Shown piece by piece: positions 1-64,000 of a stretch of 64,000 bases of DNA. The notes beneath the pieces are model-generated. The model saw nothing but the letters and a program-made list of their open reading frames with translations. It had not been told where the DNA came from and ran no database searches. The DNA is from Bacteroidia bacterium (GTDB lineage Bacteria; Bacteroidota; Bacteroidia; UBA8524): contig OZ252261.1 of the NCBI GenBank assembly GCA_965249955.1, forward strand, positions 3,362,490 to 3,426,489, in the 5' to 3' direction. The position numbers and the translations under genes are program-made. Numbering within the stretch: the first letter of the stretch is position 1; each line of letters opens with the position of its first letter.

Positions 1-364
1 GTTTTTAAAGGTGGTGGAGCAAATGCTTACGCATCAATTGATTGTATTTGCAACCCCTGTGTATTGGTATGCTATGAGCGGGTATATGAAAGTGTTTTTT
101 GATAGGCTTACTGATATAGTAAGCTCACAAAAACATTTGGGAAGAAAATTAAAAGGCAAACGTGCAGCTTTAATTGCTGTTAGCACCGATGAAGAATTGC
201 CCGAAGGGTTTGAAATCCCCTTTAAACGTACCAGTGATTATTTTGATATGGAATATAGCGGTTGCTTTTTTAGCCCAGCAAAAGCCATAAACAACCCTAC
301 CCAAATGCTAGTACAACAAGCAGGGGAGTGGAGAAGGAAAATAAATTATATTGTGAATACATAG
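1..364 (+). CDS. Flavodoxin-like NAD(P)H-dependent oxidoreductase, C-terminal part; the gene starts upstream of the window
   Basis: Frame is open to position 1. The motif ATPVYWYAMSG is typical of FMN-dependent NAD(P)H quinone reductase and flavodoxin-like proteins. Confidence 0.55.
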   Translation, partial: FLKVVEQMLTHQLIVFATPVYWYAMSGYMKVFFDRLTDIVSSQKHLGRKLKGKRAALIAVSTDEELPEGFEIPFKRTSDYFDMEYSGCFFSPAKAINNPTQMLVQQAGEWRRKINYIVNT

Positions 365-450
365 AGAATTGAGTTAGTATATAATAGTGCGCTACTAAAT
401 AAAAAAGCGGCTTAGAGGCCGCTTTTGTTTTAAATCAAAAAAAGAGATTA

Positions 451-846
451 TTAAGCAGGTTGTTTTCGTAGTTTAATAAATAAGAAAAGGGCAATGACAA
501 GGCTTATAGTCTCCGTTATTAACCATTGGCTTACAAAAGCATTAGGCACACCATCAACTATAACACCCGATAAGCGACCTAATACAAAACCCAAAGTATA
601 CAACACCAACAAGCCCAAACCCTCTTTTTGCATTTTAAAAGCAGCCCAAAAGCAGAATAGTCCAAAAACCAAATGCATACCACCATACACAGCTCGCATA
701 GAGCTGTGAGCACTACTGTTATTTAAGTCGATACCCACGTTAGCCAAAACTGCCTGTGGATCTATTAATGCCTCAAAACCAACCTTAGCAAATGCTAAGC
801 CCATAAGAAGCAAAAAGCCTAAAGAAACTTTGTTTATTACTTTCAT
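451..846 (-). CDS. DUF4345-like small membrane protein
   Basis: 131 aa with 4 predicted TM helices and an ATG start; by-eye resemblance to the DUF4345 family. Confidence 0.45.
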   Translation of the reverse strand: MKVINKVSLGFLLLMGLAFAKVGFEALIDPQAVLANVGIDLNNSSAHSSMRAVYGGMHLVFGLFCFWAAFKMQKEGLGLLVLYTLGFVLGRLSGVIVDGVPNAFVSQWLITETISLVIALFLFIKLRKQPA

Positions 847-938
847 AACTATTTAAAATTTTATGCAAAACTACGGGTGCATAGTAGCCGCATTTATAGT
901 AATTTGCGTCAAAAGCAGGTACTATTTACGTCAATAAT

Positions 939-1938
939 TATGTGGGTTAGCATGTCGGTAATACGTGATATTATTTACGGTGCAGTACAATATGGTGCTG
1001 TGGCTAATAATATATGTACAGCTACAGGTATACCCTTTGACGATTTAAATAAGCAAGAGTTAAAAGCCACTTTTACCCAAGGTCATTTGGTGTGGCAAGA
1101 AGCAGTGAAACAAACGGGTGATGAACTGCTGGGACTACATATTGGATCAAATACTACAACCTCTATTGTTGGGCTTGTAGGGCATTTAATGCAAAGCAGT
1201 GGCACACTAGCCCAAGCATTTGAAAACCTTAGCCAATACACGGTCATAATTACTGATATGTTTAGCTACAAAACGGTTATAGATAGCAATACTTTTTGCT
1301 TGTATCTTGAACCTAGTGCATACTGGCAAGAGCATTTCCCACAAACAGCAAGGCAAGCCACTGACCAAGCAGTTGCGGGTGCAATAAATGTATGCAAGTT
1401 GTTAACCGGTAGAAACCTTGTTGCTAACAGGGTGGAGATGACTATATCAGAACCGAGTAATAGCGGTGAGTATAAAAGAGTGCTTAACACTGATATACTA
1501 TTTAATCAAAGCCATAACAGGGTTGTGTTTGATTCCTCTGTAGCCAATTTACCCATATTGGGGTATAACGAGGATTTGTTAACCTTATTTAAAAAGCTAT
1601 CTGAAGAGGCTTTGCTAAATGCAGATAACCAGCCTACGTTTACCAATAGTTTGAAAAAAACCATAACAGGTCAGTTTTATAATCGTATACCACAACTTGA
1701 AGAGGTTGCTGCATATATGAATATTACTGCCCGTACACTGCAACGCAGGCTACAACAAGAAGGCACCAGCTTTCAAAAAATATCCGACGAGTTTAAACAA
1801 GAGCTTGCCATTAGACTATTATCGCTAAATAAATATACTGTGAACGAAACAGCCTATATGCTGGGTTATACAGAGCCTGCCGTGTTTAGGCGCGCCTTTA
1901 AGCGCTGGACGGGGAAAACACCCAAAACAGTTAAATAA
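939..1938 (+). CDS. AraC family transcriptional regulator
   Basis: C-terminal HTH motif YMLGYTEPAVFRRAFKRWTGKTP after a sensor-like N-domain. The ORF track starts at a GTG at 877; the first ATG is at 939. Confidence 0.85.
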
Positions 1939-2296
1939 ATTATAACGTCAGAAGGGTGAAAACGGCAAAGCCATGTCATAAAAGGCTAAAAAAGTGCCGA
2001 GTAGTGGAAATCAACTACGATTACGCGATGGACGTCTTATTGTATTAATAATGAGGTGATTATTGCAGTAAGCTAAGTGAAAGGTACCCTAAAGTTATAC
2101 TAAAGTGTATATTTTAGTATCCAGTTATTTGTGTTAAATACCGTTTTACAACGGTAGCTAAAAGGTGTTTACGCCCTTTTTTAGGTTGTGCAATCCCCCT
2201 TAATTGCAGGTGTATTCAATAATTAAGATGTGCTTACAGCTTTAAGCACTCTGATGGTAAAGTGCTAGCCCTAGTCAATTGCACTTTAAAATAACA

Positions 2297-2788
2297 TCAA
2301 GTAAGTAATTTCTTTTTAATGAAAGTAATTTCTTTCTCATCATAGCTATACACGGGATCATCGCCCAACTTTTGCACTGCTTCTTTTTGAATAAAATAGT
2401 TTCGCCTTATATCTGTAAGGGTTTTTTTGCTATGCTTTATGCCTACAAGCTGTTGCATATCAACATCGGTATATATAGTATAGTTACCGTTTTCGGTATC
2501 AATATGCCAAATTAAAATACTATCAACAGCACTGCCTATAAACATAGGAAGCAACTGTGCATAAGCTTCTTCATCACTATGTTTTAGGATTTCTAAAACC
2601 ATTTGTTTTGATGCAGCCGATTTTGGATTGGGAGGAGTAAAAGCCAATTCATTCTCACAATCTTTAAAACACTTTTGGGCAAGCGGGTGGGTGGCTTCAT
2701 TTTTTTTCAAAATAGCCATAAGCCCATTAAATAATTTCTGGTAATTACTCATGGAATCTTTTCGGGTAGTACGAAACAAATATACCAT
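2297..2788 (-). CDS. Hypothetical protein
   Basis: 163-aa ORF in an AT-rich region with no recognisable motif. Confidence 0.4.
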   Translation of the reverse strand: MVYLFRTTRKDSMSNYQKLFNGLMAILKKNEATHPLAQKCFKDCENELAFTPPNPKSAASKQMVLEILKHSDEEAYAQLLPMFIGSAVDSILIWHIDTENGNYTIYTDVDMQQLVGIKHSKKTLTDIRRNYFIQKEAVQKLGDDPVYSYDEKEITFIKKKLLT

Positions 2789-2861
2789 TAATAAGCTTAC
2801 ATGTTAATTTTTAGCTCATAGGTTTGGGTATATGTATACATTTTTTTAAATTCGATATATA

Positions 2862-3290
2862 ATGTTTAAGATAGAAATGAAAAAGAAGGCATTACTTTTT
2901 TCTTGTTTGGTAATGATGGTGTTGCCTTCAGTGCTTTTTGGTCAACGTTCAAACTACAACGAAGATGATGTGGTGATGATGCGAACACAGCAAACTGTGA
3001 GCGAGAACATTATGAAATTACTGGAAGAAAAGAATGTAGATAGTGCATTGACTTTTTTTAAAAAGAATGACGCGGCTACAAAAAAGAGTTTACAAACAAT
3101 AGCCAATGCTATACAAAAATTTAAAAGCACATATACTTTAGAGGTTTCGCCTGATGCGCCCGATGATGTAGTTAATTTGTGCTATTGCAAGTACTCAGCA
3201 AACGAAGGTGAAGATGTGGTATACAAAATAGTGTTTCAGTTTGGACGGTTTGATAAATCGTATAAAGCTGAAAAAATAATTTTTAAATAA
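2862..3290 (+). CDS. Hypothetical secreted protein
   Basis: 142 aa with an N-terminal hydrophobic signal-like segment (ALLFSCLVMMVLPSVLFGQ); AT-rich. Confidence 0.4.
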   Translation: MFKIEMKKKALLFSCLVMMVLPSVLFGQRSNYNEDDVVMMRTQQTVSENIMKLLEEKNVDSALTFFKKNDAATKKSLQTIANAIQKFKSTYTLEVSPDAPDDVVNLCYCKYSANEGEDVVYKIVFQFGRFDKSYKAEKIIFK

Positions 3291-3364
3291 CTACCTTGTA
3301 CTTACAAAAAAGATAAATATCAATGCATTAATAAGAAAATACTATCAAAAATTGCACTATTACT

Positions 3365-3631
3365 ATGGAAAAGAACACTTACATAACCGATGCTGAGTTT
3401 AAAAAATTAAGCCTTATTGAGCGGTACGCCACAGTGAGCGAGAAAGGCTATTATATAGCCAAACGTTTGTATAGAGGTATGGAAGCCTACCTATACAAAG
3501 TAGATGATTTTTATGTTGAGGTTTGGAAACGCTTTAAACTAGGCGAGGTATGCTGGATAGAAGTTGCCCCCGATGACGCTATTAGTAAATACGCAGACTA
3601 TGTAGATTTGAAAAAACTTATGGGCAGTTAG
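3365..3631 (+). CDS. Hypothetical protein
   Basis: 88-aa ORF with an ATG start and no motif. Confidence 0.3.
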   Translation: MEKNTYITDAEFKKLSLIERYATVSEKGYYIAKRLYRGMEAYLYKVDDFYVEVWKRFKLGEVCWIEVAPDDAISKYADYVDLKKLMGS

Positions 3632-3632
3632 C

Positions 3633-4829
3633 CTATTTTTTTAATTCAATATCAATAGCATTTAGTATCACTTGGCAAGCAAGTTTTATCTCGTTAGTAG
3701 TAATGCTTAGGGGAGGAGCTATGCGCATTTTGTGGCCGCAATGCAAAAACCAATCGGTAATAACACCGTTTTCAATACAGGTTTTTATCACCTGCTTGTT
3801 AAAATCTTCATCGCCCATATCAATAGCTAGCATAAGGCCTTTGCCGCTAATATCTTTTATAGCTGCGTGTTTTAGCTCATCTCTAAAAATGGCTTCTTTT
3901 TCTTTGGCTGCTTTGTAGCTGTTAGTTTCAAGCAACCACTCAAAGCCAGCCAATGCAGCAGCACAGCTAACAGGGTGCCCGCCAAATGTGGTAATGTGCC
4001 CTAAAACAGGGTTGTGAGTGAAGTTTTGCATAAGCGTTGCATCGGCTATAAAGGCACCTAAGGGCATACCTGCACCAAAGGCTTTTGCCAACACCAAAAT
4101 ATCGGGTACAATACCATATTGTTCAAAAGCAAACAAACTACCTGTGCGTCCCATGCCACACTGTATTTCATCAAGTATTAGCAATGTGCCTGTTTCATCA
4201 CATTTTTGGCGTAGTTGCAAAAGATAATCTGGCTGTGGGGTAATATAGCCGGCCTCGCCTTGCACCGTTTCTATTACCACAGCAGTAACCTGTGTAGTTA
4301 TTTTGTCTAAATCGTTAGTGTTGTTGTATTCAATAAAATTAACGTTGGGTAGCAGCGGGCGGTAGGCTTGGGTAAAATACTCATTATCCATAAGGCTAAG
4401 AGCACCGTGTGTAGAGCCGTGATACGCATTTTTTGCAGCAATTAGTTGTGTACGACCTGTAACTCGTTTAGCCAACTTTATTGCTCCCTCAATAGCTTCA
4501 GAGCCTGAGTTTACGTAGTAAACGCTATTTAGTGTTTTGGGTAAATGGTTGCAAAGTGTTTTTGCCAGTGCAACCTGTGGTTGCTGCACATATTCGCCAT
4601 ATACCATTAAGTGCAGGTATTGTGCAGCTTGGTGTTGTATAGCGGTAATAATTTTTTGGTTGCCGTGCCCATAGCTGCTTACACCAATGCCCGATATTAA
4701 ATCGGTATATCTTTTCCCTTCGTTGTCATACAAATACACCCCCTCAGCTTTTTGTATGGTAAGCAACATGGGGCTATCTGATGTTTGGGCAATGTGTTGT
4801 AAAAAAAGTTGTCGAAGGGTGGTATCCAT
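3633..4829 (-). CDS. Class III (aspartate aminotransferase family) PLP-dependent aminotransferase
   Basis: Motifs LILDEIQCGMGRTG and VPDILVLAKAFGAGMPLGA (the lysine binds PLP). The ATG at 4829 (MDTT) is preferred over the GTG at 4853. Confidence 0.85.
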   Translation of the reverse strand: MDTTLRQLFLQHIAQTSDSPMLLTIQKAEGVYLYDNEGKRYTDLISGIGVSSYGHGNQKIITAIQHQAAQYLHLMVYGEYVQQPQVALAKTLCNHLPKTLNSVYYVNSGSEAIEGAIKLAKRVTGRTQLIAAKNAYHGSTHGALSLMDNEYFTQAYRPLLPNVNFIEYNNTNDLDKITTQVTAVVIETVQGEAGYITPQPDYLLQLRQKCDETGTLLILDEIQCGMGRTGSLFAFEQYGIVPDILVLAKAFGAGMPLGAFIADATLMQNFTHNPVLGHITTFGGHPVSCAAALAGFEWLLETNSYKAAKEKEAIFRDELKHAAIKDISGKGLMLAIDMGDEDFNKQVIKTCIENGVITDWFLHCGHKMRIAPPLSITTNEIKLACQVILNAIDIELKK

Positions 4830-4834
4830 AGCGC

Positions 4835-4877
4835 AAAAATAAAAAAGTCCCACTTACCATGTAAGCAGGACTTTTAT
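4835..4877 (-). terminator. Candidate intrinsic terminator of the HU gene
   Basis: Stem AAAAGTCC...GGACTTTT with an inner CTTAC/GTAAG stem, followed on the minus strand by a run of U. Confidence 0.45.
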
Positions 4878-4894
4878 TAATTTAAAAAGTCAGA

Positions 4895-5167
4895 TTACTT
4901 CACTTTTGTAGAAAGCTCAGAACCTGGTTTAAATTTAACCACTTTTTTAGCTGCGATTTTAATTTCTTTACCAGTTTGTGGGTTACGACCGGTACGAGCA
5001 GCGCGTTTAGCTACTGAAAATGTTCCGAATCCAACCAATATCACTTTGTCACCTTTTTTCAAAGCTGATGAAGTGCTTTCCAAAAATGAGTTCAAAGCTG
5101 CTTGCGCTTGAACTTTAGTAATGCTCGCTTCTGAAGCGATTGAGTTAATCAAGTCTGATTTGTTCAT
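4895..5167 (-). CDS. hup: HU family DNA-binding protein
   Basis: 90 aa with the HU signature GFGTFSVAKRAARTGRNPQTGKEIKI. Confidence 0.9.
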   Translation of the reverse strand: MNKSDLINSIASEASITKVQAQAALNSFLESTSSALKKGDKVILVGFGTFSVAKRAARTGRNPQTGKEIKIAAKKVVKFKPGSELSTKVK

Positions 5168-5343
5168 AGGTTAAACGATTAAATTTATATTATTTTCAAA
5201 TGGTTAATCAAACTTACTATAAAATTTGATACTTGCAATAGTAAGTTGTAAAAAAATTCGTCGCAAACGCTTGTTAGCACTGTGTTTGTGTCGTAAATCC
5301 ACTAAAATATACAGGTTTGGCGCGTGTTTGCTACTTATTCACA

Positions 5344-5844
5344 TTATAAGATTGCAGTGTTAATAACGGTTTGCGCCGATACAAGAGTACTCAATATTTC
5401 AAATTTTGCCTGTTTATAATAGGGTTCTCTAACCTTTAATAAACCATTTATATAGCCAAAAAGGTCATTTTTTTCAATTTCTCTTAATAAAGGACGTTTT
5501 TGTATAGCTGATGAAAGTCTTTTTTCAAGCTCCTTAACTTCTTGGTTTATGTATATAGTTATACCGTTTTGGTTCATCCATTGCATATTATTGTGGTAGC
5601 AGGGCATACCCCCGCCTGTGGCTACTATGGTATTAGTTGTAAATGTAAGCCCTCGCAAGGTATCGGCTTCTAATATCCTAAAGGCTTCTTCGCCTTTTGA
5701 AGCAAAAAGTTGATTAATGGTTTGCCCACAGTTTTTTTCAATCTCCTTGTCAGTATCTATAAAGTGATACCCGTATTCGCTGGCTACCAGTTGGGCTATG
5801 CTGGTTTTGCCTGCACCCATAAATCCAACTAAAAAAATCACCAT
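5344..5844 (-). CDS. aroK: Shikimate kinase
   Basis: 166 aa with a P-loop (GFMGAGKTS) and shikimate kinase layout. Confidence 0.85.
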   Translation of the reverse strand: MVIFLVGFMGAGKTSIAQLVASEYGYHFIDTDKEIEKNCGQTINQLFASKGEEAFRILEADTLRGLTFTTNTIVATGGGMPCYHNNMQWMNQNGITIYINQEVKELEKRLSSAIQKRPLLREIEKNDLFGYINGLLKVREPYYKQAKFEILSTLVSAQTVINTAIL

Positions 5845-5848
5845 GTGT

Positions 5849-6901
5849 TTAGTTTATGCTAACTCGTGGGTCTAATACTTTGTATAGTATATCTACCACT
5901 ATGTTTATTACAATAAAAATAACAGCTATTAGCAATATTGCACCCATTACTACGGGGTAGTCTGATTTTTCGAGTGCATCAACCGTTACTTTGCCTACGC
6001 CACGCCAGTTAAAAATATATTCAACAAAAAACGAGCCTGCCAACAGTGAGGCAAACCACCCCGAAATTGATGTTATAACAGGATTTAAGGCATTCTTTAG
6101 CGCGTGCCCCCATACTACCCTAAAGTGGTTTAATCCTTTCGCGTATGCCGTGCGTATGTAGTCTTGTCCCATTACATCAATAGTACTACTTCGGGTAAGC
6201 TGTATAATAATTGCCAGTGGGCGTATGCCTAAAGCAAAAGCAGGTAGTATAAGATTTTTTAGATTGAAAAACCGATTGTAGTTACCATCGTAATCTACAA
6301 GGCTCCCTGTCATATTAAGCCCTGTGTACTCGGTTAGCACATAACCAAATAACCACGCAATAATTATAGCTGCAAAAAATGAGGGCATTGATATGCCTAT
6401 AGTGCTAATAAATAGTATACTTCTATCTGTAAAAGTATCTTGTTTTAAAGCAGCAAATACACCCATGCCAATACCTAGTATTGATGCTATTAGTATTGAT
6501 GCTAGGGCAAGCACGGCTGTGCCTAAAAATGATTCTGATAAAATTTCGGATACCTTTTTTTTGCTTTGATACGAGCGGCGCAGATAAGGGTATTTTAGTA
6601 CTGTAGCTGTTTGGCCTATGGTGAATAGAGTGGCAAAATTATACTTTTCTTTATTTTCTTGTGTGGGTTGATGGAAGGATAGAGGGGAGAGATCGTTAAT
6701 ATAAAACAGTAATTGTTGCCCTTTGCTTTTATCAAGACCGAACTCTTTTTTTATAGCATCTTTGGTAAGAATATCATCGCGTTGACCAGCCATTATCTCA
6801 GCAGGGTCGGGAAACCAAGCAAACAGCATAAACACCAGCAGTACTATTCCTAATAATACCAACAGGCCGTAAAGAAGTTTTTTGATAATGAAGGATAGCA
6901 T
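5849..6901 (-). CDS. ABC transporter permease (Dpp/Opp-type inner membrane component)
   Basis: 350 aa, multi-TM, with an EAA-like loop typical of binding-protein-dependent permeases. Confidence 0.75.
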   Translation of the reverse strand: MLSFIIKKLLYGLLVLLGIVLLVFMLFAWFPDPAEIMAGQRDDILTKDAIKKEFGLDKSKGQQLLFYINDLSPLSFHQPTQENKEKYNFATLFTIGQTATVLKYPYLRRSYQSKKKVSEILSESFLGTAVLALASILIASILGIGMGVFAALKQDTFTDRSILFISTIGISMPSFFAAIIIAWLFGYVLTEYTGLNMTGSLVDYDGNYNRFFNLKNLILPAFALGIRPLAIIIQLTRSSTIDVMGQDYIRTAYAKGLNHFRVVWGHALKNALNPVITSISGWFASLLAGSFFVEYIFNWRGVGKVTVDALEKSDYPVVMGAILLIAVIFIVINIVVDILYKVLDPRVSIN

Positions 6902-6910
6902 GGCTATTTA

Positions 6911-6959
6911 TCATTGAGCATTTATCATTTAATATTTTCAAATGATAAATGCTCAATGA
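6911..6959. repeat. Perfect 20-bp inverted repeat (TCATTGAGCATTTATCATTT, 9-nt spacer, AAATGATAAATGCTCAATGA)
   Basis: Read directly from the sequence, between the DoxX-fusion gene stop and the permease start. Confidence 0.8.
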
Positions 6960-6969
6960 ACAATGTTTA

Positions 6970-8178
6970 CTAGTTCTTGGCCATTATTTTCCTCACCTTT
7001 TCAGCTGAGGGAATGCTACGGGCAGGCCATGTTTTTATTACAACAGGCCCTTTCATTAATATTAGCCCCGCATTGCTGCGTATCATCGATTTGCCCATTT
7101 TAGGGTCAACACTATAAAAGTCAAAAATCAACCCATACTCATGGCGGTATTTTTCAGCATCTTCTAATGTAGTGCCTGTTAAGCCCCATACTTTTTTGCC
7201 GTCTTTTTCTATAAACTCTTTGGCCAATTCTGATACGGCTTTCATACCTCGTTTTCTAGAGTGCTCTAAATCGTAGGCTACAACCAATAGCTGAAAATCG
7301 TTGTTTTGCAGCATACTGTCTTTATAGTCTACATTATCGGGGTTGTACATAGTAAAACCCATAATTTTTGGTTTGCACCCTTCGCGAATTATCTTTCTGT
7401 CTTGTTTCACAAATTCAGCACCTTCAGGCACTTTCATTGCCATAACATCATCATAAGAAAAGGTAGTTTCTTGCTCACCCACCTTATACACAAAAGTCAT
7501 TACAACACTATCTTTAGGTGCATCGGGTGGGCACACCATCAGTTCGGCTACGTTGTTGCCGTCATCCCAATACAAAAAGTTTATCATGGGCAGGTACATA
7601 TAGCAATACACCGTAAACATGGTAAACAATACCGATAGCGATACTATAATATTGGTTTGCATATTGCGCGAAAACAATGAACGCGTATGCGAACGGCGTA
7701 TAAATATGATAATGATAAACACCAGCAATATCAAATCTTTGGTGAACGATTGCCAAGGGGTAAGTTTTATAAACTCGCCAAAGCAACCGCAATCGGTCAT
7801 ATAGTATATATTTTTAGGGTTAAAGCTAAAAAGGTTTGCAAACCATTGGGTAGTTCCGGCCTCAGGGTTTTCAAAAAACCAATTGCTTATAGCGGTGTAA
7901 CCTGTAAGCAATGAGAAGAATATTATCATTGCCATGATAAGGCTTGATGTAACTTTCATCCGCGTGCCTATTAGTACCGCAAAGCCCAATATTATTTCAA
8001 GCACACAAATAAACATGGCTTGAAATAAAGCGCTGCTAACTAAAAAATCGAGACCAAAAACATGGTAGTATTCCTCTAGCTTATATGAGAAACCAAGCGG
8101 ATCGTTTGCTTTTACAAAGCCCGAAAAAATAAACAGTAAGCCCACCAATATGCGGCTTATAGTAGCTATTACTCTCAT
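6970..8178 (-). CDS. DoxX-family membrane protein fused to a C-terminal soluble domain (BT_3928-like)
   Basis: N-terminal DoxX-like TM region (RILVGLLFIFSGFVKANDP) plus a roughly 200-aa C-terminal domain. It overlaps the upstream DUF1599 gene by 4 bp, so the two form an operon. Confidence 0.65.
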   Translation of the reverse strand: MRVIATISRILVGLLFIFSGFVKANDPLGFSYKLEEYYHVFGLDFLVSSALFQAMFICVLEIILGFAVLIGTRMKVTSSLIMAMIIFFSLLTGYTAISNWFFENPEAGTTQWFANLFSFNPKNIYYMTDCGCFGEFIKLTPWQSFTKDLILLVFIIIIFIRRSHTRSLFSRNMQTNIIVSLSVLFTMFTVYCYMYLPMINFLYWDDGNNVAELMVCPPDAPKDSVVMTFVYKVGEQETTFSYDDVMAMKVPEGAEFVKQDRKIIREGCKPKIMGFTMYNPDNVDYKDSMLQNNDFQLLVVAYDLEHSRKRGMKAVSELAKEFIEKDGKKVWGLTGTTLEDAEKYRHEYGLIFDFYSVDPKMGKSMIRSNAGLILMKGPVVIKTWPARSIPSAEKVRKIMAKN

Positions 8179-8759
8179 AAATTATTGTTTTCTTTCAGTC
8201 TTATTAAGGCGAAAATAGAATAGTTTATCATATCAAAGAAATTGGCATCAACCCCCTCACTAATAAGCGTTTTGCCCATATTATCTTCAATTTGTTTAGT
8301 TCTTAATAGCTTCATTAGTATCAAATCAGTATATGTGCTAATGCGCATATCACGCCACGCTTCGCCATAATCGTGATTCTTATCCTCCATCAAATTCTTT
8401 GCCTTTTTTGCAATATCGTCAAATAAATCGGTTAATTTTTTTTCAGGTATGTCTGTTTCCTCGTTGGTGGGCATACCTAATTGTATTAGGGCTATAATGC
8501 AATAGTTAATAATACCAACGTATTCACCCGCCACACCCTCGTCAATTTTTTGCGTACCTTTTTCTTCAATACTTTTTATGCGTTTGGCTTTTATAAATAT
8601 TTGGTCGGTTATAGATGTTTGCCTAAGTATACGCCATGCCGTGCCATAGTCTTTATTTTTCTTTAAGAAAATATCTTTGCACAGGCTTATTGCCTCATCG
8701 TATTGGCTGCTAGTAGTAGTCAAATTAGTAAAGTTTTGTACGTTGCTGTTACTTTGCAA
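8175..8759 (-). CDS. DUF1599 domain protein (internally duplicated)
   Basis: Two repeats of NKDYGTAWRILR / NHDYGEAWRDMR. The family is commonly found beside folP in Bacteroidota. The ORF-track start is a TTG. Confidence 0.65.
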   Translation of the reverse strand: MQSNSNVQNFTNLTTTSSQYDEAISLCKDIFLKKNKDYGTAWRILRQTSITDQIFIKAKRIKSIEEKGTQKIDEGVAGEYVGIINYCIIALIQLGMPTNEETDIPEKKLTDLFDDIAKKAKNLMEDKNHDYGEAWRDMRISTYTDLILMKLLRTKQIEDNMGKTLISEGVDANFFDMINYSIFALIRLKENNNL

Positions 8760-8803
8760 AATTGTATAAATATAGTTAGTACCCGTCGAAAATAAATAAA
8801 CAT

Positions 8804-9661
8804 TTGGATACCCTCAACAACATAAAGCCCACATATACCCTAAACTGCAAGGGTGAACTGTTAGTGCTAAACCGCCCTAAAATAATGGGAATACTGAATA
8901 CAACGCCCGATTCGTTTTTTGACGGAGGGCAATATAACCGTGTGGATAATGCGTTGGCAAGGGCTGAAAAAATGCTGAGTGAAGGGGCTAATATTTTAGA
9001 TATTGGAGGTTATTCCACCCGTCCCGGAGCAGTTGAAGTAACCGAAAGTGAAGAGATTGATCGTGCAGCAACTGTAATTGTGCATATTAAAAAGCATTTC
9101 CCAAAAGCTATACTATCTATTGATACCTTTAGGGCAAATGTGGCAAGGGCTTGTATAAAAGAAGGCGCAGCCATAGTAAATGATATTTCGGCAGGTGATG
9201 ATGATACCGAAATGATACCCTATGTAGCAAAAGCCAATATACCTTATATAATAATGCACAAGCAAGGCACTCCGCAAACCATGCAAAATAATCCTCAATA
9301 TAGTAATGTGGTGCAAGAGGTAGTAGCTTATTTAGCCCAAAAAGTAGCGCTTTTGCGCAGCATGGGTGTAAACGATATTGTTATTGACCCGGGTTTTGGT
9401 TTTGGCAAAACGGTACAGCACAACTATCAACTTTTAAAACATCTTAATGCTTTTAGTGCCTGCGGTGTGCCAATATTGGTTGGACTTTCGCGTAAAAGTT
9501 TAATCAATAAAGCATTGGGCATAAAAGCTGCCGAGGCTTTAAACGGTACTACCGTTGTAAACACCCTTGCACTACAAAATGGTGCAAACATACTGCGCGT
9601 GCACGATGTGAAGGAAGCTAAAGAAGCTATAGACCTTGTACAGATATATATGCTGCAGTAA
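8804..9661 (+). CDS. folP: Dihydropteroate synthase
   Basis: Motif IMGILNTTPDSFFDGG and the pterin-binding fold; TTG start. Confidence 0.9.
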   Translation: MDTLNNIKPTYTLNCKGELLVLNRPKIMGILNTTPDSFFDGGQYNRVDNALARAEKMLSEGANILDIGGYSTRPGAVEVTESEEIDRAATVIVHIKKHFPKAILSIDTFRANVARACIKEGAAIVNDISAGDDDTEMIPYVAKANIPYIIMHKQGTPQTMQNNPQYSNVVQEVVAYLAQKVALLRSMGVNDIVIDPGFGFGKTVQHNYQLLKHLNAFSACGVPILVGLSRKSLINKALGIKAAEALNGTTVVNTLALQNGANILRVHDVKEAKEAIDLVQIYMLQ

Positions 9662-9801
9662 ACCTAATCTAAGACTGTATTAAGGCAGTTTTTCTTGTTA
9701 AAACACAAAATACCGTTATTTCACGGTGTTAATTTGGTGTTTTCTACGTAGTAATGTACGTGGCGTAACGGTAAAATTGTATTCAACGCATTGCTTAGCT
9801 T

Positions 9802-10863
9802 ATGGGATTACTTAAAATACACGGTGATATACGGCTGGAACAGTTTTGGCCACGTGGAAAATCGGAGTCGGATGCTTCGAAAATAAAAATAACTTTGGGT
9901 GATAATGCTTTTGAATACAAAGCAGATGGTCAAGACAACTATACACCAACTCTTGTTTTTAATGAAGCTTACGTTCCTTATCAACGAAAAAAGCAAAAAA
10001 TAATAAAACGGGGCAATCAGCTTCTGGTACGTTTAGAAGGGGTTGATGCTCCTGAGCTACATTACACGCTTTATGGCCCTACACCTACTAAACACCCTAC
10101 ACGCAGAGGTAATTTGGATGTGTTTGATTATGAAAGTTTGATACAAGAAAGTAATTCTATTGAATACAGGCAGCCAATGGCCGAAACAGCAGTATACCAA
10201 TTACTTACATTTTTAAGCAAAGCCGCTAAAAGCGGTCAAGTACCATGTACTTTTATATGCAATGCCAATACTCCTGCTGATGCTTGTGATAAATACGGAC
10301 GTTTAGTGGGGAGTATGTATATAGTGGTTAATAAAAAAGAAATACACCTAAACCAATGGTTACTGCAAAACTCTTTAGCTTTTCCCGCACTATACAATAG
10401 CATGTCTATTGAAATGATAAAAGACTTTGCAACCATTACAAAACCATTGCTGCATGGCAATACCGGCGTGTATAAGCACTATAAAACCTATATAGGTGTT
10501 TTTGATGACGAGTTGCGTTATCGCCCCGAAATAAAAGCACAAGAGGTAAAACAAATATTATTACAAGATAAAGGGCATCTTATATACCCCAAACTATATA
10601 GGCGTTGGTGCATATACAATATATACAGGTTGGCCAGAGTACAGTTGGGCACATTTAGCGATTACCTTACTGTTGTTGATGATAAAATTTATTTTACTGA
10701 AGAATATTTGGCCAACAAGGGAGATGTGAAAAAACTAAACCAAAACAGCTTGGCAGCTCTTGTGCAACACAATAGGTTTACACAAGAGCTTAATAGTATA
10801 GTTTTTACCAAATCTCCAATCTCTCTTAAAAGTAAAAACGGAAAAAATATAAATGAGTGGTAA
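9802..10863 (+). CDS. Thermonuclease/SNase-like nuclease domain protein with an uncharacterised C-terminal extension; no signal peptide
   Basis: VRLEGVDAPE and DKYGRLVGSMYI...NQWLLQNSLA match the SNase motifs RLLLVDTPE and DKYGRGLAYIY...NEALVRQGLA. Confidence 0.6.
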   Translation: MGLLKIHGDIRLEQFWPRGKSESDASKIKITLGDNAFEYKADGQDNYTPTLVFNEAYVPYQRKKQKIIKRGNQLLVRLEGVDAPELHYTLYGPTPTKHPTRRGNLDVFDYESLIQESNSIEYRQPMAETAVYQLLTFLSKAAKSGQVPCTFICNANTPADACDKYGRLVGSMYIVVNKKEIHLNQWLLQNSLAFPALYNSMSIEMIKDFATITKPLLHGNTGVYKHYKTYIGVFDDELRYRPEIKAQEVKQILLQDKGHLIYPKLYRRWCIYNIYRLARVQLGTFSDYLTVVDDKIYFTEEYLANKGDVKKLNQNSLAALVQHNRFTQELNSIVFTKSPISLKSKNGKNINEW

Positions 10864-10870
10864 TTAGTAG

Positions 10871-10907
10871 CTGGGCTTATAAAAAGCCCAGTGCCATCAT
10901 ATTTTTA
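10871..10907 (+). terminator. Weak candidate terminator
   Basis: Stem CTGGGCTT/AAGCCCAG followed by a T-run about 11 nt downstream. Confidence 0.3.
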
Positions 10908-11026
10908 TACCAATAGTATAGTTATAACATACCAGTAAGTAAGTGGCTTATACAAAAACTGGGTACTTATTACTAACTTATGTGTGCAATAGATAATTTC
11001 TTTTTTTACACACTATGTAAAGGTAT

Positions 11027-12100
11027 ATGAACACATACACTGGTATAAAACTGCATAACAATCCCCGAATGAAATATTTGTTGCAGCCGCAATATCAACT
11101 ATTGAGGCACAGCTTATATATCGGTATTATTTTATTGTTTTGGTTTGCCTTTGGGTATAGAAGTATAAAAGAAGGCTATGTAGAAATATTGAAACTAATA
11201 GCCTATGCACTAAGCTACGTAGTAATTGTATACTTTAATTTTTTAGTGCTGATGCCCCGGTTGTTGTATAAAAACAAAATATGGCAATACTTGGTGCTCA
11301 CCTACGCATCATTTATAATAGGGTACGTGATACAGCAAGTTATTTATGCCGACGACTGGCAAGGCCTATCAATAATGCTAAACAATCGTTTTGATTTAAT
11401 ACGCGACATGATTATAAACGGAATTACCTTTTTTATGTTTTGCGGCATAGGGTGGTCGTTCAGTATGTTTAAAATGTGGCTTACCGATGAAAAGCGTATA
11501 CAAGACTTAACTACTGAAAATCTGAAGGCCGAGTTATCAAACCTAAAAAATCAAGTAAACCCTCATTTCCTGTTCAATGTATTTAATAATTTATACGTTA
11601 CAAGTAAAACAGAACCAGCCAAAGTGCCCGATATGATTTTAGATATAGCAGACCTGATGCGCTATCAATTGGACGAGTGTAGTAAAGAAAAAGTGCCCTT
11701 AGATAGCGAGATAAACTATATAAAGAATTTTTTGAGGATAGAAAGAGAAAGAAAAGAGAACCCTGATATACAATTTTTTGTTGAAGGAAAAACAAGTAAT
11801 ATGATGGTAGAACCCTTGCTATTTGTAGCTTTAGTAGAAAATGCTTTTAAGCACGGGCTATCAAAATTAGAAAAAGGTTACGTTTTTATCACACTCAGCA
11901 CACATAATAGTAACAAAGTGCATCTTAATGTTAGAAACAGTAAACCTGTTGAGCCTATAAATGAAGCTAAAACCCGTGCAGGTATTGGGTTAGATAATCT
12001 GAAAAAGAGATTAGAACTAAGTTATCAGAATAGGCACAAATTGGATATTGTTGATGATAAAGATGTATTTACAGCTAACCTAGAACTTCAACTGGAATGA
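11027..12100 (+). CDS. LytS/YehU-type sensor histidine kinase
   Basis: Five or six TM helices followed by the His_kinase (PF06580) signature NQVNPHFLFNVFNNL and an HATPase region. Confidence 0.85.
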   Translation: MNTYTGIKLHNNPRMKYLLQPQYQLLRHSLYIGIILLFWFAFGYRSIKEGYVEILKLIAYALSYVVIVYFNFLVLMPRLLYKNKIWQYLVLTYASFIIGYVIQQVIYADDWQGLSIMLNNRFDLIRDMIINGITFFMFCGIGWSFSMFKMWLTDEKRIQDLTTENLKAELSNLKNQVNPHFLFNVFNNLYVTSKTEPAKVPDMILDIADLMRYQLDECSKEKVPLDSEINYIKNFLRIERERKENPDIQFFVEGKTSNMMVEPLLFVALVENAFKHGLSKLEKGYVFITLSTHNSNKVHLNVRNSKPVEPINEAKTRAGIGLDNLKKRLELSYQNRHKLDIVDDKDVFTANLELQLE

Positions 12101-12822
12101 AATGTATTGTTATTGATGATGAACCACTTGGTAGGCAAGGGGTAGAAATGCTTGTGAGTGAAATGCCCGATTTAGAACTACTAAATAGTTTTTCAAATGC
12201 TGTTGATGCCGGGCAATTTTTGCAACAACAAGGTGCTGACCTGATATTTCTAGATATAGAAATGCCTCGAATTAATGGTATTGATTTTCTTCGAAATTTG
12301 CCAAATGCACCAATGGTAATTTTTACTACTGCATATCCTCAATATGCTATTGAAGGATTTGAGTTGGATGTGGTAGATTATTTAGTGAAACCTATCCGTT
12401 TCGAGCGTTTTTTTCGAGCAGTAACAAAAGCACGCGCAGTACACAATGCTATGCAGGGGCTTAACGATGCCAATAATAATTTTGCAATTACTGATGAAGA
12501 CCACGTTTTTGTGCGTGCCGATAGAAAGTTTGTAAAACTATACCTTAAGGATATTGATGTAATAGAGGGGTTAAAAGACTACTCTATAATACATACCAAT
12601 GGCGATAAAACAATTACCGCCATGAACCTTAAAACAATCGAAAGTCAGTTGCCGCCCGATTTGTTTGTGCGTGTAAACAAATCATACATTGTAAATAAAA
12701 ATCATATCTCGCTTGTAGAGAGCGATAACCTACATATAGGCAAAAGGCAAGTGCCTATTGGCGAACGTTACCGTCAAGATTTTTTCGATCGTGTAATAAA
12801 AGACCATTGGATAAAACGCTAA
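12097..12822 (+). CDS. LytTR family response regulator
   Basis: Receiver domain (IVIDDEP...LDIEMP) plus a LytTR DNA-binding domain. It overlaps the kinase gene by 4 bp. Confidence 0.9.
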   Translation: MKCIVIDDEPLGRQGVEMLVSEMPDLELLNSFSNAVDAGQFLQQQGADLIFLDIEMPRINGIDFLRNLPNAPMVIFTTAYPQYAIEGFELDVVDYLVKPIRFERFFRAVTKARAVHNAMQGLNDANNNFAITDEDHVFVRADRKFVKLYLKDIDVIEGLKDYSIIHTNGDKTITAMNLKTIESQLPPDLFVRVNKSYIVNKNHISLVESDNLHIGKRQVPIGERYRQDFFDRVIKDHWIKR

Positions 12823-12826
12823 GCGT

Positions 12827-13246
12827 TTATTTCCTTCGGCCAAACAAAACATTGTCGATAGAAAACTTGCCTGCACCCGCAAGCAATACCAATAACATTA
12901 TAGAAAAATAGATTAACGCCAACTCGTACGAAGGGCGACCAACAAAAGGGTCGCCGTTTAGTATGGCGTGTTTATATGTGGCGTATGCCATAGTGCACAA
13001 AACGCCAAAAGCAGCTAAAGGTGTTAGTAAGCCTAAAGCAACAAACAAACCACCAAAAAATTCAGAAACGGCAGCCAAAGCCTGTAAAATAGCAGGTATA
13101 TTACTATCATCGCCCATCCAGCCCAAAGGGTTTTGTATTTTACCCCACCCGTGCTGCATCATGGCAATACCGGCAACAAGCCTTAGTATTACAATGGCTA
13201 TATTATAATTAGTAGAAGCTTGTGGAACTGCAAATATTTTCCTCAT
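12827..13246 (-). CDS. DoxX family membrane protein
   Basis: 139 aa with 4 TM helices and a DoxX-like sequence. Confidence 0.75.
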   Translation of the reverse strand: MRKIFAVPQASTNYNIAIVILRLVAGIAMMQHGWGKIQNPLGWMGDDSNIPAILQALAAVSEFFGGLFVALGLLTPLAAFGVLCTMAYATYKHAILNGDPFVGRPSYELALIYFSIMLLVLLAGAGKFSIDNVLFGRRK

Positions 13247-13785
13247 TATTCCACAGATACACTATCCATTGCTTGTATTTCAGAAGTGCTGTCTTTAGAT
13301 TTTTTCTCTATATCCTTAGTCCACTCGGGCAACGTACCTATATAGGGCAAATTTTGCCTTGTACTTTCTGCCATTTTATGGTTGGGGTACAGTCCCAAAA
13401 ACTCTTTGTAAGCAGCTTTAGCCTGTGGCACATCGCCCAACATATTTTCATAAATAAATCCCTTATAAAACAAAGCATCACCAGCCATTTCATTTTCAGG
13501 GTAACGCTGCGTAAAAAGCGAAAACAACTCTATACTTTTTGCATAAGCACCGGTGTTTTGGTACAATTCGGCAGCCTTAAACAGATACGAAGGTGTTTTT
13601 TCATCCTCTTTAAATTTTTCAGCATACTCCTCATACAGTTGCGCCAATGCCGTTGCCGATTCAATATTTTCTTTATCAGCCTTAGCTTCTGTAGCCGTAA
13701 TTTTTTGTTGCAGTTTCTTTTGTTCAGAGTTACAGCTTACTAGCAAGGCAAGTAAAAAAATGTATACAAATGGTTTCAGTTTCAT
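13246..13785 (-). CDS. TPR-like lipoprotein
   Basis: Lipobox LLVSC and tetratricopeptide-like repeats. The ATG at 13785 is preferred over the TTG at 13800. Confidence 0.55.
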   Translation of the reverse strand: MKLKPFVYIFLLALLVSCNSEQKKLQQKITATEAKADKENIESATALAQLYEEYAEKFKEDEKTPSYLFKAAELYQNTGAYAKSIELFSLFTQRYPENEMAGDALFYKGFIYENMLGDVPQAKAAYKEFLGLYPNHKMAESTRQNLPYIGTLPEWTKDIEKKSKDSTSEIQAMDSVSVE

Positions 13786-13899
13786 AATGTGTGTAAGCAA
13801 AAATAAGGGTTTTGTTCACATCTGCATATAAACTATATAATGCTTTTTTGTGGAGTACATAAATTTAACAGAAAAATACATTAAAAATATTATGTAAAT

Positions 13900-14040
13900 A
13901 TAAAAAACATAAATACCTTTGTGCCCGATGATGATATTTTTACAACATACCGCATTCGATTCTTTTCTGCTAGCACATAGCAGTGAGTGCTGCTGTTGTA
14001 TCTGTTGTTGCTAATAACAACCCCTTACTTTTTTCAATTT
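13900..14040 (+). promoter_or_regulatory. metY leader carrying a Bacteroidota-type promoter, overlapping alternative hairpins and an intrinsic terminator (GTTGTTGC-TAAT-AACAAC followed by a T-run at 14003-14033)
   Basis: TAccTTTG (-7-like) at about 13912. CTGCTA/TAGCAG and GCAG/CTGC are mutually exclusive pairings. The terminator is followed by about 200 nt before the metY ATG. Confidence 0.4.
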
Positions 14041-14134
14041 CCAGTTCCTCATTTCATTTTTTTTAATCGATAAAAAGTTATGGACGCTTTAGCGGCTTTA
14101 ATACGCAATTTTTACGCAGCAATATGTTGCCTAA

Positions 14135-15577
<1,443 letters not shown>

Positions 15578-15684
15578 CCCCTTAGTCCTTTAGGAAAACC
15601 TTACAACAACCTTTCATAAATAATGTACTGCCTTGCTGCTCGCAAGGGCGGCAGGGTAGTTTTTGTCCTAAAAAAAGAGAAAAA

Positions 15685-16683
15685 ATGACTGTTATAGCAC
15701 AAGAAACAACAGGGGTATTTGATACCGAAACACAGTTTACTTTAGAAAATGGCGAGGTATTGCCATCGCTTACCATTGCCTATACCATACAGGGAAATAT
15801 TAATGCCATTGCTGATAATATAATTTGGGTGTGCCATGCACTTACAGCCAATGCCAATGCTACCGAATGGTGGGGGGATTTGATAGGAGAGGGCAAAACC
15901 TTTGATATTAATAAGTATGCCGTAGTATGTGCCAATATTATAGGCTCGCCTTATGGTAGTACAAGCCCGCTAACCATTAACCCCAACACAGGTAAAAACT
16001 ACGGTTTAGATTTTCCTTTAGTAACCATACGCGATATGGCAAAAGCATGGGAACTATTGCGTAAACATTTAGGTATAAATAGTATACACCTGCTTATTGG
16101 CGGCTCAATGGGCGGGCAGCAAGCACTGGAGTGGGCAATAATCAATCCTGATGTTATACAAAACCTTGTTTTACTGGCAACCAATGCGCAACATTCGGCT
16201 TGGGGCATAGCTTTTAACGAAGCTCAACGATTAGCCATACAAGCAGGTGAAAGAGGTTTAGAAGCCGCACGAGCCATAGCCATGTTATCTTACAGAAATT
16301 ATAATCTTTACAACCAAACACAGGCCGATGAAGACAATGTGTTACAAGAGCACAAAGCTGCTACCTACCAACAATATCAGGGGCAAAAATTGGCAGCCCG
16401 CTTTGATGCGAATTGCTATATAAGCCTTAGCCGCAGTATGGATACTCACAATGTGGGTAGGGGACGGGGAGGTGTTAAACAAGCCCTTAAACAAGTGAAA
16501 GCCAAAACAGTAGTAATAGGTATATCAACCGATATACTTTTCCCTCCGCAAGAACAATCGTTTTTAGCGCGCAATATCAAAGGGGCATATCTGGGTATTG
16601 TTAGCTCCATTTATGGGCACGATGCCTTTTTGATAGAAACCCAACAAATAGCCAACATTATAAAACAATACAAACTGGTATGA
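15685..16683 (+). CDS. metX: Homoserine O-acetyltransferase
   Basis: Alpha/beta hydrolase with the nucleophile motif GGSMGG and a MetX-like sequence. Confidence 0.9.
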   Translation: MTVIAQETTGVFDTETQFTLENGEVLPSLTIAYTIQGNINAIADNIIWVCHALTANANATEWWGDLIGEGKTFDINKYAVVCANIIGSPYGSTSPLTINPNTGKNYGLDFPLVTIRDMAKAWELLRKHLGINSIHLLIGGSMGGQQALEWAIINPDVIQNLVLLATNAQHSAWGIAFNEAQRLAIQAGERGLEAARAIAMLSYRNYNLYNQTQADEDNVLQEHKAATYQQYQGQKLAARFDANCYISLSRSMDTHNVGRGRGGVKQALKQVKAKTVVIGISTDILFPPQEQSFLARNIKGAYLGIVSSIYGHDAFLIETQQIANIIKQYKLV

Positions 16684-17933
16684 AAAATTTAAAAATAGGA
16701 TTATTTGGCTTTGGCTGTGTAGGTCAGGGCTTTTATAAAGTATTAGAAAACAACGGACAAACAAAAAACATAGCCAAAATAGTGGTGAAAGACCCAAGCA
16801 AAAGCCGCTCGTTACCCGCCAATAGGTTTGTGTACAACAAGCACGATATTTTGGGTGATGAAAGCATTAATCTGGTGGTAGAAGTGATAGATGATGCCGA
16901 TGAAGCCTTTGAAATAGTAAAAACAGCATTAAGCAAAGGCAAAGCAGTAGTTAGTGCTAACAAAAAAATGATAGCTACCCGCTTGCAAGAGCTGCTAAAC
17001 CTGCAAAAGCAATACAAAACACCCTTTCTGTACGATGCAGCAATCTGCGGCAGCATACCCATACTGCGAACGGTGGATAGTTATTTTGCTACCGATGAAA
17101 TACAAAGCCTGCAAGGCATTTTTAACGGTACTACCAATTATATACTAACCCGCACAGCCGAAGGCGAAACCTATGCCCAAGCATTAGAAAAAGCACAACA
17201 ACTGGGCTTTGCCGAGACCGACCCTACACTGGATGTAGGGGGCTTTGACCCGAAATACAAACTCACTCTTTTATTGGCACAAGCCTTTGGTGTAGTAGTC
17301 CCTCCAACAGAAATACTGAACATAGGTATTAACAAACTACTACCTCTTGATGTTGAGTTTGCCGAAAAAAGAGGGTATAACATAAAACTATTGGCTCAAG
17401 CTCAAAAAGCGGGAAGCCGCTTGTGGGGTTATGTGCTGCCTAGTTTTGTGAGCAAAAAAAGCCGATTGTTTGGGGTGAAAAACGAGTACAATGCCGTGTG
17501 GTTGCAAACTCGTCAAGCCGATGGGCAGTTTTACGAAGGGAAAGGGGCAGGTAGCTTGCCCACAGGTCAAGCAGTGGCAGCCGATGTGTTGGCTTTAGCG
17601 CAGGGATATAGCTATCAGTACCCAAAACTTGAAACCATTGTCCCTGCTTACACTGATGACAAAGCCTTGCGTGTATACCTTCGCTATGGGGATGAAGCCA
17701 TGGCCAAAAAGTTGGGTTTTGTACCCGATGGGGTAATCCATTATGCAAAAGGGTATTACCAAAGTACAGGGACAGTTTACATTGGTGAATTACTAAGAAA
17801 CAATGCAGCACAAACTGAAGGTTTATTTATAGCCGCATTGCCCGAAGGCGAAGACGAAAACAAATTTTTGGATGAAGAGCAAAACCAACGCAAAAAACTA
17901 TTAGCGTATAGTGCATTGCCTTTGATGTATTAA
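16680..17933 (+). CDS. hom: Homoserine dehydrogenase
   Basis: N-terminal GLFGFGCVGQG Rossmann motif and homoserine dehydrogenase catalytic region. It overlaps metX by 4 bp. Confidence 0.88.
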   Translation: MKNLKIGLFGFGCVGQGFYKVLENNGQTKNIAKIVVKDPSKSRSLPANRFVYNKHDILGDESINLVVEVIDDADEAFEIVKTALSKGKAVVSANKKMIATRLQELLNLQKQYKTPFLYDAAICGSIPILRTVDSYFATDEIQSLQGIFNGTTNYILTRTAEGETYAQALEKAQQLGFAETDPTLDVGGFDPKYKLTLLLAQAFGVVVPPTEILNIGINKLLPLDVEFAEKRGYNIKLLAQAQKAGSRLWGYVLPSFVSKKSRLFGVKNEYNAVWLQTRQADGQFYEGKGAGSLPTGQAVAADVLALAQGYSYQYPKLETIVPAYTDDKALRVYLRYGDEAMAKKLGFVPDGVIHYAKGYYQSTGTVYIGELLRNNAAQTEGLFIAALPEGEDENKFLDEEQNQRKKLLAYSALPLMY

Positions 17934-17950
17934 TTTGATGATTAAGTTAT

Positions 17951-18042
17951 GGGGTTGAAATCCCATTCTGTTAAAATTACATCCCTAAGAAGGACTTAAG
18001 TCCTTCTTAGGGATGTAATTACAAAAGCGGTTGGTTTTAACC
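17951..18042. repeat. Structured intergenic repeat element, copy 1: small hairpin, long central hairpin with GGACTTAAGTCC apex, small GGTTGGTTTTAACC hairpin
   Basis: Central hairpin AATTACATCCCTAAGAAGGACTTAAGTCCTTCTTAGGGATGTAATT. The flanks are shared with the copies at about 25.95 kb and 34.35 kb. Confidence 0.75.
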
Positions 18043-18171
18043 TGCCGCATATAGCTGTCATTCCCTCAAAAGAGCGAATCTATGTGTAGGTAATAACCTT
18101 TCGCACAGATTCCCAATTTTAAATGGGAATGATTTTCCCTCCGCACCTCTTATTTTCTTTTTCTGTTAATA

Positions 18172-18825
18172 TCAATATCCCTCTTTTCCTGTTTTTAGCC
18201 TCACCATAAGCCATGTAATTATAGCCGAACCTATTACCGTAGGGGCTAGCCATACCACTACCGAAGGCAGAAAAGTTAAATTTACAGCCAAAAATGCTGT
18301 TACCGTTGCTATATATCCCGCCAACATACCCGTAACGTGGCGGTACAGCCAGTCCTTAGGGTCAGTGGGGCGTTTAATAAAACGTTGTATAGTTCGTAGC
18401 ACAAGAGCAATACCAATCCCTCCAAAAGCCAAAGCTACAAAGCCGAAGCCATTTTCTGCCAACAATGCTTTTGTTCCAAAATACACCAAGCCAATATTAA
18501 ACAGCAAGGTAATAGCAATCACAGCCCAATCGTACCACTTTGGTTTTTGCCCTTGGTGAAGCAGCTTTTGAGCTAACGCACGGCGGGCATCCCAAATGGA
18601 GTAAAAGCTAAAAACGCCCACCATAAATAAAAACGCATTGCCCTTATAGCCCGCTATAAAAAAAGCAGTAGCAGTAACCACCAGCATACTATAAAAATAA
18701 AAACGCCCTGCAATGCGGTGTTTAGGTGTTTGCTTGCGCAAATAAATAGCAAAAGGGGCAGAGAGAAGAGCTAACGTTCCGCCTCCAATATGTACCATAA
18801 GCGATAATTGTATTAGTGTTTCCAT
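18172..18825 (-). CDS. Hypothetical integral membrane protein
   Basis: 217 aa with 6 predicted TM helices and no motif. Confidence 0.5.
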   Translation of the reverse strand: METLIQLSLMVHIGGGTLALLSAPFAIYLRKQTPKHRIAGRFYFYSMLVVTATAFFIAGYKGNAFLFMVGVFSFYSIWDARRALAQKLLHQGQKPKWYDWAVIAITLLFNIGLVYFGTKALLAENGFGFVALAFGGIGIALVLRTIQRFIKRPTDPKDWLYRHVTGMLAGYIATVTAFLAVNLTFLPSVVVWLAPTVIGSAIITWLMVRLKTGKEGY

Positions 18826-18979
18826 AGTGTAACAAAGGTTGCCATAACACCATCATTATAAAATAAATAGGCGATAAGATGTGTTTTTTTGTGAGTGAAC
18901 GATAGAAAACAGCCGATAGTCTGAAACAGCGCACACATAAAATAAAATACGTTTATTTGTAGGCTTTGTAAAAAAACAA

Positions 18980-21169
18980 ATGATGAAAAAAATATCACTA
19001 CTGCTATTATTCCTTATTTCACTGGGTGTTTATGCCCAAAATAAGCAACTTACTATTGAAGATTGCATACTAAAACGCGGTACCACCCTTGCCCCCAAAA
19101 ACATTCAAAATTTGGCGTGGGTGCCCAATACACAATTGGTATCGTATAGGGTAGAAGACGAGACTAATGGCGATTATCTTGCCGTTTACAACTTTAAAAA
19201 CAAAGCTCAAACCAATATAACCCTGCAAGATTTAAACCTTGCTTTGGCCAATTTTCAATCGGTATTTGGTGCACCGGGCAAGCGCAACGATAAATTTAAA
19301 ACGCTACCATCGGGTTTGTCGTGGCAAAACAAAAACGAGTTACTAATAGCTAGTGGTGATACGTATTACCTATACAATTACACCGAAAAAAATATGAGGG
19401 TGTTGAATACTACCCCCGAAGGTGCTGAAAATACAGATAAACACACCAACGGAAACATTGCCTATACCATAGGCAACAACCTATATATAAAACCAGCCAT
19501 AGGCAATGCTGTTGCCGTAACCAATGATACTAAAGACGGTGTTGTTAACGGTATAGCCGCTCACCGAAGCGAGTTTGGTATAGTAAAAGGTACATTTTGG
19601 AGCAACGATGGTAATAAACTAGCCTTTTACCACATGGACGAAAGCATGGTAACCGAAGTAACCCGTTATAATTTTGGTACATACCCGGGTGGTAACAACG
19701 CATTCCGTTACCCAATGGCAGGGCAAAAAAGCCATCATGTTACCATAGGTGTATACGATGCCGCTAAAAACAAAACCGTTTACTTAGAAACGGGCGAACC
19801 GCTAGAGCAATACCTAACCAATATTACTTGGAGTCCTGATGATAAATACATATACATTGCCTGTGTGATGCGTGATCAAGAACAAATGTACCTGAAACGT
19901 TATGATGCAGCCACAGGAAAACTAGAGCAAATATTGTTTGAAGAAAAAAACGACCGTTGGGTTGAGCCTGAAAATGGCCCCATGTTTTTGCCTAATGATG
20001 CTAAAAAAATGATTTGGCAAAGTGAGCGCGATGGCTACAACCACCTATACCTTTACAATACTGATGGTAAACTAATCCGTCAACTAACAAAAGGCAATTG
20101 GATGGTAACCGAACTTTTGGGTATTGACGAAAAAGGTAAGTATGCCTACTTCACCGCAACTAAACGCAGCCCTTTAGATAATACAGTATATGCTGTTAAA
20201 CTTTCAAACGGAGATATTACCGAATTGGCAACCCAAGTAGGTAGGCACTATGTACAGTTTACTACTGATTACAGCTACTTTATTGATAACAATACAAGTT
20301 ACCAAGTACCTCGTAACATCAGCATTAAAAATGGCAGCAATGGCAAAACCGAATACGAAATGCTTAATGCTCCCAATCCATTGGCTGATTACCAATTAGG
20401 AGAAACCAATGTGTTTACTATTAAAAGCACCGACGGCACTACCGATTTGTATGCCCGTATGATAAAACCTACCAATTTCGACCCTAATAAAAAATACCCT
20501 GTGGTGGTATACCTATACGGTGGCCCTCATTTGCAACTAATAAGCAATAGCTTTTTAAATAGTGCCGACCTTTGGATGAACTATATGGCACAACAAGGTT
20601 TTGTAGTGTTTAGTATAGATAATAGAGGAAGCGCCAACAGAGGTTTTGAGTTTGAAAGCGCCATACACCGCCGCGTGGGTACTGTGGAGATTGAAGACCA
20701 ATTGGCGGGTGTGAATTATCTTAAACAACAAAAATTTGTTGATAGCAGCCGCATGGCTGTATTTGGTTGGAGTTTTGGTGGTTTTATGACTACCAGCTTG
20801 ATGACCCGCACGGCAGGAACATTTAAAGTAGGTATTGCGGGCGGCCCTGTTATAGATTGGCGTATGTACGAAATAATGTATACCGAACGCTATATGGATG
20901 CCCCGATAGAAAATCCTGAAGGTTACGAGAACAACAGCCTGCTGAACTACGTGCAAAACTTGCAAGGCAAACTTTTAATGATACACGGCACAAGCGACAA
21001 TGTGGTTGTGTGGCAACACAGTTTAGAGTACGTTAAAAAAGCAGTTACACTAGGCAAACAAATGGATTATTTTGTATACCCTGCCCACGAGCACAATGTA
21101 CGCGGAAAAGACCGTGTGCACCTATACCAAAAAGTTACCGATTATATAATGGACAATATTGATAAGTAG
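18980..21169 (+). CDS. S9 family peptidase, dipeptidyl-peptidase IV-like
   Basis: Signal peptide, DPP-IV-like beta-propeller region and the S9 catalytic motif GWSFGG. Confidence 0.85.
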   Translation: MMKKISLLLLFLISLGVYAQNKQLTIEDCILKRGTTLAPKNIQNLAWVPNTQLVSYRVEDETNGDYLAVYNFKNKAQTNITLQDLNLALANFQSVFGAPGKRNDKFKTLPSGLSWQNKNELLIASGDTYYLYNYTEKNMRVLNTTPEGAENTDKHTNGNIAYTIGNNLYIKPAIGNAVAVTNDTKDGVVNGIAAHRSEFGIVKGTFWSNDGNKLAFYHMDESMVTEVTRYNFGTYPGGNNAFRYPMAGQKSHHVTIGVYDAAKNKTVYLETGEPLEQYLTNITWSPDDKYIYIACVMRDQEQMYLKRYDAATGKLEQILFEEKNDRWVEPENGPMFLPNDAKKMIWQSERDGYNHLYLYNTDGKLIRQLTKGNWMVTELLGIDEKGKYAYFTATKRSPLDNTVYAVKLSNGDITELATQVGRHYVQFTTDYSYFIDNNTSYQVPRNISIKNGSNGKTEYEMLNAPNPLADYQLGETNVFTIKSTDGTTDLYARMIKPTNFDPNKKYPVVVYLYGGPHLQLISNSFLNSADLWMNYMAQQGFVVFSIDNRGSANRGFEFESAIHRRVGTVEIEDQLAGVNYLKQQKFVDSSRMAVFGWSFGGFMTTSLMTRTAGTFKVGIAGGPVIDWRMYEIMYTERYMDAPIENPEGYENNSLLNYVQNLQGKLLMIHGTSDNVVVWQHSLEYVKKAVTLGKQMDYFVYPAHEHNVRGKDRVHLYQKVTDYIMDNIDK

Positions 21170-21318
21170 TCAATAGTTTCAAGTTTAAGGTTCTATGTTT
21201 TAAGAATGTTGTTTCAACCCAAAACCCTTAACCTAGAACTAGCCCTTAAAATCTGGAACTTTAAACAGCCTTTGCCAATTAAGCCCCAAAAACCTATTTT
21301 CGCATAAATTTAATACCA

Positions 21319-21882
21319 ATGGCTAATACATCCGATGTTTCAGTAGGTACATTTTTGCGCCACAATGGCGAGATAGTGCAGGTAACAGAATACCAACACC
21401 GTACCCCCGGCAACTTGCGTGCTTTTTATCAGGCAAAAATGCGCAACATAAAAAGCGGCAAAGCAGTAGAATACCGTTTCCGTAGCGGCGAAGAAGTAGA
21501 ATTAGTACGCGTAGAAGTTCGTGATTTGCAATACTTGTATAAAGACGGTAACAGTCTTGTATGTATGCACCCTGATACTTTTGAGCAAGTATATATACCC
21601 GAACACCTTTTTGGCGACAGCCTTCGTTTTATGAAAGAAGAAATGACCGTTAAGGTTTCTTTTGAAGACGAAACACCTCTACAAGCAGAAGCGCCCAATG
21701 CTGTTGAGCTTACCATTACCTATACCGAACCGGGTGTAAAAGGTGATACAGCTACCAACACATTAAAACCGGCCACTTTAGAAACAGGTGCCGAAATAAA
21801 CGTTCCCTTGTTTATAGAAGAAGGCGAAACCATTCGTATTGATACACGTACAGGCTCGTATATGGAGCGTGTGAAAAAATAG
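21319..21882 (+). CDS. efp: Elongation factor P
   Basis: 187 aa with the typical EF-P sequence. Confidence 0.95.
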   Translation: MANTSDVSVGTFLRHNGEIVQVTEYQHRTPGNLRAFYQAKMRNIKSGKAVEYRFRSGEEVELVRVEVRDLQYLYKDGNSLVCMHPDTFEQVYIPEHLFGDSLRFMKEEMTVKVSFEDETPLQAEAPNAVELTITYTEPGVKGDTATNTLKPATLETGAEINVPLFIEEGETIRIDTRTGSYMERVKK

Positions 21883-21945
21883 TTGTTCATTTTACAGTGA
21901 ACATTTAACATTTAATATTTTCTTTTTTTAGAGATAATACTGTTG

Positions 21946-21969
21946 AACCGCCCGCAAGGCGGTTTTTTT
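21946..21969 (+). terminator. Intrinsic terminator of efp
   Basis: Stem AACCGCC-CGCAA-GGCGGTT followed by TTTTTTT. Confidence 0.75.
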
Positions 21970-22239
21970 ATGTACGGCCTTGCTGTCATTCCAAACTTGT
22001 TTCAGGATCTCATTCTACATTTTATATGAATTGGGCAACGAGACCCTGAAATAAATTCAGGGTGACGGAACAATAAGTGCGGCCGCCATCCTGATGCAAC
22101 TCAAAGGGAGAGAAGAGCAAGCTAACACACGTATGGTTCGTCCCAAATGCTTTCGGGACACCATGGCAGCCACCGCACACACCTATCGTGATTGTTGAAA
22201 ATTGTGCAGTCCTCCTAGCGAAGTCGAAAGGCAAAAAAA

Positions 22240-23130
22240 TCAATTCCCTTTAGTTTCATGCTCTGTAAGCACCTCAACAGTAGCAGAAGCAAACTGTACT
22301 GCACCATTTGTTTTCTCTACACTATTTAGTATTTTGGTAAAAATAGCATCGCGTGTAGATCGGCGTGCTTTATAGTCTGTTATATAACGTATAGTATACT
22401 CTACCCAGTTATCCGTTAAAACTAAAGTAACCATAGGCTGTGTAGTTGCGTTTTCAATACGGTATTTAAGCACCATGTTTTCCCATGTACTTTTCGATTT
22501 TTTAGTATAGTCGCCAACAACTTCATTGGTATTTGTTAAAAAAATCTCCCTTGCCAATTCATAATTGCTGCCATACTTCACCACCACTTTTAGCTCATCC
22601 CACAAAAAAGGAAAATCGCTGTTATAATTAAAAACAGGCTCTTTAAATACAAAACTATTGGCCACCTTCACTATTCGCCCGTTATACAAATCGCCATTAA
22701 CCCACTGTCCCGTTTCCATTAGCGTTGTGCGCAGCAATCCAATATCAATTACATCACCTGTTATTCCTCCTAGTTGCACACGGTCTCCCACCGTATAAAA
22801 TTCTCTAAACATTATAGCCAACCAGCCTGCAAGGCTGGCAATCACTTCCTGAAGCGCAAAGGCAATACCTACACCTGCTACACCCATTATCACAGTTATA
22901 CTGCCTAGTTTATTGCTAAAAGCAGTGAGCAAAATAACAATACTTAGCAGGTACCCTAAAAATGTAGTAGCCTTTCTTGTTTTATAGCGTGCATCAGTAT
23001 TTTGTATGTGTTTGCTTAGGCTTTTTCTTACAAAGCGCAGCAATACCCACAATGCAATTATGGCAATTGCCACCCACAAAATTTTTAATTGTGCTTCTTT
23101 AGGCAACCAATTTTCTATATCAAAATCCAT
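22240..23130 (-). CDS. Mechanosensitive ion channel (MscS) family protein
   Basis: TM helices plus an MscS beta domain (GDRVQLGGITGDVIDIGLLRT). Confidence 0.85.
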   Translation of the reverse strand: MDFDIENWLPKEAQLKILWVAIAIIALWVLLRFVRKSLSKHIQNTDARYKTRKATTFLGYLLSIVILLTAFSNKLGSITVIMGVAGVGIAFALQEVIASLAGWLAIMFREFYTVGDRVQLGGITGDVIDIGLLRTTLMETGQWVNGDLYNGRIVKVANSFVFKEPVFNYNSDFPFLWDELKVVVKYGSNYELAREIFLTNTNEVVGDYTKKSKSTWENMVLKYRIENATTQPMVTLVLTDNWVEYTIRYITDYKARRSTRDAIFTKILNSVEKTNGAVQFASATVEVLTEHETKGN

Positions 23131-23323
23131 TTTCAAAGGGTACTACTATTAAACGAATACAAAGTAAGTATAATTCACTAGAAACTACTTTAATGGTTGT
23201 TTGTGAGTGGGTAGTCATTCTTGCGAAAAAAGGAGTCTGCGGGTGGTGTGGATTAGAATTAAAAGCTGGCTCAAGCGTCAGCTTGTGCCAAAAATAATAG
23301 AGCGTCCGCTCGAGTTATGTAGT

Positions 23324-23352
23324 TAAAAGTTAAAACTTTTAGATTAACCTAA
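23324..23352. promoter_or_regulatory. Candidate metalloregulator operator: perfect palindrome AAAAGTTAAAACTTTT overlapping an imperfect AGATTAACCT dyad
   Basis: Located about 25-50 bp upstream of the mntR start in the divergent MscS/mntR promoter region. Confidence 0.35.
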
Positions 23353-23374
23353 AAATATTTTTATATTTGCCTTG

Positions 23375-24034
23375 ATGTTTAGTTTTACCGAAGAAAATTA
23401 CCTAAAAGCTATTTTCAAACACTCGCAAAAAGAAGGCGGCGAGGTAAGCACCAATACTATTGCCGACGAGCTGAATACCAAAGCGGCATCTGTTACAGAT
23501 ATGCTGCGAAAATTGGCCGATAAAGGACTGATAAACTATGAAAAATATAAAGGGGTAACCCTTACCAAAGCAGGACGAAGTATAGCTGTTTCTATTATTC
23601 GAAAGCACCGTTTGTGGGAGGTTTTTTTGTGTGAGAAACTAAAATTTAGGTGGGACGAGGTACACGAAGTGGCCGAACAATTGGAGCATATACATAGCGA
23701 TTTATTGATTGACCAGTTGGACGAGTTTTTAGGCTTTCCAAAAAACGACCCTCACGGCGACCCTATTCCTAATAAAAATGGCGAGTTTCCTAAAGATGCT
23801 CAAATAAGCGTTGAAAATGCACAAGTGGGCACACACTATACCATTAGCGGGGTGAGTGATGAAGACAATAATTTTTTGAAGTACTTGAATAAATTAGAGA
23901 TATCACTGGGCTTGCCCTTTGAGGTACTTGAACGTTTTGAGTTTGACGGTAGCATGACGGTAAAAATAGGCGAGGAACGAAGCCTGCAAATAAGCAAAGA
24001 AGTTGCCCAAAACTTGTTTGTAGCCAAAGTATGA
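23375..24034 (+). CDS. mntR: DtxR/MntR family metal-dependent transcriptional regulator with a C-terminal FeoA domain
   Basis: N-terminal HTH (EENYLKAIF...), a dimerisation and metal-binding region, and a C-terminal FeoA-like SH3 domain. Confidence 0.85.
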   Translation: MFSFTEENYLKAIFKHSQKEGGEVSTNTIADELNTKAASVTDMLRKLADKGLINYEKYKGVTLTKAGRSIAVSIIRKHRLWEVFLCEKLKFRWDEVHEVAEQLEHIHSDLLIDQLDEFLGFPKNDPHGDPIPNKNGEFPKDAQISVENAQVGTHYTISGVSDEDNNFLKYLNKLEISLGLPFEVLERFEFDGSMTVKIGEERSLQISKEVAQNLFVAKV

Positions 24035-25920
24035 AAGAGAAAGAACACGCCTCAAAATCGCTAAGCGAGGTACACGGCAGTGTGAGTGTGCCTCATAAAC
24101 GCGGTTTTTTTAAAACCCTTTTAGCGTTTTTAGGGCCTGCCTATCTAGTTAGCGTGGGCTATATGGATCCGGGTAACTGGGCTACCGATTTGGCAGGAGG
24201 CAGTAAATTTGGCTATGCCCTTATTTGGGTATTGCTAATGAGTAACCTAATGGCTTTGTTATTGCAAAGTCTTAGTGCGCGTTTGGGTTTGGTGCGTGGC
24301 CTCGATTTAGCACAAGCCAGCCGACATACTTATCCGCGTTTTATTAATATCCCTCTGTATGTATTGGCCGAAATAGCCATAGCCGCTTGCGACCTTGCCG
24401 AAGTTATAGGTATGGCCATAGGCTTGCAACTGTTGTTTGGTCTCGATTTGCTAACGGGGGTGTTGATTACCGTAGCCGATACGTTTTTGCTTCTTTTCCT
24501 TATAAATAAAGGCATACGCAAAATGGAAGCCTTTATACTTTCAATGGTTACCATAATAGGTATTGCCTTTTTAATCGAAATGCTGATTGTAAAGCCCGAT
24601 GCTGGCGAGATGGTAAAAGGTTTAATCCCTTCACTACCCGGTGATGGAGCTTTGTATATAGCCATAGGCATTATAGGAGCAACGGTAATGCCTCACAACT
24701 TGTATTTGCATTCATCGTTAGTACAAACCCGCCGTTTCAGCAAAACCGATGAAGGTGTAAAAAAAGCCATTCGTTTCAATTTTATCGATTCAGCAGTTGC
24801 TCTTAACCTTGCTTTTTTTGTCAATGCAGCCATACTAATACTGGCAGCAGCAGCTTTTCATAATCGCGGTTACTTTGATGTGGCCGAAATTCAAGATGCA
24901 CACCAATTACTCACCAATCTTTTTGGTAGTACAGCCCCAATATGGTTTGCTATTGCACTAATAGCCGCAGGGCAAAGCAGTACCATTACAGGCACATTGG
25001 CTGGTCAAATAATAATGGAAGGGTATCTAAACCTGCGTATTCGCCCTTGGTTGCGGCGTATTATTACTCGCTTGTTAGCAATAGTCCCTGCCGTTTTCAC
25101 CATAGTTTATTTAGGCGAAGAAAAATTGGGCGCATTGCTTATTCTTAGTCAGGTAATACTAAGCCTACAACTGGGCTTTGCCGTAATACCTTTAATACAC
25201 TTTGTTAGCAATAAGCGCAAAATGGGTATTTATGTTATAAAGCCGTGGGTACAAGTATTGGCTTGGCTGTGTGCCATTATTATTGTTGGTCTTAATGTTA
25301 AACTGGTTATTGACGAAATAAGCAGTTGGCTTCAAAGTGCAGGAGATAATAGTATTTATATATACATTTTTGTATTGCCCATTATTGTGTTGGCAGGTAT
25401 ACTGTTGCTTTACATTATTTTTAGTCCGTTTATAAAACCCGATAAGAAAGTAAAAACAAACAATATGCCGCACGGGCAGGCTTTAGATTTAGGAGAATTA
25501 ACCCTTAAAGAGTTTAAAAACGTGGCTATTACTATTGATTTTTCTGATATGGATAAAACAGCTATAGAAAATGCCATATCGCAGGGCGGAAAACAAGCCC
25601 ACTATACCCTGATACATATTGTAGAAAGTGCCGGGGCAAGTGTTATGGGTGCGGATATTCACGACCATGAAACTGAGCAAGATATAGAAAACCTTAGCAG
25701 CTATGGTAACTACCTGCAACAGCAAGGCTACCAAGCCGATGTGCAAATAGGCTACGGAAACCCCGCAAAGGGTATTGCTGAAATTGTAAATAAAAGCAAT
25801 TGCGACCTTTTGGTAATGGGGGCACACGGACACAAAACCTTTAAAGATTTGCTGTTTGGTGCTACCGTTGATGCGGTACGCCACAACGTTAAAATACCTG
25901 TATTGGTAGTGCGGGGGTAG
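24031..25920 (+). CDS. mntH: Nramp family divalent metal (Mn2+/Fe2+) transporter fused to a C-terminal universal stress protein (UspA) domain
   Basis: Nramp motif GPAYLVSVGYMDPGNWATDL with 11-12 TM helices, then a C-terminal Usp fold of about 150 aa. It overlaps mntR by 4 bp. Confidence 0.85.
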   Translation: MKEKEHASKSLSEVHGSVSVPHKRGFFKTLLAFLGPAYLVSVGYMDPGNWATDLAGGSKFGYALIWVLLMSNLMALLLQSLSARLGLVRGLDLAQASRHTYPRFINIPLYVLAEIAIAACDLAEVIGMAIGLQLLFGLDLLTGVLITVADTFLLLFLINKGIRKMEAFILSMVTIIGIAFLIEMLIVKPDAGEMVKGLIPSLPGDGALYIAIGIIGATVMPHNLYLHSSLVQTRRFSKTDEGVKKAIRFNFIDSAVALNLAFFVNAAILILAAAAFHNRGYFDVAEIQDAHQLLTNLFGSTAPIWFAIALIAAGQSSTITGTLAGQIIMEGYLNLRIRPWLRRIITRLLAIVPAVFTIVYLGEEKLGALLILSQVILSLQLGFAVIPLIHFVSNKRKMGIYVIKPWVQVLAWLCAIIIVGLNVKLVIDEISSWLQSAGDNSIYIYIFVLPIIVLAGILLLYIIFSPFIKPDKKVKTNNMPHGQALDLGELTLKEFKNVAITIDFSDMDKTAIENAISQGGKQAHYTLIHIVESAGASVMGADIHDHETEQDIENLSSYGNYLQQQGYQADVQIGYGNPAKGIAEIVNKSNCDLLVMGAHGHKTFKDLLFGATVDAVRHNVKIPVLVVRG

Positions 25921-25933
25921 ATTTTTGGTAATA

Positions 25934-26032
25934 GATTATGAAAATCTATTCTGTTAAAATTACAGCGCGAAGCGGGACTTAAAGTCCCGCTTCGCGCTGT
26001 AATTACAAAACGGTGGGTTTTAAACCCATCAC
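25934..26032. repeat. Structured intergenic repeat element, copy 2
   Basis: AATTACAGCGCGAAGCGGGACTTAAAGTCCCGCTTCGCGCTGTAATT with the conserved flanks CTATTCTGTTAAAATTACA and TGTAATTACAAAACGG. Confidence 0.75.
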
Positions 26033-26080
26033 AATAAAATAATAGCCACAAAATCTTTTACTTTTGCAGTAGATACAGCT

Positions 26081-26473
26081 ATGAAAAACCCTTTTACGGC
26101 AGGAGATAAAAAAATATACACCAAAATAGTTGCCGCTAACGAAATTGCCCAGTTTGAAAGCGGACAAGTACACCCCGTATACGCTACCTTTGCACTAGGC
26201 AAAGATGCCGAGTGGAGTACCCGCTTGTTTGTGTTGGATATGAAAGAAGAGGATGAAGAAGGTATAGGCACATTTCTTACCGTATACCATCAATCACCTG
26301 CATTGGTGGGGCAAGAGGTTACTTTTGAGGCGGAAGTAGTGAAGATTGAAAAAAACGAAGTAATTTGTAAATACACCGCTCGCGTTGGCGATAGGGTAGT
26401 AGCAACAGGTGAAACAGGGCAAAAAATATTGAAGAAAGAAAAAGTAGAACGACTTTTTGCAAGCATACAATAA
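26081..26473 (+). CDS. Hotdog-fold thioesterase-like protein
   Basis: 130 aa; sequence pattern consistent with the thioesterase superfamily. Confidence 0.45.
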   Translation: MKNPFTAGDKKIYTKIVAANEIAQFESGQVHPVYATFALGKDAEWSTRLFVLDMKEEDEEGIGTFLTVYHQSPALVGQEVTFEAEVVKIEKNEVICKYTARVGDRVVATGETGQKILKKEKVERLFASIQ

Positions 26474-26580
26474 ACACAATTTCGAATTATGAATTTATAG
26501 TTTGAAATTAGTGAGCTATCATCCTAAGCTTGTTGTAGGGTGTGTGGGCAAGAATAAATAAAGAATAAGAGAATACACAG

Positions 26581-27030
26581 TTGGAGAAAGAGATAAACAT
26601 AGTAAACCGCAAAGCAAGGCACGATTTTTTTATTGATGAAACCTATACGGCAGGTGTTGCCCTTAAAGGATCTGAAATAAAAAGCATCAGGCTGGGCAAT
26701 GTGAATATGAGCGAGGCGTATTGCGTTTTTTTGCCCGATGGTTTGTGGGTGAAAAATATGCACATATCAGAGTTTAAACAAGGTGGTACATACCACAACC
26801 ACGCCCCATTGCGTGATAGAAAACTATTGCTTACCAAACGAGAATTGCGCAAACTGAAAGCCAAAATGGAAATTAAGGGCTATACCATTGTGCCCTTAAA
26901 ATTCTTTCAGGCCGATACAGGCTACGCCAAACTAGAAATAGGCTTAGGACGAGGTAAGAAAATGTTTGATAAACGCGAAGACCTTAAAAAACGCGATGTA
27001 GAACGCGAGATTAAACGGTTTGTAGGGTAA
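26581..27030 (+). CDS. smpB: SsrA-binding protein
   Basis: NRKARHDFFI...GTYHNHAPLRDRKLLL is typical of SmpB. Non-ATG (TTG) start. Confidence 0.9.
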   Translation: MEKEINIVNRKARHDFFIDETYTAGVALKGSEIKSIRLGNVNMSEAYCVFLPDGLWVKNMHISEFKQGGTYHNHAPLRDRKLLLTKRELRKLKAKMEIKGYTIVPLKFFQADTGYAKLEIGLGRGKKMFDKREDLKKRDVEREIKRFVG

Positions 27031-27103
27031 GTATTATGTTTTAAGGGTTAAGCTTTATGCAGTGTAGCTTTTCATGCTTAAACTTAAAACAGGAAATCAA
27101 AAA

Positions 27104-27760
27104 CTACATATTCCACCCGTCTTCACCCAAAAGGGGCACAAAAGCAAAGTTTTTAAATACTTCCCTTTTTATTTCACCATTAGGCAGTTTGCTTATGCGC
27201 ACCATTTTTTGTGTTTCGGCATCGCCAACAGGTATTACCAATATACCGCCAACACTTAGTTGGTCTACCAATGCTTTGGGTATGGCAGGCGCGCCTGCGG
27301 TAACAATTATACGGTCGTAAGGTGCATACTCGGGCAAGCCCAAAGTACCATCACCAAAATAAAACAGTATATCGTTATAGCCCATGCTTTTAAGCATTGG
27401 TTTAGCTTTTTCGTACAATCCCTTTTGTCGTTCAATAGTAAAAACGTGTGCACCCATTTGTGCCAATACAGCCGCTTGATAGCCGCTGCCTGTACCAATC
27501 TCGAGCACCTTAAGCCCTTTTTTCACTTGCAAAAGTTCGCTTTGGTAGGCTACCGTATAGGGTTGTGAAATAGTTTGCCCGTCTTCAATCGGAAAGGCTT
27601 TATCGTCGTAAGCAAAATCAACAAACTCTGCGCTAAAAAAATAGTGTCGGGGCACATGTAGTATAGCTTGCAGTACTGTATTATCGCTTATACCCTTGCT
27701 CATTAATAACTCTACCAAGCGTTTTCGCTGCCCTTTATGTTTATAAGTGTCCTTTATCAC
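27104..27760 (-). CDS. pcm: Protein-L-isoaspartate O-methyltransferase
   Basis: SAM-binding motif VLEIGTGSGYQAAVLA; GTG start. Confidence 0.88.
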   Translation of the reverse strand: MIKDTYKHKGQRKRLVELLMSKGISDNTVLQAILHVPRHYFFSAEFVDFAYDDKAFPIEDGQTISQPYTVAYQSELLQVKKGLKVLEIGTGSGYQAAVLAQMGAHVFTIERQKGLYEKAKPMLKSMGYNDILFYFGDGTLGLPEYAPYDRIIVTAGAPAIPKALVDQLSVGGILVIPVGDAETQKMVRISKLPNGEIKREVFKNFAFVPLLGEDGWNM

Positions 27761-27842
27761 GATGTTTTATGCACAAAAGTTGAAAATAAATAAAATCCCG
27801 CACGGGCTTTATCATCATTTTTGCAAATGTAAACCATAAGGC

Positions 27843-28820
27843 ATGATAAAAATCGGAGTAATTGGAGCAGGACACTTAGGAAAAATCCACATTCGCCTGT
27901 TAAAAGAAATACCAACGTTTAATTTAGTTGGCTTTGTAGATAATAGTGATGAGAACGCTGCTAAAGTTGAAAGCGAATACGGTATACCTCGTTTTGCTAC
28001 TTTAGATGCTTTGTTAGATGTAGTTGATGCAATAGATATTGTTACCCCAACTTTTAACCATTACGAAAGTGCTATAAAAGCCATAAAGTTAGGAAAACAC
28101 GTGTTTATAGAAAAACCGTTGGCCAACAATATGCAAGAGGCTAAAGATTTGGTAGCGCTTACCCGTGAGGCAGATGTAAAAGTTCAGGTAGGGCACGTAG
28201 AGCGTTTTAACCCTGCTTTTATAGCTGCACAGCAATACGAAATGAAGCCCATGTTTATTGAAACACACCGTTTGGCCGAGTTTAATCCTCGTGGAACGGA
28301 TGTAAGCGTAGTGCTTGATTTGATGATACACGATATTGATATTACCCTTAGTGTTGTAAAATCTAACGTGAAAAAAATAAGTGCCAGTGGTGTTGCCGTA
28401 GTAAGCGATACACCTGATATAGCCAATGCCCGTATAGAGTTTGATAATGGCTGCGTGGCCAACTTAACGGCCAGTAGAATATCGCTTAAAAATATGCGCA
28501 AAACCCGCCTTTTTCAGCGTGATGCCTATATAACTATTGACTTTTTGGGTAAAAAAATGGAAGTATTCCGCTTAGAGGATGCGCACGGACAAGAAAACCC
28601 ATTTTCGGCAGTTTTAGACTTAGGAGAAGGCAAAGGCAAAAAAATAATTCACTTTGAATCACCCGAAGTTGAACCCGTAAATTCGATAAAACGAGAGTTG
28701 GAACTATTTAACCAATCCATTGCTACCAATACCAACACAGCAGTTACTATTGAAGATGGTTACAATGCTATGCAGGTAGCTTACGAGATAATAGAAAAAA
28801 TAAATATGATGCGCGTTTAA
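27843..28820 (+). CDS. Gfo/Idh/MocA family oxidoreductase
   Basis: N-terminal Rossmann motif KIGVIGAGHLGKIH and a GFO_IDH_MocA C-terminal domain. Confidence 0.85.
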   Translation: MIKIGVIGAGHLGKIHIRLLKEIPTFNLVGFVDNSDENAAKVESEYGIPRFATLDALLDVVDAIDIVTPTFNHYESAIKAIKLGKHVFIEKPLANNMQEAKDLVALTREADVKVQVGHVERFNPAFIAAQQYEMKPMFIETHRLAEFNPRGTDVSVVLDLMIHDIDITLSVVKSNVKKISASGVAVVSDTPDIANARIEFDNGCVANLTASRISLKNMRKTRLFQRDAYITIDFLGKKMEVFRLEDAHGQENPFSAVLDLGEGKGKKIIHFESPEVEPVNSIKRELELFNQSIATNTNTAVTIEDGYNAMQVAYEIIEKINMMRV

Positions 28821-28875
28821 TACACAACGGTTGTTTTTTCGTTGTCTATAGCAAATAATCATATTTTTGTGCCAT

Positions 28876-29736
28876 ATGCGTAATACCATATTCTTTTTAC
28901 TGCTGTTTTCTTTTAGCCTTGTATTTAACTCGTGCAAAAAAGATATAGATATACCTTCGTACATACACGTAAAACAATTACAGTTTACGGTTAAAAACGG
29001 TCAAGGTACGCCCTTACAAAATATTACCCATTTTGGAATCTATATAAACGATAACCTTGAGGGTATTTTTGAAGCTCCTGTAACTTTTCCTGTATTGCAA
29101 AAAGGGACTAATAAGGTAGAGATTCGTCCTTTTATAAAACGCCTTGCTCGCGAGGGGTTTGTTATCTATACAATGGCAAACGGTTTTTTTAAAACCGTAG
29201 AGCTTAAAGAAGGGCAAGTTGATACTATTAGCCCGTCGTTTCAGTACGAAACCAATACTAAATTTGCTTGGCTTGAAGATTTTAATGCCAATGCAAAATC
29301 AATAAAAATAGTATCGGGTACTATGGATACTATATTACTTACCAAAAGCAAAGGTGCAGGTGCTGATACCTCTTTGTATGCCTATATGAGTTTAGGTAAT
29401 GTTCAAAATTCTTTTTTTGAAGTAGAAACCGAAGATGCTTTTACCTTGCCATTGGATGGACGTGATGTGTATTTAGAGTTTCATTACAAGTGTAATATAC
29501 CCTTTTCGGTGGGTTTGGTAGAAATAGGTACCAACGGCGAAAGATATGCCTTGCCTTCGGTTAGTCCTTATGAAACCAAAGGTGAATGGGCAAAAGGATA
29601 TATATACCTGAACGATGAGTTAGTGGCCGCAGCTGCAGGCACTAAATACAAAGTTTTTTTTACTGCACTTAACGGCGATATAAACATTACGCCTGAAATT
29701 TTTATAGATAACCTTAAACTAATGTATCGTGAATAA
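28876..29736 (+). CDS. Hypothetical lipoprotein
   Basis: Lipobox LVFNSC. The ATG at 28876 is preferred over the TTG at 28867. Confidence 0.5.
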   Translation: MRNTIFFLLLFSFSLVFNSCKKDIDIPSYIHVKQLQFTVKNGQGTPLQNITHFGIYINDNLEGIFEAPVTFPVLQKGTNKVEIRPFIKRLAREGFVIYTMANGFFKTVELKEGQVDTISPSFQYETNTKFAWLEDFNANAKSIKIVSGTMDTILLTKSKGAGADTSLYAYMSLGNVQNSFFEVETEDAFTLPLDGRDVYLEFHYKCNIPFSVGLVEIGTNGERYALPSVSPYETKGEWAKGYIYLNDELVAAAAGTKYKVFFTALNGDINITPEIFIDNLKLMYRE

Positions 29737-31147
29737 AACCCGCCTGCGTTTTTCATACATATTGTGGGATTTTATTGCCTCGGCAGCTACGTGGGCATTG
29801 TTTTTTGTTTACCGTAAAAAATACATCGAATCGTCAATTTTTGGCTTCGATATTCCTTTCGAACCCAACGATCGCAACCTATACCTTGGTCTATTAGCTA
29901 TACCCTTGTATTGGTTAGTAATGTATACGCTAACCGGCAACTACAAAGAGGTGGTTATCCGCTCGCGGCTTAGGGATATAGCGTATGCCTTTAATACCAG
30001 TATACTGGGAGTATTGCTGCTATTCTTTTTCCTTCTGTTGGATGATTATGTAAAATCGTATACTGATTATTATAAATCGTTTATAGTATTATTTAGTTTG
30101 CAGTTTTTCCTCACCGCTATACCGCGCTATATAATAGCCACGCAAATAAAGCGTAAAATACAAAGCCGTACCATTGGGTTTAATACTCTTGTAATAGGCA
30201 GCAACCAACGCGCTTATGATTTGTATAAAGAGCTAGAGAACCGCAAAAAATCAGAAGGGTTCTTTTTTAAAGGCTTTATAAAAACTGAAAAAGACAGTGA
30301 GGATAAACTAGGTGGTCACTTACCTGCATTGGGCAACGTAAGCGATATAAAAAGAGTAATTGCTGAGAAAGAAATTGTTGAGGTTATTATAGCCATTGAA
30401 ACATCAGAACATCATTTGCTTGAAAGCATAATGAATGAACTGGAGGGGGAGAAGACCAATATTAAAATTATCCCCGACATGTATGATATTATTTCGGGTA
30501 CGGTGCGGGTAAACCACATACTAGGTCCTCCACTTATCGAAATAAAAACTCAAATAATGCCTGTTTGGCAACAAACAGTAAAAAGGTTGTTTGATGTTTT
30601 CTTCTCAATTTTTGTAATGATAGTGGGCTTTCCTTTGTTTTTAACAGTAGTGTTGGCGGTGCGTTTCACCTCAAAAGGGCCTATATTTTATTTGCAAGAG
30701 CGTGTAGGCTGGCACGGCAAACCTTTTAAGATTATAAAGTTTAGAAGTATGCGGGTGGATGCCGAGCAAAATGGCCCACAGTTGGCACGCGAGAACGACG
30801 ACCGAGTTACCCCTGTTGGTTTGTTTTTGCGCAAAACCCGATTGGACGAGTTGCCACAGTTTTTTAATGTGCTGATTGGTGAAATGAGCTTAGTAGGCCC
30901 TCGCCCCGAACGCCAATATTTTATTGATAAAATAGTAAAAATAGCCCCCCAATACCGCCACCTGCACAAGGTGAGGCCGGGTATTACCAGTTGGGGACAG
31001 GTGAAATACGGCTATGCCGAAAATGTAACCGAAATGGTTGAACGTCTAAAGTTTGACCTGCTGTACATTGAAAACATAAGCCTTGCAGTTGATTTTAAAA
31101 TACTTATCTATACCGTTTTGATAATGGTGCAGGGTAGGGGTAAGTAG
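29729..31147 (+). CDS. Polyprenyl-phosphate sugar phosphotransferase (WbaP/exopolysaccharide family bacterial sugar transferase)
   Basis: C-terminal bacterial sugar transferase domain (LVGPRPERQYF...RPGITSWGQV) after an N-terminal TM region; GTG start. Confidence 0.85.
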   Translation: MNKTRLRFSYILWDFIASAATWALFFVYRKKYIESSIFGFDIPFEPNDRNLYLGLLAIPLYWLVMYTLTGNYKEVVIRSRLRDIAYAFNTSILGVLLLFFFLLLDDYVKSYTDYYKSFIVLFSLQFFLTAIPRYIIATQIKRKIQSRTIGFNTLVIGSNQRAYDLYKELENRKKSEGFFFKGFIKTEKDSEDKLGGHLPALGNVSDIKRVIAEKEIVEVIIAIETSEHHLLESIMNELEGEKTNIKIIPDMYDIISGTVRVNHILGPPLIEIKTQIMPVWQQTVKRLFDVFFSIFVMIVGFPLFLTVVLAVRFTSKGPIFYLQERVGWHGKPFKIIKFRSMRVDAEQNGPQLARENDDRVTPVGLFLRKTRLDELPQFFNVLIGEMSLVGPRPERQYFIDKIVKIAPQYRHLHKVRPGITSWGQVKYGYAENVTEMVERLKFDLLYIENISLAVDFKILIYTVLIMVQGRGK

Positions 31148-31186
31148 TCTTCATTTTACATTTATCATTTATCAAAAAAGTAATTG

Positions 31187-31978
31187 ATGAAAATACTTAT
31201 CACACTAATGCTTGTAGTTGCGTTATCCTCTTGTTCTAATACAAAAGTTCAATCATCGGATAAAAATACATCTAATAGTATAGATAGTAACCAATTACGT
31301 ATAATAGAAAAATTAGAAGGTAATTGGTACAATGCCACTTATTTTGAGGTATTAGCTAAAACCAAGGATTATTTAAAAGCCTATGGAGAAGTAGATTTAT
31401 CAGTGACTTTAAGCATTGATAAGAAAGAGCTTTTATCAGATACGCCAAGGATATACTGGTTCGATTATGAAGCAGGTGGAGATTACTTTGCAGTGAGTTA
31501 TAAAGCTAGTTCTAATAAATATGTAATTGAGAATAGGGAAGTAAAAGGGGATGTGGTATATAGTATTGAAACGACTCAAGGAAATGATAGTTTTTACTTA
31601 GTCGCCAATGATGGTAAACGAGACCTTTTTTTACGAGACGATTATGAAAGCCATGAAGATTTTATGGGAAAATATTCCAAAGCAATGATAGAGGGCGACT
31701 ATTATGTGAAAAATGATACTGCTAAGCGTGTTAGTTTTATGCCTAATGCAAATTTTAAAGGGTTTGACGGGAAATATAAATACTACACACTAAATATATG
31801 GAGTGCTGATTTCCATGAATGTATCACACTTTATAATTCCCGAGAAAATTCTTTTAAAGAAGAGTTCTTTAAATATAAGATTTACAATGATTCGGTAGTA
31901 CTAAATAGGGTTGATGAATATCTAAATCCATTAGATTCTACTTTGGTATTATACTCTACAAATCTAAAACCTCAATAG
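31187..31978 (+). CDS. Hypothetical lipoprotein
   Basis: Lipobox ALSSCS; AT-rich with no recognisable domain. Confidence 0.45.
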   Translation: MKILITLMLVVALSSCSNTKVQSSDKNTSNSIDSNQLRIIEKLEGNWYNATYFEVLAKTKDYLKAYGEVDLSVTLSIDKKELLSDTPRIYWFDYEAGGDYFAVSYKASSNKYVIENREVKGDVVYSIETTQGNDSFYLVANDGKRDLFLRDDYESHEDFMGKYSKAMIEGDYYVKNDTAKRVSFMPNANFKGFDGKYKYYTLNIWSADFHECITLYNSRENSFKEEFFKYKIYNDSVVLNRVDEYLNPLDSTLVLYSTNLKPQ

Positions 31979-34229
31979 TGTAGGTAAAGTTTTTGGTTTT
32001 TGTTTCGCCTGCAATGCTTACGTTGGTTAGAGTTACAGTGTATACATTGCCTGCTTTTACTTCATCTTCCATTTGCCATACACAGGTATTTACAGCATAA
32101 CCTTTTACCACAGGTTCGGGTTTAATTTTTACGTTTTTACCCTTTAGGGTAACTTTAATTTTAGCCGAACTGAAATCAGCATTTTCCAGTGAGAAACTCC
32201 AACGTTTGGGCACAAGTTTTATAGGTGCAAAATCTTTGGGTGGCCAGCTAAAATACTGTGTTCCGTCCCAGTTAGGGGTACGGTCTTTTTCAGGGTTGTT
32301 AAAGTATTTACCAAAAACGTAAAGCGACATACTATTATCGGTGCTACCGTGTCCAAATACTTTATTGTAGGGGTTCAAAATCCAACGTCGGTGCCCCACC
32401 GATCCATTTCCTTCACCATTATCTTCCATTTGTCCCAGCAAAGCATTCGTGCCTGCATGACCTAACGATAAATTGCTGCTACCTGCTGCTTTTTTACCCT
32501 TTTGGCTAAAACATTTCCAGCTACTATCTGGCGCGTGGCTAAGTTCGTTGCGGGCTTTCATCATCAAGGCTGCAAGCTGCGCCATCTCGTTAAGGTCGGC
32601 ATCTAAAAAGCAACTGTCATACATACCCACTTGTCGGCGCAAATAGTTTAGCAGGTTGATAAACTTTTGCTGCGCTTCTTCACTTACCTTGCCGGGTGTG
32701 CACGAGGGCACATAGCAAACTACCTTCATTTCAGCATCATCCAATATCAGGTTTGGGGTATAATTGGCTGTGTAGTCTTTTACCACCATTTCTTTTTTCA
32801 GTTGCATCATGGTGGGGTGGGCAGGGTAACGCTCCAAACCTCTATAAGCAACTGTATAGAAGTGTGCAAAGTTGTTTTGTGCCGAGTACGCTTTTAATAC
32901 CTCTACATATAAGTTTTGCTCTAGTTGTATCAGTTTTTTATTATTGGGTGCGATAGCCAAAAAAGTCTCTGCTAAGTCTAACGACAGCTCATCTTTTGGA
33001 GCTTGTGTTAGTAAATCAACAAGTTTATCCTCAAGCGAAACCTGCATTGCAGCCAACATTGCCTTATCTTTTGGGTAAAGACTTTTGGTTTGTTGTAAAA
33101 AGTAAGAGGCCGCGCGGTAGTTTCCATCTTCTAAAATAAAGCCATAAACATATTGTACAACCGGTTGTCCGCCTTTATTGGCAATAGCAGTGTTGTAGCT
33201 TATTAACAAGCGAGTTATGTTTTTTAATCCCTCTTCTATACGCTTTATGTCTGAGTGGTCATACAGCGATGTTATAAAGCTGTTTATATAGCTTTGGGTG
33301 TAAAAGTCAGGGTTTTGCTGTTCGCATTTACGTATAAAATCAAGCATTAACTGTGTGTTGTCAATTTCATACTTAACCATTAGGATTAAAATGTGCTCGT
33401 TGGTTTGTTGCAACATTTCCTCAATGGGGTCGTACGCATCAAAGCAGCTATCTGCCCACAAAAGTTTACTAAGTAGTTGCTGCAAATCTTTCTGATAGTC
33501 TGATGTTATAGTGCTATTGTATTGCTGCTGTATTTGCCCCACCATCTCATTACGCACGAAAGTATCTTTAGGAAAAACCTCTACTCCTTTGCGAAGTATA
33601 TCTTCGGCATTGGTATAGTAGCGGCGTTTCAAATATTCATTCGATAGGCGAGCAAAAGCTTGGGGCAGTTTATCGTAGCTACTACCTTTTTTATAATCGC
33701 GGTATATACCCAACACCGTATTACGCAGCAATACAAAACCATCTTTGTTTTGGTATTCATCCTCAAGCATGCAAAGGCTTTTTTTGTATGCACTTGCTGC
33801 ATCGTTAAAAATGCCGTTTATATTGTCGTACAGGCGTATGGCATTGTTGCACTTGCCGTCTTTTACCAGCGCATCGGCTTTGGCAGTGGCCTGTACTTGC
33901 AGTGTAAAAAAATCATCTAAATACTTATCAAATAGTATAGCTTCGCCATCTTTTCTAGTAATTTTTCGGGCGGCTGTAAGGGCTTTGTTTACTGCTATTT
34001 TATTTTGTTTGTGGCTTTGGTCTTCACCAATAGCCAACCAGCTTTTCATTAAGTATACTTGCGGAATAAGCTCTTTTTTCTCGTTTTTGGCATATTTTTC
34101 AGCCTTTTTAATGCACTTATCGTATTTACCTGCATCAAATAGCTTTTGCAGTTTGGGAAACTCTTTGTATTGCGCGCCAACTGTGGCAGCCAATAGCTGA
34201 AATACAATTATCCATACCATTTTTTGCAT
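31956..34229 (-). CDS. Large secreted protein with an alpha-helical N-region and a C-terminal CAP/SCP (YkwD-like) domain
   Basis: Signal peptide. GHRRWILNP resembles the CAP-family GHRRNILNP motif. Confidence 0.5.
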   Translation of the reverse strand: MQKMVWIIVFQLLAATVGAQYKEFPKLQKLFDAGKYDKCIKKAEKYAKNEKKELIPQVYLMKSWLAIGEDQSHKQNKIAVNKALTAARKITRKDGEAILFDKYLDDFFTLQVQATAKADALVKDGKCNNAIRLYDNINGIFNDAASAYKKSLCMLEDEYQNKDGFVLLRNTVLGIYRDYKKGSSYDKLPQAFARLSNEYLKRRYYTNAEDILRKGVEVFPKDTFVRNEMVGQIQQQYNSTITSDYQKDLQQLLSKLLWADSCFDAYDPIEEMLQQTNEHILILMVKYEIDNTQLMLDFIRKCEQQNPDFYTQSYINSFITSLYDHSDIKRIEEGLKNITRLLISYNTAIANKGGQPVVQYVYGFILEDGNYRAASYFLQQTKSLYPKDKAMLAAMQVSLEDKLVDLLTQAPKDELSLDLAETFLAIAPNNKKLIQLEQNLYVEVLKAYSAQNNFAHFYTVAYRGLERYPAHPTMMQLKKEMVVKDYTANYTPNLILDDAEMKVVCYVPSCTPGKVSEEAQQKFINLLNYLRRQVGMYDSCFLDADLNEMAQLAALMMKARNELSHAPDSSWKCFSQKGKKAAGSSNLSLGHAGTNALLGQMEDNGEGNGSVGHRRWILNPYNKVFGHGSTDNSMSLYVFGKYFNNPEKDRTPNWDGTQYFSWPPKDFAPIKLVPKRWSFSLENADFSSAKIKVTLKGKNVKIKPEPVVKGYAVNTCVWQMEDEVKAGNVYTVTLTNVSIAGETKTKNFTYTIEVLDL

Positions 34230-34343
34230 ACGCTTGCGAAGTTATAAGAATAACGTCAGGGTGAAAATATCTATTGCTATTTATATTTTAAGAATGGGGA
34301 AGGTGAAAGAAATTAGGTGTTTTTTATTCGTTTTCTGTTAATA

Positions 34344-34440
34344 GGATTAAAACCCTATTCTGTTAAGATTACAGCGCATAGTGGGACTTAAGTCCCACTA
34401 TGGACTGTAATTGTAAAAACGGTTGGTTTCAACCAATTGT
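34344..34440. repeat. Structured intergenic repeat element, copy 3
   Basis: GATTACAGCGCATAGTGGGACTTAAGTCCCACTATGGACTGTAATTG with a GGTTGGTTTCAACCAATTG right hairpin. Confidence 0.75.
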
Positions 34441-34628
34441 AAATTAATCATCAATTACTAAAATGGCGATTGGTTGAAACTCACCCCAGTTTTATGGGAA
34501 AGCCGGAATTACATAACGGCGCCCCTCTCTTAAAAAAAGAGAGGGGTATTTATGAGCGTCGATACTAAACTTATTATTTGGGGTGAGTTGACAAAATACT
34601 AGTTATAGGTGTAATAAGGTATAGATAG

Positions 34629-34679
34629 CCACTATGCGCTGTAATTGTAAAAACGGTTGGTTTCAACCAATTGTAAATA
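34629..34679. repeat. Partial fourth copy (right half) of the repeat element; an approximately 50-bp direct repeat of copy 3
   Basis: CCACTATGCGCTGTAATTGTAAAAACGGTTGGTTTCAACCAATTGTAAATA. Confidence 0.65.
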
Positions 34680-34687
34680 ACCAATCA

Positions 34688-37192
34688 CTAAAAATAAGGG
34701 TCAACATCAACCTGCACCAATACTTTGCGGTTGTCTTTGTTTTCCATAAAGGTATCAATGCTGCGCTGTATGGTAGCTTTTACCCATTGCACCGATACTT
34801 TTTCGCGCTCTATTTTTACCATTATGTTACGTATGTACATATTTTTTAGTCGCGATATGTATGGAGCTTGAGGGCCTAAAATTCTATCGCCTAGTTTTTC
34901 TCGCAGTATGTGTGCCAGTTGGGCAGCCGCTATTTCTGTAACCTCAGCATCTTTGTGTTTTAGGCGCAAGTTTATAAGCTTGAAATAAGGCGGGTAGTGA
35001 AAACGATAACGCTCGTTAAGGTCGGTTTGATAAAACCCTTCATAGTCGTGTACTAGCACGTATTGTATAGTGGGGTGGTAGGGACGGCGGGTTTGTATCA
35101 ACACTTGCCCGTATTTCTCTTTTCGTCCTGCCCGGCCAGCCACTTGGCTCATTAGCGAGTAAGCACGCTCATTTGCTCTAAAATCAGGTTGGTGTAGCAG
35201 TTGGTCAGCATCCAAAACCACCACTAGCGATATATCGTCAAAATCCAAGCCCTTAGCCACCATTTGCGTGCCTATTAGCACATCAATATTGTGGTTTTCA
35301 AAATCGTTTATTATGCGATGGTAAGCATTTTTGGTGCGGGTATTTTCAAGGTCAAAACGTTCAGTACGGGCATTGGGCATAATCAATTGCAGTTCCTCTT
35401 CAATACGCTCGGTACCATAGCCCATCATTTCAAGGTGGTGGCTTTCGCAAGCCTCACACTTGTTGTAGGGGGCGTGTTGGTAACCACAAAACTGGCACTT
35501 AAAGGCACGGTGGTATTTATAGTAGGTAAGGCTTATATCGCAATTCTCGCATTTGGGCACCCAGCCGCAGGTTTTGCAAACGGTAATAGGCACAAAGCCT
35601 TTGCGGTTTTGAAAAAGTATGGCCTGCTCTTCGTTTTTTATGGTTTGGGTAAGCAAGTCCAACATGTGTTGGGTAAAAGGGCCTTTTAGTAGGTTTTTTT
35701 TGGCTGCCTCGGCCATATCAACAGTAAGTATTTGGGGCAGTTGTGCATGCCCAAAACGTTCTTCCAGTTTCACCAAACCGTATTTACCCGCTTTGGCATT
35801 GTAATAGGTTTCTACCGATGGGGTGGCTGTGCCCAATAGTGTTTTGGCTTGCCACAAATGGGCAAGGTAGATGGCTGCATCGCGACCATGATAGCGGGGT
35901 GAGGGGTCGTTTTGTTTAAAGCTGCCCTCGTGCTCCTCGTCAATAATTATAAGCCCTAGATTTTGAAAAGGTAAAAATATTGCCGAGCGGGGGCCTACTA
36001 TTACTTTGGCTTTTTGGTGGGCTACGTTGTTCCAAATTTCTACCCGTTCCTGCTCGTTAAAGCGTGAATGTGATACTGCTACATCGTTGCCAAAGTGGGC
36101 ACGCAATCGGCTTACCAATTGTATTGTAAGGGCAATTTCGGGCAAAAGGTATAGTACTTGCTTGCCTTGCTCTAAGGTTTGTTTTATCAGTTCAATGTAT
36201 ATGTGGGTTTTGCCACTGCCGGTAATGCCGTGCATTAGTACCACATCTTTTTCGGCAAGGGCGTTTTCTGTTTCTTCTAAAGCCTTTTGTTGCAAAGGGT
36301 TTAGGGTGTTTTCTATTAGTTGGGGTTGTGGCGTGTTTAGCCTATCAACCTGTATTTCTTCTTCAACAAAAACACCTTTTTTTACTAATGATTTTAAAGC
36401 GGTTTTGTGCGAAGTTTCAGGCGCTATTTCATCTTTAAAAATATCATCTTGTTGGTGTTGCAGGCTAAAAAAGTGCATCAGCACATCCAACTGTTTTGGG
36501 GCGCGTTTTTCTAAGCCGCTGAACAAATCGCGCAGCAGTGGCGAATCGTTAGCAAGGTCGGGGTTTAGGCGTACTATTGTGCGGGTTTTGGGTTTGTAGC
36601 GGTCTTTTATTTCTTCGTTTATGATGATAAACCCTTTATCGAACAGCGAACGGATAACAGGAAAGGTGTTTTTAATATTGAGAATATCGGCCACATCACC
36701 CAGTGCTATTTCTTGTCCTTTTTGATTTTTTATAGCGAAAAGAAGAGTTTCTTCTTTTTGGCTTAGCTCGGTATCGTCCATACCTTCGGCTAAAGCATTC
36801 CATTTTATTTTCGATTCACTTTCCAGCTTCATGGCCGATGGTAAGGCGGCTTTCATCACATCACCAATGGGTGCCATATAGTACTCGGCAATCCAATCCC
36901 AAAATTTTAGCAGGGTACTATTTACTATAGGCTCATCGTCTAATACATGTAAAATGTATTTTGCCTGATAGCCTTTTGGAGGATGTATAGATACTTCTCT
37001 TACAACGCCTGAGTATATTTTGCGTTTACCAAACTGCACTATTACACGCTTACCCACTGCTATATCATCGTTCATCTCAAAAGGCACGCGGTAGGTGTAG
37101 GCTTTTGGTAAACGTAGGGGTAAAACTACTTCGGCAAAAAGTGTTTCACGGTCTTGTGAGTCTGTTTCGGTATTAAACTGCAATAGCGACAT
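34688..37192 (-). CDS. priA: Primosomal protein N' (replication restart helicase)
   Basis: Walker A (GITGSGKT), DEEH box and a Cys-rich zinc-binding insert (CKTCGW...CENC...CQFCG). Confidence 0.95.
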   Translation of the reverse strand: MSLLQFNTETDSQDRETLFAEVVLPLRLPKAYTYRVPFEMNDDIAVGKRVIVQFGKRKIYSGVVREVSIHPPKGYQAKYILHVLDDEPIVNSTLLKFWDWIAEYYMAPIGDVMKAALPSAMKLESESKIKWNALAEGMDDTELSQKEETLLFAIKNQKGQEIALGDVADILNIKNTFPVIRSLFDKGFIIINEEIKDRYKPKTRTIVRLNPDLANDSPLLRDLFSGLEKRAPKQLDVLMHFFSLQHQQDDIFKDEIAPETSHKTALKSLVKKGVFVEEEIQVDRLNTPQPQLIENTLNPLQQKALEETENALAEKDVVLMHGITGSGKTHIYIELIKQTLEQGKQVLYLLPEIALTIQLVSRLRAHFGNDVAVSHSRFNEQERVEIWNNVAHQKAKVIVGPRSAIFLPFQNLGLIIIDEEHEGSFKQNDPSPRYHGRDAAIYLAHLWQAKTLLGTATPSVETYYNAKAGKYGLVKLEERFGHAQLPQILTVDMAEAAKKNLLKGPFTQHMLDLLTQTIKNEEQAILFQNRKGFVPITVCKTCGWVPKCENCDISLTYYKYHRAFKCQFCGYQHAPYNKCEACESHHLEMMGYGTERIEEELQLIMPNARTERFDLENTRTKNAYHRIINDFENHNIDVLIGTQMVAKGLDFDDISLVVVLDADQLLHQPDFRANERAYSLMSQVAGRAGRKEKYGQVLIQTRRPYHPTIQYVLVHDYEGFYQTDLNERYRFHYPPYFKLINLRLKHKDAEVTEIAAAQLAHILREKLGDRILGPQAPYISRLKNMYIRNIMVKIEREKVSVQWVKATIQRSIDTFMENKDNRKVLVQVDVDPYF

Positions 37193-37254
37193 GCGTGCGT
37201 AGCAAACTTACTAAAGTTTTTGGGTGAGGGCGAAAAAGAAAAGATAAACGGCAA

Positions 37255-37785
37255 TTATAATGCCTTTTTGCTTGTTTTTGCTTTCAGCTCGGCTTCAATC
37301 TTTTTAGGATATTCAAATAAGATTAGTTTACCGGTTTTTGGTGTAATTTCTTGCCAGCTTTTCACATCAAAGTCTATTTGTACCAAGCCACTGGTGGGCA
37401 TATTATCAATGGGCTGGCCTGTAAAATAATCAACAATAAGTGTAAACGAGGGGTTGTGGCCTACTAGCATCACTTTTTTCAGATTATCATCAAGGTGATA
37501 TAGTAAACGAGCTATTTGTGCCACATTGGCACCGTACAGCTCCATATCAATTTTTATGTTGCGTTCTTCGTATCCAATTCTATCAGCCACAATAAGGGCG
37601 GTAGTCATAGTACGTTTTGATGGGCTGGCAATTATTAGTTGTGGTTTAACGCGCAATGTACGCAGGTGCCTGCCCATTAGTGGCGCATTCTCTCTTCCTC
37701 GCTTGTTTAGCGGTCTGTCAATGTCAGAAAGTTCTGCATCTTTCCAACTCGATTTTGCGTGGCGAAGAAAATATATAGTTTTCAT
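37255..37785 (-). CDS. SixA-like histidine phosphatase family protein
   Basis: RHAKS phosphohistidine phosphatase motif; 176 aa. Confidence 0.8.
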   Translation of the reverse strand: MKTIYFLRHAKSSWKDAELSDIDRPLNKRGRENAPLMGRHLRTLRVKPQLIIASPSKRTMTTALIVADRIGYEERNIKIDMELYGANVAQIARLLYHLDDNLKKVMLVGHNPSFTLIVDYFTGQPIDNMPTSGLVQIDFDVKSWQEITPKTGKLILFEYPKKIEAELKAKTSKKAL

Positions 37786-37840
37786 AACAAGCCTTTTGCC
37801 TATCAGGGCATAAATATAGCATTAGCAGTTAAATATACTA

Positions 37841-38287
37841 TTATTTGCTAGTATTATGGGCTTTTTTTCTTTTGTCATCGTTGTGCACATAAAGATTTTT
37901 TATGGCATAATAAAACAATGTACCCCAACCAAACATAAGTAAAAGACCTCCCACCGGGGTAATTAAAAATACAAATTTTGGCAGATTAATGCTTAACACA
38001 TCACAAGCTACTATACCGTATAGCGAAAAACTAAAAAATAATATGCCTAGCGTAAAAGCTATGTAACTAATTTTTGCAAACGACTTACGAATTTTTCCTG
38101 CCAATGTACCTAAACCCAGCAAGGTTAAAGCACCATACATTTGGTAGCGAGCAGCCGTTTCTATTTGTCCCAATTGCTTAGTGTCAAGACTATCTTTTAA
38201 AAAGTGTGCTCCCATAGCTCCAATGGCTATTGCCAATAAGCCAAACAGTGCAGCCGCGGCAATTATTCTGTTTTGTATCCCCGTCAT
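37841..38287 (-). CDS. DUF423 family membrane protein
   Basis: AAALFGLLAIAIGAMGAH is typical of DUF423. The ATG at 38287 is preferred over the long ORF-track start at 38389. Confidence 0.65.
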   Translation of the reverse strand: MTGIQNRIIAAAALFGLLAIAIGAMGAHFLKDSLDTKQLGQIETAARYQMYGALTLLGLGTLAGKIRKSFAKISYIAFTLGILFFSFSLYGIVACDVLSINLPKFVFLITPVGGLLLMFGWGTLFYYAIKNLYVHNDDKRKKAHNTSK

Positions 38288-38431
38288 CAGTAAAAAAAGA
38301 AAAATAATACAAGTGCAAAGTTTCGATGATTTGTTCGGTATTATTACTAATGTTTTTCCACAAACTGTTTTTAATACCTTTATATGCAAATAATGTATTT
38401 AGCGTATTTTTGATGTTTTAATTCATAGCCT

Positions 38432-40975
38432 ATGAACAAGCTTTTATTAAGCCTCGTTATTTTTTGTTGTGCCCTACAACTATCTGCACAAAACTGGATT
38501 GGCGTTGCAAATGGCAACTATGCAGGTACTAATGGTGTTTATCTTAATCCTTCATCAATTGTTGATAGCCGTGTAGGTGGGTATATCAACTTTTTTGGTG
38601 TGGGTACTAATATGTATAATAACTATATTAGTTTTAGTGGGGATAAATCATTGTATCGTGCATTAAGAGACACAAGCACCAAGCTTACTGATGCAAATTT
38701 TAAAGAAAACCTTAATGGAAAAGATAAGGTTGTTAATTTTTCTACAGAATTGCGCGGGCCTAGCTTTATGGTTTCGCTTCATCCTAAACACGCAATAGGT
38801 GTTACTACCCGCAGCCGCACATTTGTGCAAGCAGTTGATGTATCGCAGCCTATAGCGCGTATGATACGTTGGGGTTTAGATGACTCTACAACAGGTTTTC
38901 AAGGCCCTGATGGGCTTTCTTATGAGCAATTGTATAGCGAAACTCGTTTTGGTATAAATGTAAACAGCTTTGCCGAAGTGGGTTTTACATACGCAGCAGT
39001 TATTTTAGATAAAAAAGAACATTTCTTAAAGGCAGGTTTTACCTATAAATACCTTGCCGGTTTATACTCGTTTTATTTTAAAAACGAAGGTGGCGGAGGT
39101 GTTACCATTAAAGGTGTTGACAGTATAACTTTTACCAATACAAACATACAGTACGGCTATGTAGGTGAAAATCTGTACAAAACCGATAGCAATAGCTATG
39201 GTCTTGATTTTGCTAGTGTTTTTGGCCCCAATAGGGTAGGCAAGGGCTACGGTATTGATTTAGGCTTTACCTACGAGTTTAGGCCTAATCATAAAGAATA
39301 CCGCTATAAACTGGACAATAAAGAACGTTGGGATAAAACAGAGAATAAATACTTTTTGCGTATTAGCGGTACACTTATGGATTTTGGGCGTATTAAATAC
39401 AGCAGCCCAAAATATGTACGCAGCAATACCTTGTCAAAAAATAGAACGGTTACATGGGGTAGTATAGATACTGTGGGGAAAATATTTGAAAGTGTAGATA
39501 ATGTTGGGGTTGATGAAAGTGTGCTTGATCGTTTTGATCGTGCCGCAGGTGCTGTTTTTGGTTTTGACGATAAGAAAACCGAGTTTACATCAAAACTGCC
39601 CACAGCCTTTAATATACAGGCCGATGTTAGGGTAGTGAACAATGTGTATGTTAACGTAATGTGGCTGCAAGGTCTTAGAGGAAAAGGAGCTATAGGAGCA
39701 CGCCAGTTTTCAATGTTGGCAGCAACGCCTCGTTTCGAAACCCGTTGGTTTGAAGCCTCTATGCCATTAGTGCTTAATAATGATTATCGTAATTTTTCTT
39801 TTGGGCTTTTTGCCCGTTTTGGCCCCTTCTTTATGGGGTCTGATAACCTAACAGGCTTATTTAAATCTAAAAATGTAAACGGTTTAGATTTTTATGCTGG
39901 TATGTCGCTACCCTTGTTTAAGCGTAACCCAAGGGATAGAGATAACGATGGAGTATCGGATAAAAAAGACCTTTGCAAGCGTGAAGCAGGTAAGTGGGAG
40001 TTTATGGGCTGCCCTGATAGGGATAATGATAGCATAGTTGACTCTAAAGATAAGTGTCCTGATGTGGCGGGTTTGCCACAGTTTGATGGTTGCCCTGATA
40101 CGGATAAAGACGGTATTGAAGACTCTAAGGACGAATGCCCTGAGGTATTTGGATTGGCTAAGTTTAACGGTTGCCCTGATACTGACGAAGACGGTATAGA
40201 AGATCGCTTAGATTCTTGCATTAATGAAAAAGGAATGCCCGAACTAAACGGCTGCCCTGATAGTGATGCCGACGGTATTATTGATAAATATGATGAGTGT
40301 GTAAACGAACCCGGTTTGCCACAGTTTAACGGTTGCCCTGATACCGATGGTGATGGTATACCTGATAAGCTGGATAAATGCCCCGGTAAAAAAGGCTTGG
40401 CTGAATACAATGGCTGCCCTGATACCGACGGCGATAAAATACCTGATAATATTGATAAATGCCCTGATGCAGCAGGTTTGCCACAGTTTAACGGTTGCCC
40501 TGATACCGATGGTGATGGTGTGCAAGACTATGATGATTTGTGCCCGCTTACCCCCGGATTAAAAGAAAACAACGGTTGCCCAAAAGTTGAAGAGAAGATT
40601 GAGATATTGGAATTGGATGAAGAGGAAGAAAAAGTGTTGCGTGAGGCCTTTGATAACTTAGAGTTTGAAACAGGAAAATCAATAATTCAGGCTGAATCAT
40701 TCAAAAGCCTAGATGAGTTAGTGGTATTAATGAATACAAAAACCAATTATCGCATATATATAGCTGGTCATACAGATAATGTAGGTAATGCCAAAGCAAA
40801 CCAACAATTAAGTGAAGACCGTGCCAACGCTGTGAAAAAATACCTTATTGATAAAGGTATTGCTGAAACACGTGTTAAAACCGAAGGGTTTGGCGATACT
40901 CGCCCCGTAGCAAGCAATAAAACCGCAGAAGGCAGGCAGAAAAACCGAAGGGTTGAGTTTAAAGTAATAAAATAG
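38432..40975 (+). CDS. OmpA family outer-membrane protein with a large beta-rich N-terminal domain and thrombospondin type-3 (calcium-binding) repeats
   Basis: Signal peptide, then a roughly 480-aa aromatic-rich N-domain. About 12 TSP3 repeats (CPDTDGDGIPD). The C-terminal OmpA peptidoglycan-binding domain has the motif IAGHTDNVGN...NRRVEF. Confidence 0.8.
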   Translation: MNKLLLSLVIFCCALQLSAQNWIGVANGNYAGTNGVYLNPSSIVDSRVGGYINFFGVGTNMYNNYISFSGDKSLYRALRDTSTKLTDANFKENLNGKDKVVNFSTELRGPSFMVSLHPKHAIGVTTRSRTFVQAVDVSQPIARMIRWGLDDSTTGFQGPDGLSYEQLYSETRFGINVNSFAEVGFTYAAVILDKKEHFLKAGFTYKYLAGLYSFYFKNEGGGGVTIKGVDSITFTNTNIQYGYVGENLYKTDSNSYGLDFASVFGPNRVGKGYGIDLGFTYEFRPNHKEYRYKLDNKERWDKTENKYFLRISGTLMDFGRIKYSSPKYVRSNTLSKNRTVTWGSIDTVGKIFESVDNVGVDESVLDRFDRAAGAVFGFDDKKTEFTSKLPTAFNIQADVRVVNNVYVNVMWLQGLRGKGAIGARQFSMLAATPRFETRWFEASMPLVLNNDYRNFSFGLFARFGPFFMGSDNLTGLFKSKNVNGLDFYAGMSLPLFKRNPRDRDNDGVSDKKDLCKREAGKWEFMGCPDRDNDSIVDSKDKCPDVAGLPQFDGCPDTDKDGIEDSKDECPEVFGLAKFNGCPDTDEDGIEDRLDSCINEKGMPELNGCPDSDADGIIDKYDECVNEPGLPQFNGCPDTDGDGIPDKLDKCPGKKGLAEYNGCPDTDGDKIPDNIDKCPDAAGLPQFNGCPDTDGDGVQDYDDLCPLTPGLKENNGCPKVEEKIEILELDEEEEKVLREAFDNLEFETGKSIIQAESFKSLDELVVLMNTKTNYRIYIAGHTDNVGNAKANQQLSEDRANAVKKYLIDKGIAETRVKTEGFGDTRPVASNKTAEGRQKNRRVEFKVIK
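39930..40580 (+). repeat. Tandem nucleotide repeats encoding the TSP3 calcium-binding motifs
   Basis: GGTTGCCCTGATACCGATGGTGATGGT occurs several times in this stretch. Confidence 0.6.
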
Positions 40976-41104
40976 GTCGCAGTCATTACAATCATAAATA
41001 ATCCCGTGTTACATCAGTAGCACGGGATTATTTTTTTGGTTATCAACACTCTGTGCGTGCATCTCACCTTAAAAAATTGTTATTTTGATGTAAATAAATT
41101 GCCC

Positions 41105-43477
41105 ATGATGAAATTTTACTCAAAGCTATTTTTATTATTTCTATTTGTATGTCCTTCGGTTATTCAGGCACAGCACTGGTTGGGCTATGCTAATAGTAGC
41201 TATGCCGGAACAAACGGTATGTACCTAAACCCCGCTACCATAGCTAATAATAAGTATAATTTTTATATGAATTTGGCTAGTTTCAATACTAATTTATATA
41301 ATAATTACATAAGTCTTGATTTGCCGTATAGTGCTTGGCGTGTGCCTTTCGGAACAGTGCAAAGTCAATATTTAGACGGTAGTGGAAACCCTACTTTTGA
41401 GGACAACTATCTAAAAGAGAACTTAAACGGAAAAAATAAGGACATAAGTTTTATGACGGAGGTTAGAGGGCCTTCGTTTCTGTTTTCAATAGGCCCAAAA
41501 CATACAATAGCTTTTGGTACACGGGTACGGGCAGGGGTGCAATTGCTGGATATGAATGAAAACTTGGCACGTATTGCCCGTTGGGGAACAGACCCTACTA
41601 ACCCTGCATTTTCAGGGCCTGATAGCTTGGCATATAATACCCTTTATGGTCAAAACGATTTTACATTAAATGCCAATGCTTTTACTGAATATAGCTTTAC
41701 TTACAGTGCTTTGGTGTACGAGGATAAGGAGCAAGCTTTTAAAGTTGGAGTTACCGCAAAACGCCTTACAGGTTTGTACAGTTCGTATTTTCAGAACCAA
41801 CCCAATGGAGGTATAATAGTTTACAATGGCGATAGTATGGGGTTTGTAAATGCCAATATACAATACGCCTATGTTGATGAAAACTATTACACTGCCAATG
41901 GAGCTGATTTAAGTGCTTCACGTATACTGTTTAAAGATCCATTGGGTAAAGGTTGGGGGTTTGATATAGGTTTTACCTACGAGTATAGACCCGACTATAA
42001 AGATTTTAAGTATACTATGGATGGCAAAAAACGCTACGATAGAAGTGCTGTTAAACATAAGTTTAGAATAGCCGCAGCACTTACTGATTTGGGAGGTATA
42101 AACTATAACAATAGCAGATGGGTGGGCGAGAGAGTATTGCCTCAAAACCTTTCGGTAAATGTAGGGCAGTTTGATACCTTACGTCGTGCTTTTGATGATT
42201 TTGGACAAGAGAACGGAGACTTAAGTGGTTTTGATAGAATGAACGCCTACATAGGCCGTATTACCAATGGTTTTCAATCAGCAAACAACTCCTTTCGTTC
42301 TAAATTGCCTGCTACTTTAAACCTACAATTTGATTACAATATCTACCGCAATTTGTTTGCAAACGTTACTTATATACAAAGTTTGCGTAAAAAAGGTGGT
42401 GTAGGAATGCGGTACTTTAATCAACTTTCCGTAACGCCTCGTTATGAATCAAAATGGTTTGAAGCAGCTATACCCTTAGTAGTTAACAACGATTTTAAAT
42501 CGGTAAACTTTGGTTTGTTTTTCAAATTTGGCCCTATGTTTATAGGCTCTGATAGGGTAGGGTCTCTATTATTCAAATCACGTAACCTATACAGTATGGA
42601 TGCCTATGCAGGTATAGCTATACCCATAGCCTATAAAAAGCCAAAAGATAGAGACCACGATATGGTATCTAACAAAAAGGATAAGTGCCCCGAAGTGGCC
42701 GGTGTATGGAAGTTTAAAGGTTGCCCCGATACCGATGGTGATGGTGTTGCTGATTCAGAAGACCGTTGCCCTGATGTTGCAGGAATAAAATCGATGAAAG
42801 GTTGCCCTGATACGGATAAAGATGGTGTTACCGATAGTTTGGATAAATGTCCTGAAGTGGCAGGTGATAAAAAGCTTGACGGTTGCCCCGATGCAGACAA
42901 TGATGGTATTGCCGATAGTGAAGATAAATGCCCTGATGCTGCCGGAACTGCTGCAATGAACGGCTGTCCTGATACGGATGGTGATGGTGTGGCTGATAAC
43001 GAAGATAAATGTCCTAATGCAGCGGGTTTAAAACAATTTGCAGGCTGCCCCGAAGAAGTTAAAGACACTACTCCTACATTGGTGCCAAAAACGAAACCAC
43101 AACCCCAAACCCAAAACGAAGATGAGGTGCTGCAAGAAGCCTACAATAATTTGCAATTTGCCACAGGCAGTGCAGTAATAAAAGAAGAATCTTATGAGGC
43201 GTTGAATAAGCTGGCGCAATTGCTTAAAGCAAAACCCAACTACCTAGTATCTATTGAAGGGCATACTGATAATGTAGGAAGTTCTGCCGTAAACTTAACG
43301 TTAAGCAAGCAAAGGGCGCAAGCAGTGCGGAAATATTTAGTAGAAAAAGGCATTGATGCCAAACGAATATTTACAGAAGGGTATGGTGATTCAAAACCAA
43401 TAGCTACTAATACTACCGCTGAGGGAAGAAAGAAAAATCGCAGGGTTGAGTTTTTAATAATACGTGTAGCCAAATAA
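41105..43477 (+). CDS. Paralogous OmpA family protein with the same N-domain, TSP3 repeats and OmpA domain
   Basis: Same architecture as the upstream gene. The two share N-domain blocks such as YAGTNG.YLNP and PR[FY]E..WFEA..PLV.NND. The ATG at 41105 gives a signal peptide. Confidence 0.8.
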   Translation: MMKFYSKLFLLFLFVCPSVIQAQHWLGYANSSYAGTNGMYLNPATIANNKYNFYMNLASFNTNLYNNYISLDLPYSAWRVPFGTVQSQYLDGSGNPTFEDNYLKENLNGKNKDISFMTEVRGPSFLFSIGPKHTIAFGTRVRAGVQLLDMNENLARIARWGTDPTNPAFSGPDSLAYNTLYGQNDFTLNANAFTEYSFTYSALVYEDKEQAFKVGVTAKRLTGLYSSYFQNQPNGGIIVYNGDSMGFVNANIQYAYVDENYYTANGADLSASRILFKDPLGKGWGFDIGFTYEYRPDYKDFKYTMDGKKRYDRSAVKHKFRIAAALTDLGGINYNNSRWVGERVLPQNLSVNVGQFDTLRRAFDDFGQENGDLSGFDRMNAYIGRITNGFQSANNSFRSKLPATLNLQFDYNIYRNLFANVTYIQSLRKKGGVGMRYFNQLSVTPRYESKWFEAAIPLVVNNDFKSVNFGLFFKFGPMFIGSDRVGSLLFKSRNLYSMDAYAGIAIPIAYKKPKDRDHDMVSNKKDKCPEVAGVWKFKGCPDTDGDGVADSEDRCPDVAGIKSMKGCPDTDKDGVTDSLDKCPEVAGDKKLDGCPDADNDGIADSEDKCPDAAGTAAMNGCPDTDGDGVADNEDKCPNAAGLKQFAGCPEEVKDTTPTLVPKTKPQPQTQNEDEVLQEAYNNLQFATGSAVIKEESYEALNKLAQLLKAKPNYLVSIEGHTDNVGSSAVNLTLSKQRAQAVRKYLVEKGIDAKRIFTEGYGDSKPIATNTTAEGRKKNRRVEFLIIRVAK
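42640..43060 (+). repeat. Tandem nucleotide repeats encoding the TSP3 motifs in the paralog
   Basis: Repeated GGTTGCCC(C/T)GATAC(G/C)GAT units. Confidence 0.6.
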
Positions 43478-43564
43478 TTTTTTTTGCATGTTACAACACT
43501 TATTACTAAATCGCAGTCCGTATTAATATTATAAACAATAACTAAATTACTTTAAATACTAATT

Positions 43565-44392
43565 ATGAAAAAGTTATCTCTACTAACACTTTTCTTAGCA
43601 GTAGCAGTGGCATTCTCTTCTTGTAAAAAAGATGAAGAAACTGCAACTCCAGGCAATACAGGCAATAATGAGCCTGCTATTGCACAAGAGCAAAAAGCAG
43701 TTGCTTTTTACTTATCAGGTAACTGGTGCGGCCCATGCGGTCAATACGGTAAGCCCGCAATGGCAGCTGTTGAGCAAGCTCAAGGCGATAAATTTGTAGT
43801 TGTTGCTTGTCATTTAAACAGTCAAGGAACTCCCGATCCATTAAATACTCCTGAAGCTAATGCATTAGCAGGTGCTTGGGCTGTAAACTCAGTACCAACA
43901 TGTGCTCTTGGTGGAGCTGGTCTTTCAGGTTACAAAGTAGGCGGTGGTTCATCAATGAAAACAGGTATAGAAAACCAAGTATCAGTAATACAAGGTAAAA
44001 CTGCATCTGCAAACTCTTCTATTAAAGCTACGCTAAATGGCACTTCACTTACTGTAAATACAAAAACTAAGTTTTTTGATGCAACTAGTGAGCCTCACTT
44101 CATTTCTGTATATATAATTGAAGATGGTATAGCTCTTCGTCAATATGTTTCTGGTACAGGTTGGGATAATAGCGCGATACACAATAACGTACTTCGCAAA
44201 GCACTTACCACCAATACTACCGGTGATGATTTAGCAACAACTGCTACATCAGGTCAAATAGTTTCTAAAGATTTTAGTGGAACTATTGAGTCTGCTTGGA
44301 ACAAAGATAACCTTAGAATAGCTGTTGTAGTTTGGAAACAAGGTTCAACAGGTCGTGTTATTGTTAACGGAACTGTGGCTGACGTTAAATAA
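43565..44392 (+). CDS. Omp28-related outer-membrane lipoprotein (thioredoxin-like CxxC)
   Basis: Lipobox FSSC and a WCGPC motif; resembles the Omp28 family of Porphyromonas and Bacteroidota. Confidence 0.55.
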   Translation: MKKLSLLTLFLAVAVAFSSCKKDEETATPGNTGNNEPAIAQEQKAVAFYLSGNWCGPCGQYGKPAMAAVEQAQGDKFVVVACHLNSQGTPDPLNTPEANALAGAWAVNSVPTCALGGAGLSGYKVGGGSSMKTGIENQVSVIQGKTASANSSIKATLNGTSLTVNTKTKFFDATSEPHFISVYIIEDGIALRQYVSGTGWDNSAIHNNVLRKALTTNTTGDDLATTATSGQIVSKDFSGTIESAWNKDNLRIAVVVWKQGSTGRVIVNGTVADVK

Positions 44393-44414
44393 TTATATCT
44401 TTACATAAGATTTT

Positions 44415-44442
44415 TAAAAACCCGCTAACAGCGGGTTTTTTT
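44415..44442. terminator. Intrinsic terminator
   Basis: AAAAACCCGCT-AACA-GCGGGTTTTTTT. Confidence 0.75.
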
Positions 44443-44563
44443 GTTTTAACTTTATAGTATCGCTTTTGTTAACAGAAACTTACTGAGTATATATCAATAG
44501 AAGTAATAGCAGCCAGTGAACAATATTAAAACTAGATTTGTGCTTGAAAGCAACTCGTAGATA

Positions 44564-45142
44564 ATGGATGAGTTAATAATAGATTACATATCTAAATATA
44601 TTTCACTTTCTGACGAAGAAATAAGAATAGTTAGAGAGCAAAACCTAATAAGGCAATATAAGAAAAATGAAGTATTGCTTGTAGAAGGAGCATTAGCTAC
44701 TGAATGTTATTTCGTTTTAAGCGGATGTGTAAGGGCGTATTACTTGATTGACGGTGAAGAACGCAATACTGATTTTTATATAGAGAACCAAACAATTACA
44801 CCTGTTAGCTACCAAACTCATACTTCATCTCAATATTATTTGTCGTGCCTTGAAGACTGTGTATTGGCAGTAGGTAGTGGTGAACGAAATAGAGAATTGG
44901 TGAAAAAAATACCAAAATTATCATCTTTACTACTGCAAATGAATGGTGAGTTGTTGATACAAAAAACTGTTGAATTGGATGGTTTTAAGAACTTTAACCC
45001 CGAACAACGGTATTTAAAATTGATTGAAAAAAATCCTGATTTGGCAAACCGAATACCTTTATACCATTTGGCAAGTTACTTAGGCATCACACAAGTGTCA
45101 TTAAGTAGAATTCGCAAAAGAATCTCCAATCACCACCGTTAA
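44564..45142 (+). CDS. Crp/Fnr family transcriptional regulator
   Basis: cNMP-binding domain plus a C-terminal HTH (LASYLGITQVSLSRIRKRI). Confidence 0.85.
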   Translation: MDELIIDYISKYISLSDEEIRIVREQNLIRQYKKNEVLLVEGALATECYFVLSGCVRAYYLIDGEERNTDFYIENQTITPVSYQTHTSSQYYLSCLEDCVLAVGSGERNRELVKKIPKLSSLLLQMNGELLIQKTVELDGFKNFNPEQRYLKLIEKNPDLANRIPLYHLASYLGITQVSLSRIRKRISNHHR

Positions 45143-45221
45143 GATTGCATTTATTATCAAAAGATAATTTTTGAAAAAATGCCTAACTATACTTTTGCTC
45201 TTCATAATATTAATAGAGCAA

Positions 45222-45917
45222 ATGGATACTGTATTTTCAGAAAATAAGAGTACTAAAGCGAATGCTTCTCTTACAGGAGTTTTTTTTATTGTTGCTGCTG
45301 TATCATCTATTATAGGGTTGAAACTGTATGACCCTATTTTGACTGATAATGATTTTATTATTTCGGGCAGCAATAATTACAATCAAATTATTTTTGGGGC
45401 TATTAACGAATTAATTTTGGCAGTAACAGCCACAGGTACAGCAATAATGCTATATCCATACCTTAAACGATACAACGAAAGTTTGGGAATGGGCTATGTC
45501 AGTTTCAGAATATTAGAAGTGTTTTTTATTCTGTTAGGCATCATCAGTGTTTTGTCTGTTCTTGCAATAAGTCAATATTATTCAGCAAATACCATTACTG
45601 ATAAATCCCATGCCACATCACTGGGTTTGGTATTTATTGCAATGCATAAATGGACTTTTATTTTAGGGCCTAATTTTATGCTGGCCATTAATACTTTTCT
45701 ATACAGTTTTGTGTTTCGCAAAACAGGTTTAGTACCTAAAAAATTATCAATGTTGGGTACAATAGCCTCATGCTTAATTATGGTTGCTGCTTTGCTTGAA
45801 ATGTTTGGGATTATTGAGCAAATTTCGATGTGGGGCATTTTGTTAGCACTACCTATTGCCCTTTACGAAATGTCGTTAGCAGTATGGTTAATTGTAAAAG
45901 GCTTTAAAGTGGTTTAG
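45222..45917 (+). CDS. DUF4386-like membrane protein
   Basis: Multi-TM protein. Pairing of a DUF4386 gene with a Crp/Fnr regulator is common. The ATG at 45222 is preferred over the TTG at 45171. Confidence 0.5.
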   Translation: MDTVFSENKSTKANASLTGVFFIVAAVSSIIGLKLYDPILTDNDFIISGSNNYNQIIFGAINELILAVTATGTAIMLYPYLKRYNESLGMGYVSFRILEVFFILLGIISVLSVLAISQYYSANTITDKSHATSLGLVFIAMHKWTFILGPNFMLAINTFLYSFVFRKTGLVPKKLSMLGTIASCLIMVAALLEMFGIIEQISMWGILLALPIALYEMSLAVWLIVKGFKVV

Positions 45918-45940
45918 CGCACGAGGAGTTAAGCTAATAA

Positions 45941-46867
45941 TCAACCTGCATTATCAGCATGAAGAACTTTGTTTATATGCCCTATAATATCCGTTAACTG
46001 TGTTGGTTCAAACCAAGTATACTCAGTATCTTTTCTAAACCAAGTAATCTGTCGTTTAGCATAGTTTCGGGTATGTTGTTTTACCAAGTCAATAGCTTTT
46101 GCCAGCGATGTATTTCCGTTAAAATAGTCAAACAGTTCTTTGTAGCCAACGGTTTGTAAAGCGTTAAGAGTAGAATAGGCAAGTAACCCTTTTACTTCGT
46201 TTTCCAGCCCCTCATCCATCATAGCATCAACCCTTTTATTTATGCGTTGGTAAAGTTTCTCTCTATCTGTATTTAGGGCAATTTTTATAGGAATAAACGG
46301 TCTTGATGCTGCAGTGTTTTGTTTTAATACTGAAGCTTTTTGACCTGAAACTAAGCAAATTTCTAAAGCCCGTATTACCCTGCGTGGGTTGTTTGTATCA
46401 ATAGCATTGTAGCTTTCCTCGTCAAGTTCTTTAAGTTGTGTAGTTAAAGGTAGTAATCCTTCACTTTCATAGCGTTGGTTTAATATCAGTCGGGTGTTTT
46501 CGTCCGAGGGTAAATCGTCCAAACCGTTAAGAAGTGCATTGATAAACAAACCTGAACCTCCTACCAAAATTACAACATTGTGCTTAGTATAAAGAGACCT
46601 TAAAAGCTGCAACGCATCCCGCTCAAAATCAGCGGCAGTATAAGGCTGTTGTATACCTATATGGCCAATACAATGGTGCGGGGCAGCTGCAAGCTCATCG
46701 GTTGAGGGTTTTGCTACACCAATATTTAATTCTTTGTAAAATTGCCTCGAGTCGGCCGAAATAATCTCAGTAGTAAAATGTTGCGCTAGTTTTATTGCTA
46801 AGGCTGTTTTGCCAATGGCTGTTGGCCCTGCTACAACAATAAGGTATTTTTGATTTTCAGATACCAA
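45941..46867 (-). CDS. miaA: tRNA dimethylallyltransferase
   Basis: P-loop GPTAIGKT and the MiaA sequence; TTG start. Confidence 0.9.
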   Translation of the reverse strand: MVSENQKYLIVVAGPTAIGKTALAIKLAQHFTTEIISADSRQFYKELNIGVAKPSTDELAAAPHHCIGHIGIQQPYTAADFERDALQLLRSLYTKHNVVILVGGSGLFINALLNGLDDLPSDENTRLILNQRYESEGLLPLTTQLKELDEESYNAIDTNNPRRVIRALEICLVSGQKASVLKQNTAASRPFIPIKIALNTDREKLYQRINKRVDAMMDEGLENEVKGLLAYSTLNALQTVGYKELFDYFNGNTSLAKAIDLVKQHTRNYAKRQITWFRKDTEYTWFEPTQLTDIIGHINKVLHADNAG

Positions 46868-46870
46868 AGC

Positions 46871-47461
46871 TTAATCTTCGTCCAATAAGCTCAAATCATC
46901 GTCTACCATGTCGTCGTCTTCACTGTCACTATCCTCGTCATCAGTAGCATCACCAAAACCTTCATGTTCTTTTAGTTCTTCTTCGCTCACATCACCTGCA
47001 AGTAAGTTACGGGCTATGTATTCAAACTCATCTTCTTCAAGTCCCTCACCAAATTTTTTGTCTTTGGCGGCATATTGTTTGGGTGCTTTGCCAACACTTT
47101 TAAACACACTGGGGTAATCCGTAGCGGGGTTTTCAGTCATCACTATGCCTGCCAACTCACAGTTAAACCACCATTGGCCATCGTATACAAACAGTATTTT
47201 TTGGTGTGGGTCGTTAATAAAAGCATTTAGCTTAGCATCTTTCATCACTACATTTTCGCCTTTTTTCTGCTTGCTTATCTCTTCACCTTTTCTCCACATA
47301 TCATCGCTCATATAAAACGAAGCATCGTGTTGGTTATCAAAACCAATCGATTGAAGAATAACATCGTGAAAGTGTGTAAAGGTTTGACCGGGTTTTATCT
47401 CAATCACTCGGTATACATCTTCGTTGTCTTCAAAGTAAACTTTAAACTTATATAGTGGCAT
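46871..47461 (-). CDS. pRiA4b ORF-3-like domain protein with a poly-acidic C-terminal tail
   Basis: N-terminus MPLYKFKVYFED...YRVIEI fits the PRiA4_ORF3 (PF07929) pattern. The C-terminus is DDEDSDSEDDDMVDDDLSLLDED. Confidence 0.45.
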   Translation of the reverse strand: MPLYKFKVYFEDNEDVYRVIEIKPGQTFTHFHDVILQSIGFDNQHDASFYMSDDMWRKGEEISKQKKGENVVMKDAKLNAFINDPHQKILFVYDGQWWFNCELAGIVMTENPATDYPSVFKSVGKAPKQYAAKDKKFGEGLEEDEFEYIARNLLAGDVSEEELKEHEGFGDATDDEDSDSEDDDMVDDDLSLLDED

Positions 47462-47516
47462 AGTGTTTCGTAAAAGCAAATTAACTAAAAAAGATAATTG
47501 TGCTAAAATTTTAATG

Positions 47517-48926
47517 TTATTTTGATTTTAAGCCCATTTGTTCTGCTGTCTTTTTCATTAGCAGTAAGGCTTCTTCTCTGTCGTTTTTTATTTCACCTTC
47601 TAAAATAGCCTCGCGCACTACATTTTTTATAGCACCAATTTGAGTATTGTTTGTAATATCAATACTTTCCATAATATCAAAGCCTGTAATGGGCGGCTGA
47701 AAATTACGCAAGTTATCTCGTTCGGTAACGTCTTCAATTTTTTGACGCACTACTACAAGGTTGGCCAAAAACTTTTTCACCTTAGCCTCATTTTTCGAGG
47801 TAATATCGGCCTTGCAAAGTGTAAGTAAATCTCCAACATCTTCCCCTGCATCAACAATTAGGCGGCGTATGGCACTATCGGTAACTACTTCTTGTGATAA
47901 AACTATGGGGCGAAGGTGCAAGGCCACCAGCTTTTCTACATACTTCATCTTTTCATTCAGCGGAAGTTTGAGGCGGGTAAAAATCTTTTTCACCATGCGT
48001 GCGCCCTTGTCTTCGTGTCCGTGAAAAGTCCAACCGTGTCCTTTTTCAAAGCGTTTGGTTAGTGGTTTGGCTATATCGTGCAAAATAGCTGCCCAGCGCA
48101 ACCAAAGGTCGTTTGTATCTTGGCTTATATTATCCAACACCTGCAAGGTGTGGTAAAAATTATCTTTATGTCCTTTGCCGTTTATTATTTCTACTCCTTG
48201 CATGGCCACCAATTCAGGAAAAATAATCTTTAGCAAACCTGTATCGTACAGGTATAAAAAGCCTATTGATGGGGTAGGCGCAAGTATTATCTTGTTCAGC
48301 TCGTCGCTAATACGCTCCATCGATACTATTTTTATTCTTTCGGCATTGCGGTGTATGGCCTCAAGCGTTTTAGGTTCAATTGTAAAACCCAGTTGACTGG
48401 CAAAGCGTATACCGCGCATCATGCGCAAAGGGTCGTCGCTAAACGTTATATCAGCATCTTGTGGAGTTCGGATAATCTTGTTTTCAAGGTCTTTTATTCC
48501 GTCAAAAGGGTCAAGCAACTCACCATAGGTATCGTTATTCAGTGAAATTGCTAAGGCATTTATGGTGAAATCGCGACGGTTTTGGTCGTCTTCCAACGTG
48601 CCGTCTTCAACAATAGGTTTTCGCGAATTGCGGTTGTACGATTCTTTACGTGCGCCCACAAACTCAATATCCCAGTCATCATCAGTTTTTAGCATGGCAG
48701 TGCCAAAGTTTTTAAAATAACTGACGTATGGGGTATTTGGCAGGTTGTTGGCCACCTCGTGCGCCAAGTCGATACCACTGCCAATAGCCACTATATCAAC
48801 ATCTTTACTATCGCGACCTAAAAAAATATCACGCACAAAGCCCCCAATAGCATAGCACTCAACACCAAGTTTTTGGGCAGCTTGACCTATTACTTCAAAT
48901 ACAGGATGGCTTAGATGCTGTTTCAT
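47517..48926 (-). CDS. CCA tRNA nucleotidyltransferase / poly(A) polymerase-family protein with an HD domain
   Basis: PolyA_pol head domain (GGFVRDIFLGRDSKDVDIV) plus an HD domain (HGHEDKG). Confidence 0.85.
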   Translation of the reverse strand: MKQHLSHPVFEVIGQAAQKLGVECYAIGGFVRDIFLGRDSKDVDIVAIGSGIDLAHEVANNLPNTPYVSYFKNFGTAMLKTDDDWDIEFVGARKESYNRNSRKPIVEDGTLEDDQNRRDFTINALAISLNNDTYGELLDPFDGIKDLENKIIRTPQDADITFSDDPLRMMRGIRFASQLGFTIEPKTLEAIHRNAERIKIVSMERISDELNKIILAPTPSIGFLYLYDTGLLKIIFPELVAMQGVEIINGKGHKDNFYHTLQVLDNISQDTNDLWLRWAAILHDIAKPLTKRFEKGHGWTFHGHEDKGARMVKKIFTRLKLPLNEKMKYVEKLVALHLRPIVLSQEVVTDSAIRRLIVDAGEDVGDLLTLCKADITSKNEAKVKKFLANLVVVRQKIEDVTERDNLRNFQPPITGFDIMESIDITNNTQIGAIKNVVREAILEGEIKNDREEALLLMKKTAEQMGLKSK

Positions 48927-49004
48927 TTTACGGGCGGCAAAGATAATTAGCCAAGGCGAGATTTTACTAATGGCAATAGATGTTATAAATTATAAATTAG
49001 CGAA

Positions 49005-49490
49005 ATGAAATTTAGGTGGGTGCCTTGGTATAAAACTACTTTTGAAATTGATGAAAAGTGCATTGATTTTATGGAGAGGTTGAAAACGGCTATTTGCTTC
49101 GACGATTGGGAAGGAAAAAGAAATGATTATATAGGCTATGTTGGTAGTAATGGATTTAGATTTTTCTTTCGAAAATTTCTCAGTAAGTATAGTCTAATAC
49201 AAGAGAAAGAGTTTTTAGCAGAATATTCAACAATACTATGGGGTAAAGTGGTAGAAAAAGGAGAGAAATGTAAAGTGGAAATTATTATATCTATATACTG
49301 GTTAGGGTATATTTTTTTCCTGCCCTTGTTTGTTATACCAATTATAGGTTTTATTGTTAATGGAGACTTGTTTAATCTATTTTTCTCTTTATTAATTTAT
49401 GGCATTACTTTAGTCGCTTTTAATCTTAGGGCTCACGTACTTTATAATTTCTTTCTAAAGATTCTTCATAATAAGTCTAACTTTTATTAA
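49005..49490 (+). CDS. Hypothetical small membrane protein (AT-rich)
   Basis: 161 aa with 2 C-terminal TM helices and no motif. Confidence 0.35.
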   Translation: MKFRWVPWYKTTFEIDEKCIDFMERLKTAICFDDWEGKRNDYIGYVGSNGFRFFFRKFLSKYSLIQEKEFLAEYSTILWGKVVEKGEKCKVEIIISIYWLGYIFFLPLFVIPIIGFIVNGDLFNLFFSLLIYGITLVAFNLRAHVLYNFFLKILHNKSNFY

Positions 49491-50484
49491 TAGCACTCAC
49501 CATTTTTTGCACATCAATACTAAGTACACACTTAAAATGTCCTTTTGGGCAGGCTTTATGCCCGTGCAATCCGCATGGACGACAATCTAGTTGTAAATCA
49601 GTTTCTATAATAGCACTATTATCACTTAATGGCCCAAACCCAAAACTGCTTACTGTACTGCAAAACATAGCGCGTGTAGGTGCATTGATGGATGATGCCA
49701 AATGCAACGGTGCTGAATCGTTGGTGTAATTCATTACAGCATCGCGCATTAGTGCGGTGGTTTGCAATAAACTAAGCTCACCCGCAAGATTGGTACACGA
49801 TGTATTGGTATTTGTAACTGTGTTTATTATTTCATTGCAGAGTTGGGCATCACTAGGCGCACCCAATAAATACACATTAATAGGCGAGGGGATAGCATTA
49901 AGAAACTCTACCCACTTTTCTTTGGGAAACTGCTTGGTGAACCATACAGAAGCAGGAGCTATACAAATATAAGGAGCACTTTTATACCCGTCTACTTTTT
50001 TATAATCAGTAGCATTTGGGTATAGTTTTGGTTTTGCAGCCTCACTATCCGTAATCGCACTTATTAAATAATGATTTCTTACAATCTCGTGGTGGTTGTA
50101 TTGGTGTTCTACTTTTTGGGTAAAAAGAAACGACAAGGGATTTTTGCTAAACCCGATTGTTTTTTTGGCTTTTGAAAAAGCTGTTAGAAAACCCGATGCT
50201 GCAAAACGCTGTAAATTGACTGTTAGGTCATATTTGTTGTTTCTTATGATTTTCAGCGTGTTAAGCAGGTTTTTGTATTTGCCTTTTTTCTTATCCCACA
50301 CCAATAATTGATGTATAAATGGATGTTGAGCAAATAAACTCTCGTTGCCTTTACGTACCAAAAAATCTATTTGTGCAGTAGGGTAATATTGGTGCAGTTT
50401 TTCAAGAATACCTGTTGCCAAAATAGCATCGCCTATAAAAGCGGTTTGTATAACAAGTATTTTGTTTAGCGGTTGGGCTGCCAT
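49477..50484 (-). CDS. Glycosyltransferase family 9 (LPS heptosyltransferase-like)
   Basis: KILVIQTAFIGDAIL is a GT9 signature. Confidence 0.85.
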   Translation of the reverse strand: MAAQPLNKILVIQTAFIGDAILATGILEKLHQYYPTAQIDFLVRKGNESLFAQHPFIHQLLVWDKKKGKYKNLLNTLKIIRNNKYDLTVNLQRFAASGFLTAFSKAKKTIGFSKNPLSFLFTQKVEHQYNHHEIVRNHYLISAITDSEAAKPKLYPNATDYKKVDGYKSAPYICIAPASVWFTKQFPKEKWVEFLNAIPSPINVYLLGAPSDAQLCNEIINTVTNTNTSCTNLAGELSLLQTTALMRDAVMNYTNDSAPLHLASSINAPTRAMFCSTVSSFGFGPLSDNSAIIETDLQLDCRPCGLHGHKACPKGHFKCVLSIDVQKMVSAINKS

Positions 50485-50507
50485 TGGGCAAAGATAAATA
50501 AAGTTAC

Positions 50508-51260
50508 TTAGGGCAAATCTTTAAAAGATCCTTTTGGTAGAGGTAGAATAAAATCAATCTCCGGGTATTCTAATTCTCTATAATCTAACTGTAATTTAAA
50601 ATCATAATTAACTAATAAACTATCAGTTTGTGTAGCAGTTAGTTGGCAAAAATCCTTATTGTAAGTGGTTTGTGCTGCTTGTTCTAATACTTGTGTATAA
50701 GCTGATAGAATGGTTTTTATAATATAATTGAAGTTTGTTTCATGGGTTTGATAATCCCATATGATTCGGGTATTAGCTTTAAGAGGTGAGTCAGAATATT
50801 CAGGTTCTTTTCCATAGTTTTTAATATGTTTGATTACCATTGCTTTAACGTTTGATGTGTCTTGGTATTCTGCTTCAACAAGGTATTGACCTATTGAGTT
50901 AATTCTTATGTCTAATCTATTTTTAAAACCACAGTATGGTGGGAGGAAAGCAGGAAATGGGTTCCTAATAAAAACCTTTAAATAAATAGGTGATTTCCCT
51001 CTATCAATAGTGTATTTGATTTTGAAAAACACAAAATAGTCTTGTGTAGTTGTGGTTGTATCAATCAGGCGAGCTAATCGTTCTTTTATTAAAGAGAGAC
51101 TATCATCATACTCAAACTCAATAACAGGTAAACTATCGGCACCACTAAAAAATGCTTCTAGTTGTGGCGAACAGAAATAGCTTTTAGGCTCTTCTTTCTG
51201 CCTGGTTTGCTTACACGCAACTATACTTATAATGGCTAACAAACCAACAACGTATTTCAT
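50508..51260 (-). CDS. Hypothetical lipoprotein
   Basis: Lipobox IVAC. Confidence 0.45.
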   Translation of the reverse strand: MKYVVGLLAIISIVACKQTRQKEEPKSYFCSPQLEAFFSGADSLPVIEFEYDDSLSLIKERLARLIDTTTTTQDYFVFFKIKYTIDRGKSPIYLKVFIRNPFPAFLPPYCGFKNRLDIRINSIGQYLVEAEYQDTSNVKAMVIKHIKNYGKEPEYSDSPLKANTRIIWDYQTHETNFNYIIKTILSAYTQVLEQAAQTTYNKDFCQLTATQTDSLLVNYDFKLQLDYRELEYPEIDFILPLPKGSFKDLP

Positions 51261-51426
51261 AAAAGTAAAACGCTAAAATACCTATATAGGTTGTGAGTAC
51301 TGCTACCCTTTGCCAATTTTTTGTTCCCTTGCGGTTGCTGTTATGCGCTTATTATATAAAAGTGTGGGTAGGTAGCTACAAATATTGTTAGCTTATATTT
51401 GCGCCATTATTACATAAAAACAACCC

Positions 51427-52143
51427 ATGAAACTTGATATATTGGCCTTTGGCGCACACCCTGATGATGTAGAGCTGGCCTGTTCGGGCACTATAGCTGC
51501 ACATATTGCTAAAGGTAAAAAAGTAGGCATTGTAGATTTAACTCAAGGTGAATTAGGTACACGCGGTAGTGCTGCCCAACGATTGGTAGAAGCTACCAAT
51601 GCCGCAAAAATTATTGGTGTAGAAGTGCGCGAAAATTTGGGCATGAAAGATGGTTTTTTTGTGAATGACACTGCCAATCAACTTAAAGTGATAGAAATGC
51701 TACGCAAATACCAACCCGATACGGTATTGTTGAACGCACAAAGCGATAGGCACACCGACCACGGAAAAGGTGGTGATTTGGTACAAGATGCCTGTTTTCT
51801 TTCAGGATTAATAAAAATTGAAACTCAACACAATGGCGTAAACCAAGCCCCTTGGAGGCCAAAGCTAATGCTACGTTACATACAGGATTATTTTATAAAA
51901 CCCGACGTTGTTTTTGATATTACCGACTACTACGATATTAAAATAGCCGCTATAAAAGCCTTTGAGACACAATTTTTTAACCCCCAATCAACAGAGCCAA
52001 TCACGCCGATTTCTACCCCTCATTTTTTAGAGGCAATAACAGGTCGTTGCCTTGATATGGGTAGATTTATAGGGGTAAAATATGCCGAAGGTTTCAATAC
52101 TGTTCGCCCCGTTGGTGTGCAAGATATTACCACACTTTTTTAA
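51427..52143 (+). CDS. bshB1: PIG-L family deacetylase, bacillithiol biosynthesis BshB1-like
   Basis: LAFGAHPDDVELACSGT... is the LmbE/PIG-L motif; 238 aa. Confidence 0.8.
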   Translation: MKLDILAFGAHPDDVELACSGTIAAHIAKGKKVGIVDLTQGELGTRGSAAQRLVEATNAAKIIGVEVRENLGMKDGFFVNDTANQLKVIEMLRKYQPDTVLLNAQSDRHTDHGKGGDLVQDACFLSGLIKIETQHNGVNQAPWRPKLMLRYIQDYFIKPDVVFDITDYYDIKIAAIKAFETQFFNPQSTEPITPISTPHFLEAITGRCLDMGRFIGVKYAEGFNTVRPVGVQDITTLF

Positions 52144-52215
52144 CCGATAACAATAAAAAGTTGAAACAAAAGCGGCATATCTCATAATAAGCCGTATTTT
52201 TGCAGCCGTTTTTTT

Positions 52216-53163
52216 ATGCTCAACAGGAGAATTCTGCGGATTAAGGTATTTCAGGCATTATATGCCAACAATAGGGAAGAGCAACCGGTAACGGCACGTT
52301 ACGAAACCTTCTTGCTCAATAGTATCAAGCGTATCGAAGAGATGTATCTTTTCATACTCAACCTGCCCGTTGAGTTGAAATATTTCATCGAAAACGAAGC
52401 TAGACCCGAAGATATTAAATATTTCCCTACTCAGCGTGATATAGAAACAGGTAATACCTTTCTATACAACGGGTTGATTAATATTCTTCAAAACTCACTT
52501 TTCTTTAATCAAAGACACAAAAAAGTAGTTAAACAAAACTGGAGTGATAATAAAGAATTGCTTCGCATTATATTTAACGACTTTAAAGGAGGTAGACTGT
52601 TTCAGCAATACCTTGATGAGCCTGTGAAAGATTTTGAGGCTCAAAAACGTCTTATGCACTCGTTTTTTGCTGTTTATTTGCCTGAATCGGATGATTTTGA
52701 GCAATATATGGAAGAGCTGAGTATGCACTGGCAAGACGATAAAAAGATTATTTTTAAATACTTAGCCAAAACAATTGAGGATATAAAAGAAGGTAGCGAT
52801 GGCGATTTTTTGGTTGACCTGACAAGCAACTGGGATGAAGACTGGGAATTTGCACGCGATTTGTTTAGAAAAACACTAAACAACGATAGCGTTTACCTTG
52901 ATTTGATATCGAAGAAAACCGAAAAATGGGATAGTGAACGTATTGCTACTACCGATTTGGTATTGATGAAGATGGCTTTGTGTGAAATGATAGACTTTCC
53001 CTCGATACCTGTTAAAGTAACCATAAACGAGTATTTAGAAATATCAAAACTATACAGCACACCCAAAAGCAATTCGTTTTTAAATGGTGTATTAGATAAA
53101 ATTAAAAACGAGTTGAAGGCAGAAAATAAAATTTTGAAACAGGGAAGGGGTTTGGTTGAATAA
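52216..53163 (+). CDS. nusB: Transcription antitermination factor NusB (long Bacteroidota form)
   Basis: NusB domain in the C-terminal half (RIATTDLVLMKMALCEM...). Confidence 0.8.
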   Translation: MLNRRILRIKVFQALYANNREEQPVTARYETFLLNSIKRIEEMYLFILNLPVELKYFIENEARPEDIKYFPTQRDIETGNTFLYNGLINILQNSLFFNQRHKKVVKQNWSDNKELLRIIFNDFKGGRLFQQYLDEPVKDFEAQKRLMHSFFAVYLPESDDFEQYMEELSMHWQDDKKIIFKYLAKTIEDIKEGSDGDFLVDLTSNWDEDWEFARDLFRKTLNNDSVYLDLISKKTEKWDSERIATTDLVLMKMALCEMIDFPSIPVKVTINEYLEISKLYSTPKSNSFLNGVLDKIKNELKAENKILKQGRGLVE

Positions 53164-53213
53164 TTGCTGCATATTAACTTTGAAATAAAATTTAAAAACC
53201 TAAAAGCTAAACA

Positions 53214-53729
53214 ATGAAAAAAATAGCATTATTATTTGTTGTAGCCGCAATGGCAACTGCCTGCGGTGAAAAAAAAGGAGCGGCAGTAACAGAGGCCGAA
53301 GGACAAACTAATACAGAAAATACGGCAGACGTAGACCCAACAGTAATAGATAACCCTTCAACAGCTACTGAGCCTACAGCGGCAGTAGACCCTGCAACTG
53401 CACCAATGATTACATTTGAAAAAGATCAATTGGAATTGAAGGCTATTACTGAAGGTGAATCGGTAGAAGTAGTGTACAATTTTACAAACACAGGAAAAAG
53501 CAGTTTAGTACTTAGTGCAGTTGAACCTACTTGTGGTTGCACAGTTACTGATGACTGGCCAAAAGAACCCATTGCCCCAGGTGCAAAAGGTAAAATAAAA
53601 GCTAAATACAATAGCGAAGGAAGAGGTACAGGACAGATTACTAAATCTATAATGATTAAATCAAATGCTCTTGCACCTGATGATATAAAAGAAGTTAAAT
53701 TTACCATACAGGTAAACCCTAAAAAATAA
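53214..53729 (+). CDS. DUF1573 domain lipoprotein
   Basis: Lipobox ATAC and the motif VEPTCGCT, which is diagnostic of DUF1573. Confidence 0.75.
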   Translation: MKKIALLFVVAAMATACGEKKGAAVTEAEGQTNTENTADVDPTVIDNPSTATEPTAAVDPATAPMITFEKDQLELKAITEGESVEVVYNFTNTGKSSLVLSAVEPTCGCTVTDDWPKEPIAPGAKGKIKAKYNSEGRGTGQITKSIMIKSNALAPDDIKEVKFTIQVNPKK

Positions 53730-53735
53730 TTATAG

Positions 53736-54092
53736 ATGAATTTGATGTTAATGCACGTTTTGTTGCTGGGTGGTGGTGCTCAGGGATCAGGTGGACAAGG
53801 TGGAATAATGGGGATGATGCCCTTTTTACTAATAATAGTGGTGATGTACGTATTTTTTATACTTCCTCAAACTCGTAAAGCGAAAGCACAGCGTAAGTTT
53901 AGAGAAGAGTTGAAAAAAGGCGACAAAATTGTGAATGTGGCCGGTATACACGGCAAAATAATAGAAATGGGCGATACCAATATGGTAATTGAGCTTGAAG
54001 AAGGTGTACGCATGAGAATAGAAAAATCATCTATATCTATGGAGGCTACACAAGCCATAAACAACCCCAAAGTAGAAAAAGAGAAAAAATAA
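53736..54092 (+). CDS. yajC: Preprotein translocase subunit YajC
   Basis: A single TM helix followed by FILPQTRKAKAQRKFREELKKGDKIV. Confidence 0.8.
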   Translation: MNLMLMHVLLLGGGAQGSGGQGGIMGMMPFLLIIVVMYVFFILPQTRKAKAQRKFREELKKGDKIVNVAGIHGKIIEMGDTNMVIELEEGVRMRIEKSSISMEATQAINNPKVEKEKK

Positions 54093-54118
54093 GTTAGTAT
54101 TTTATTCTATACCAAAAA

Positions 54119-54148
54119 CTCAGGTACTTTTGTGCCTGAGTTTTTTTT
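54119..54148 (+). terminator. Intrinsic terminator of yajC
   Basis: CTCAGGTAC-TTTT-GTGCCTGAG followed by TTTTTTTT. Confidence 0.75.
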
Positions 54149-54172
54149 GTTTATACCAATACATAACAATAT

Positions 54173-54775
54173 ATGCTAAAAATAGGGGTTACAGGTGGAA
54201 TAGGGAGCGGCAAAAGCACTGTGTGCAATATATTTGAGCAAATGGGCATACCCATATTTAACGCTGATTTACAAGCCCGCGACTTGATGAATACAAATAC
54301 CCAATTGATAAAAGCCTTAAAGGCAACTTTTGGTAATGATATATACGGAAACGATAAGCAACTTATTCGCACAAAACTGGCACAAATTGTATTTGCCGAT
54401 AAAACAAAAGTAGAAAAACTAAATGCTTTGGTACACCCTGCCGTTAAAGAAGCCTTTAAACAATGGGCAGAGCTACAACCCCATTGCCCTTATGTGATAA
54501 AAGAGGCTGCATTGATGTTTGAAAGCGAAAGTTATAAAGATCTTGATTATGTAATTACAGTTAGTGCCCCAAAGCAGGTGAGACTGCAACGTGTGGTTGA
54601 ACGCGATGGTGCTAAACGGGCAGATGTGTTGAAGCGCATGAACAATCAGCTTAGCGAGCGTGAACGCATAGCTCGTGCTGATTTTGTGATTAAAAACGAC
54701 GGTAAGCAACCTTTAATACCTCAAGTGATGCAATTGCACCAATTATTTTTAGAAGCGGCACAGCCATTGGTTTAA
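54173..54775 (+). CDS. coaE: Dephospho-CoA kinase
   Basis: IGVTGGIGSGKST P-loop; 200 aa. Confidence 0.9.
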   Translation: MLKIGVTGGIGSGKSTVCNIFEQMGIPIFNADLQARDLMNTNTQLIKALKATFGNDIYGNDKQLIRTKLAQIVFADKTKVEKLNALVHPAVKEAFKQWAELQPHCPYVIKEAALMFESESYKDLDYVITVSAPKQVRLQRVVERDGAKRADVLKRMNNQLSERERIARADFVIKNDGKQPLIPQVMQLHQLFLEAAQPLV

Positions 54776-54812
54776 TTAACTGATTTTGTAAGAGTTTAAC
54801 AGATATTCATCC

Positions 54813-54848
54813 AAAAAAATAGCCCCGCTTACAAAGCGGGGCTATTTT
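54813..54848. terminator. Bidirectional intrinsic terminator between coaE and the pyrophosphatase gene
   Basis: ATAGCCCCGCTT-ACAA-AGCGGGGCTAT, flanked by an A-run upstream and a T-run downstream. Confidence 0.7.
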
Positions 54849-54870
54849 ATATACCTATTAATGATAAGCC

Positions 54871-57249
54871 TTAGTGAGCACTATCATTGTGCATTTTATC
54901 GTGGTCAACACCTTCTGGGTGGTGTCCTTCTTTAGCGTGTTTTACACATTCAGCTTTTTGCTCAGGGGTACAACCTACGCTATCGCAGTAAGCAGCACAC
55001 TCTTCAGGGCTCATGTGCATACATTTTTCCATATCGCATTTAGCATTAGTATGAGCGCCATGATGTCCACCGTGCGCACTGCACTCGGTTTTAGCACCGT
55101 TTACACAGCAATCAGCTCCACCAGCCATAGCACCATGTCCGCCACCGTTTACAGCAATATGAGGAGCTATAATTAATGAAACGATAGACATTAATTTGAT
55201 AAGGATATTCATTGATGGGCCAGAAGTGTCTTTAAAAGGATCGCCCACAGTATCACCTGTTACAGATGCTTTGTGTGGTTCTGATTTTTTGTAGTACATC
55301 TCTCCATCAATGTTAACACCTTTTTCAAACGATTTTTTAGCATTATCCCATGCACCACCTGCGTTACTTTGGAACATACCCATAAGTACACCGCTAACAG
55401 TAACACCTGCTAATACACCGCCTAAAACTTCAGGGCCAAATATAAATCCTACAATCACAGGAACTACAAGTGCAATAGCACCGGGTAGCATCATTTCGCG
55501 AATAGAAGCTTTAGTTGAAATTTCAACACATTTTTCATACTCAGGTTTGGCTTTATACTCCATAATACCCGGTATTTCGCGGAATTGGCGACGTACCTCG
55601 TTTACCATATCCATAGCTGCGCGGCCAACGGCTGCAATAGCTAATGAAGAGAATATAAATGGTATCATAGCACCAACAAATAAACCTGCCAATACGTTGG
55701 CTTTGTATATATCAATAGCATTTATACCTGCTATACCCACAAAAGCTGCAAATAAGGCTAGTGAGGTAAGAGCAGCCGATGCAATAGCAAAACCCTTGCC
55801 TGTGGCAGCGGTAGTGTTTCCTACGGCATCTAAATTGTCTGTACGTCCACGAACTTCTTCAGGTAGTTGACTCATTTCTGCAATACCACCTGCGTTGTCA
55901 GCAATAGGGCCAAAAGCATCAATTGCTAGTTGCATGGCTGTTGTTGCCATCATACCTGCGGCAGCAATGGCCACACCATATAAACCTGCTAACTCGTATG
56001 AACCGTAAATACCGGCTGCCAATACTAATATTGGTAATACAGTACTTTCCATACCTACCGAAAGACCACCAATAATATTGGTAGCATGACCTGTTGATGA
56101 TTGACGTATGATTGAAAGTACAGGACGTTTGCCCATTGCTGTATAGTACTCAGTAATAATACTCATTAAAGTACCTACTACAAGACCAAGTATTATAGCC
56201 CAAAATACATTCATGCTGGTAAACTCGTATCCACGTATAACTAGGTTATCGGGTAACATCCATTTAACAACAAAAAATGAAAAAATAGCGGTTAAAACTA
56301 TTGATGAATAGTTACCCATATTAAGGGCTTTTTGTACGTTTCCGTTTTCACCTTTAATTTTAACAAACATCATCCCTACAATAGAGAATATAATACCCAA
56401 ACCTGCAAGAAGCATAGGTAATAGTATTGGAGCCATACCTCCAAAGTCATCAAACGATACAATTTCACGACCCAATACCATTGTAGCCAATATAGTTGCT
56501 ACATAAGATCCAAAAAGGTCGGCACCCATACCTGCAACGTCACCTACGTTATCACCCACGTTGTCGGCAATAGTAGCAGGGTTACGCACATCATCTTCAG
56601 GTATACCTGCTTCAACTTTACCCACAAGGTCGGCACCTACGTCGGCAGCTTTAGTATATATACCGCCACCCACACGGGCAAAAAGAGCAATACTTTCAGC
56701 ACCTAACGAAAAGCCTGCAAGCACTTCAAGTGCTTTTTCCATCTCTTTTCCGTTAACGCTGGCACCGGTATTTTTTACATAAATGGTATAAAATAATATA
56801 AAAAGAGAGCCTAAGCCTAAAACGGCTAAACCTGCAACACCCAAGCCCATTACAGAACCACCTGTAAACGATACTTTAAGCGCTTGTGCAAGGCTGGTAC
56901 GTGCAGCTTGTGTGGTACGTACGTTAGCCTTAGTGGCTATTTTCATACCTATATAGCCTGCTACTGCTGAAAACACAGCACCAATTAAAAACGAGATAGC
57001 TATAATAGGGCTTGATGTCTCAACTGTCGTTCCGCTCCAAGCAAGCAGGGCTGCAGCTATTACTGCAAAATAAGAAAGTACTTTCCATTCAGCTTTTAAA
57101 AAGGCCATTGCACCATCGGCAATATATCCGGCCAGTTCTTTCATGTTGTCATCACCAGCGTCTTGTTTGTTTACCCAAGCCGATTTAATGGCCATAATAA
57201 TCAAACCAACTACACCAAGTGCGGGAATTACGTAAATAAGGTTATCCAT
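54871..57249 (-). CDS. hppA: Membrane-bound proton/sodium-translocating pyrophosphatase with a Cys/His-rich C-terminal extension
   Basis: H+-PPase motifs [15 protein letters not shown] and GGAWDNAKK. The ATG at 57249 (MDNLIYVIP) is preferred. An extra tail of about 95 aa carries 9 Cys and at least 12 His. Confidence 0.9.
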
Positions 57250-57568
57250 ACTTTTCTTTCTATTCGGTTTTTTTACAAGTCGGCAAAAATAAGGTTTTGT
57301 GCTTATAAAGCGAAAAATAGTTGTAGCTATAGCTAATTTAAAGTTTTTATTAACAGATAAGCAGTATAGAGCATACACATTGTAGTTGAGCCTTAATTAA
57401 GTGCTACAAGCTATGATACATAAGGGTTGGAACACTTTTTTTGTGTGGTTTTATAGCGAAATATAAGGTGTAAGGGGCTGGGTATTAAATATCCACATAT
57501 ATTTAATTTTTACTTTGCGAAGTGAAAAAGGGCATGGTATTTGTTTTTTTACGGCTGAATATTTTTTT

Positions 57569-58090
57569 GTGAAAACAACTACCCGATTAATAATAACATT
57601 ATTGCTGTGTGCCTTTTCTTTCGGTGCGTGGGCTTTCGTGCCGAAAGGTGGCGAACCTGATACAGCAGTTAATACAGATAGTTTTGATTTTGTTGAGTGT
57701 ACAATGGTAGACTCTGTGCTTGATTATGCTGATAATTTTTTAGGCATTAAATACAGAGGCGGAGGCAAAACCCCAAAAGGTTTTGATTGCTCAGGATATG
57801 TACGCTATGTATTTAAAAAGTTTGGCTACAAAACTCCTCCTTCATCTTCGGCCATCAAAACAGTGGGTAAAGAAGTAGAAAAAGATTCTGCCAAGGCAGG
57901 AGATATTATATATTTTACAGGAAGAAATGCTAAAACAAAACGCCCCGGTCATGTGGGTATTATTACTGAAGTAAAAGACGGTGTAATATATTTTATTCAC
58001 GCATCAGTAAATTACGGCATATCGTATTCGCATACAGCTACAAATTATTACAGTCGTCGTTTTTTAGGCGTTCGCAGGGTAATAAAGTAG
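57569..58090 (+). CDS. NlpC/P60 (C40) family peptidase
   Basis: KGFDCSGYVRYVF contains the catalytic Cys, and GHVGIIT the catalytic His. The GTG at 57569 gives a signal peptide (MKTTTRLIITLLLCAFSFGAWA); the ORF-track TTG is at 57515. Confidence 0.7.
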   Translation: MKTTTRLIITLLLCAFSFGAWAFVPKGGEPDTAVNTDSFDFVECTMVDSVLDYADNFLGIKYRGGGKTPKGFDCSGYVRYVFKKFGYKTPPSSSAIKTVGKEVEKDSAKAGDIIYFTGRNAKTKRPGHVGIITEVKDGVIYFIHASVNYGISYSHTATNYYSRRFLGVRRVIK

Positions 58091-58097
58091 TCATTGC

Positions 58098-59180
58098 CTA
58101 CTGTTTCTTTGTCACCATTCCATCATCGCCAATTAATAAAAAATTTTCAGGGAAGTCTTCATTAGTAAGGTCTTGTATTAATTTCAATGCCCATTTTTTT
58201 TCGCGGTCAACCATTGGGATGCCTTCACCCACTTGTTTTATAGGTGTTATTTGCGCCGAGATAAAGTTGCCTTTAGTATCAGTAGTTACCTTTACTATTG
58301 GTGCTACACCACTTTCAGCAGTCAGGCTAAAACGGTCGTAAGTAGCAAAGTTGCCTAAACTATAACATATAAGGTGGTTGTTGTATAACTCTATGGCACG
58401 GGTAACGTGCGGGCCATGCCCAAATACAACGTCAGCACCTGCATCAATTACAGCATGGCTAAATTCATATACATTACCTCTGTTTTCACCAATAAATAGT
58501 TCTGTTTCTTTGGTTACGTGTTGCTTGCTTCGTCCCTCGCCACCACCATGAAACGATACGATTACAATATCGCACAAGCTGTCTAAGCCCTGCACTATTT
58601 CTTTAGCACCCTCAATATCATTTATGCTTACAGTACCACTGTTGGGCGCAAAGGCAGCCAATCCGTATTTAATACCGTCTTTTTCTATAATAGTAGTAGG
58701 ACAGCTTAATAGTCCTGCGTATTGTATGCCGTACTCTTCAAGAGTTTTCATGGTTATTTCACGCCCTTCTGCACCAAAATCACCACTGTGGTTGTTGGCT
58801 ATACTAACTAAATCAAAGCCTGCATCTTTATAGTATTGCCCATAATGACTTGGCGAACGAAAGGCATAGCATAGTTTTGGGTTTCTGCACCTTTTCACTT
58901 TCCCTTTTGTACCCGCCAAAGTCCCTTCAAGGTTGCCAAAGGTTATATCAGCATCTATCAAAATGGCACGTACACTATCCAAAAGGTTTGCGCCATCGTT
59001 AGGGGCAAGGTGTTTAGTACTGGGGTAGTTGGTGCCTAGCATCATATCGCCTACACCAATAATAGTTACTGTTTGTATTGCACTATCGTTTGTTTGCAAT
59101 AGTGTATCGGTTTGTGCCGTTAAACTATTATTTGTAAAAAGTAGTATAAGAAACAGTAGAGCTAGGGTAAGTTTTTTCAT
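58098..59180 (-). CDS. CapA family (poly-gamma-glutamate/capsule synthesis metallophosphatase-like) protein
   Basis: Signal peptide and PGA_cap motifs (IGVGDMMLGTN...GNLEG). Confidence 0.8.
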   Translation of the reverse strand: MKKLTLALLFLILLFTNNSLTAQTDTLLQTNDSAIQTVTIIGVGDMMLGTNYPSTKHLAPNDGANLLDSVRAILIDADITFGNLEGTLAGTKGKVKRCRNPKLCYAFRSPSHYGQYYKDAGFDLVSIANNHSGDFGAEGREITMKTLEEYGIQYAGLLSCPTTIIEKDGIKYGLAAFAPNSGTVSINDIEGAKEIVQGLDSLCDIVIVSFHGGGEGRSKQHVTKETELFIGENRGNVYEFSHAVIDAGADVVFGHGPHVTRAIELYNNHLICYSLGNFATYDRFSLTAESGVAPIVKVTTDTKGNFISAQITPIKQVGEGIPMVDREKKWALKLIQDLTNEDFPENFLLIGDDGMVTKKQ

Positions 59181-59497
59181 TGAGCGTCTTTATCCAGAAT
59201 ATCTTTTATATCAACCAGCAAATTGCGCACTTTGTAAAGGCTATCAATAATTTCCACCTTTTTGGTGCCGTTGCCTTTATCCAATTTTAGTTTTTCGTTA
59301 GCACCTTGCAGGGTATAACCTTGTTCTTTTACCAAATGGTATATAAGACGAAGATTGCCCACATCATCTTTGGTAAATTGACGATTGCCTTTGCTGTTTT
59401 TTTTAGGTTTCAGTATATCAAACTCTTTCTCCCAAAAACGAACAAGCGAAGCATTAACTCCCAGTATTTGCGATACTTCGCTAATGGAGTAATACAT
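59177..59497 (-). CDS. MerR family transcriptional regulator
   Basis: MYYSISEVSQILGVNASLVRFWEKEF is a MerR HTH. An alternative ATG lies at 59527. Confidence 0.8.
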   Translation of the reverse strand: MYYSISEVSQILGVNASLVRFWEKEFDILKPKKNSKGNRQFTKDDVGNLRLIYHLVKEQGYTLQGANEKLKLDKGNGTKKVEIIDSLYKVRNLLVDIKDILDKDAQ

Positions 59498-59526
59498 TTT
59501 ATCGGGGTTTTCTTCTTCAGGTAGCA

Positions 59527-60492
59527 TTAGTCGAAAGATTGGTTGTTTGAAGCTGCAAGTTCTTTAATTTTTTCGTAATCCGCAGGGGTAAGGTCATTAT
59601 AATAAAAATGTACAGGGTTTACCTTCCTGTCGTTTTTAATCACCTCGTAGTGCAAGTGTGGTGCTGTAGATAAGCCGGTTGAGCCTACTTCGCCCAGTTT
59701 TTGTCCTCTGGTAATTGTTTCCCCTTTTTTCACATTCATTTCACTCATGTGGGCATAAAGGGTTTCGTAGCCATAGCCGTGGTCTACTATTACGTGGTAG
59801 CCATAGCCTTCGTTATAGGCTGCAAAGCTAACAACACCATTGCCCGTAGCGTATATGGGCGAACCTTTTGGGGCAGTAAAATCCATACCCGTGTGCATTT
59901 TTCGGGTTTTATATATAGGGTGTATACGATAACCGAAACCTGATGCAACACGACTTAAGTTTTTATTCTCGATAGGCTGTATAGCAGGTATACTGGCCAA
60001 CATATCTTGCTTGCGTGTGGCACGTGCAATAATATCATCAAACGATTTTCGTTGGTGTTTCATAGTTGCAGCCAAAGTAGCCAAGCGTTCGCTCATTCGT
60101 TTTACTTCTGCATCATCATCAAAGCCTTTTATTTGCCTGTATTTTTTGTGCATTTTTTTATCCAAGCTGCTATCGGTTAAAGGTTCAGCCTCAAACACCA
60201 CGCGGTATATTTGAGTGTCGCGTTGCACCAACTCATTTAATGATGAAGAAAGCTCGTCGATAGATTTATCGTAAAGCGAAAGCTGCAATTGGTAATTTTC
60301 AATCTCTTTTTCTAGTATTTTTTCTTTTGGCGAGCTAAAATAAGTATAGGCCAGCCACATAATGCCCGCACCAAAAACTACAGATGCGCATAAAAAGCCA
60401 AATGTACGTAAAGCAATTTTGGCCCAATTGCGTTTCTCAATCTCGTATGTGAGACTGTGCGGGTCGAAAAAGTATTTGGTTTTTTTTGCCAT
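59527..60492 (-). CDS. M23 family metallopeptidase
   Basis: HTGMDF...HLH motifs, an N-terminal TM helix and a coiled-coil region. Confidence 0.85.
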   Translation of the reverse strand: MAKKTKYFFDPHSLTYEIEKRNWAKIALRTFGFLCASVVFGAGIMWLAYTYFSSPKEKILEKEIENYQLQLSLYDKSIDELSSSLNELVQRDTQIYRVVFEAEPLTDSSLDKKMHKKYRQIKGFDDDAEVKRMSERLATLAATMKHQRKSFDDIIARATRKQDMLASIPAIQPIENKNLSRVASGFGYRIHPIYKTRKMHTGMDFTAPKGSPIYATGNGVVSFAAYNEGYGYHVIVDHGYGYETLYAHMSEMNVKKGETITRGQKLGEVGSTGLSTAPHLHYEVIKNDRKVNPVHFYYNDLTPADYEKIKELAASNNQSFD

Positions 60493-60658
60493 TTATGTGT
60501 TTTATAGCCTGCTATTTTTCAATTTAGCGGTTATCTATTTGCTAAGTTGGGTTAAAACTCCCTGCCTTTTCCTATTTTTGCGGCTTGGTTCACCACCTCC
60601 ATATTTTATGGCGGTTGCGAATGTAGCTTATAACAAAAATAATTCCAATAAACGTTAG

Positions 60659-63301
60659 ATGAACGCTCAACAGATAAGGCAACAATTTTTAGATTTTTTT
60701 GAAAGCAAAGGCCATAAAATAGTGCCCAGTGCCCCGCTTGTAATTAAAAACGACCCTACCCTAATGTTTACCAATGCGGGTATGAACCAGTTTAAAGATT
60801 ACTTTTTGGGCAACCAACAAGCGCCTAATAAACGTGTGGCCGATACTCAAAAATGTTTGCGTGTGAGTGGAAAACACAACGATTTGGAAGACGTGGGGCA
60901 CGATACCTACCACCACACTATGTTTGAAATGCTGGGCAACTGGAGTTTTGGTGATTATTTTAAAGAAGAAGCTATTGAGTGGGCATGGGAATTATTGACC
61001 GAAGTTTTTAAGCTGGATAAAGACCGCTTATACGTTACTGTATTTGAAGGCGACCCGAAAGAAAACCTTGAGTTTGACCAAGAAGCCTACGACTGTTGGA
61101 AAAAATATATAGCCGAAGACCGCATTTTGCGCGGCAACAAAAAAGATAACTTTTGGGAGATGGGCGATACAGGCCCTTGTGGCCCTTGCAGCGAAATACA
61201 TATAGACCTTCGCCCTGATGCTGAAAGAAAAGAAGTTGACGGTAAAACATTGGTAAACAACGACCACCCGCAAGTAATTGAGGTGTGGAACAACGTATTT
61301 ATGCAATACAACCGCATGGCCGATAGCAGCTTGCAGCCATTGCCCGATAAACACGTAGATACAGGCATGGGCTTTGAGCGTTTGGTGCGCGCCATTGAAG
61401 GCAAAACCAGCAACTACGATAGTAGTGTGTTTATGCCTTTAATAAATAAGGTAGAACAACTAAGCGGCATAAAATACAGCGGCGGCGACAACCTAAGCAG
61501 CAACCCCAACGAAAAGACTGATATAGCTATACGCGTAATTGTAGACCATATACGCGCTGTGGCGTTTACCATTGCCGATGGACAACTGCCCAGCAACAAC
61601 GGTGCAGGCTATGTAATACGCCGTATTTTGCGCCGTGCTGTGCGTTACGGTTTTAGTTTCTTAAACCTGAAAGAACCCTTCTTTAACCAATTGGTGCCTG
61701 TACTGGCCAAAGAATTTGGTGATACTTTTCCCGAAATACGTCAGCAGATGGATTTTGTGCAAAAAGTGATTTTGGAAGAGGAGAATAGTTTCCTTAAAAC
61801 CTTAGAAAACGGTTTATCATTAATAAAAAATGAAAATATAAGTGGTGAGCACGCTTTTAGGTTATACGATACCTTTGGTTTTCCTATTGATTTAACGGAA
61901 CTAATAGCCAAAGAAAGAGGGCTAACTGTTGATGTTGAAGGTTATAAAGTTTTTCTACAAGAACAAAAAGACCGTAGTCGTAAAGCTGCTGAAACGACCA
62001 AAGACGATTGGGTGGTGCTTCGTCAAGCTCAGCATGACAGTAGCGAAACCGAATTTGTAGGCTATGATGTTTTAACTACCGAATCACATATAGTTCGTTA
62101 TCGTAAAGTAGAGGAAAAGAAAAAACAGTTTTTCCAATTAGTGTTGGATAAAACCCCTTTTTATGCTGAAAGCGGGGGACAAGTGGGTGATACAGGCTAC
62201 TTGCAAAGTGCTAATGAAAAGATAAACATTATTAACACCCAAAAAGAAAACAACCTTATCATACATATTACAGATAAGCTGCCCGAAAATATGGAAGCCG
62301 TATTTACTGCACAGGTAGATGAAAATCGCCGTAGGTTAATAGCTGATAACCATAGTGCTACGCATTTGTTGCACGCCGCGCTTAAACAAGTGTTGGGTAG
62401 CCATGTCAACCAAAAAGGTAGTTTGGTTGCTCCTGATTATTTGCGTTTCGACTTTTCTCATTTCGCTAAAATGACTGAGGAAGAAGTGAAAACCGTTGAG
62501 CATATTGTTAACCAAAAAATTCGCGAGAATATTCAGTTAAACGAACAACGCAATATCCCCATTGCAGAAGCACAGGCACAAGGCGCAACTGCTTTGTTTG
62601 GCGAAAAGTATGGCGATACCGTACGTGTAATCACTTTTGATAAAAACTACAGTATGGAGCTTTGCGGCGGTACACACGTGCCTGCTACGGGGCAAATAGG
62701 TTTTTTTAAAATAACTGCCGAAACATCGGTAGCTGCTGGCGTGCGCCGTATTGAGGCCATTACTGCCGATAAAGCCGAAGAGTTTATTAACCAACAAATA
62801 ACTTTGGTTGAAGAAGCCAAGCTATTGGTAAACAATGCAAAAGACCTTAAAAAAGGTATCGAGAACCTACTAAACGAAAAAGCCGAACTGCAAAAACGCT
62901 TAGAGGCTTTAGAAAATGCTCAAGTACAGCAAGTAAAAGCTGAGCTTAAAAATGCTGCTGAACCTATTAGCGGTATTAACTTTATTGCGCAACGTACAAG
63001 CATTGGTAGTGCCGATGCTATTAAAAACCTAGCTTTTTCATTAAGCAAAGAAGTAGATAATTTATTTATGGTATTGGCTGCCGAAGTGAACAACAAACCA
63101 AACATTACCGTAATGATTAGCGAAAACTTGGTAAAAGAAAAAGGCTACGATGCAGGTAAAATAGTTCGTGAATTGGCAAAACTTGTTAAAGGCGGGGGAG
63201 GGGGACAACCCTTTTATGCCACAGCAGGCGGTAATGATATTAGCGGATTAGATGCTGTAGTTGCCGCTGCAAAAGGACATTTGGGCACGGCATTGGCATA
63301 G
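60659..63301 (+). CDS. alaS: Alanine--tRNA ligase
   Basis: Full-length 880 aa with the class II core, an editing domain (HSATHLLH) and a C-terminal DHHA1-like region. Confidence 0.95.
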   Translation: MNAQQIRQQFLDFFESKGHKIVPSAPLVIKNDPTLMFTNAGMNQFKDYFLGNQQAPNKRVADTQKCLRVSGKHNDLEDVGHDTYHHTMFEMLGNWSFGDYFKEEAIEWAWELLTEVFKLDKDRLYVTVFEGDPKENLEFDQEAYDCWKKYIAEDRILRGNKKDNFWEMGDTGPCGPCSEIHIDLRPDAERKEVDGKTLVNNDHPQVIEVWNNVFMQYNRMADSSLQPLPDKHVDTGMGFERLVRAIEGKTSNYDSSVFMPLINKVEQLSGIKYSGGDNLSSNPNEKTDIAIRVIVDHIRAVAFTIADGQLPSNNGAGYVIRRILRRAVRYGFSFLNLKEPFFNQLVPVLAKEFGDTFPEIRQQMDFVQKVILEEENSFLKTLENGLSLIKNENISGEHAFRLYDTFGFPIDLTELIAKERGLTVDVEGYKVFLQEQKDRSRKAAETTKDDWVVLRQAQHDSSETEFVGYDVLTTESHIVRYRKVEEKKKQFFQLVLDKTPFYAESGGQVGDTGYLQSANEKINIINTQKENNLIIHITDKLPENMEAVFTAQVDENRRRLIADNHSATHLLHAALKQVLGSHVNQKGSLVAPDYLRFDFSHFAKMTEEEVKTVEHIVNQKIRENIQLNEQRNIPIAEAQAQGATALFGEKYGDTVRVITFDKNYSMELCGGTHVPATGQIGFFKITAETSVAAGVRRIEAITADKAEEFINQQITLVEEAKLLVNNAKDLKKGIENLLNEKAELQKRLEALENAQVQQVKAELKNAAEPISGINFIAQRTSIGSADAIKNLAFSLSKEVDNLFMVLAAEVNNKPNITVMISENLVKEKGYDAGKIVRELAKLVKGGGGGQPFYATAGGNDISGLDAVVAAAKGHLGTALA

Positions 63302-63335
63302 TTGTTAAGCCTTGTTATAGCTGTAAATGCAGCTG

Positions 63336-63539
63336 TTAGCTTTTATTTTTCATGGCTGTAATAATGGCGTCTGTTCGCCTATCGGCATACATGCGGTTTA
63401 GTGAAACTACTGCCCATATAAAAGCGGGTATCCAGCCTATAATGGTTATTTGTAAGATTAGGCAAAGTATTCCTGCTCCAATCTTTCCTTGAAGCATTAG
63501 CGATAACCACGGTAAGAAAAATGCAATTACATACCTCAT
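63336..63539 (-). CDS. YqaE/Pmp3 (UPF0057) family small membrane protein
   Basis: 67 aa with 2 TM helices and the family sequence pattern. Confidence 0.75.
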   Translation of the reverse strand: MRYVIAFFLPWLSLMLQGKIGAGILCLILQITIIGWIPAFIWAVVSLNRMYADRRTDAIITAMKNKS

Positions 63540-63587
63540 AGCACTATTGTTTGTTCAATAATAACAAAATATGTTTTTTTGGCAAAA

Positions 63588-64000
63588 CTACCTCACTAAA
63601 CTTACATTGCCTTTGTAGTTAAATACCTTTAATAGTTTATTGCTATACCCTTTAAACCTGATTTTATAAAGATATATACCTTGTGGGCAATTTTTGCCTT
63701 TATAAGTACCGTCCCAACCCTGTTGTGGGTTGTTTGAACTAAAAACCTTTTCGCCCCAAGTAGTAAATACCTCAAACTCAAAATTAAGTATATCCAACGC
63801 CGTGGGCATAAAAATGTCATTAAGCCCATCACCATTTGGAGTAAAAGCATTGGGTAGGTAAAAATCAAAACCACACAAACGGGCAACCGTGCTGCCATCA
63901 TCACCCTTACAGCCTCTATAATCTTCCACCATCACATAGTAATCTCCCGCTTGTTTCACAATAATCCATTGGGTAGTATCGCCCGTAGGTGTCCATTTAT
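63588..64000 (-). CDS. T9SS type-B C-terminal sorting domain (gliding motility-associated CTD) protein, C-terminal part only
   Basis: YLPNAFTPNGDGLND is the TIGR04131 hallmark. The reading frame is open to the window edge. Confidence 0.75.
   Translation of the reverse strand, partial: KWTPTGDTTQWIIVKQAGDYYVMVEDYRGCKGDDGSTVARLCGFDFYLPNAFTPNGDGLNDIFMPTALDILNFEFEVFTTWGEKVFSSNNPQQGWDGTYKGKNCPQGIYLYKIRFKGYSNKLLKVFNYKGNVSLVR

Follow-up and report, generated by a model that had tools for sequence, protein, structure and literature searches.

A family of ~100-nt intergenic foldback repeats, probably of the REPIN kind, in uncultured Bacteroidia

REPINs are REP doublets that form hairpins (PMC3116915), and compensatory changes in the spacer of the hairpin have been described as common (Bertels & Rainey 2011, PMC3116915). 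Classical REPs carry a GTAG or CGTC tag, and G·T pairing is often reported in them (PMC3733652). In Quentin et al. 2018 (PMC6006769), the genes of the Bacteroidetes-specific TnpA_REP subclass 2.6 are described as flanked by 'atypical secondary structures' that have copies elsewhere in the genome, and the region for GTAG recognition is described as not conserved. REP and REPIN biology has been worked out almost wholly in Proteobacteria; in Bacteroidota, the 'atypical secondary structures' of that one RAYT subclass are all that has been noted.

Here we describe a family of non-autonomous foldback repeats of ~100 nt, dispersed between genes in a narrow lineage of uncultured Bacteroidia, that is probably of the REPIN kind. 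A preliminary description reported three intergenic elements in the window, the stretch of 64,000 nt analyzed here. All three are found on the + strand with slightly corrected ends, and a fourth, partial copy had been overlooked. The elements are listed below with their scores under R1, a covariance model built from 11 copies of the family.

17950–18052, + strand: copy 1, full element, 111.9 bits; left hairpin ATGGGGTTGAAATCCCAT, junction TCTGTTAAAATTACA, central hairpin of 21 bp with inner arm TCCCTAAGAA and apex GGACTTAAGTCC, junction ACAAAA, right hairpin GCGGTTGGTTTTAACCTGCCGC
25933–26036, + strand: copy 2, full element, 103.2 bits; inner arm GCGCGAAGCG, apex GGACTTAAAGTCC with an extra A
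34342–34444, + strand: copy 3, full element, 103.1 bits; inner arm GCGCATAGTG, two stem mismatches, antisense to both flanking genes
34629–34700, + strand: partial copy, 3' half only, 24.4 bits

Each full copy is ~103 nt long and is composed of a small left hairpin, a central hairpin of 21–22 bp, and a small right hairpin. The side hairpins are seen in the folds of all three copies, as first described. The common left flank, ATTCTGTTAA(A/G)ATTACA (17 nt), matches exactly three times in the window, in accordance with the original claim; with up to three mismatches it matches five times, a number that none of the shuffles attains (shuffle mean 1.21). The right-flank consensus is present as well, in a looser form than written. 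The three copies fold with energies of −44 to −56 kcal/mol (z −8.4 to −12.9 against dinucleotide shuffles), and their opposite strands fold almost equally well. The full copies in the window score 103–112 bits under R1, corresponding to E ~1e-20.

Two details of the preliminary description need correction. The apex was called identical in all copies, but copy 2, with its extra A, is absent from the matches to the 12-mer GGACTTAAGTCC at up to two mismatches. Every copy was called perfectly self-complementary, but the 3' arm of copy 3, CACTATGGAC, has two mismatches against GCGCATAGTG. The partial copy is a duplicate of the 3' half of copy 3 and its downstream flank, 234 nt away, and its arm, CACTATGCGC, is the perfect complement of the 5' arm of copy 3. 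The duplication is visible as a 72-nt direct repeat (34395–34466 and 34629–34700, 234 nt apart, 83% identity), in which the proximal arm, which closes the hairpin, has two changes and the distal arm pairs perfectly with the 5' arm.

Pfam assignments agree with the flanking genes first named (a convergent site after hom, an mntH-type Nramp gene, and priA). Copy 1 lies in the convergent spacer between homoserine dehydrogenase (hom) and a DUF2306 gene, 17 nt past the hom stop codon. Copy 2 lies between an Nramp-Usp gene and an FlK thioesterase gene, and copy 3 between a TPR/CAP gene and priA. Copies 1 and 2 are sense relative to the upstream gene. A search of the window for tRNA and tmRNA returned none. 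A short hairpin, AGATTCCCAATTTTAAATGGGAATGA, is present at ~18115–18150, directly downstream of the DUF2306 gene; it is kept in L036, an ortholog of the copy 1 locus, and in L050, an ortholog that lacks copy 1. Judging from its sequence and position, it may be the DUF2306 gene's own terminator, separate from the repeat.

The preliminary description knew only the copies in the window and proposed a covariance-model search for more. A scan of GTDB species genomes with the left flank and the closing arm gives 27 hits, of which 8 are genuine copies in four Bacteroidia-type MAGs and 19 are chance. One of these MAGs is labelled Agrobacterium, and the label is probably wrong. Hits in a Methanobacteriaceae stretch (L004, L005, L017, L020, and L026) are chance pattern hits, unrelated to the element, and were rejected as family members; the stretch is conserved at 84–92% among Methanobacteriaceae MAGs and is coding-like by appearance. 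A metagenome scan that fixed the 5' flank and the apex only, leaving the 3' arm free, gives 17 loci from two assemblies. The MDTD01 assembly is 96–97% identical to the window, and OFDN01 is from the same organism as, or a close relative of, one of the MAGs (97% over the common 7.8 kb). R1 finds further, more divergent copies in the same loci.

Altogether, ~40 copies scoring 75–117 bits are found, in the window and in JAMIFM01, JBBKVO01, CALRQL02/OFDN01, DASPJH01, and MDTD01. The carriers are five or six uncultured Bacteroidia genomes with a GC content of ~39%. All ~40 copies are intergenic, and the estimated density of additional, non-ascertained copies in the carrier loci is ~1 per 15–20 kb. 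A search of viral contigs, plasmids, and phages returned no copies.

The consensus was originally said not to be recognizable as a described family. In accordance, Rfam at gathering thresholds gives no match across the window, and at permissive thresholds gives generic long-hairpin matches only (miRNA precursors and the like, 10–35 bits against gathering thresholds of at least 39 bits). The consensus strings do not occur in the literature searched. A fragment of a known IS or MITE terminal repeat had been considered as a possible origin, and no known element matches. The family appears undescribed.

A second, different triple-hairpin repeat family is present in the carrier loci (L012 2629–2730, −; L003 1117–1212, +; L032 4945–5046, −; L031 9985–10085, −). 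Its central hairpin reads GT(C/T)(C/A)TGAATGGTTTnAAACCATTC... and its right hairpin GGCGGGCTTTATGCCCGTC. The distance to a copy of the first family is 12–130 nt in L003 and L012, a mosaic layout that recalls BIMEs.

The right module of the element resembles the reverse complement of the left module, with a 2-nt indel, indicating that the whole unit is an imperfect foldback of ~100 nt. In the copy in L035, left-type arms are present at both sides. The left and right hairpins are ~18–22 nt each. Among 21 non-redundant copies, the mean pairwise identity is 0.91–0.92 at the stem base (ATTAC[A/C] / [G/T]GTAAT) and 0.90 at the apex (GGACTTAAGTCC), and only 0.32–0.37 in the inner 10 nt of each arm. 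The conservation of the stem base and the apex is partly imposed by the search patterns; the listed copies that were found by the covariance model alone also keep both. The inner arms form recognizable subfamilies, e.g. nnGCGAAGCr and CGyrTTGGwrm, indicating that the arms diverge by ordinary descent.

An explicit three-helix model was scored on the alignment of the 21 copies. Standard pairs occupy 93.4% of cells, compared with 74.8% after shuffling and 32–46% when the register is slid. Double-sided changes are observed in 163 cells against 48.8 ± 6.2 expected, a value reached by 0 of 500 shuffles, and changes on both sides occur at 26 of the 38 pairs overall and at 15 of the 22 central pairs. 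The original claim that the stems change in a compensatory manner, and that the elements are not simply a decaying repeat, therefore holds for all three helices. Its novelty is lower than was assumed, because compensatory changes in the hairpin spacer are already common in REPINs.

Pairs of orthologous copies indicate how the stem changes in place. Between copy 1 and its ortholog in a strain of 96% identity (L036), the only difference across 127 nt is one compensated T>A/A>T pair. Copy 2 differs from its ortholog at 97% identity (L028) by a single uncompensated A·C. From its ortholog at 90% (L002) it differs by a compensated G>A/C>T pair and by a loop that reads as the reverse complement (TAA against TTA), as template switching predicts. 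Between L001 and L030 (~88%), five of the 10 inner pairs have changed, all of them with compensation, and the conserved modules differ by ~3%. Between L003b and L006b (84%), three compensated pairs are found. By count, six orthologous pairs of copies show ~10 double changes and 3 single changes. The inner stem therefore seems, from these comparisons, to turn over at about the rate of unconstrained intergenic DNA, yet the palindrome stays perfect. Under selection alone, compensated changes should accumulate more slowly than neutral ones; we thus infer that either one arm is re-templated or imperfect copies are lost.

The preliminary description read the covariation as the mark of a selected RNA or DNA structure. 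Upkeep of the structure stands, but a selected RNA does not, since the central helix contains 409 Watson-Crick pairs and one G·U in the minimum-free-energy folds and the orientation of the copies is independent of transcription. At the 11 variable central pairs there are zero one-sided changes, and all four Watson-Crick types interchange. A-U/U-A flips are common in the central stem, and G-C to C-G is also seen; such flips cannot go via a wobble intermediate, which points away from RNA. The 30 copies with classifiable contexts comprise 8 sense, 10 antisense, 8 convergent, and 4 divergent. Copies 1 and 3 taken by themselves suggest that the G·U pairs lie on the transcribed strand, but the full data set does not bear this out: in it, neither the wobble counts nor the energy differences between strands track the transcribed strand. 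The G·U intermediates and consistent orientation expected of a structured RNA are thus not observed, the exception being wobbles on the + strand in the right hairpin. The paired stem changes look like the upkeep of a DNA palindrome and are not evidence of a small RNA gene. As a general caution, strong compensatory covariation is not enough to call a dispersed hairpin a functional RNA; a DNA palindrome can be told from an RNA helix by the lack of G·U intermediates, the frequent A-U/U-A flips, and the indifference to the direction of transcription.

The positions of the copies bear on the possibility that the element acts in cis as an RNA, under host selection, in the 3' UTR, as a bidirectional terminator, an exonuclease shield, or an RNase III site. 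Such mRNA roles have been proposed for E. coli REPs and Neisseria Correia elements. In our data set, 26 of the 30 classifiable copies are downstream of one or both neighbouring genes, with divergent spacers under-represented (4 of 30). The hairpin is very stable on both strands and could therefore work in either orientation, and its 21–22 bp of perfect duplex are long enough for RNase III, for which this length is a sufficient substrate. On the − strand, the stem is followed by UUUUAA. However, the + strand lacks a proper U-tract, the central helix is free of G·U, unlike RNA helices under selection, and the asymmetry in wobbles and energy does not track the transcribed strand. A purely structural role would leave the conserved loops, junctions, and apex unexplained. 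Moreover, the same gene junctions are free of copies in close relatives, indicating that the genes do not need them. We consider a cis-acting RNA unlikely as the primary role of the family; a secondary, exapted effect on RNA could exist at some copies.

An intrinsic terminator in particular was rejected: on the + strand the stem is followed by ACAAAAG, and on the − strand by UUUUAAC, with two of the U's inside the stem. L021 contains two unrelated long perfect hairpins with T-runs (6513–6558 and 5565–5656) that resemble intrinsic terminators, indicating that conventional terminators, separate from the repeat family, seem to exist in the lineage.

In the right hairpin, 20 G·U pairs are found on the + strand of the element and 2 on the − strand. 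One position is C-G in eight copies and U·G (T·G) in eight, in stems that otherwise differ. Therefore, one strand of the element matters, and this strand is set by the element itself, not by host transcription. The strand-specific wobble is the outcome expected of a strand-specific enzyme that acts on single-stranded DNA. Transposons that move as single strands are expected to show a bias with respect to replication; the orientation of the copies relative to local GC skew shows a weak trend only (18 of 27, p=0.12). Because a single element combines a wobble-free central stem, turning over about neutrally, with a terminal hairpin that keeps its T·G on one strand, the family is a natural system in which to follow the upkeep of a palindrome.

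The + strand wobbles, which occur whatever the orientation of the host gene, are also what a multicopy small ncRNA gene would show, with its own promoter on the + strand of the element and the hypervariable stem as a copy-specific specificity segment; conserved loops and apex beside variable stems would fit such a gene as well. This option was named in the preliminary description. The flanks beyond the left hairpin are unrelated and contain no conserved promoter candidate upstream of it, the left 34 nt (including the left hairpin and the junction) average only 0.63 identity, and no terminator follows the element. The central helix is devoid of G·U bar one, and Rfam gives no match. Copies are gained or lost between near relatives, and half and chimeric copies exist. 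Together with the mixed orientation, the strand asymmetry, and the absence of copies at orthologous sites in close relatives, the scarcity of G·U makes an ncRNA gene the least probable of the explanations weighed here, and a very improbable one.

Evidence for mobility comes from the comparison of orthologous sites. In L050, in which the flanks are 86–89% identical and the convergence of hom and DUF2306 is kept, copy 1 is absent, and window positions 17940–18056 (117 nt including copy 1) are replaced by 20 unrelated nt. This filled/empty site is neither a clean excision nor a clean insertion, and there is no outgroup to tell gain from loss. In relatives at ~75% DNA identity, no copies are present in the ~128 kb examined; ~82 kb of this (L045–L048) spans the sites of copies 2 and 3 in synteny with the window.

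Three other sites were rejected for this comparison. The copy 2 site in the ~75% relatives is not comparable at base level. Extra genes are present there and the spacers do not align: one or two ORFs of ~213 aa that look paralogous and have no Pfam hit lie between the Nramp-Usp gene and the thioesterase gene (L045 8670–10001, L046 9268–10001, L047/L048 8690–10001; corresponding to 25920–26081 in the window). The window clade lost these ORFs or never had them, and copy 2 occupies that spacer. In the carrier genome P0016 (L049), the thioesterase gene is in a different neighbourhood, so the site is not orthologous; an independent copy is present on the other side of that gene. In the case of L021, tried as a filled/empty pair, synteny with the window simply stops at the edge of the element, indicating a rearrangement junction and not an empty site.

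A check for target-site duplications, suggested in the preliminary description, detects none: the longest word shared by the two flanks averages 4.29 nt, compared with 4.18 ± 1.02 in controls. This result bears on the possibility of a classical MITE, i.e. a deletion derivative of an IS with a DDE transposase that moves by cut-and-paste via terminal inverted repeats. The inverted-repeat architecture, the small size, the intergenic dispersal, and the restriction to one lineage would fit such an element. However, target-site duplications are lacking, at the filled/empty site as elsewhere, and the stems of the terminal hairpins vary between copies instead of presenting fixed terminal sequences. 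For these two reasons a DDE-type MITE is very unlikely. In addition, no parent IS or transposase is present in the 287 kb examined, a small part of each genome, and no match is found among plasmids or phages. Among the three options named at the outset, the evidence favours a mobile unit, REP-like or MITE-like.

Several rearrangements coincide with the elements. Synteny between L003 and L040 is lost at an apex. At an orthologous site in these two genomes, which are 97% identical (L003 7702–7803, −; L040 8453–8554, −), the L040 copy keeps the original 3' arm up to the apex, and its 5' arm, CATATTGTGAA, and outer module come from a different element. The chimera may have arisen by a genuine inversion or by an exchange between copies within the 12-nt apex; alternatively, it is an artefact of metagenome assembly. 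Tandem duplications of 234 and ~272 nt start within elements; the latter holds two whole copies (L030 12757–12859 and 13029–13131). Several metagenome loci end inside elements, as does at least one contig, L044 (L032, L033, L034, L042, and L044). For genome annotation, the elements thus mark assembly breaks and rearrangement junctions in this lineage.

Larger blocks also have copies at their borders. In three genomes, the same 6.6-kb block of five ordinary-looking ORFs lies between two inverted copies (L003 1003–7803, L006 418–7189, L040 1735–8554). A three-gene block that ends at copy 1 (Cys/Met-metabolism PLP enzyme, alpha/beta hydrolase, and homoserine dehydrogenase; ~14228–17933 in the window) is missing between the DUF2306 gene and a TPR_6 gene in L051 (10654–10719) and L052 (4411–4521), whose DUF2306 proteins are 79–80% identical to that of the window (~75% DNA). 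Copy 1 therefore lies at one junction of a block that was itself inserted or rearranged. In the strain of 96% identity (L036/L053, 1–2230 of MDTD01148554.1), an MmeI-type restriction-modification gene (domains N6_Mtase, MmeI_Mtase, and Eco57I) is present past window position 21192, where homology to the window ends, a strain-specific difference in defence genes.

A further possibility is a host DNA site, at which a nucleoid protein, a topoisomerase, or a site-specific recombinase would bind or cleave an extruded cruciform, acting at its CTTAAG apex; such a site would spread by recombination and not by transposition. The L003/L040 apex, the mixed arms of the L040 copy, the L021 edge, and the two tandem duplications that begin inside elements all fit, as do the strongly conserved apex and the Watson-Crick pairing that is perfect on both strands, as a cruciform requires. 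E. coli BIMEs bind IHF and gyrase. But the family is confined to few genomes and is missing at ~75% identity, which would not be expected of a core function of the chromosome; the T·G on one strand of the right hairpin argues for a single-stranded form; and the chimeric copy, coming from a metagenome assembly, could be an artefact. We regard a host site as quite unlikely, more so than a cis-acting RNA.

The same apex could instead be the center of a distinct kind of hairpin-templated mobile DNA, in which a strand-specific enzyme nicks or joins at CTTAAG and one arm is regenerated by fold-back or template-switch synthesis. If this were so, regeneration would take place at each round of copying or continually in place, the stem would drift freely and always be a perfect palindrome, and the apex would be a hotspot at which copies exchange arms and so give rise to inversions and local duplications. 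A HUH/Y1 protein specific to Bacteroidia, with a new mode of recognition, could be the enzyme, as could something not yet linked to repeats. We consider this improbable, about on a par with a cis-acting RNA.

Our preferred reading is a non-autonomous foldback repeat of the REPIN kind. In this model, the loops, the junctions, the stem base (ATTAC[A/C]...[G/T]GTAAT), and the apex (GGACTTAAGTCC) would be the parts read by a protein, and the stems would matter solely as structure. The relevant folded form would be DNA rather than a transcript, most likely a single strand exposed at replication. The element would be copied or excised in trans by a strand-specific enzyme acting on single-stranded DNA, e.g. 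a HUH/Y1 REP-associated transposase. With such an enzyme, both the missing target-site duplications and the T·G seen on one strand of the right hairpin would be accounted for. In the central stem, drift of the inner 10 bp would be approximately neutral, with one arm repeatedly re-templated from the other by quasipalindrome or template-switch correction; alternatively, the palindrome may be perfect because imperfect copies cease to propagate. Effects on the 3' ends of flanking mRNAs, if any, would be secondary.

The ORF motifs of Y1/RAYT proteins, [ND]H[LIVFY]H ... Y[IV]xx[NE][PQ], do not occur in the 287 kb examined, which is a small part of each genome, and the genes between closely paired copies are ordinary genes, not transposases. 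RAYTs are usually single-copy, and a RAYT gene with its cognate repeats on its flanks is termed a REPtron. Given the single copy and the small fraction of each genome examined, the missing ORF is weak counter-evidence. With the GTAG tag absent and no cognate transposase found, membership in the REPIN family itself is tentative.

Among known systems, integron attC sites are folded single-stranded DNA sites with short boxes, a self-complementary variable center, and odd bases that set the strand. The present element follows a similar logic, with conserved boxes and a variable but self-complementary center. In contrast to attC sites, it is accompanied by no integrase and no cassette array, its neighbours are housekeeping genes in mixed orientation, and the order and sequence of its boxes do not fit RYYYAAC...GTTRRRY. 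An attC site was therefore rejected on the reversed box order, the lack of a cassette context, and the housekeeping flanking genes.

Neisseria Correia elements and enterobacterial ERIC sequences are intergenic inverted repeats of 100–150 nt; they fold into long hairpins and can affect how an mRNA is processed when they are transcribed with it. The present elements are likewise intergenic, built on inverted repeats, and able to form long hairpins. Defined terminal inverted repeats and TA duplications, both present in Correia elements, are not seen here.

The ends of IS200/IS605 elements, e.g. IS608, share with the present element small imperfect subterminal hairpins, the lack of DDE-type terminal inverted repeats, and the lack of target-site duplication. 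The IS200/IS605 hairpins are recognized on one strand only, and tnpA is carried between the ends. Here, only a hairpin lies between the terminal hairpins, and no tnpA was found in the 287 kb.

The closest resemblance is to the REPINs and BIMEs of Proteobacteria. As in these, the unit is ~100 nt long, with two inverted short palindromic units around a spacer, and folds into a long hairpin. REPs are short (20–40 nt) imperfect palindromes in many extragenic copies, and the units here, of ~18–22 nt, agree with this. As in REPINs, the units are inverted, the ends are conserved, and the spacer is less so and carries compensatory changes; the copies are intergenic, multicopy, and lineage-specific, and insertion or excision leaves no target-site duplication. 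The clustering with a second repeat family is a likeness to BIMEs and other mosaic elements. The family differs from classical REPs in the tags, which are rare and scattered in position (GTAG in 6 of the 32 copies, CGTC in 3), and from REPs with frequent G·T in its wobble-free Watson-Crick central stem. It differs from REPINs in that the central hairpin has an apex conserved to the same degree as the ends, and from those of Proteobacteria in its Bacteroidia host, its GC content of ~39%, and, in the 287 kb examined, the lack of a linked RAYT. By their description, the 'atypical secondary structures' of RAYT subclass 2.6 would be similar in being REP-like, from the same phylum, without a GTAG foot, and with copies elsewhere in the genome. 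Beside these systems, the family provides an alignable, well-delimited example from Bacteroidia that are uncultured; it has a clear consensus and a covariance model that works, and it includes orthologs at graded divergence.

Follow-up and report, generated by a model that had tools for sequence, protein, structure and literature searches.

Membrane pyrophosphatases (mPPases) are, to our knowledge, usually treated as self-contained 16-helix pumps without accessory domains, and a Bacteroidia gene whose product continues well past the last helix into a segment rich in cysteine and histidine raises the questions of whether such a tail is real, on which side of the membrane it resides and what it might do there. 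The gene lies in a window of 64,000 nucleotides of contig OZ252261.1 (the whole stretch of DNA that was analysed), where its coding sequence occupies 54871..57249 on the minus strand (792 aa plus stop, with an ATG at 57249). The surrounding open reading frame, 54871..57378 (-), includes the tail sequence on which the original prediction was based and would add 43 codons upstream, to a GTG at 57378. This extension is probably not translated; the body is equally long in close relatives of 793-797 aa, and the alignment with the T. maritima enzyme begins at residue 6, hence we take the ATG at 57249 to be the true start.

The last transmembrane helix, TM16 (55150..55215, minus strand; approximately residues 679-700), lines up with the last part of the V. 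radiata and T. maritima chains of known structure, and the C-terminal tail follows it directly (54874..55149, minus strand; residues 701-792), translation of 54871-55149 (-) giving the tail plus the stop codon. The alignments run up to residue 760 of V. radiata (query 703) and residue 725 of T. maritima (query 694), and the tail has no counterpart in the solved mPPases. That is, the extension is far longer than in these characterised enzymes, as had been predicted, with a length by alignment end points of 89-92 aa rather than the 95 aa originally given. The tail contains 9 Cys, 12 His and 5 Met, as opposed to 1 Cys (Fisher p = 2e-8) and 3 His (Fisher p = 1e-9) in the 700-aa body. The predicted nine Cys and many His are therefore present and in frame, but the "CxxC-like" spacings turned out to be CC, Cx4C, Cx3C and Cx7C, with strict CxxC absent.

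Three segments can be told apart in the tail: first a flexible linker with Gly, His and Cys, then one copy of the six-Cys module with its predicted three helices, and finally a His-rich end that is predicted to be disordered. The Gly/His-rich linker (55048..55149, minus strand; AlphaFold2 pLDDT < 50) holds a CC pair (residues 714-715) and a semi-conserved G-x-K-x-E-C motif (residues 718-723, 55081..55110), in which G, K and E reach 90% conservation or more in alignment A4, and its dN is 3-7 times that of the module. The His-rich C-terminal end (54874..54933, minus strand) is predicted to be disordered (pLDDT < 50 over most of the end) and shows a dN of 0.14-0.64 vs. 0.03-0.07 in the module, with relatives carrying different His-rich ends (e.g., HGHGHGDHANHSH and GHDHEGHDHEGHDHHHDE). 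Between the two lies module A (54934..55047, minus strand; residues 735-772), 38 residues with the pattern C-x4-C-x7-C-x3-C-x4-C-x7-C and further characteristic positions that the window sequence fits (Asp after C1, Met at position 12, Asp at 22, Lys at 31). Among 177 unique module instances, collected with a pattern that itself fixes C1 and C5, Cys occupies C3, C4 and C6 in 99% or more of cases and C2 in 93%. A profile search without any Cys requirement left this picture unchanged and revealed C2 replaced by V, M, I or S, with C1 kept, in 15 of about 204 unique modules. AlphaFold2 folds a 48-mer containing the module into three short helices (9-13, 17-27 and 31-43) with a core pLDDT of 85-90. 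Neither Pfam nor NCBIfam matched the module, with no family at E <= 0.1 for the window tail, and the module profile found nothing among PDB sequences at E <= 10, while Foldseek searches of both AlphaFold2 models against the PDB gave best E-values of 2.3 and 6.4. The literature on Cys-rich or other C-terminal mPPase extensions yielded only the OmpA-like case discussed below and nothing on a six-Cys module. At the least, module A defines a new domain family, without an entry in Pfam, NCBIfam or the PDB.

It might be argued that such a tail is non-functional low-complexity read-through or an assembly artefact, and the low-complexity, fast-evolving linker and C-terminal end would fit this explanation, which is nonetheless effectively refuted by several lines of evidence. 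Identical or near-identical 835-aa open reading frames occur in independent assemblies (P0002-P0004; L001, from SRR10140512), and frame and Cys positions are retained in relatives at 81-96% identity; given the same reading frame across independent assemblies, the tail is not an assembly error or frameshift. The module is conserved across hundreds of genomes and has a dN/dS of 0.045-0.072 vs. 0.057-0.106 for the pump body, which shows purifying selection on the module as strong as that on the enzyme. A terminator-like element also follows the stop codon: an intrinsic-terminator-like hairpin (54813..54843, minus strand), detected partially by the terminator scan, begins 28 nt past the stop with a 9-bp GC-rich stem (AGCCCCGCT/AGCGGGGCT), a 5-nt loop and then T7, and probably serves the convergent coaE gene as well. 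Thus, of the two outcomes named at the outset as fatal to the prediction, a frameshift or sequencing error is contradicted by the independent assemblies, and a common low-complexity extension does not describe the tail either, as the extension is common in the clade and yet its Cys positions are conserved.

How widely the module occurs was assessed with an exhaustive profile search and a genome scan, which were the informative searches here; word-index searches are insensitive to short Cys-rich queries (one match for the tail, 30 short fragments for the module profile). In the genome scan, 509 module-encoding stretches were confirmed, and all of the best 80 of these are C-terminal in a Bacteroidota pyrophosphatase open reading frame, each tail having one to three copies accompanied by Cys-rich modules of other kinds, linkers rich in Met and His, or a YceI domain. 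Two copies occur in 31 of 82 sources and three in one, and modules have been exchanged between close relatives. The profile search of 1.84 billion representatives gave 67 matches, about 29 with pyrophosphatase C-terminal sequence and many of the others short fragments. The module has a wide distribution and is all but confined to the C-termini of pyrophosphatases. Standalone, membrane-anchored versions without the pump exist as well.

The tails of the 120 closest homologues carry this module in 32 cases, other Cys-rich sequence in 27 and YceI in 10, and tail architecture is highly variable even though the pump bodies are 80-90% identical. On average, 144 unique Cys-rich tails are composed of 12.4% Cys, 7.6% Met, 5.7% His and only 7.3% FWYLIV, the last value implying that they have no hydrophobic core. 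The number of Cys is even in 76 and odd in 68 of these (mutually related) tails, that is, with no even-number preference, and His-rich ends (HDHEGHDHEGH) and Met-rich runs (MMHG, MDMG) are common in the relatives. YceI (PF04264) was absent from the window tail in the Pfam scan, and was found in one relative (L016; E = 8.5e-37, Pfam) and in P0051-type tails (precomputed Pfam annotation). Among nine related tails and standalone proteins scanned with Pfam (eight of them also with NCBIfam), only YceI passed a family cut-off, in one.

The body to which the tail is attached is a conventional mPPase. Pfam PF03030 (H_PPase) covers residues 13-694 and the complete profile (1-645 of 645) with E = 1.6e-268 and 893 bits against a cut-off of 29.7, and phmmer aligned query 6-694 with T. 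maritima 17-725 and query 83-703 with V. radiata 142-760 (an H+-PPase of 766 aa), the 16-helix body being collinear with both solved structures. NCBIfam NF001955, by name a Na+-translocating pyrophosphatase, also scored above its cut-off (1276 vs. 1059 bits). We rejected this assignment, as the gate Glu at 6.53 is missing and a Gly stands there instead; "sodium-translocating" is a probable misannotation of what appears to be an H+ pump. Specifically, E185 aligns to V. radiata S235, placing a Glu at 5.43, the motif DLFGSYVA provides G at 6.53 and A at 6.57, with no Glu at either, and position 12.46, the criterion for K+ dependence (Table 1 of PMC10897367), is Ala. A semi-conserved Glu relocated to 5.43 and absent from 6.53/6.57 is the criterion for the Flavobacterium johnsoniae type (PMC10897367), the K+-dependent H+-translocating mPPase of Luoto et al. 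2011 as cited therein. The gate residues hence point to a K+-dependent H+ pump of this type, with which the window pump shares the gate signature, no Cys-rich C-terminal tail having turned up in the literature. The same signature is common to 120 of 120 closest homologues examined and to all 68 complete module-bearing loci. A Cys-rich tail is present in other Flavobacterium genomes (L066, L068, L072).

An H+ pump with an acidic and basic tail at its exit could, in principle, use the latter as a proton buffer or antenna, its His, Asp, Glu and Lys residues collecting or dispersing protons. We consider this very unlikely: the gate residues do predict an H+ pump (PMC10897367) and His, Glu, Asp and Lys abound in the tails, but conservation is strongest for the pattern of Cys rather than for titratable positions, and many relatives have few His.

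Even-numbered mPPase helices have their N-termini facing the cytoplasm, so that the C-terminal end of helix 16 is periplasmic or lumenal (PMC8657866), and this parity, together with the full-length alignment to the solved structures, places the tail on the periplasmic face. By the published topology, the tail should therefore be periplasmic, beside the ion exit, and any role as a sensor, chaperone dock or redox switch would be extracytoplasmic. The placement fits the YceI-like domains that other mPPases carry at this site, YceI and OmpA-like domains both being periplasmic families. OmpA-like domains occupy this C-terminal position in other mPPases as well (PMC11210485).

With the tail so placed, we tentatively favor, as possible rather than probable, the hypothesis that it is a periplasmic appendage binding soft metals (Cu/Zn). 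After membrane insertion the tail would fold in the periplasm, where metal ions of soft or borderline character (Cu, Zn) may be bound by its Cys thiolates and His imidazoles, joined by Met thioethers in many relatives. It would in effect form a membrane-tethered, metallothionein-like element by the ion exit of the pump that might either just buffer or capture periplasmic metal or additionally feed back on pumping, such feedback being conceivable because the gate residues N/D16.46 and K16.50 sit on helix 16 (PMC5150537). Judging from composition and analogy, metal binding would be the most plausible chemistry for the tail. The features pointing in this direction are the Met/His/Cys enrichment, the His-rich ends, the Met runs, the mixture of odd and even Cys numbers, the loss of C2, and the duplication and swapping of modules; the precedent of Cys-lined helical Csp proteins with periplasmic Cu(I) storage (see below) points the same way. 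Counting against it are the lack of a link to metal genes in the window or at 80 related loci and the even Cys number (six) per conserved module, and the tail had no match in Pfam or NCBIfam to metal-binding or Cys-rich families (Csp-type, metallothionein, heavy-metal-associated, zinc ribbons). An Fe-S cluster, a SCIFF/RiPP-type precursor and a double-glycine cleavage site were also considered for the tail and rejected, given its export in unfolded form, the lack of a family match and the absence of maturation genes nearby.

Alternatively, the tail may be a purely structural, disulfide-stapled periplasmic mini-domain, with the six Cys in intramodule disulfides and no metal. This is the main rival and a serious one, because the tail is translocated in unfolded form and then encounters an oxidising compartment, yet we regard it as rather unlikely overall. 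Known periplasmic copper proteins mostly use Met and His, not Cys, which together with export in unfolded form favors disulfides for the module. Consistent with disulfides are also the six Cys in each of modules A and B, the very low hydrophobic content, the confidently predicted helical mini-fold (the AlphaFold2 model of which does not discriminate between metal and disulfides), the structural appearance of conserved S/T-P-E-E helix caps and Asp/Lys positions, and the occurrence of non-metal periplasmic domains (YceI, OmpA-like) at the same site in other mPPases. However, C2 has been lost repeatedly while no partner Cys was lost with it, which means that an obligatory three-disulfide knot is not required; a bias toward even Cys numbers is absent in whole tails; and the Met/His enrichment and His-rich ends are left unexplained. 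If the domain is so stapled, its role might, with similar doubt, lie in contacts with the periplasmic loops of the pump, the partner protomer or an envelope component, or in stabilisation of the protein.

A more active role is also conceivable, in which the tail is a thiol-disulfide or metal-sensing switch whose oxidation or metal loading alters packing at the mouth of the exit channel and modulates H+ pumping. The tail is joined directly to helix 16 with its gate residues N/D16.46 and K16.50 (PMC5150537), the conserved G-x-K-x-E-C motif lies 18-23 residues past this helix, and ATC, bound on the periplasmic side, inhibits TmPPase (PMC8657866), which indicates that the periplasmic face is coupled to catalysis. 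On the other hand, disorder and rapid evolution mark the linker from helix 16 to the module, the former by prediction, the wide tail variation on 80-90% identical bodies is hard to square with precise docking, and the standalone membrane-anchored modules occur without a pump. A switch is accordingly improbable in our view, and we find it comparably improbable that the tail is an extracytoplasmic sensor of periplasmic metal load or redox state that signals to the ion gate via helix 16.

The genomic neighborhood does not provide the link to adjacent metal-homeostasis genes that the original prediction anticipated. The neighbors, covering some 17 kb toward lower coordinates and everything up to the window end in the opposite direction, are not metal genes and include CoaE, YajC, DUF1573, NusB, PIG-L, NlpC/P60, PGA_cap, a Cys-free MerR, M23, AlaRS, OmpA-like genes and MiaA; the window yielded a single metal-related gene, an Nramp-Usp fusion (24031..25920) about 29 kb distant. 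Across 80 related loci, neighborhoods were neither conserved nor metal-related. The recurring neighbors, called by sequence alone, were patatin-like (26 loci), periplasmic-binding-protein-like (21) and deoxynucleoside-kinase-like (12) genes, and a ZIP-like transporter was next door in five of the 80 loci (by inspection of the sequence rather than a Pfam scan).

Known systems offer partial parallels. The mPPases of Paucibacter and other Burkholderiales have a C-terminal OmpA-like domain and are described as K+-insensitive (PeerJ 2024 review, PMC11210485). Like the window pump, they continue beyond helix 16 into an additional periplasmic domain, of about 110 residues, but they belong to another phylum and have an OmpA-like domain instead of a Cys-rich helical module. 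Csp1 and the gonococcal Csp are helical proteins lined with reduced Cys that store Cu(I) in the periplasm (PMC5171941, PMC12510493). The likeness of the tail to Csp1/Csp3 (helical, with many Cu(I)-binding Cys lining the core, and with periplasmic members) is a functional analogy only; the latter are four-helix bundles of another family, soluble and untethered to a pump, and Pfam scans gave no Csp-type match to the tail. Cox17 and other CHCH proteins are small helical domains of an oxidising compartment with Cys staples on adjacent helices, Cox17 additionally binding Cu(I) through an adjacent CC pair; they are eukaryotic and mitochondrial, with twin Cx9C motifs. A CC pair likewise precedes the module of the window tail by 23 residues, but the spacing in the tail is Cx3C ... 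Cx7C plus Cx4C, and no sequence or fold match was found. The plant P1B-ATPase HMA4, for its part, has a cytosolic tail and transports the metal that this tail binds. Nanomolar Zn affinity is documented for its C-terminal di-Cys/His-rich tail, which HMA4 requires in order to function (PMC6255694). HMA4 and the window protein are both ion pumps with a C-terminal extension containing CC pairs, without homology, whereas the window tail is periplasmic by topology and its pump is predicted to move H+.

In conclusion, a whole clade of Bacteroidota carries modular tails, placed by topology in the periplasm and attached to helix 16 of the pyrophosphatase, with the six-Cys mini-domain as their commonest building block. 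Should the metal-binding hypothesis be true, these tails would amount to periplasmic metal buffers of a new, membrane-tethered kind. If the tail signals to the gate, no earlier case of natural regulation of membrane pyrophosphatases from outside would be known, and the tail would echo the ATC site on TmPPase (PMC8657866), and if it does so as a sensor, the Bacteroidota tails, i.e., the Cys-rich modules, YceI and beta-rich ends, would be interchangeable periplasmic input domains.

The cysteine- and histidine-rich sequence lies within an open reading frame on the minus strand (54871..57378). Translation almost certainly begins at the ATG at 57249, since close homologues (793-797 aa) have an equal distance from start to helix 16, the last transmembrane helix of the pump, and the alignment with the T. 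maritima enzyme sets in at residue 6; the membrane pyrophosphatase (mPPase) gene would then span 54871..57249 and encode 792 aa. Both the mechanical ORF and the public 835-aa gene models begin at a GTG 43 codons upstream, and this extra stretch (57250..57378, minus strand; MYALYCLSVNKNF...) has no counterpart in the 793-797-aa homologues. The final 92 codons (54874..55149, minus strand) translate as NGGGHG...NDSAH before the stop, 3' of which lie a 9-bp GC hairpin and a T7 run (54813..54843). Alignment with the V. radiata H+-PPase (766 aa) ends at its residue 760 (query residue 703) and that with the T. maritima enzyme at its residue 725 (query residue 694), leaving 89-92 residues without counterpart in the solved enzymes; the predicted extension beyond characterised PPases is thus present, although shorter than the 95 aa proposed. 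The tail holds 9 of the 10 Cys (Fisher p = 2e-8) and 12 of the 15 His (Fisher p = 1e-9) of the whole protein, in agreement with the nine Cys and many His originally read there. That it is a non-functional artefact is extremely improbable: the 835-aa ORF recurs, identical or with a single substitution, in independent assemblies (homologues P0002-P0004; locus L001 from SRR10140512), which excludes the frameshift or sequencing error that had been considered beforehand as a possible refutation, and the tail is in frame.

Cys-rich tails are also present in relatives at 81-96% identity and share the core C-x4-C-x7-C-x3-C-x4-C-x7-C, hereafter module A (consensus KCDMxKCxxM(T/S)xEECAxYCDSxGC(S/T)PExKxxC), of which the window encodes one copy (54934..55047, minus strand). 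A flexible linker rich in Gly and His, which contains a CC pair and the semi-conserved motif G-x-K-x-E-C, precedes it in the protein, and a His-rich C-terminal end predicted to be disordered follows. Among 177 unique instances gathered by a pattern that required C1 and C5 (whose invariance is therefore built in), C3, C4 and C6 are Cys in at least 99% and C2 in 93%, at positions partly open in the pattern; the Asp following C1, where D or E was permitted, is 99% conserved, and Met-12, Asp-22 and Lys-31, left free, are 94-97% conserved. A profile-based re-collection with no Cys requirement recovered all six Cys in 176 of ~204 unique modules, contrary to the possibility of an extension lacking conserved Cys/His positions, while C2 was replaced by V/M/I/S, with C1 retained, in 15. 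Against the relatives L002, L003 and L004, dN/dS is 0.045-0.072 for the module vs. 0.057-0.106 for the pump body, and dN is 3-20 times higher in the linker and C-terminal end. AlphaFold2 predicted a confident structure in the whole tail for the module only (pLDDT 76-84), with pLDDT < 50 for almost all else, among it the entire linker and the greater part of the C-terminal end; the module by itself (72 aligned sequences) gave a mean pLDDT of 79 (core 85-90) and three predicted helices, which span residues 9-13, 17-27 and 31-43 in the 48-mer.

The module profile matched 67 of 1.84 billion representative proteins, ~29 of which carry PPase C-terminal sequence, many others being short, fragment-like pieces. 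The proposed search for the tail as a standalone domain was also productive, as a few of the 67 are pump-free membrane proteins in which two N-terminal transmembrane helices precede Cys-rich repeats and the module. When one genome per GTDB species was scanned, at least 509 module-encoding stretches were confirmed (a figure possibly inflated by tandem copies), and all of the best 80 of these have the module at the C-terminal end of a PPase ORF. Nearly all hosts are Bacteroidota MAGs; two are non-MAG (Flavobacterium adhaerens and Bacteroidetes bacterium UKL13-3), and a few records named otherwise (Agrobacterium, Bifidobacterium) are probably binning errors. Directly upstream of the genes for two of the standalone proteins (P0159 and P0151; CC/CxK repeats plus module A) lies a thiol-activated-cytolysin-like gene (PF01289), an arrangement present in different samples on three sequenced contigs (L083:220-2858, L084:10-2648 and L085:1-960, the last with a cytolysin fragment 76% identical to that of L083), and a fourth similar place was reported.

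The tails are built in a modular way. Module A occurs once in 50 sources, twice in 31 and three times in one, and is combined with CC-K repeats and a further six-Cys module (C-x3-C-x3-C-x5-C-x3-C-x3-C; 'CMEGCxHGCKTKEECxKxCGxxCAxxH'). The tails also draw on a third Cys module, stretches rich in Met, ends rich in His, a YceI domain and, in Flavobacterium, a beta-rich end. Homologues P0030, P0031, P0033 and P0041 have exchanged module A for other modules despite 81% identical pump bodies, and the 120 closest homologues comprise 32 with module A, 27 with other Cys-rich tails, 10 with YceI and 51 with shorter, Cys-free tails (34-99 residues). The YceI-like domain (PF04264) takes the same C-terminal position in sister pyrophosphatases (P0051-P0093, 897-899 aa; loci L016 and L054, where it directly follows one copy of module A). 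Flavobacterium-type tails (L066, L068, L072; P0127, P0131, P0146 and others) terminate in a beta-rich segment devoid of Cys (...KVKATVTT...VFEG(S/T)xxEVxAKVxALK) for which no Pfam family was found, the single match, to Big_1, being weak (E = 0.002); a shorter relative of this segment makes up the entire tail of Algoriphagus enzymes (735-738 aa).

Searches of Pfam and NCBIfam assigned the window tail to no family, and of nine further sequences (tails of other types or standalone proteins), all searched against Pfam and eight also against NCBIfam, just one gave a match, to the YceI domain. A profile search of PDB sequences with the module found none at E <= 10, and Foldseek against the PDB no match below E = 2. 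In full-text literature searches, no membrane pyrophosphatase was found to be described with a Cys-rich tail; the only C-terminal mPPase extension reported there, in Paucibacter and other Burkholderiales, is an OmpA-like domain with a role that "remains to be elucidated" (PMC11210485).

The query aligned with the solved enzymes across all helices, and a periplasmic placement of the tail follows from the published topology, in which even-numbered helices have their N-termini facing the cytoplasm (PMC8657866), so that helix 16 ends on the lumenal/periplasmic side. The standalone homologues carry a Lys/Arg-rich loop between their two helices, which under the positive-inside rule would put their Cys-rich part outside as well. 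Domains of two periplasmic families, YceI and OmpA-like, occupy the equivalent fusion point in other mPPases, which fits this placement. Since the tail must traverse the membrane unfolded, cofactors assembled in the cytoplasm are excluded. Helix 16 bears N/D16.46 and K16.50 of the ion gate, and it is to the periplasm that the exit channel opens (PMC5150537); the tail would therefore emerge beside the ion outlet. That the tail is a switch through which redox state or metal acts on the gate is improbable, and a role as a proton buffer is very improbable.

As for the ion itself, E185 corresponds in the alignment to S235 of V. radiata (position 5.43), 6.53 is Gly and 6.57 Ala (motif DLFGSYVA), and 12.46 is Ala (in a separate 10-residue motif), a set of gate residues that marks the atypical K+-dependent H+-PPase of F. 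johnsoniae (PMC10897367). It recurs in every one of the 120 closest homologues examined and in each of the 68 complete loci that bear the module. NCBIfam and public annotations name these proteins sodium-translocating, which, judging from these residues, is probably wrong for this clade.

The suggested link to adjacent metal-homeostasis genes did not hold, as the neighbouring genes have housekeeping or envelope functions, both for ~17 kb on the low-coordinate side and, on the opposite side, as far as the window end. A MerR-family regulator nearby (116 aa; 59177..59527, minus strand) has no Cys and is thus not a CueR/ZntR/MerR-type metal sensor; it lies near alaS, and the M23 peptidase gene that comes next on the same strand overlaps it by one base. 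Among the window ORFs scanned, a single metal-related gene was found (24031..25920, plus strand); it encodes a 629-aa Nramp (MntH-like) transporter fused to a C-terminal universal stress protein domain, and a 220-aa ORF (23372..24034) overlaps its start. Just 1-2 of the 80 related loci have any neighbour in common with the window, and recurrent neighbours at these loci include no metal genes except a ZIP-like transporter in 5, named from its sequence only. Elsewhere in the window, 38432..40975 and 41036..43477 (plus strand) encode tandem paralogous large proteins, each with DUF5723, thrombospondin type-3 repeats and an OmpA C-terminal domain. A 402-aa protein (6970..8178, minus strand) has an N-terminal membrane domain like MauE, a redox-associated family, the remainder matching no family at the threshold used; it could be relevant to periplasmic thiol-disulfide chemistry in this organism.

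We rank first, tentatively, the hypothesis that the tail is a periplasmic soft-metal-binding, metallothionein-like appendage, both its chemistry and its physiological role being inferred; the support for metal binding comes from composition. Across 144 unique Cys-rich tails, Cys averages 12.4%, Met 7.6% and His 5.7%, against just 7.3% for aliphatic/aromatic residues, and the His-rich ends and Met-rich runs presumably resemble known periplasmic metal-binding sequences. The number of Cys per tail shows no even-number bias (76 even, 68 odd), and C2 can be missing while no partner Cys is lost, both of which we count for metal binding. By analogy, the Csp family provides a precedent for Cu(I) storage by Cys-lined, helical periplasmic proteins (PMC5171941, PMC12510493). 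Against metal binding stand the lack of homology to any metal-binding family, the lack of a link between the tail gene and metal genes, the six Cys in each module and the oxidising compartment, which favours disulfides. A purely disulfide-stapled interaction domain is, in our view, unlikely though a serious candidate. Under the metal-binding hypothesis, the module may still be partly disulfide-stapled, with the His/Met/Cys linkers perhaps doing much of the binding. In conclusion, the tail exists, is conserved and is modular, and represents a real, previously undescribed accessory domain on a well-known pump.
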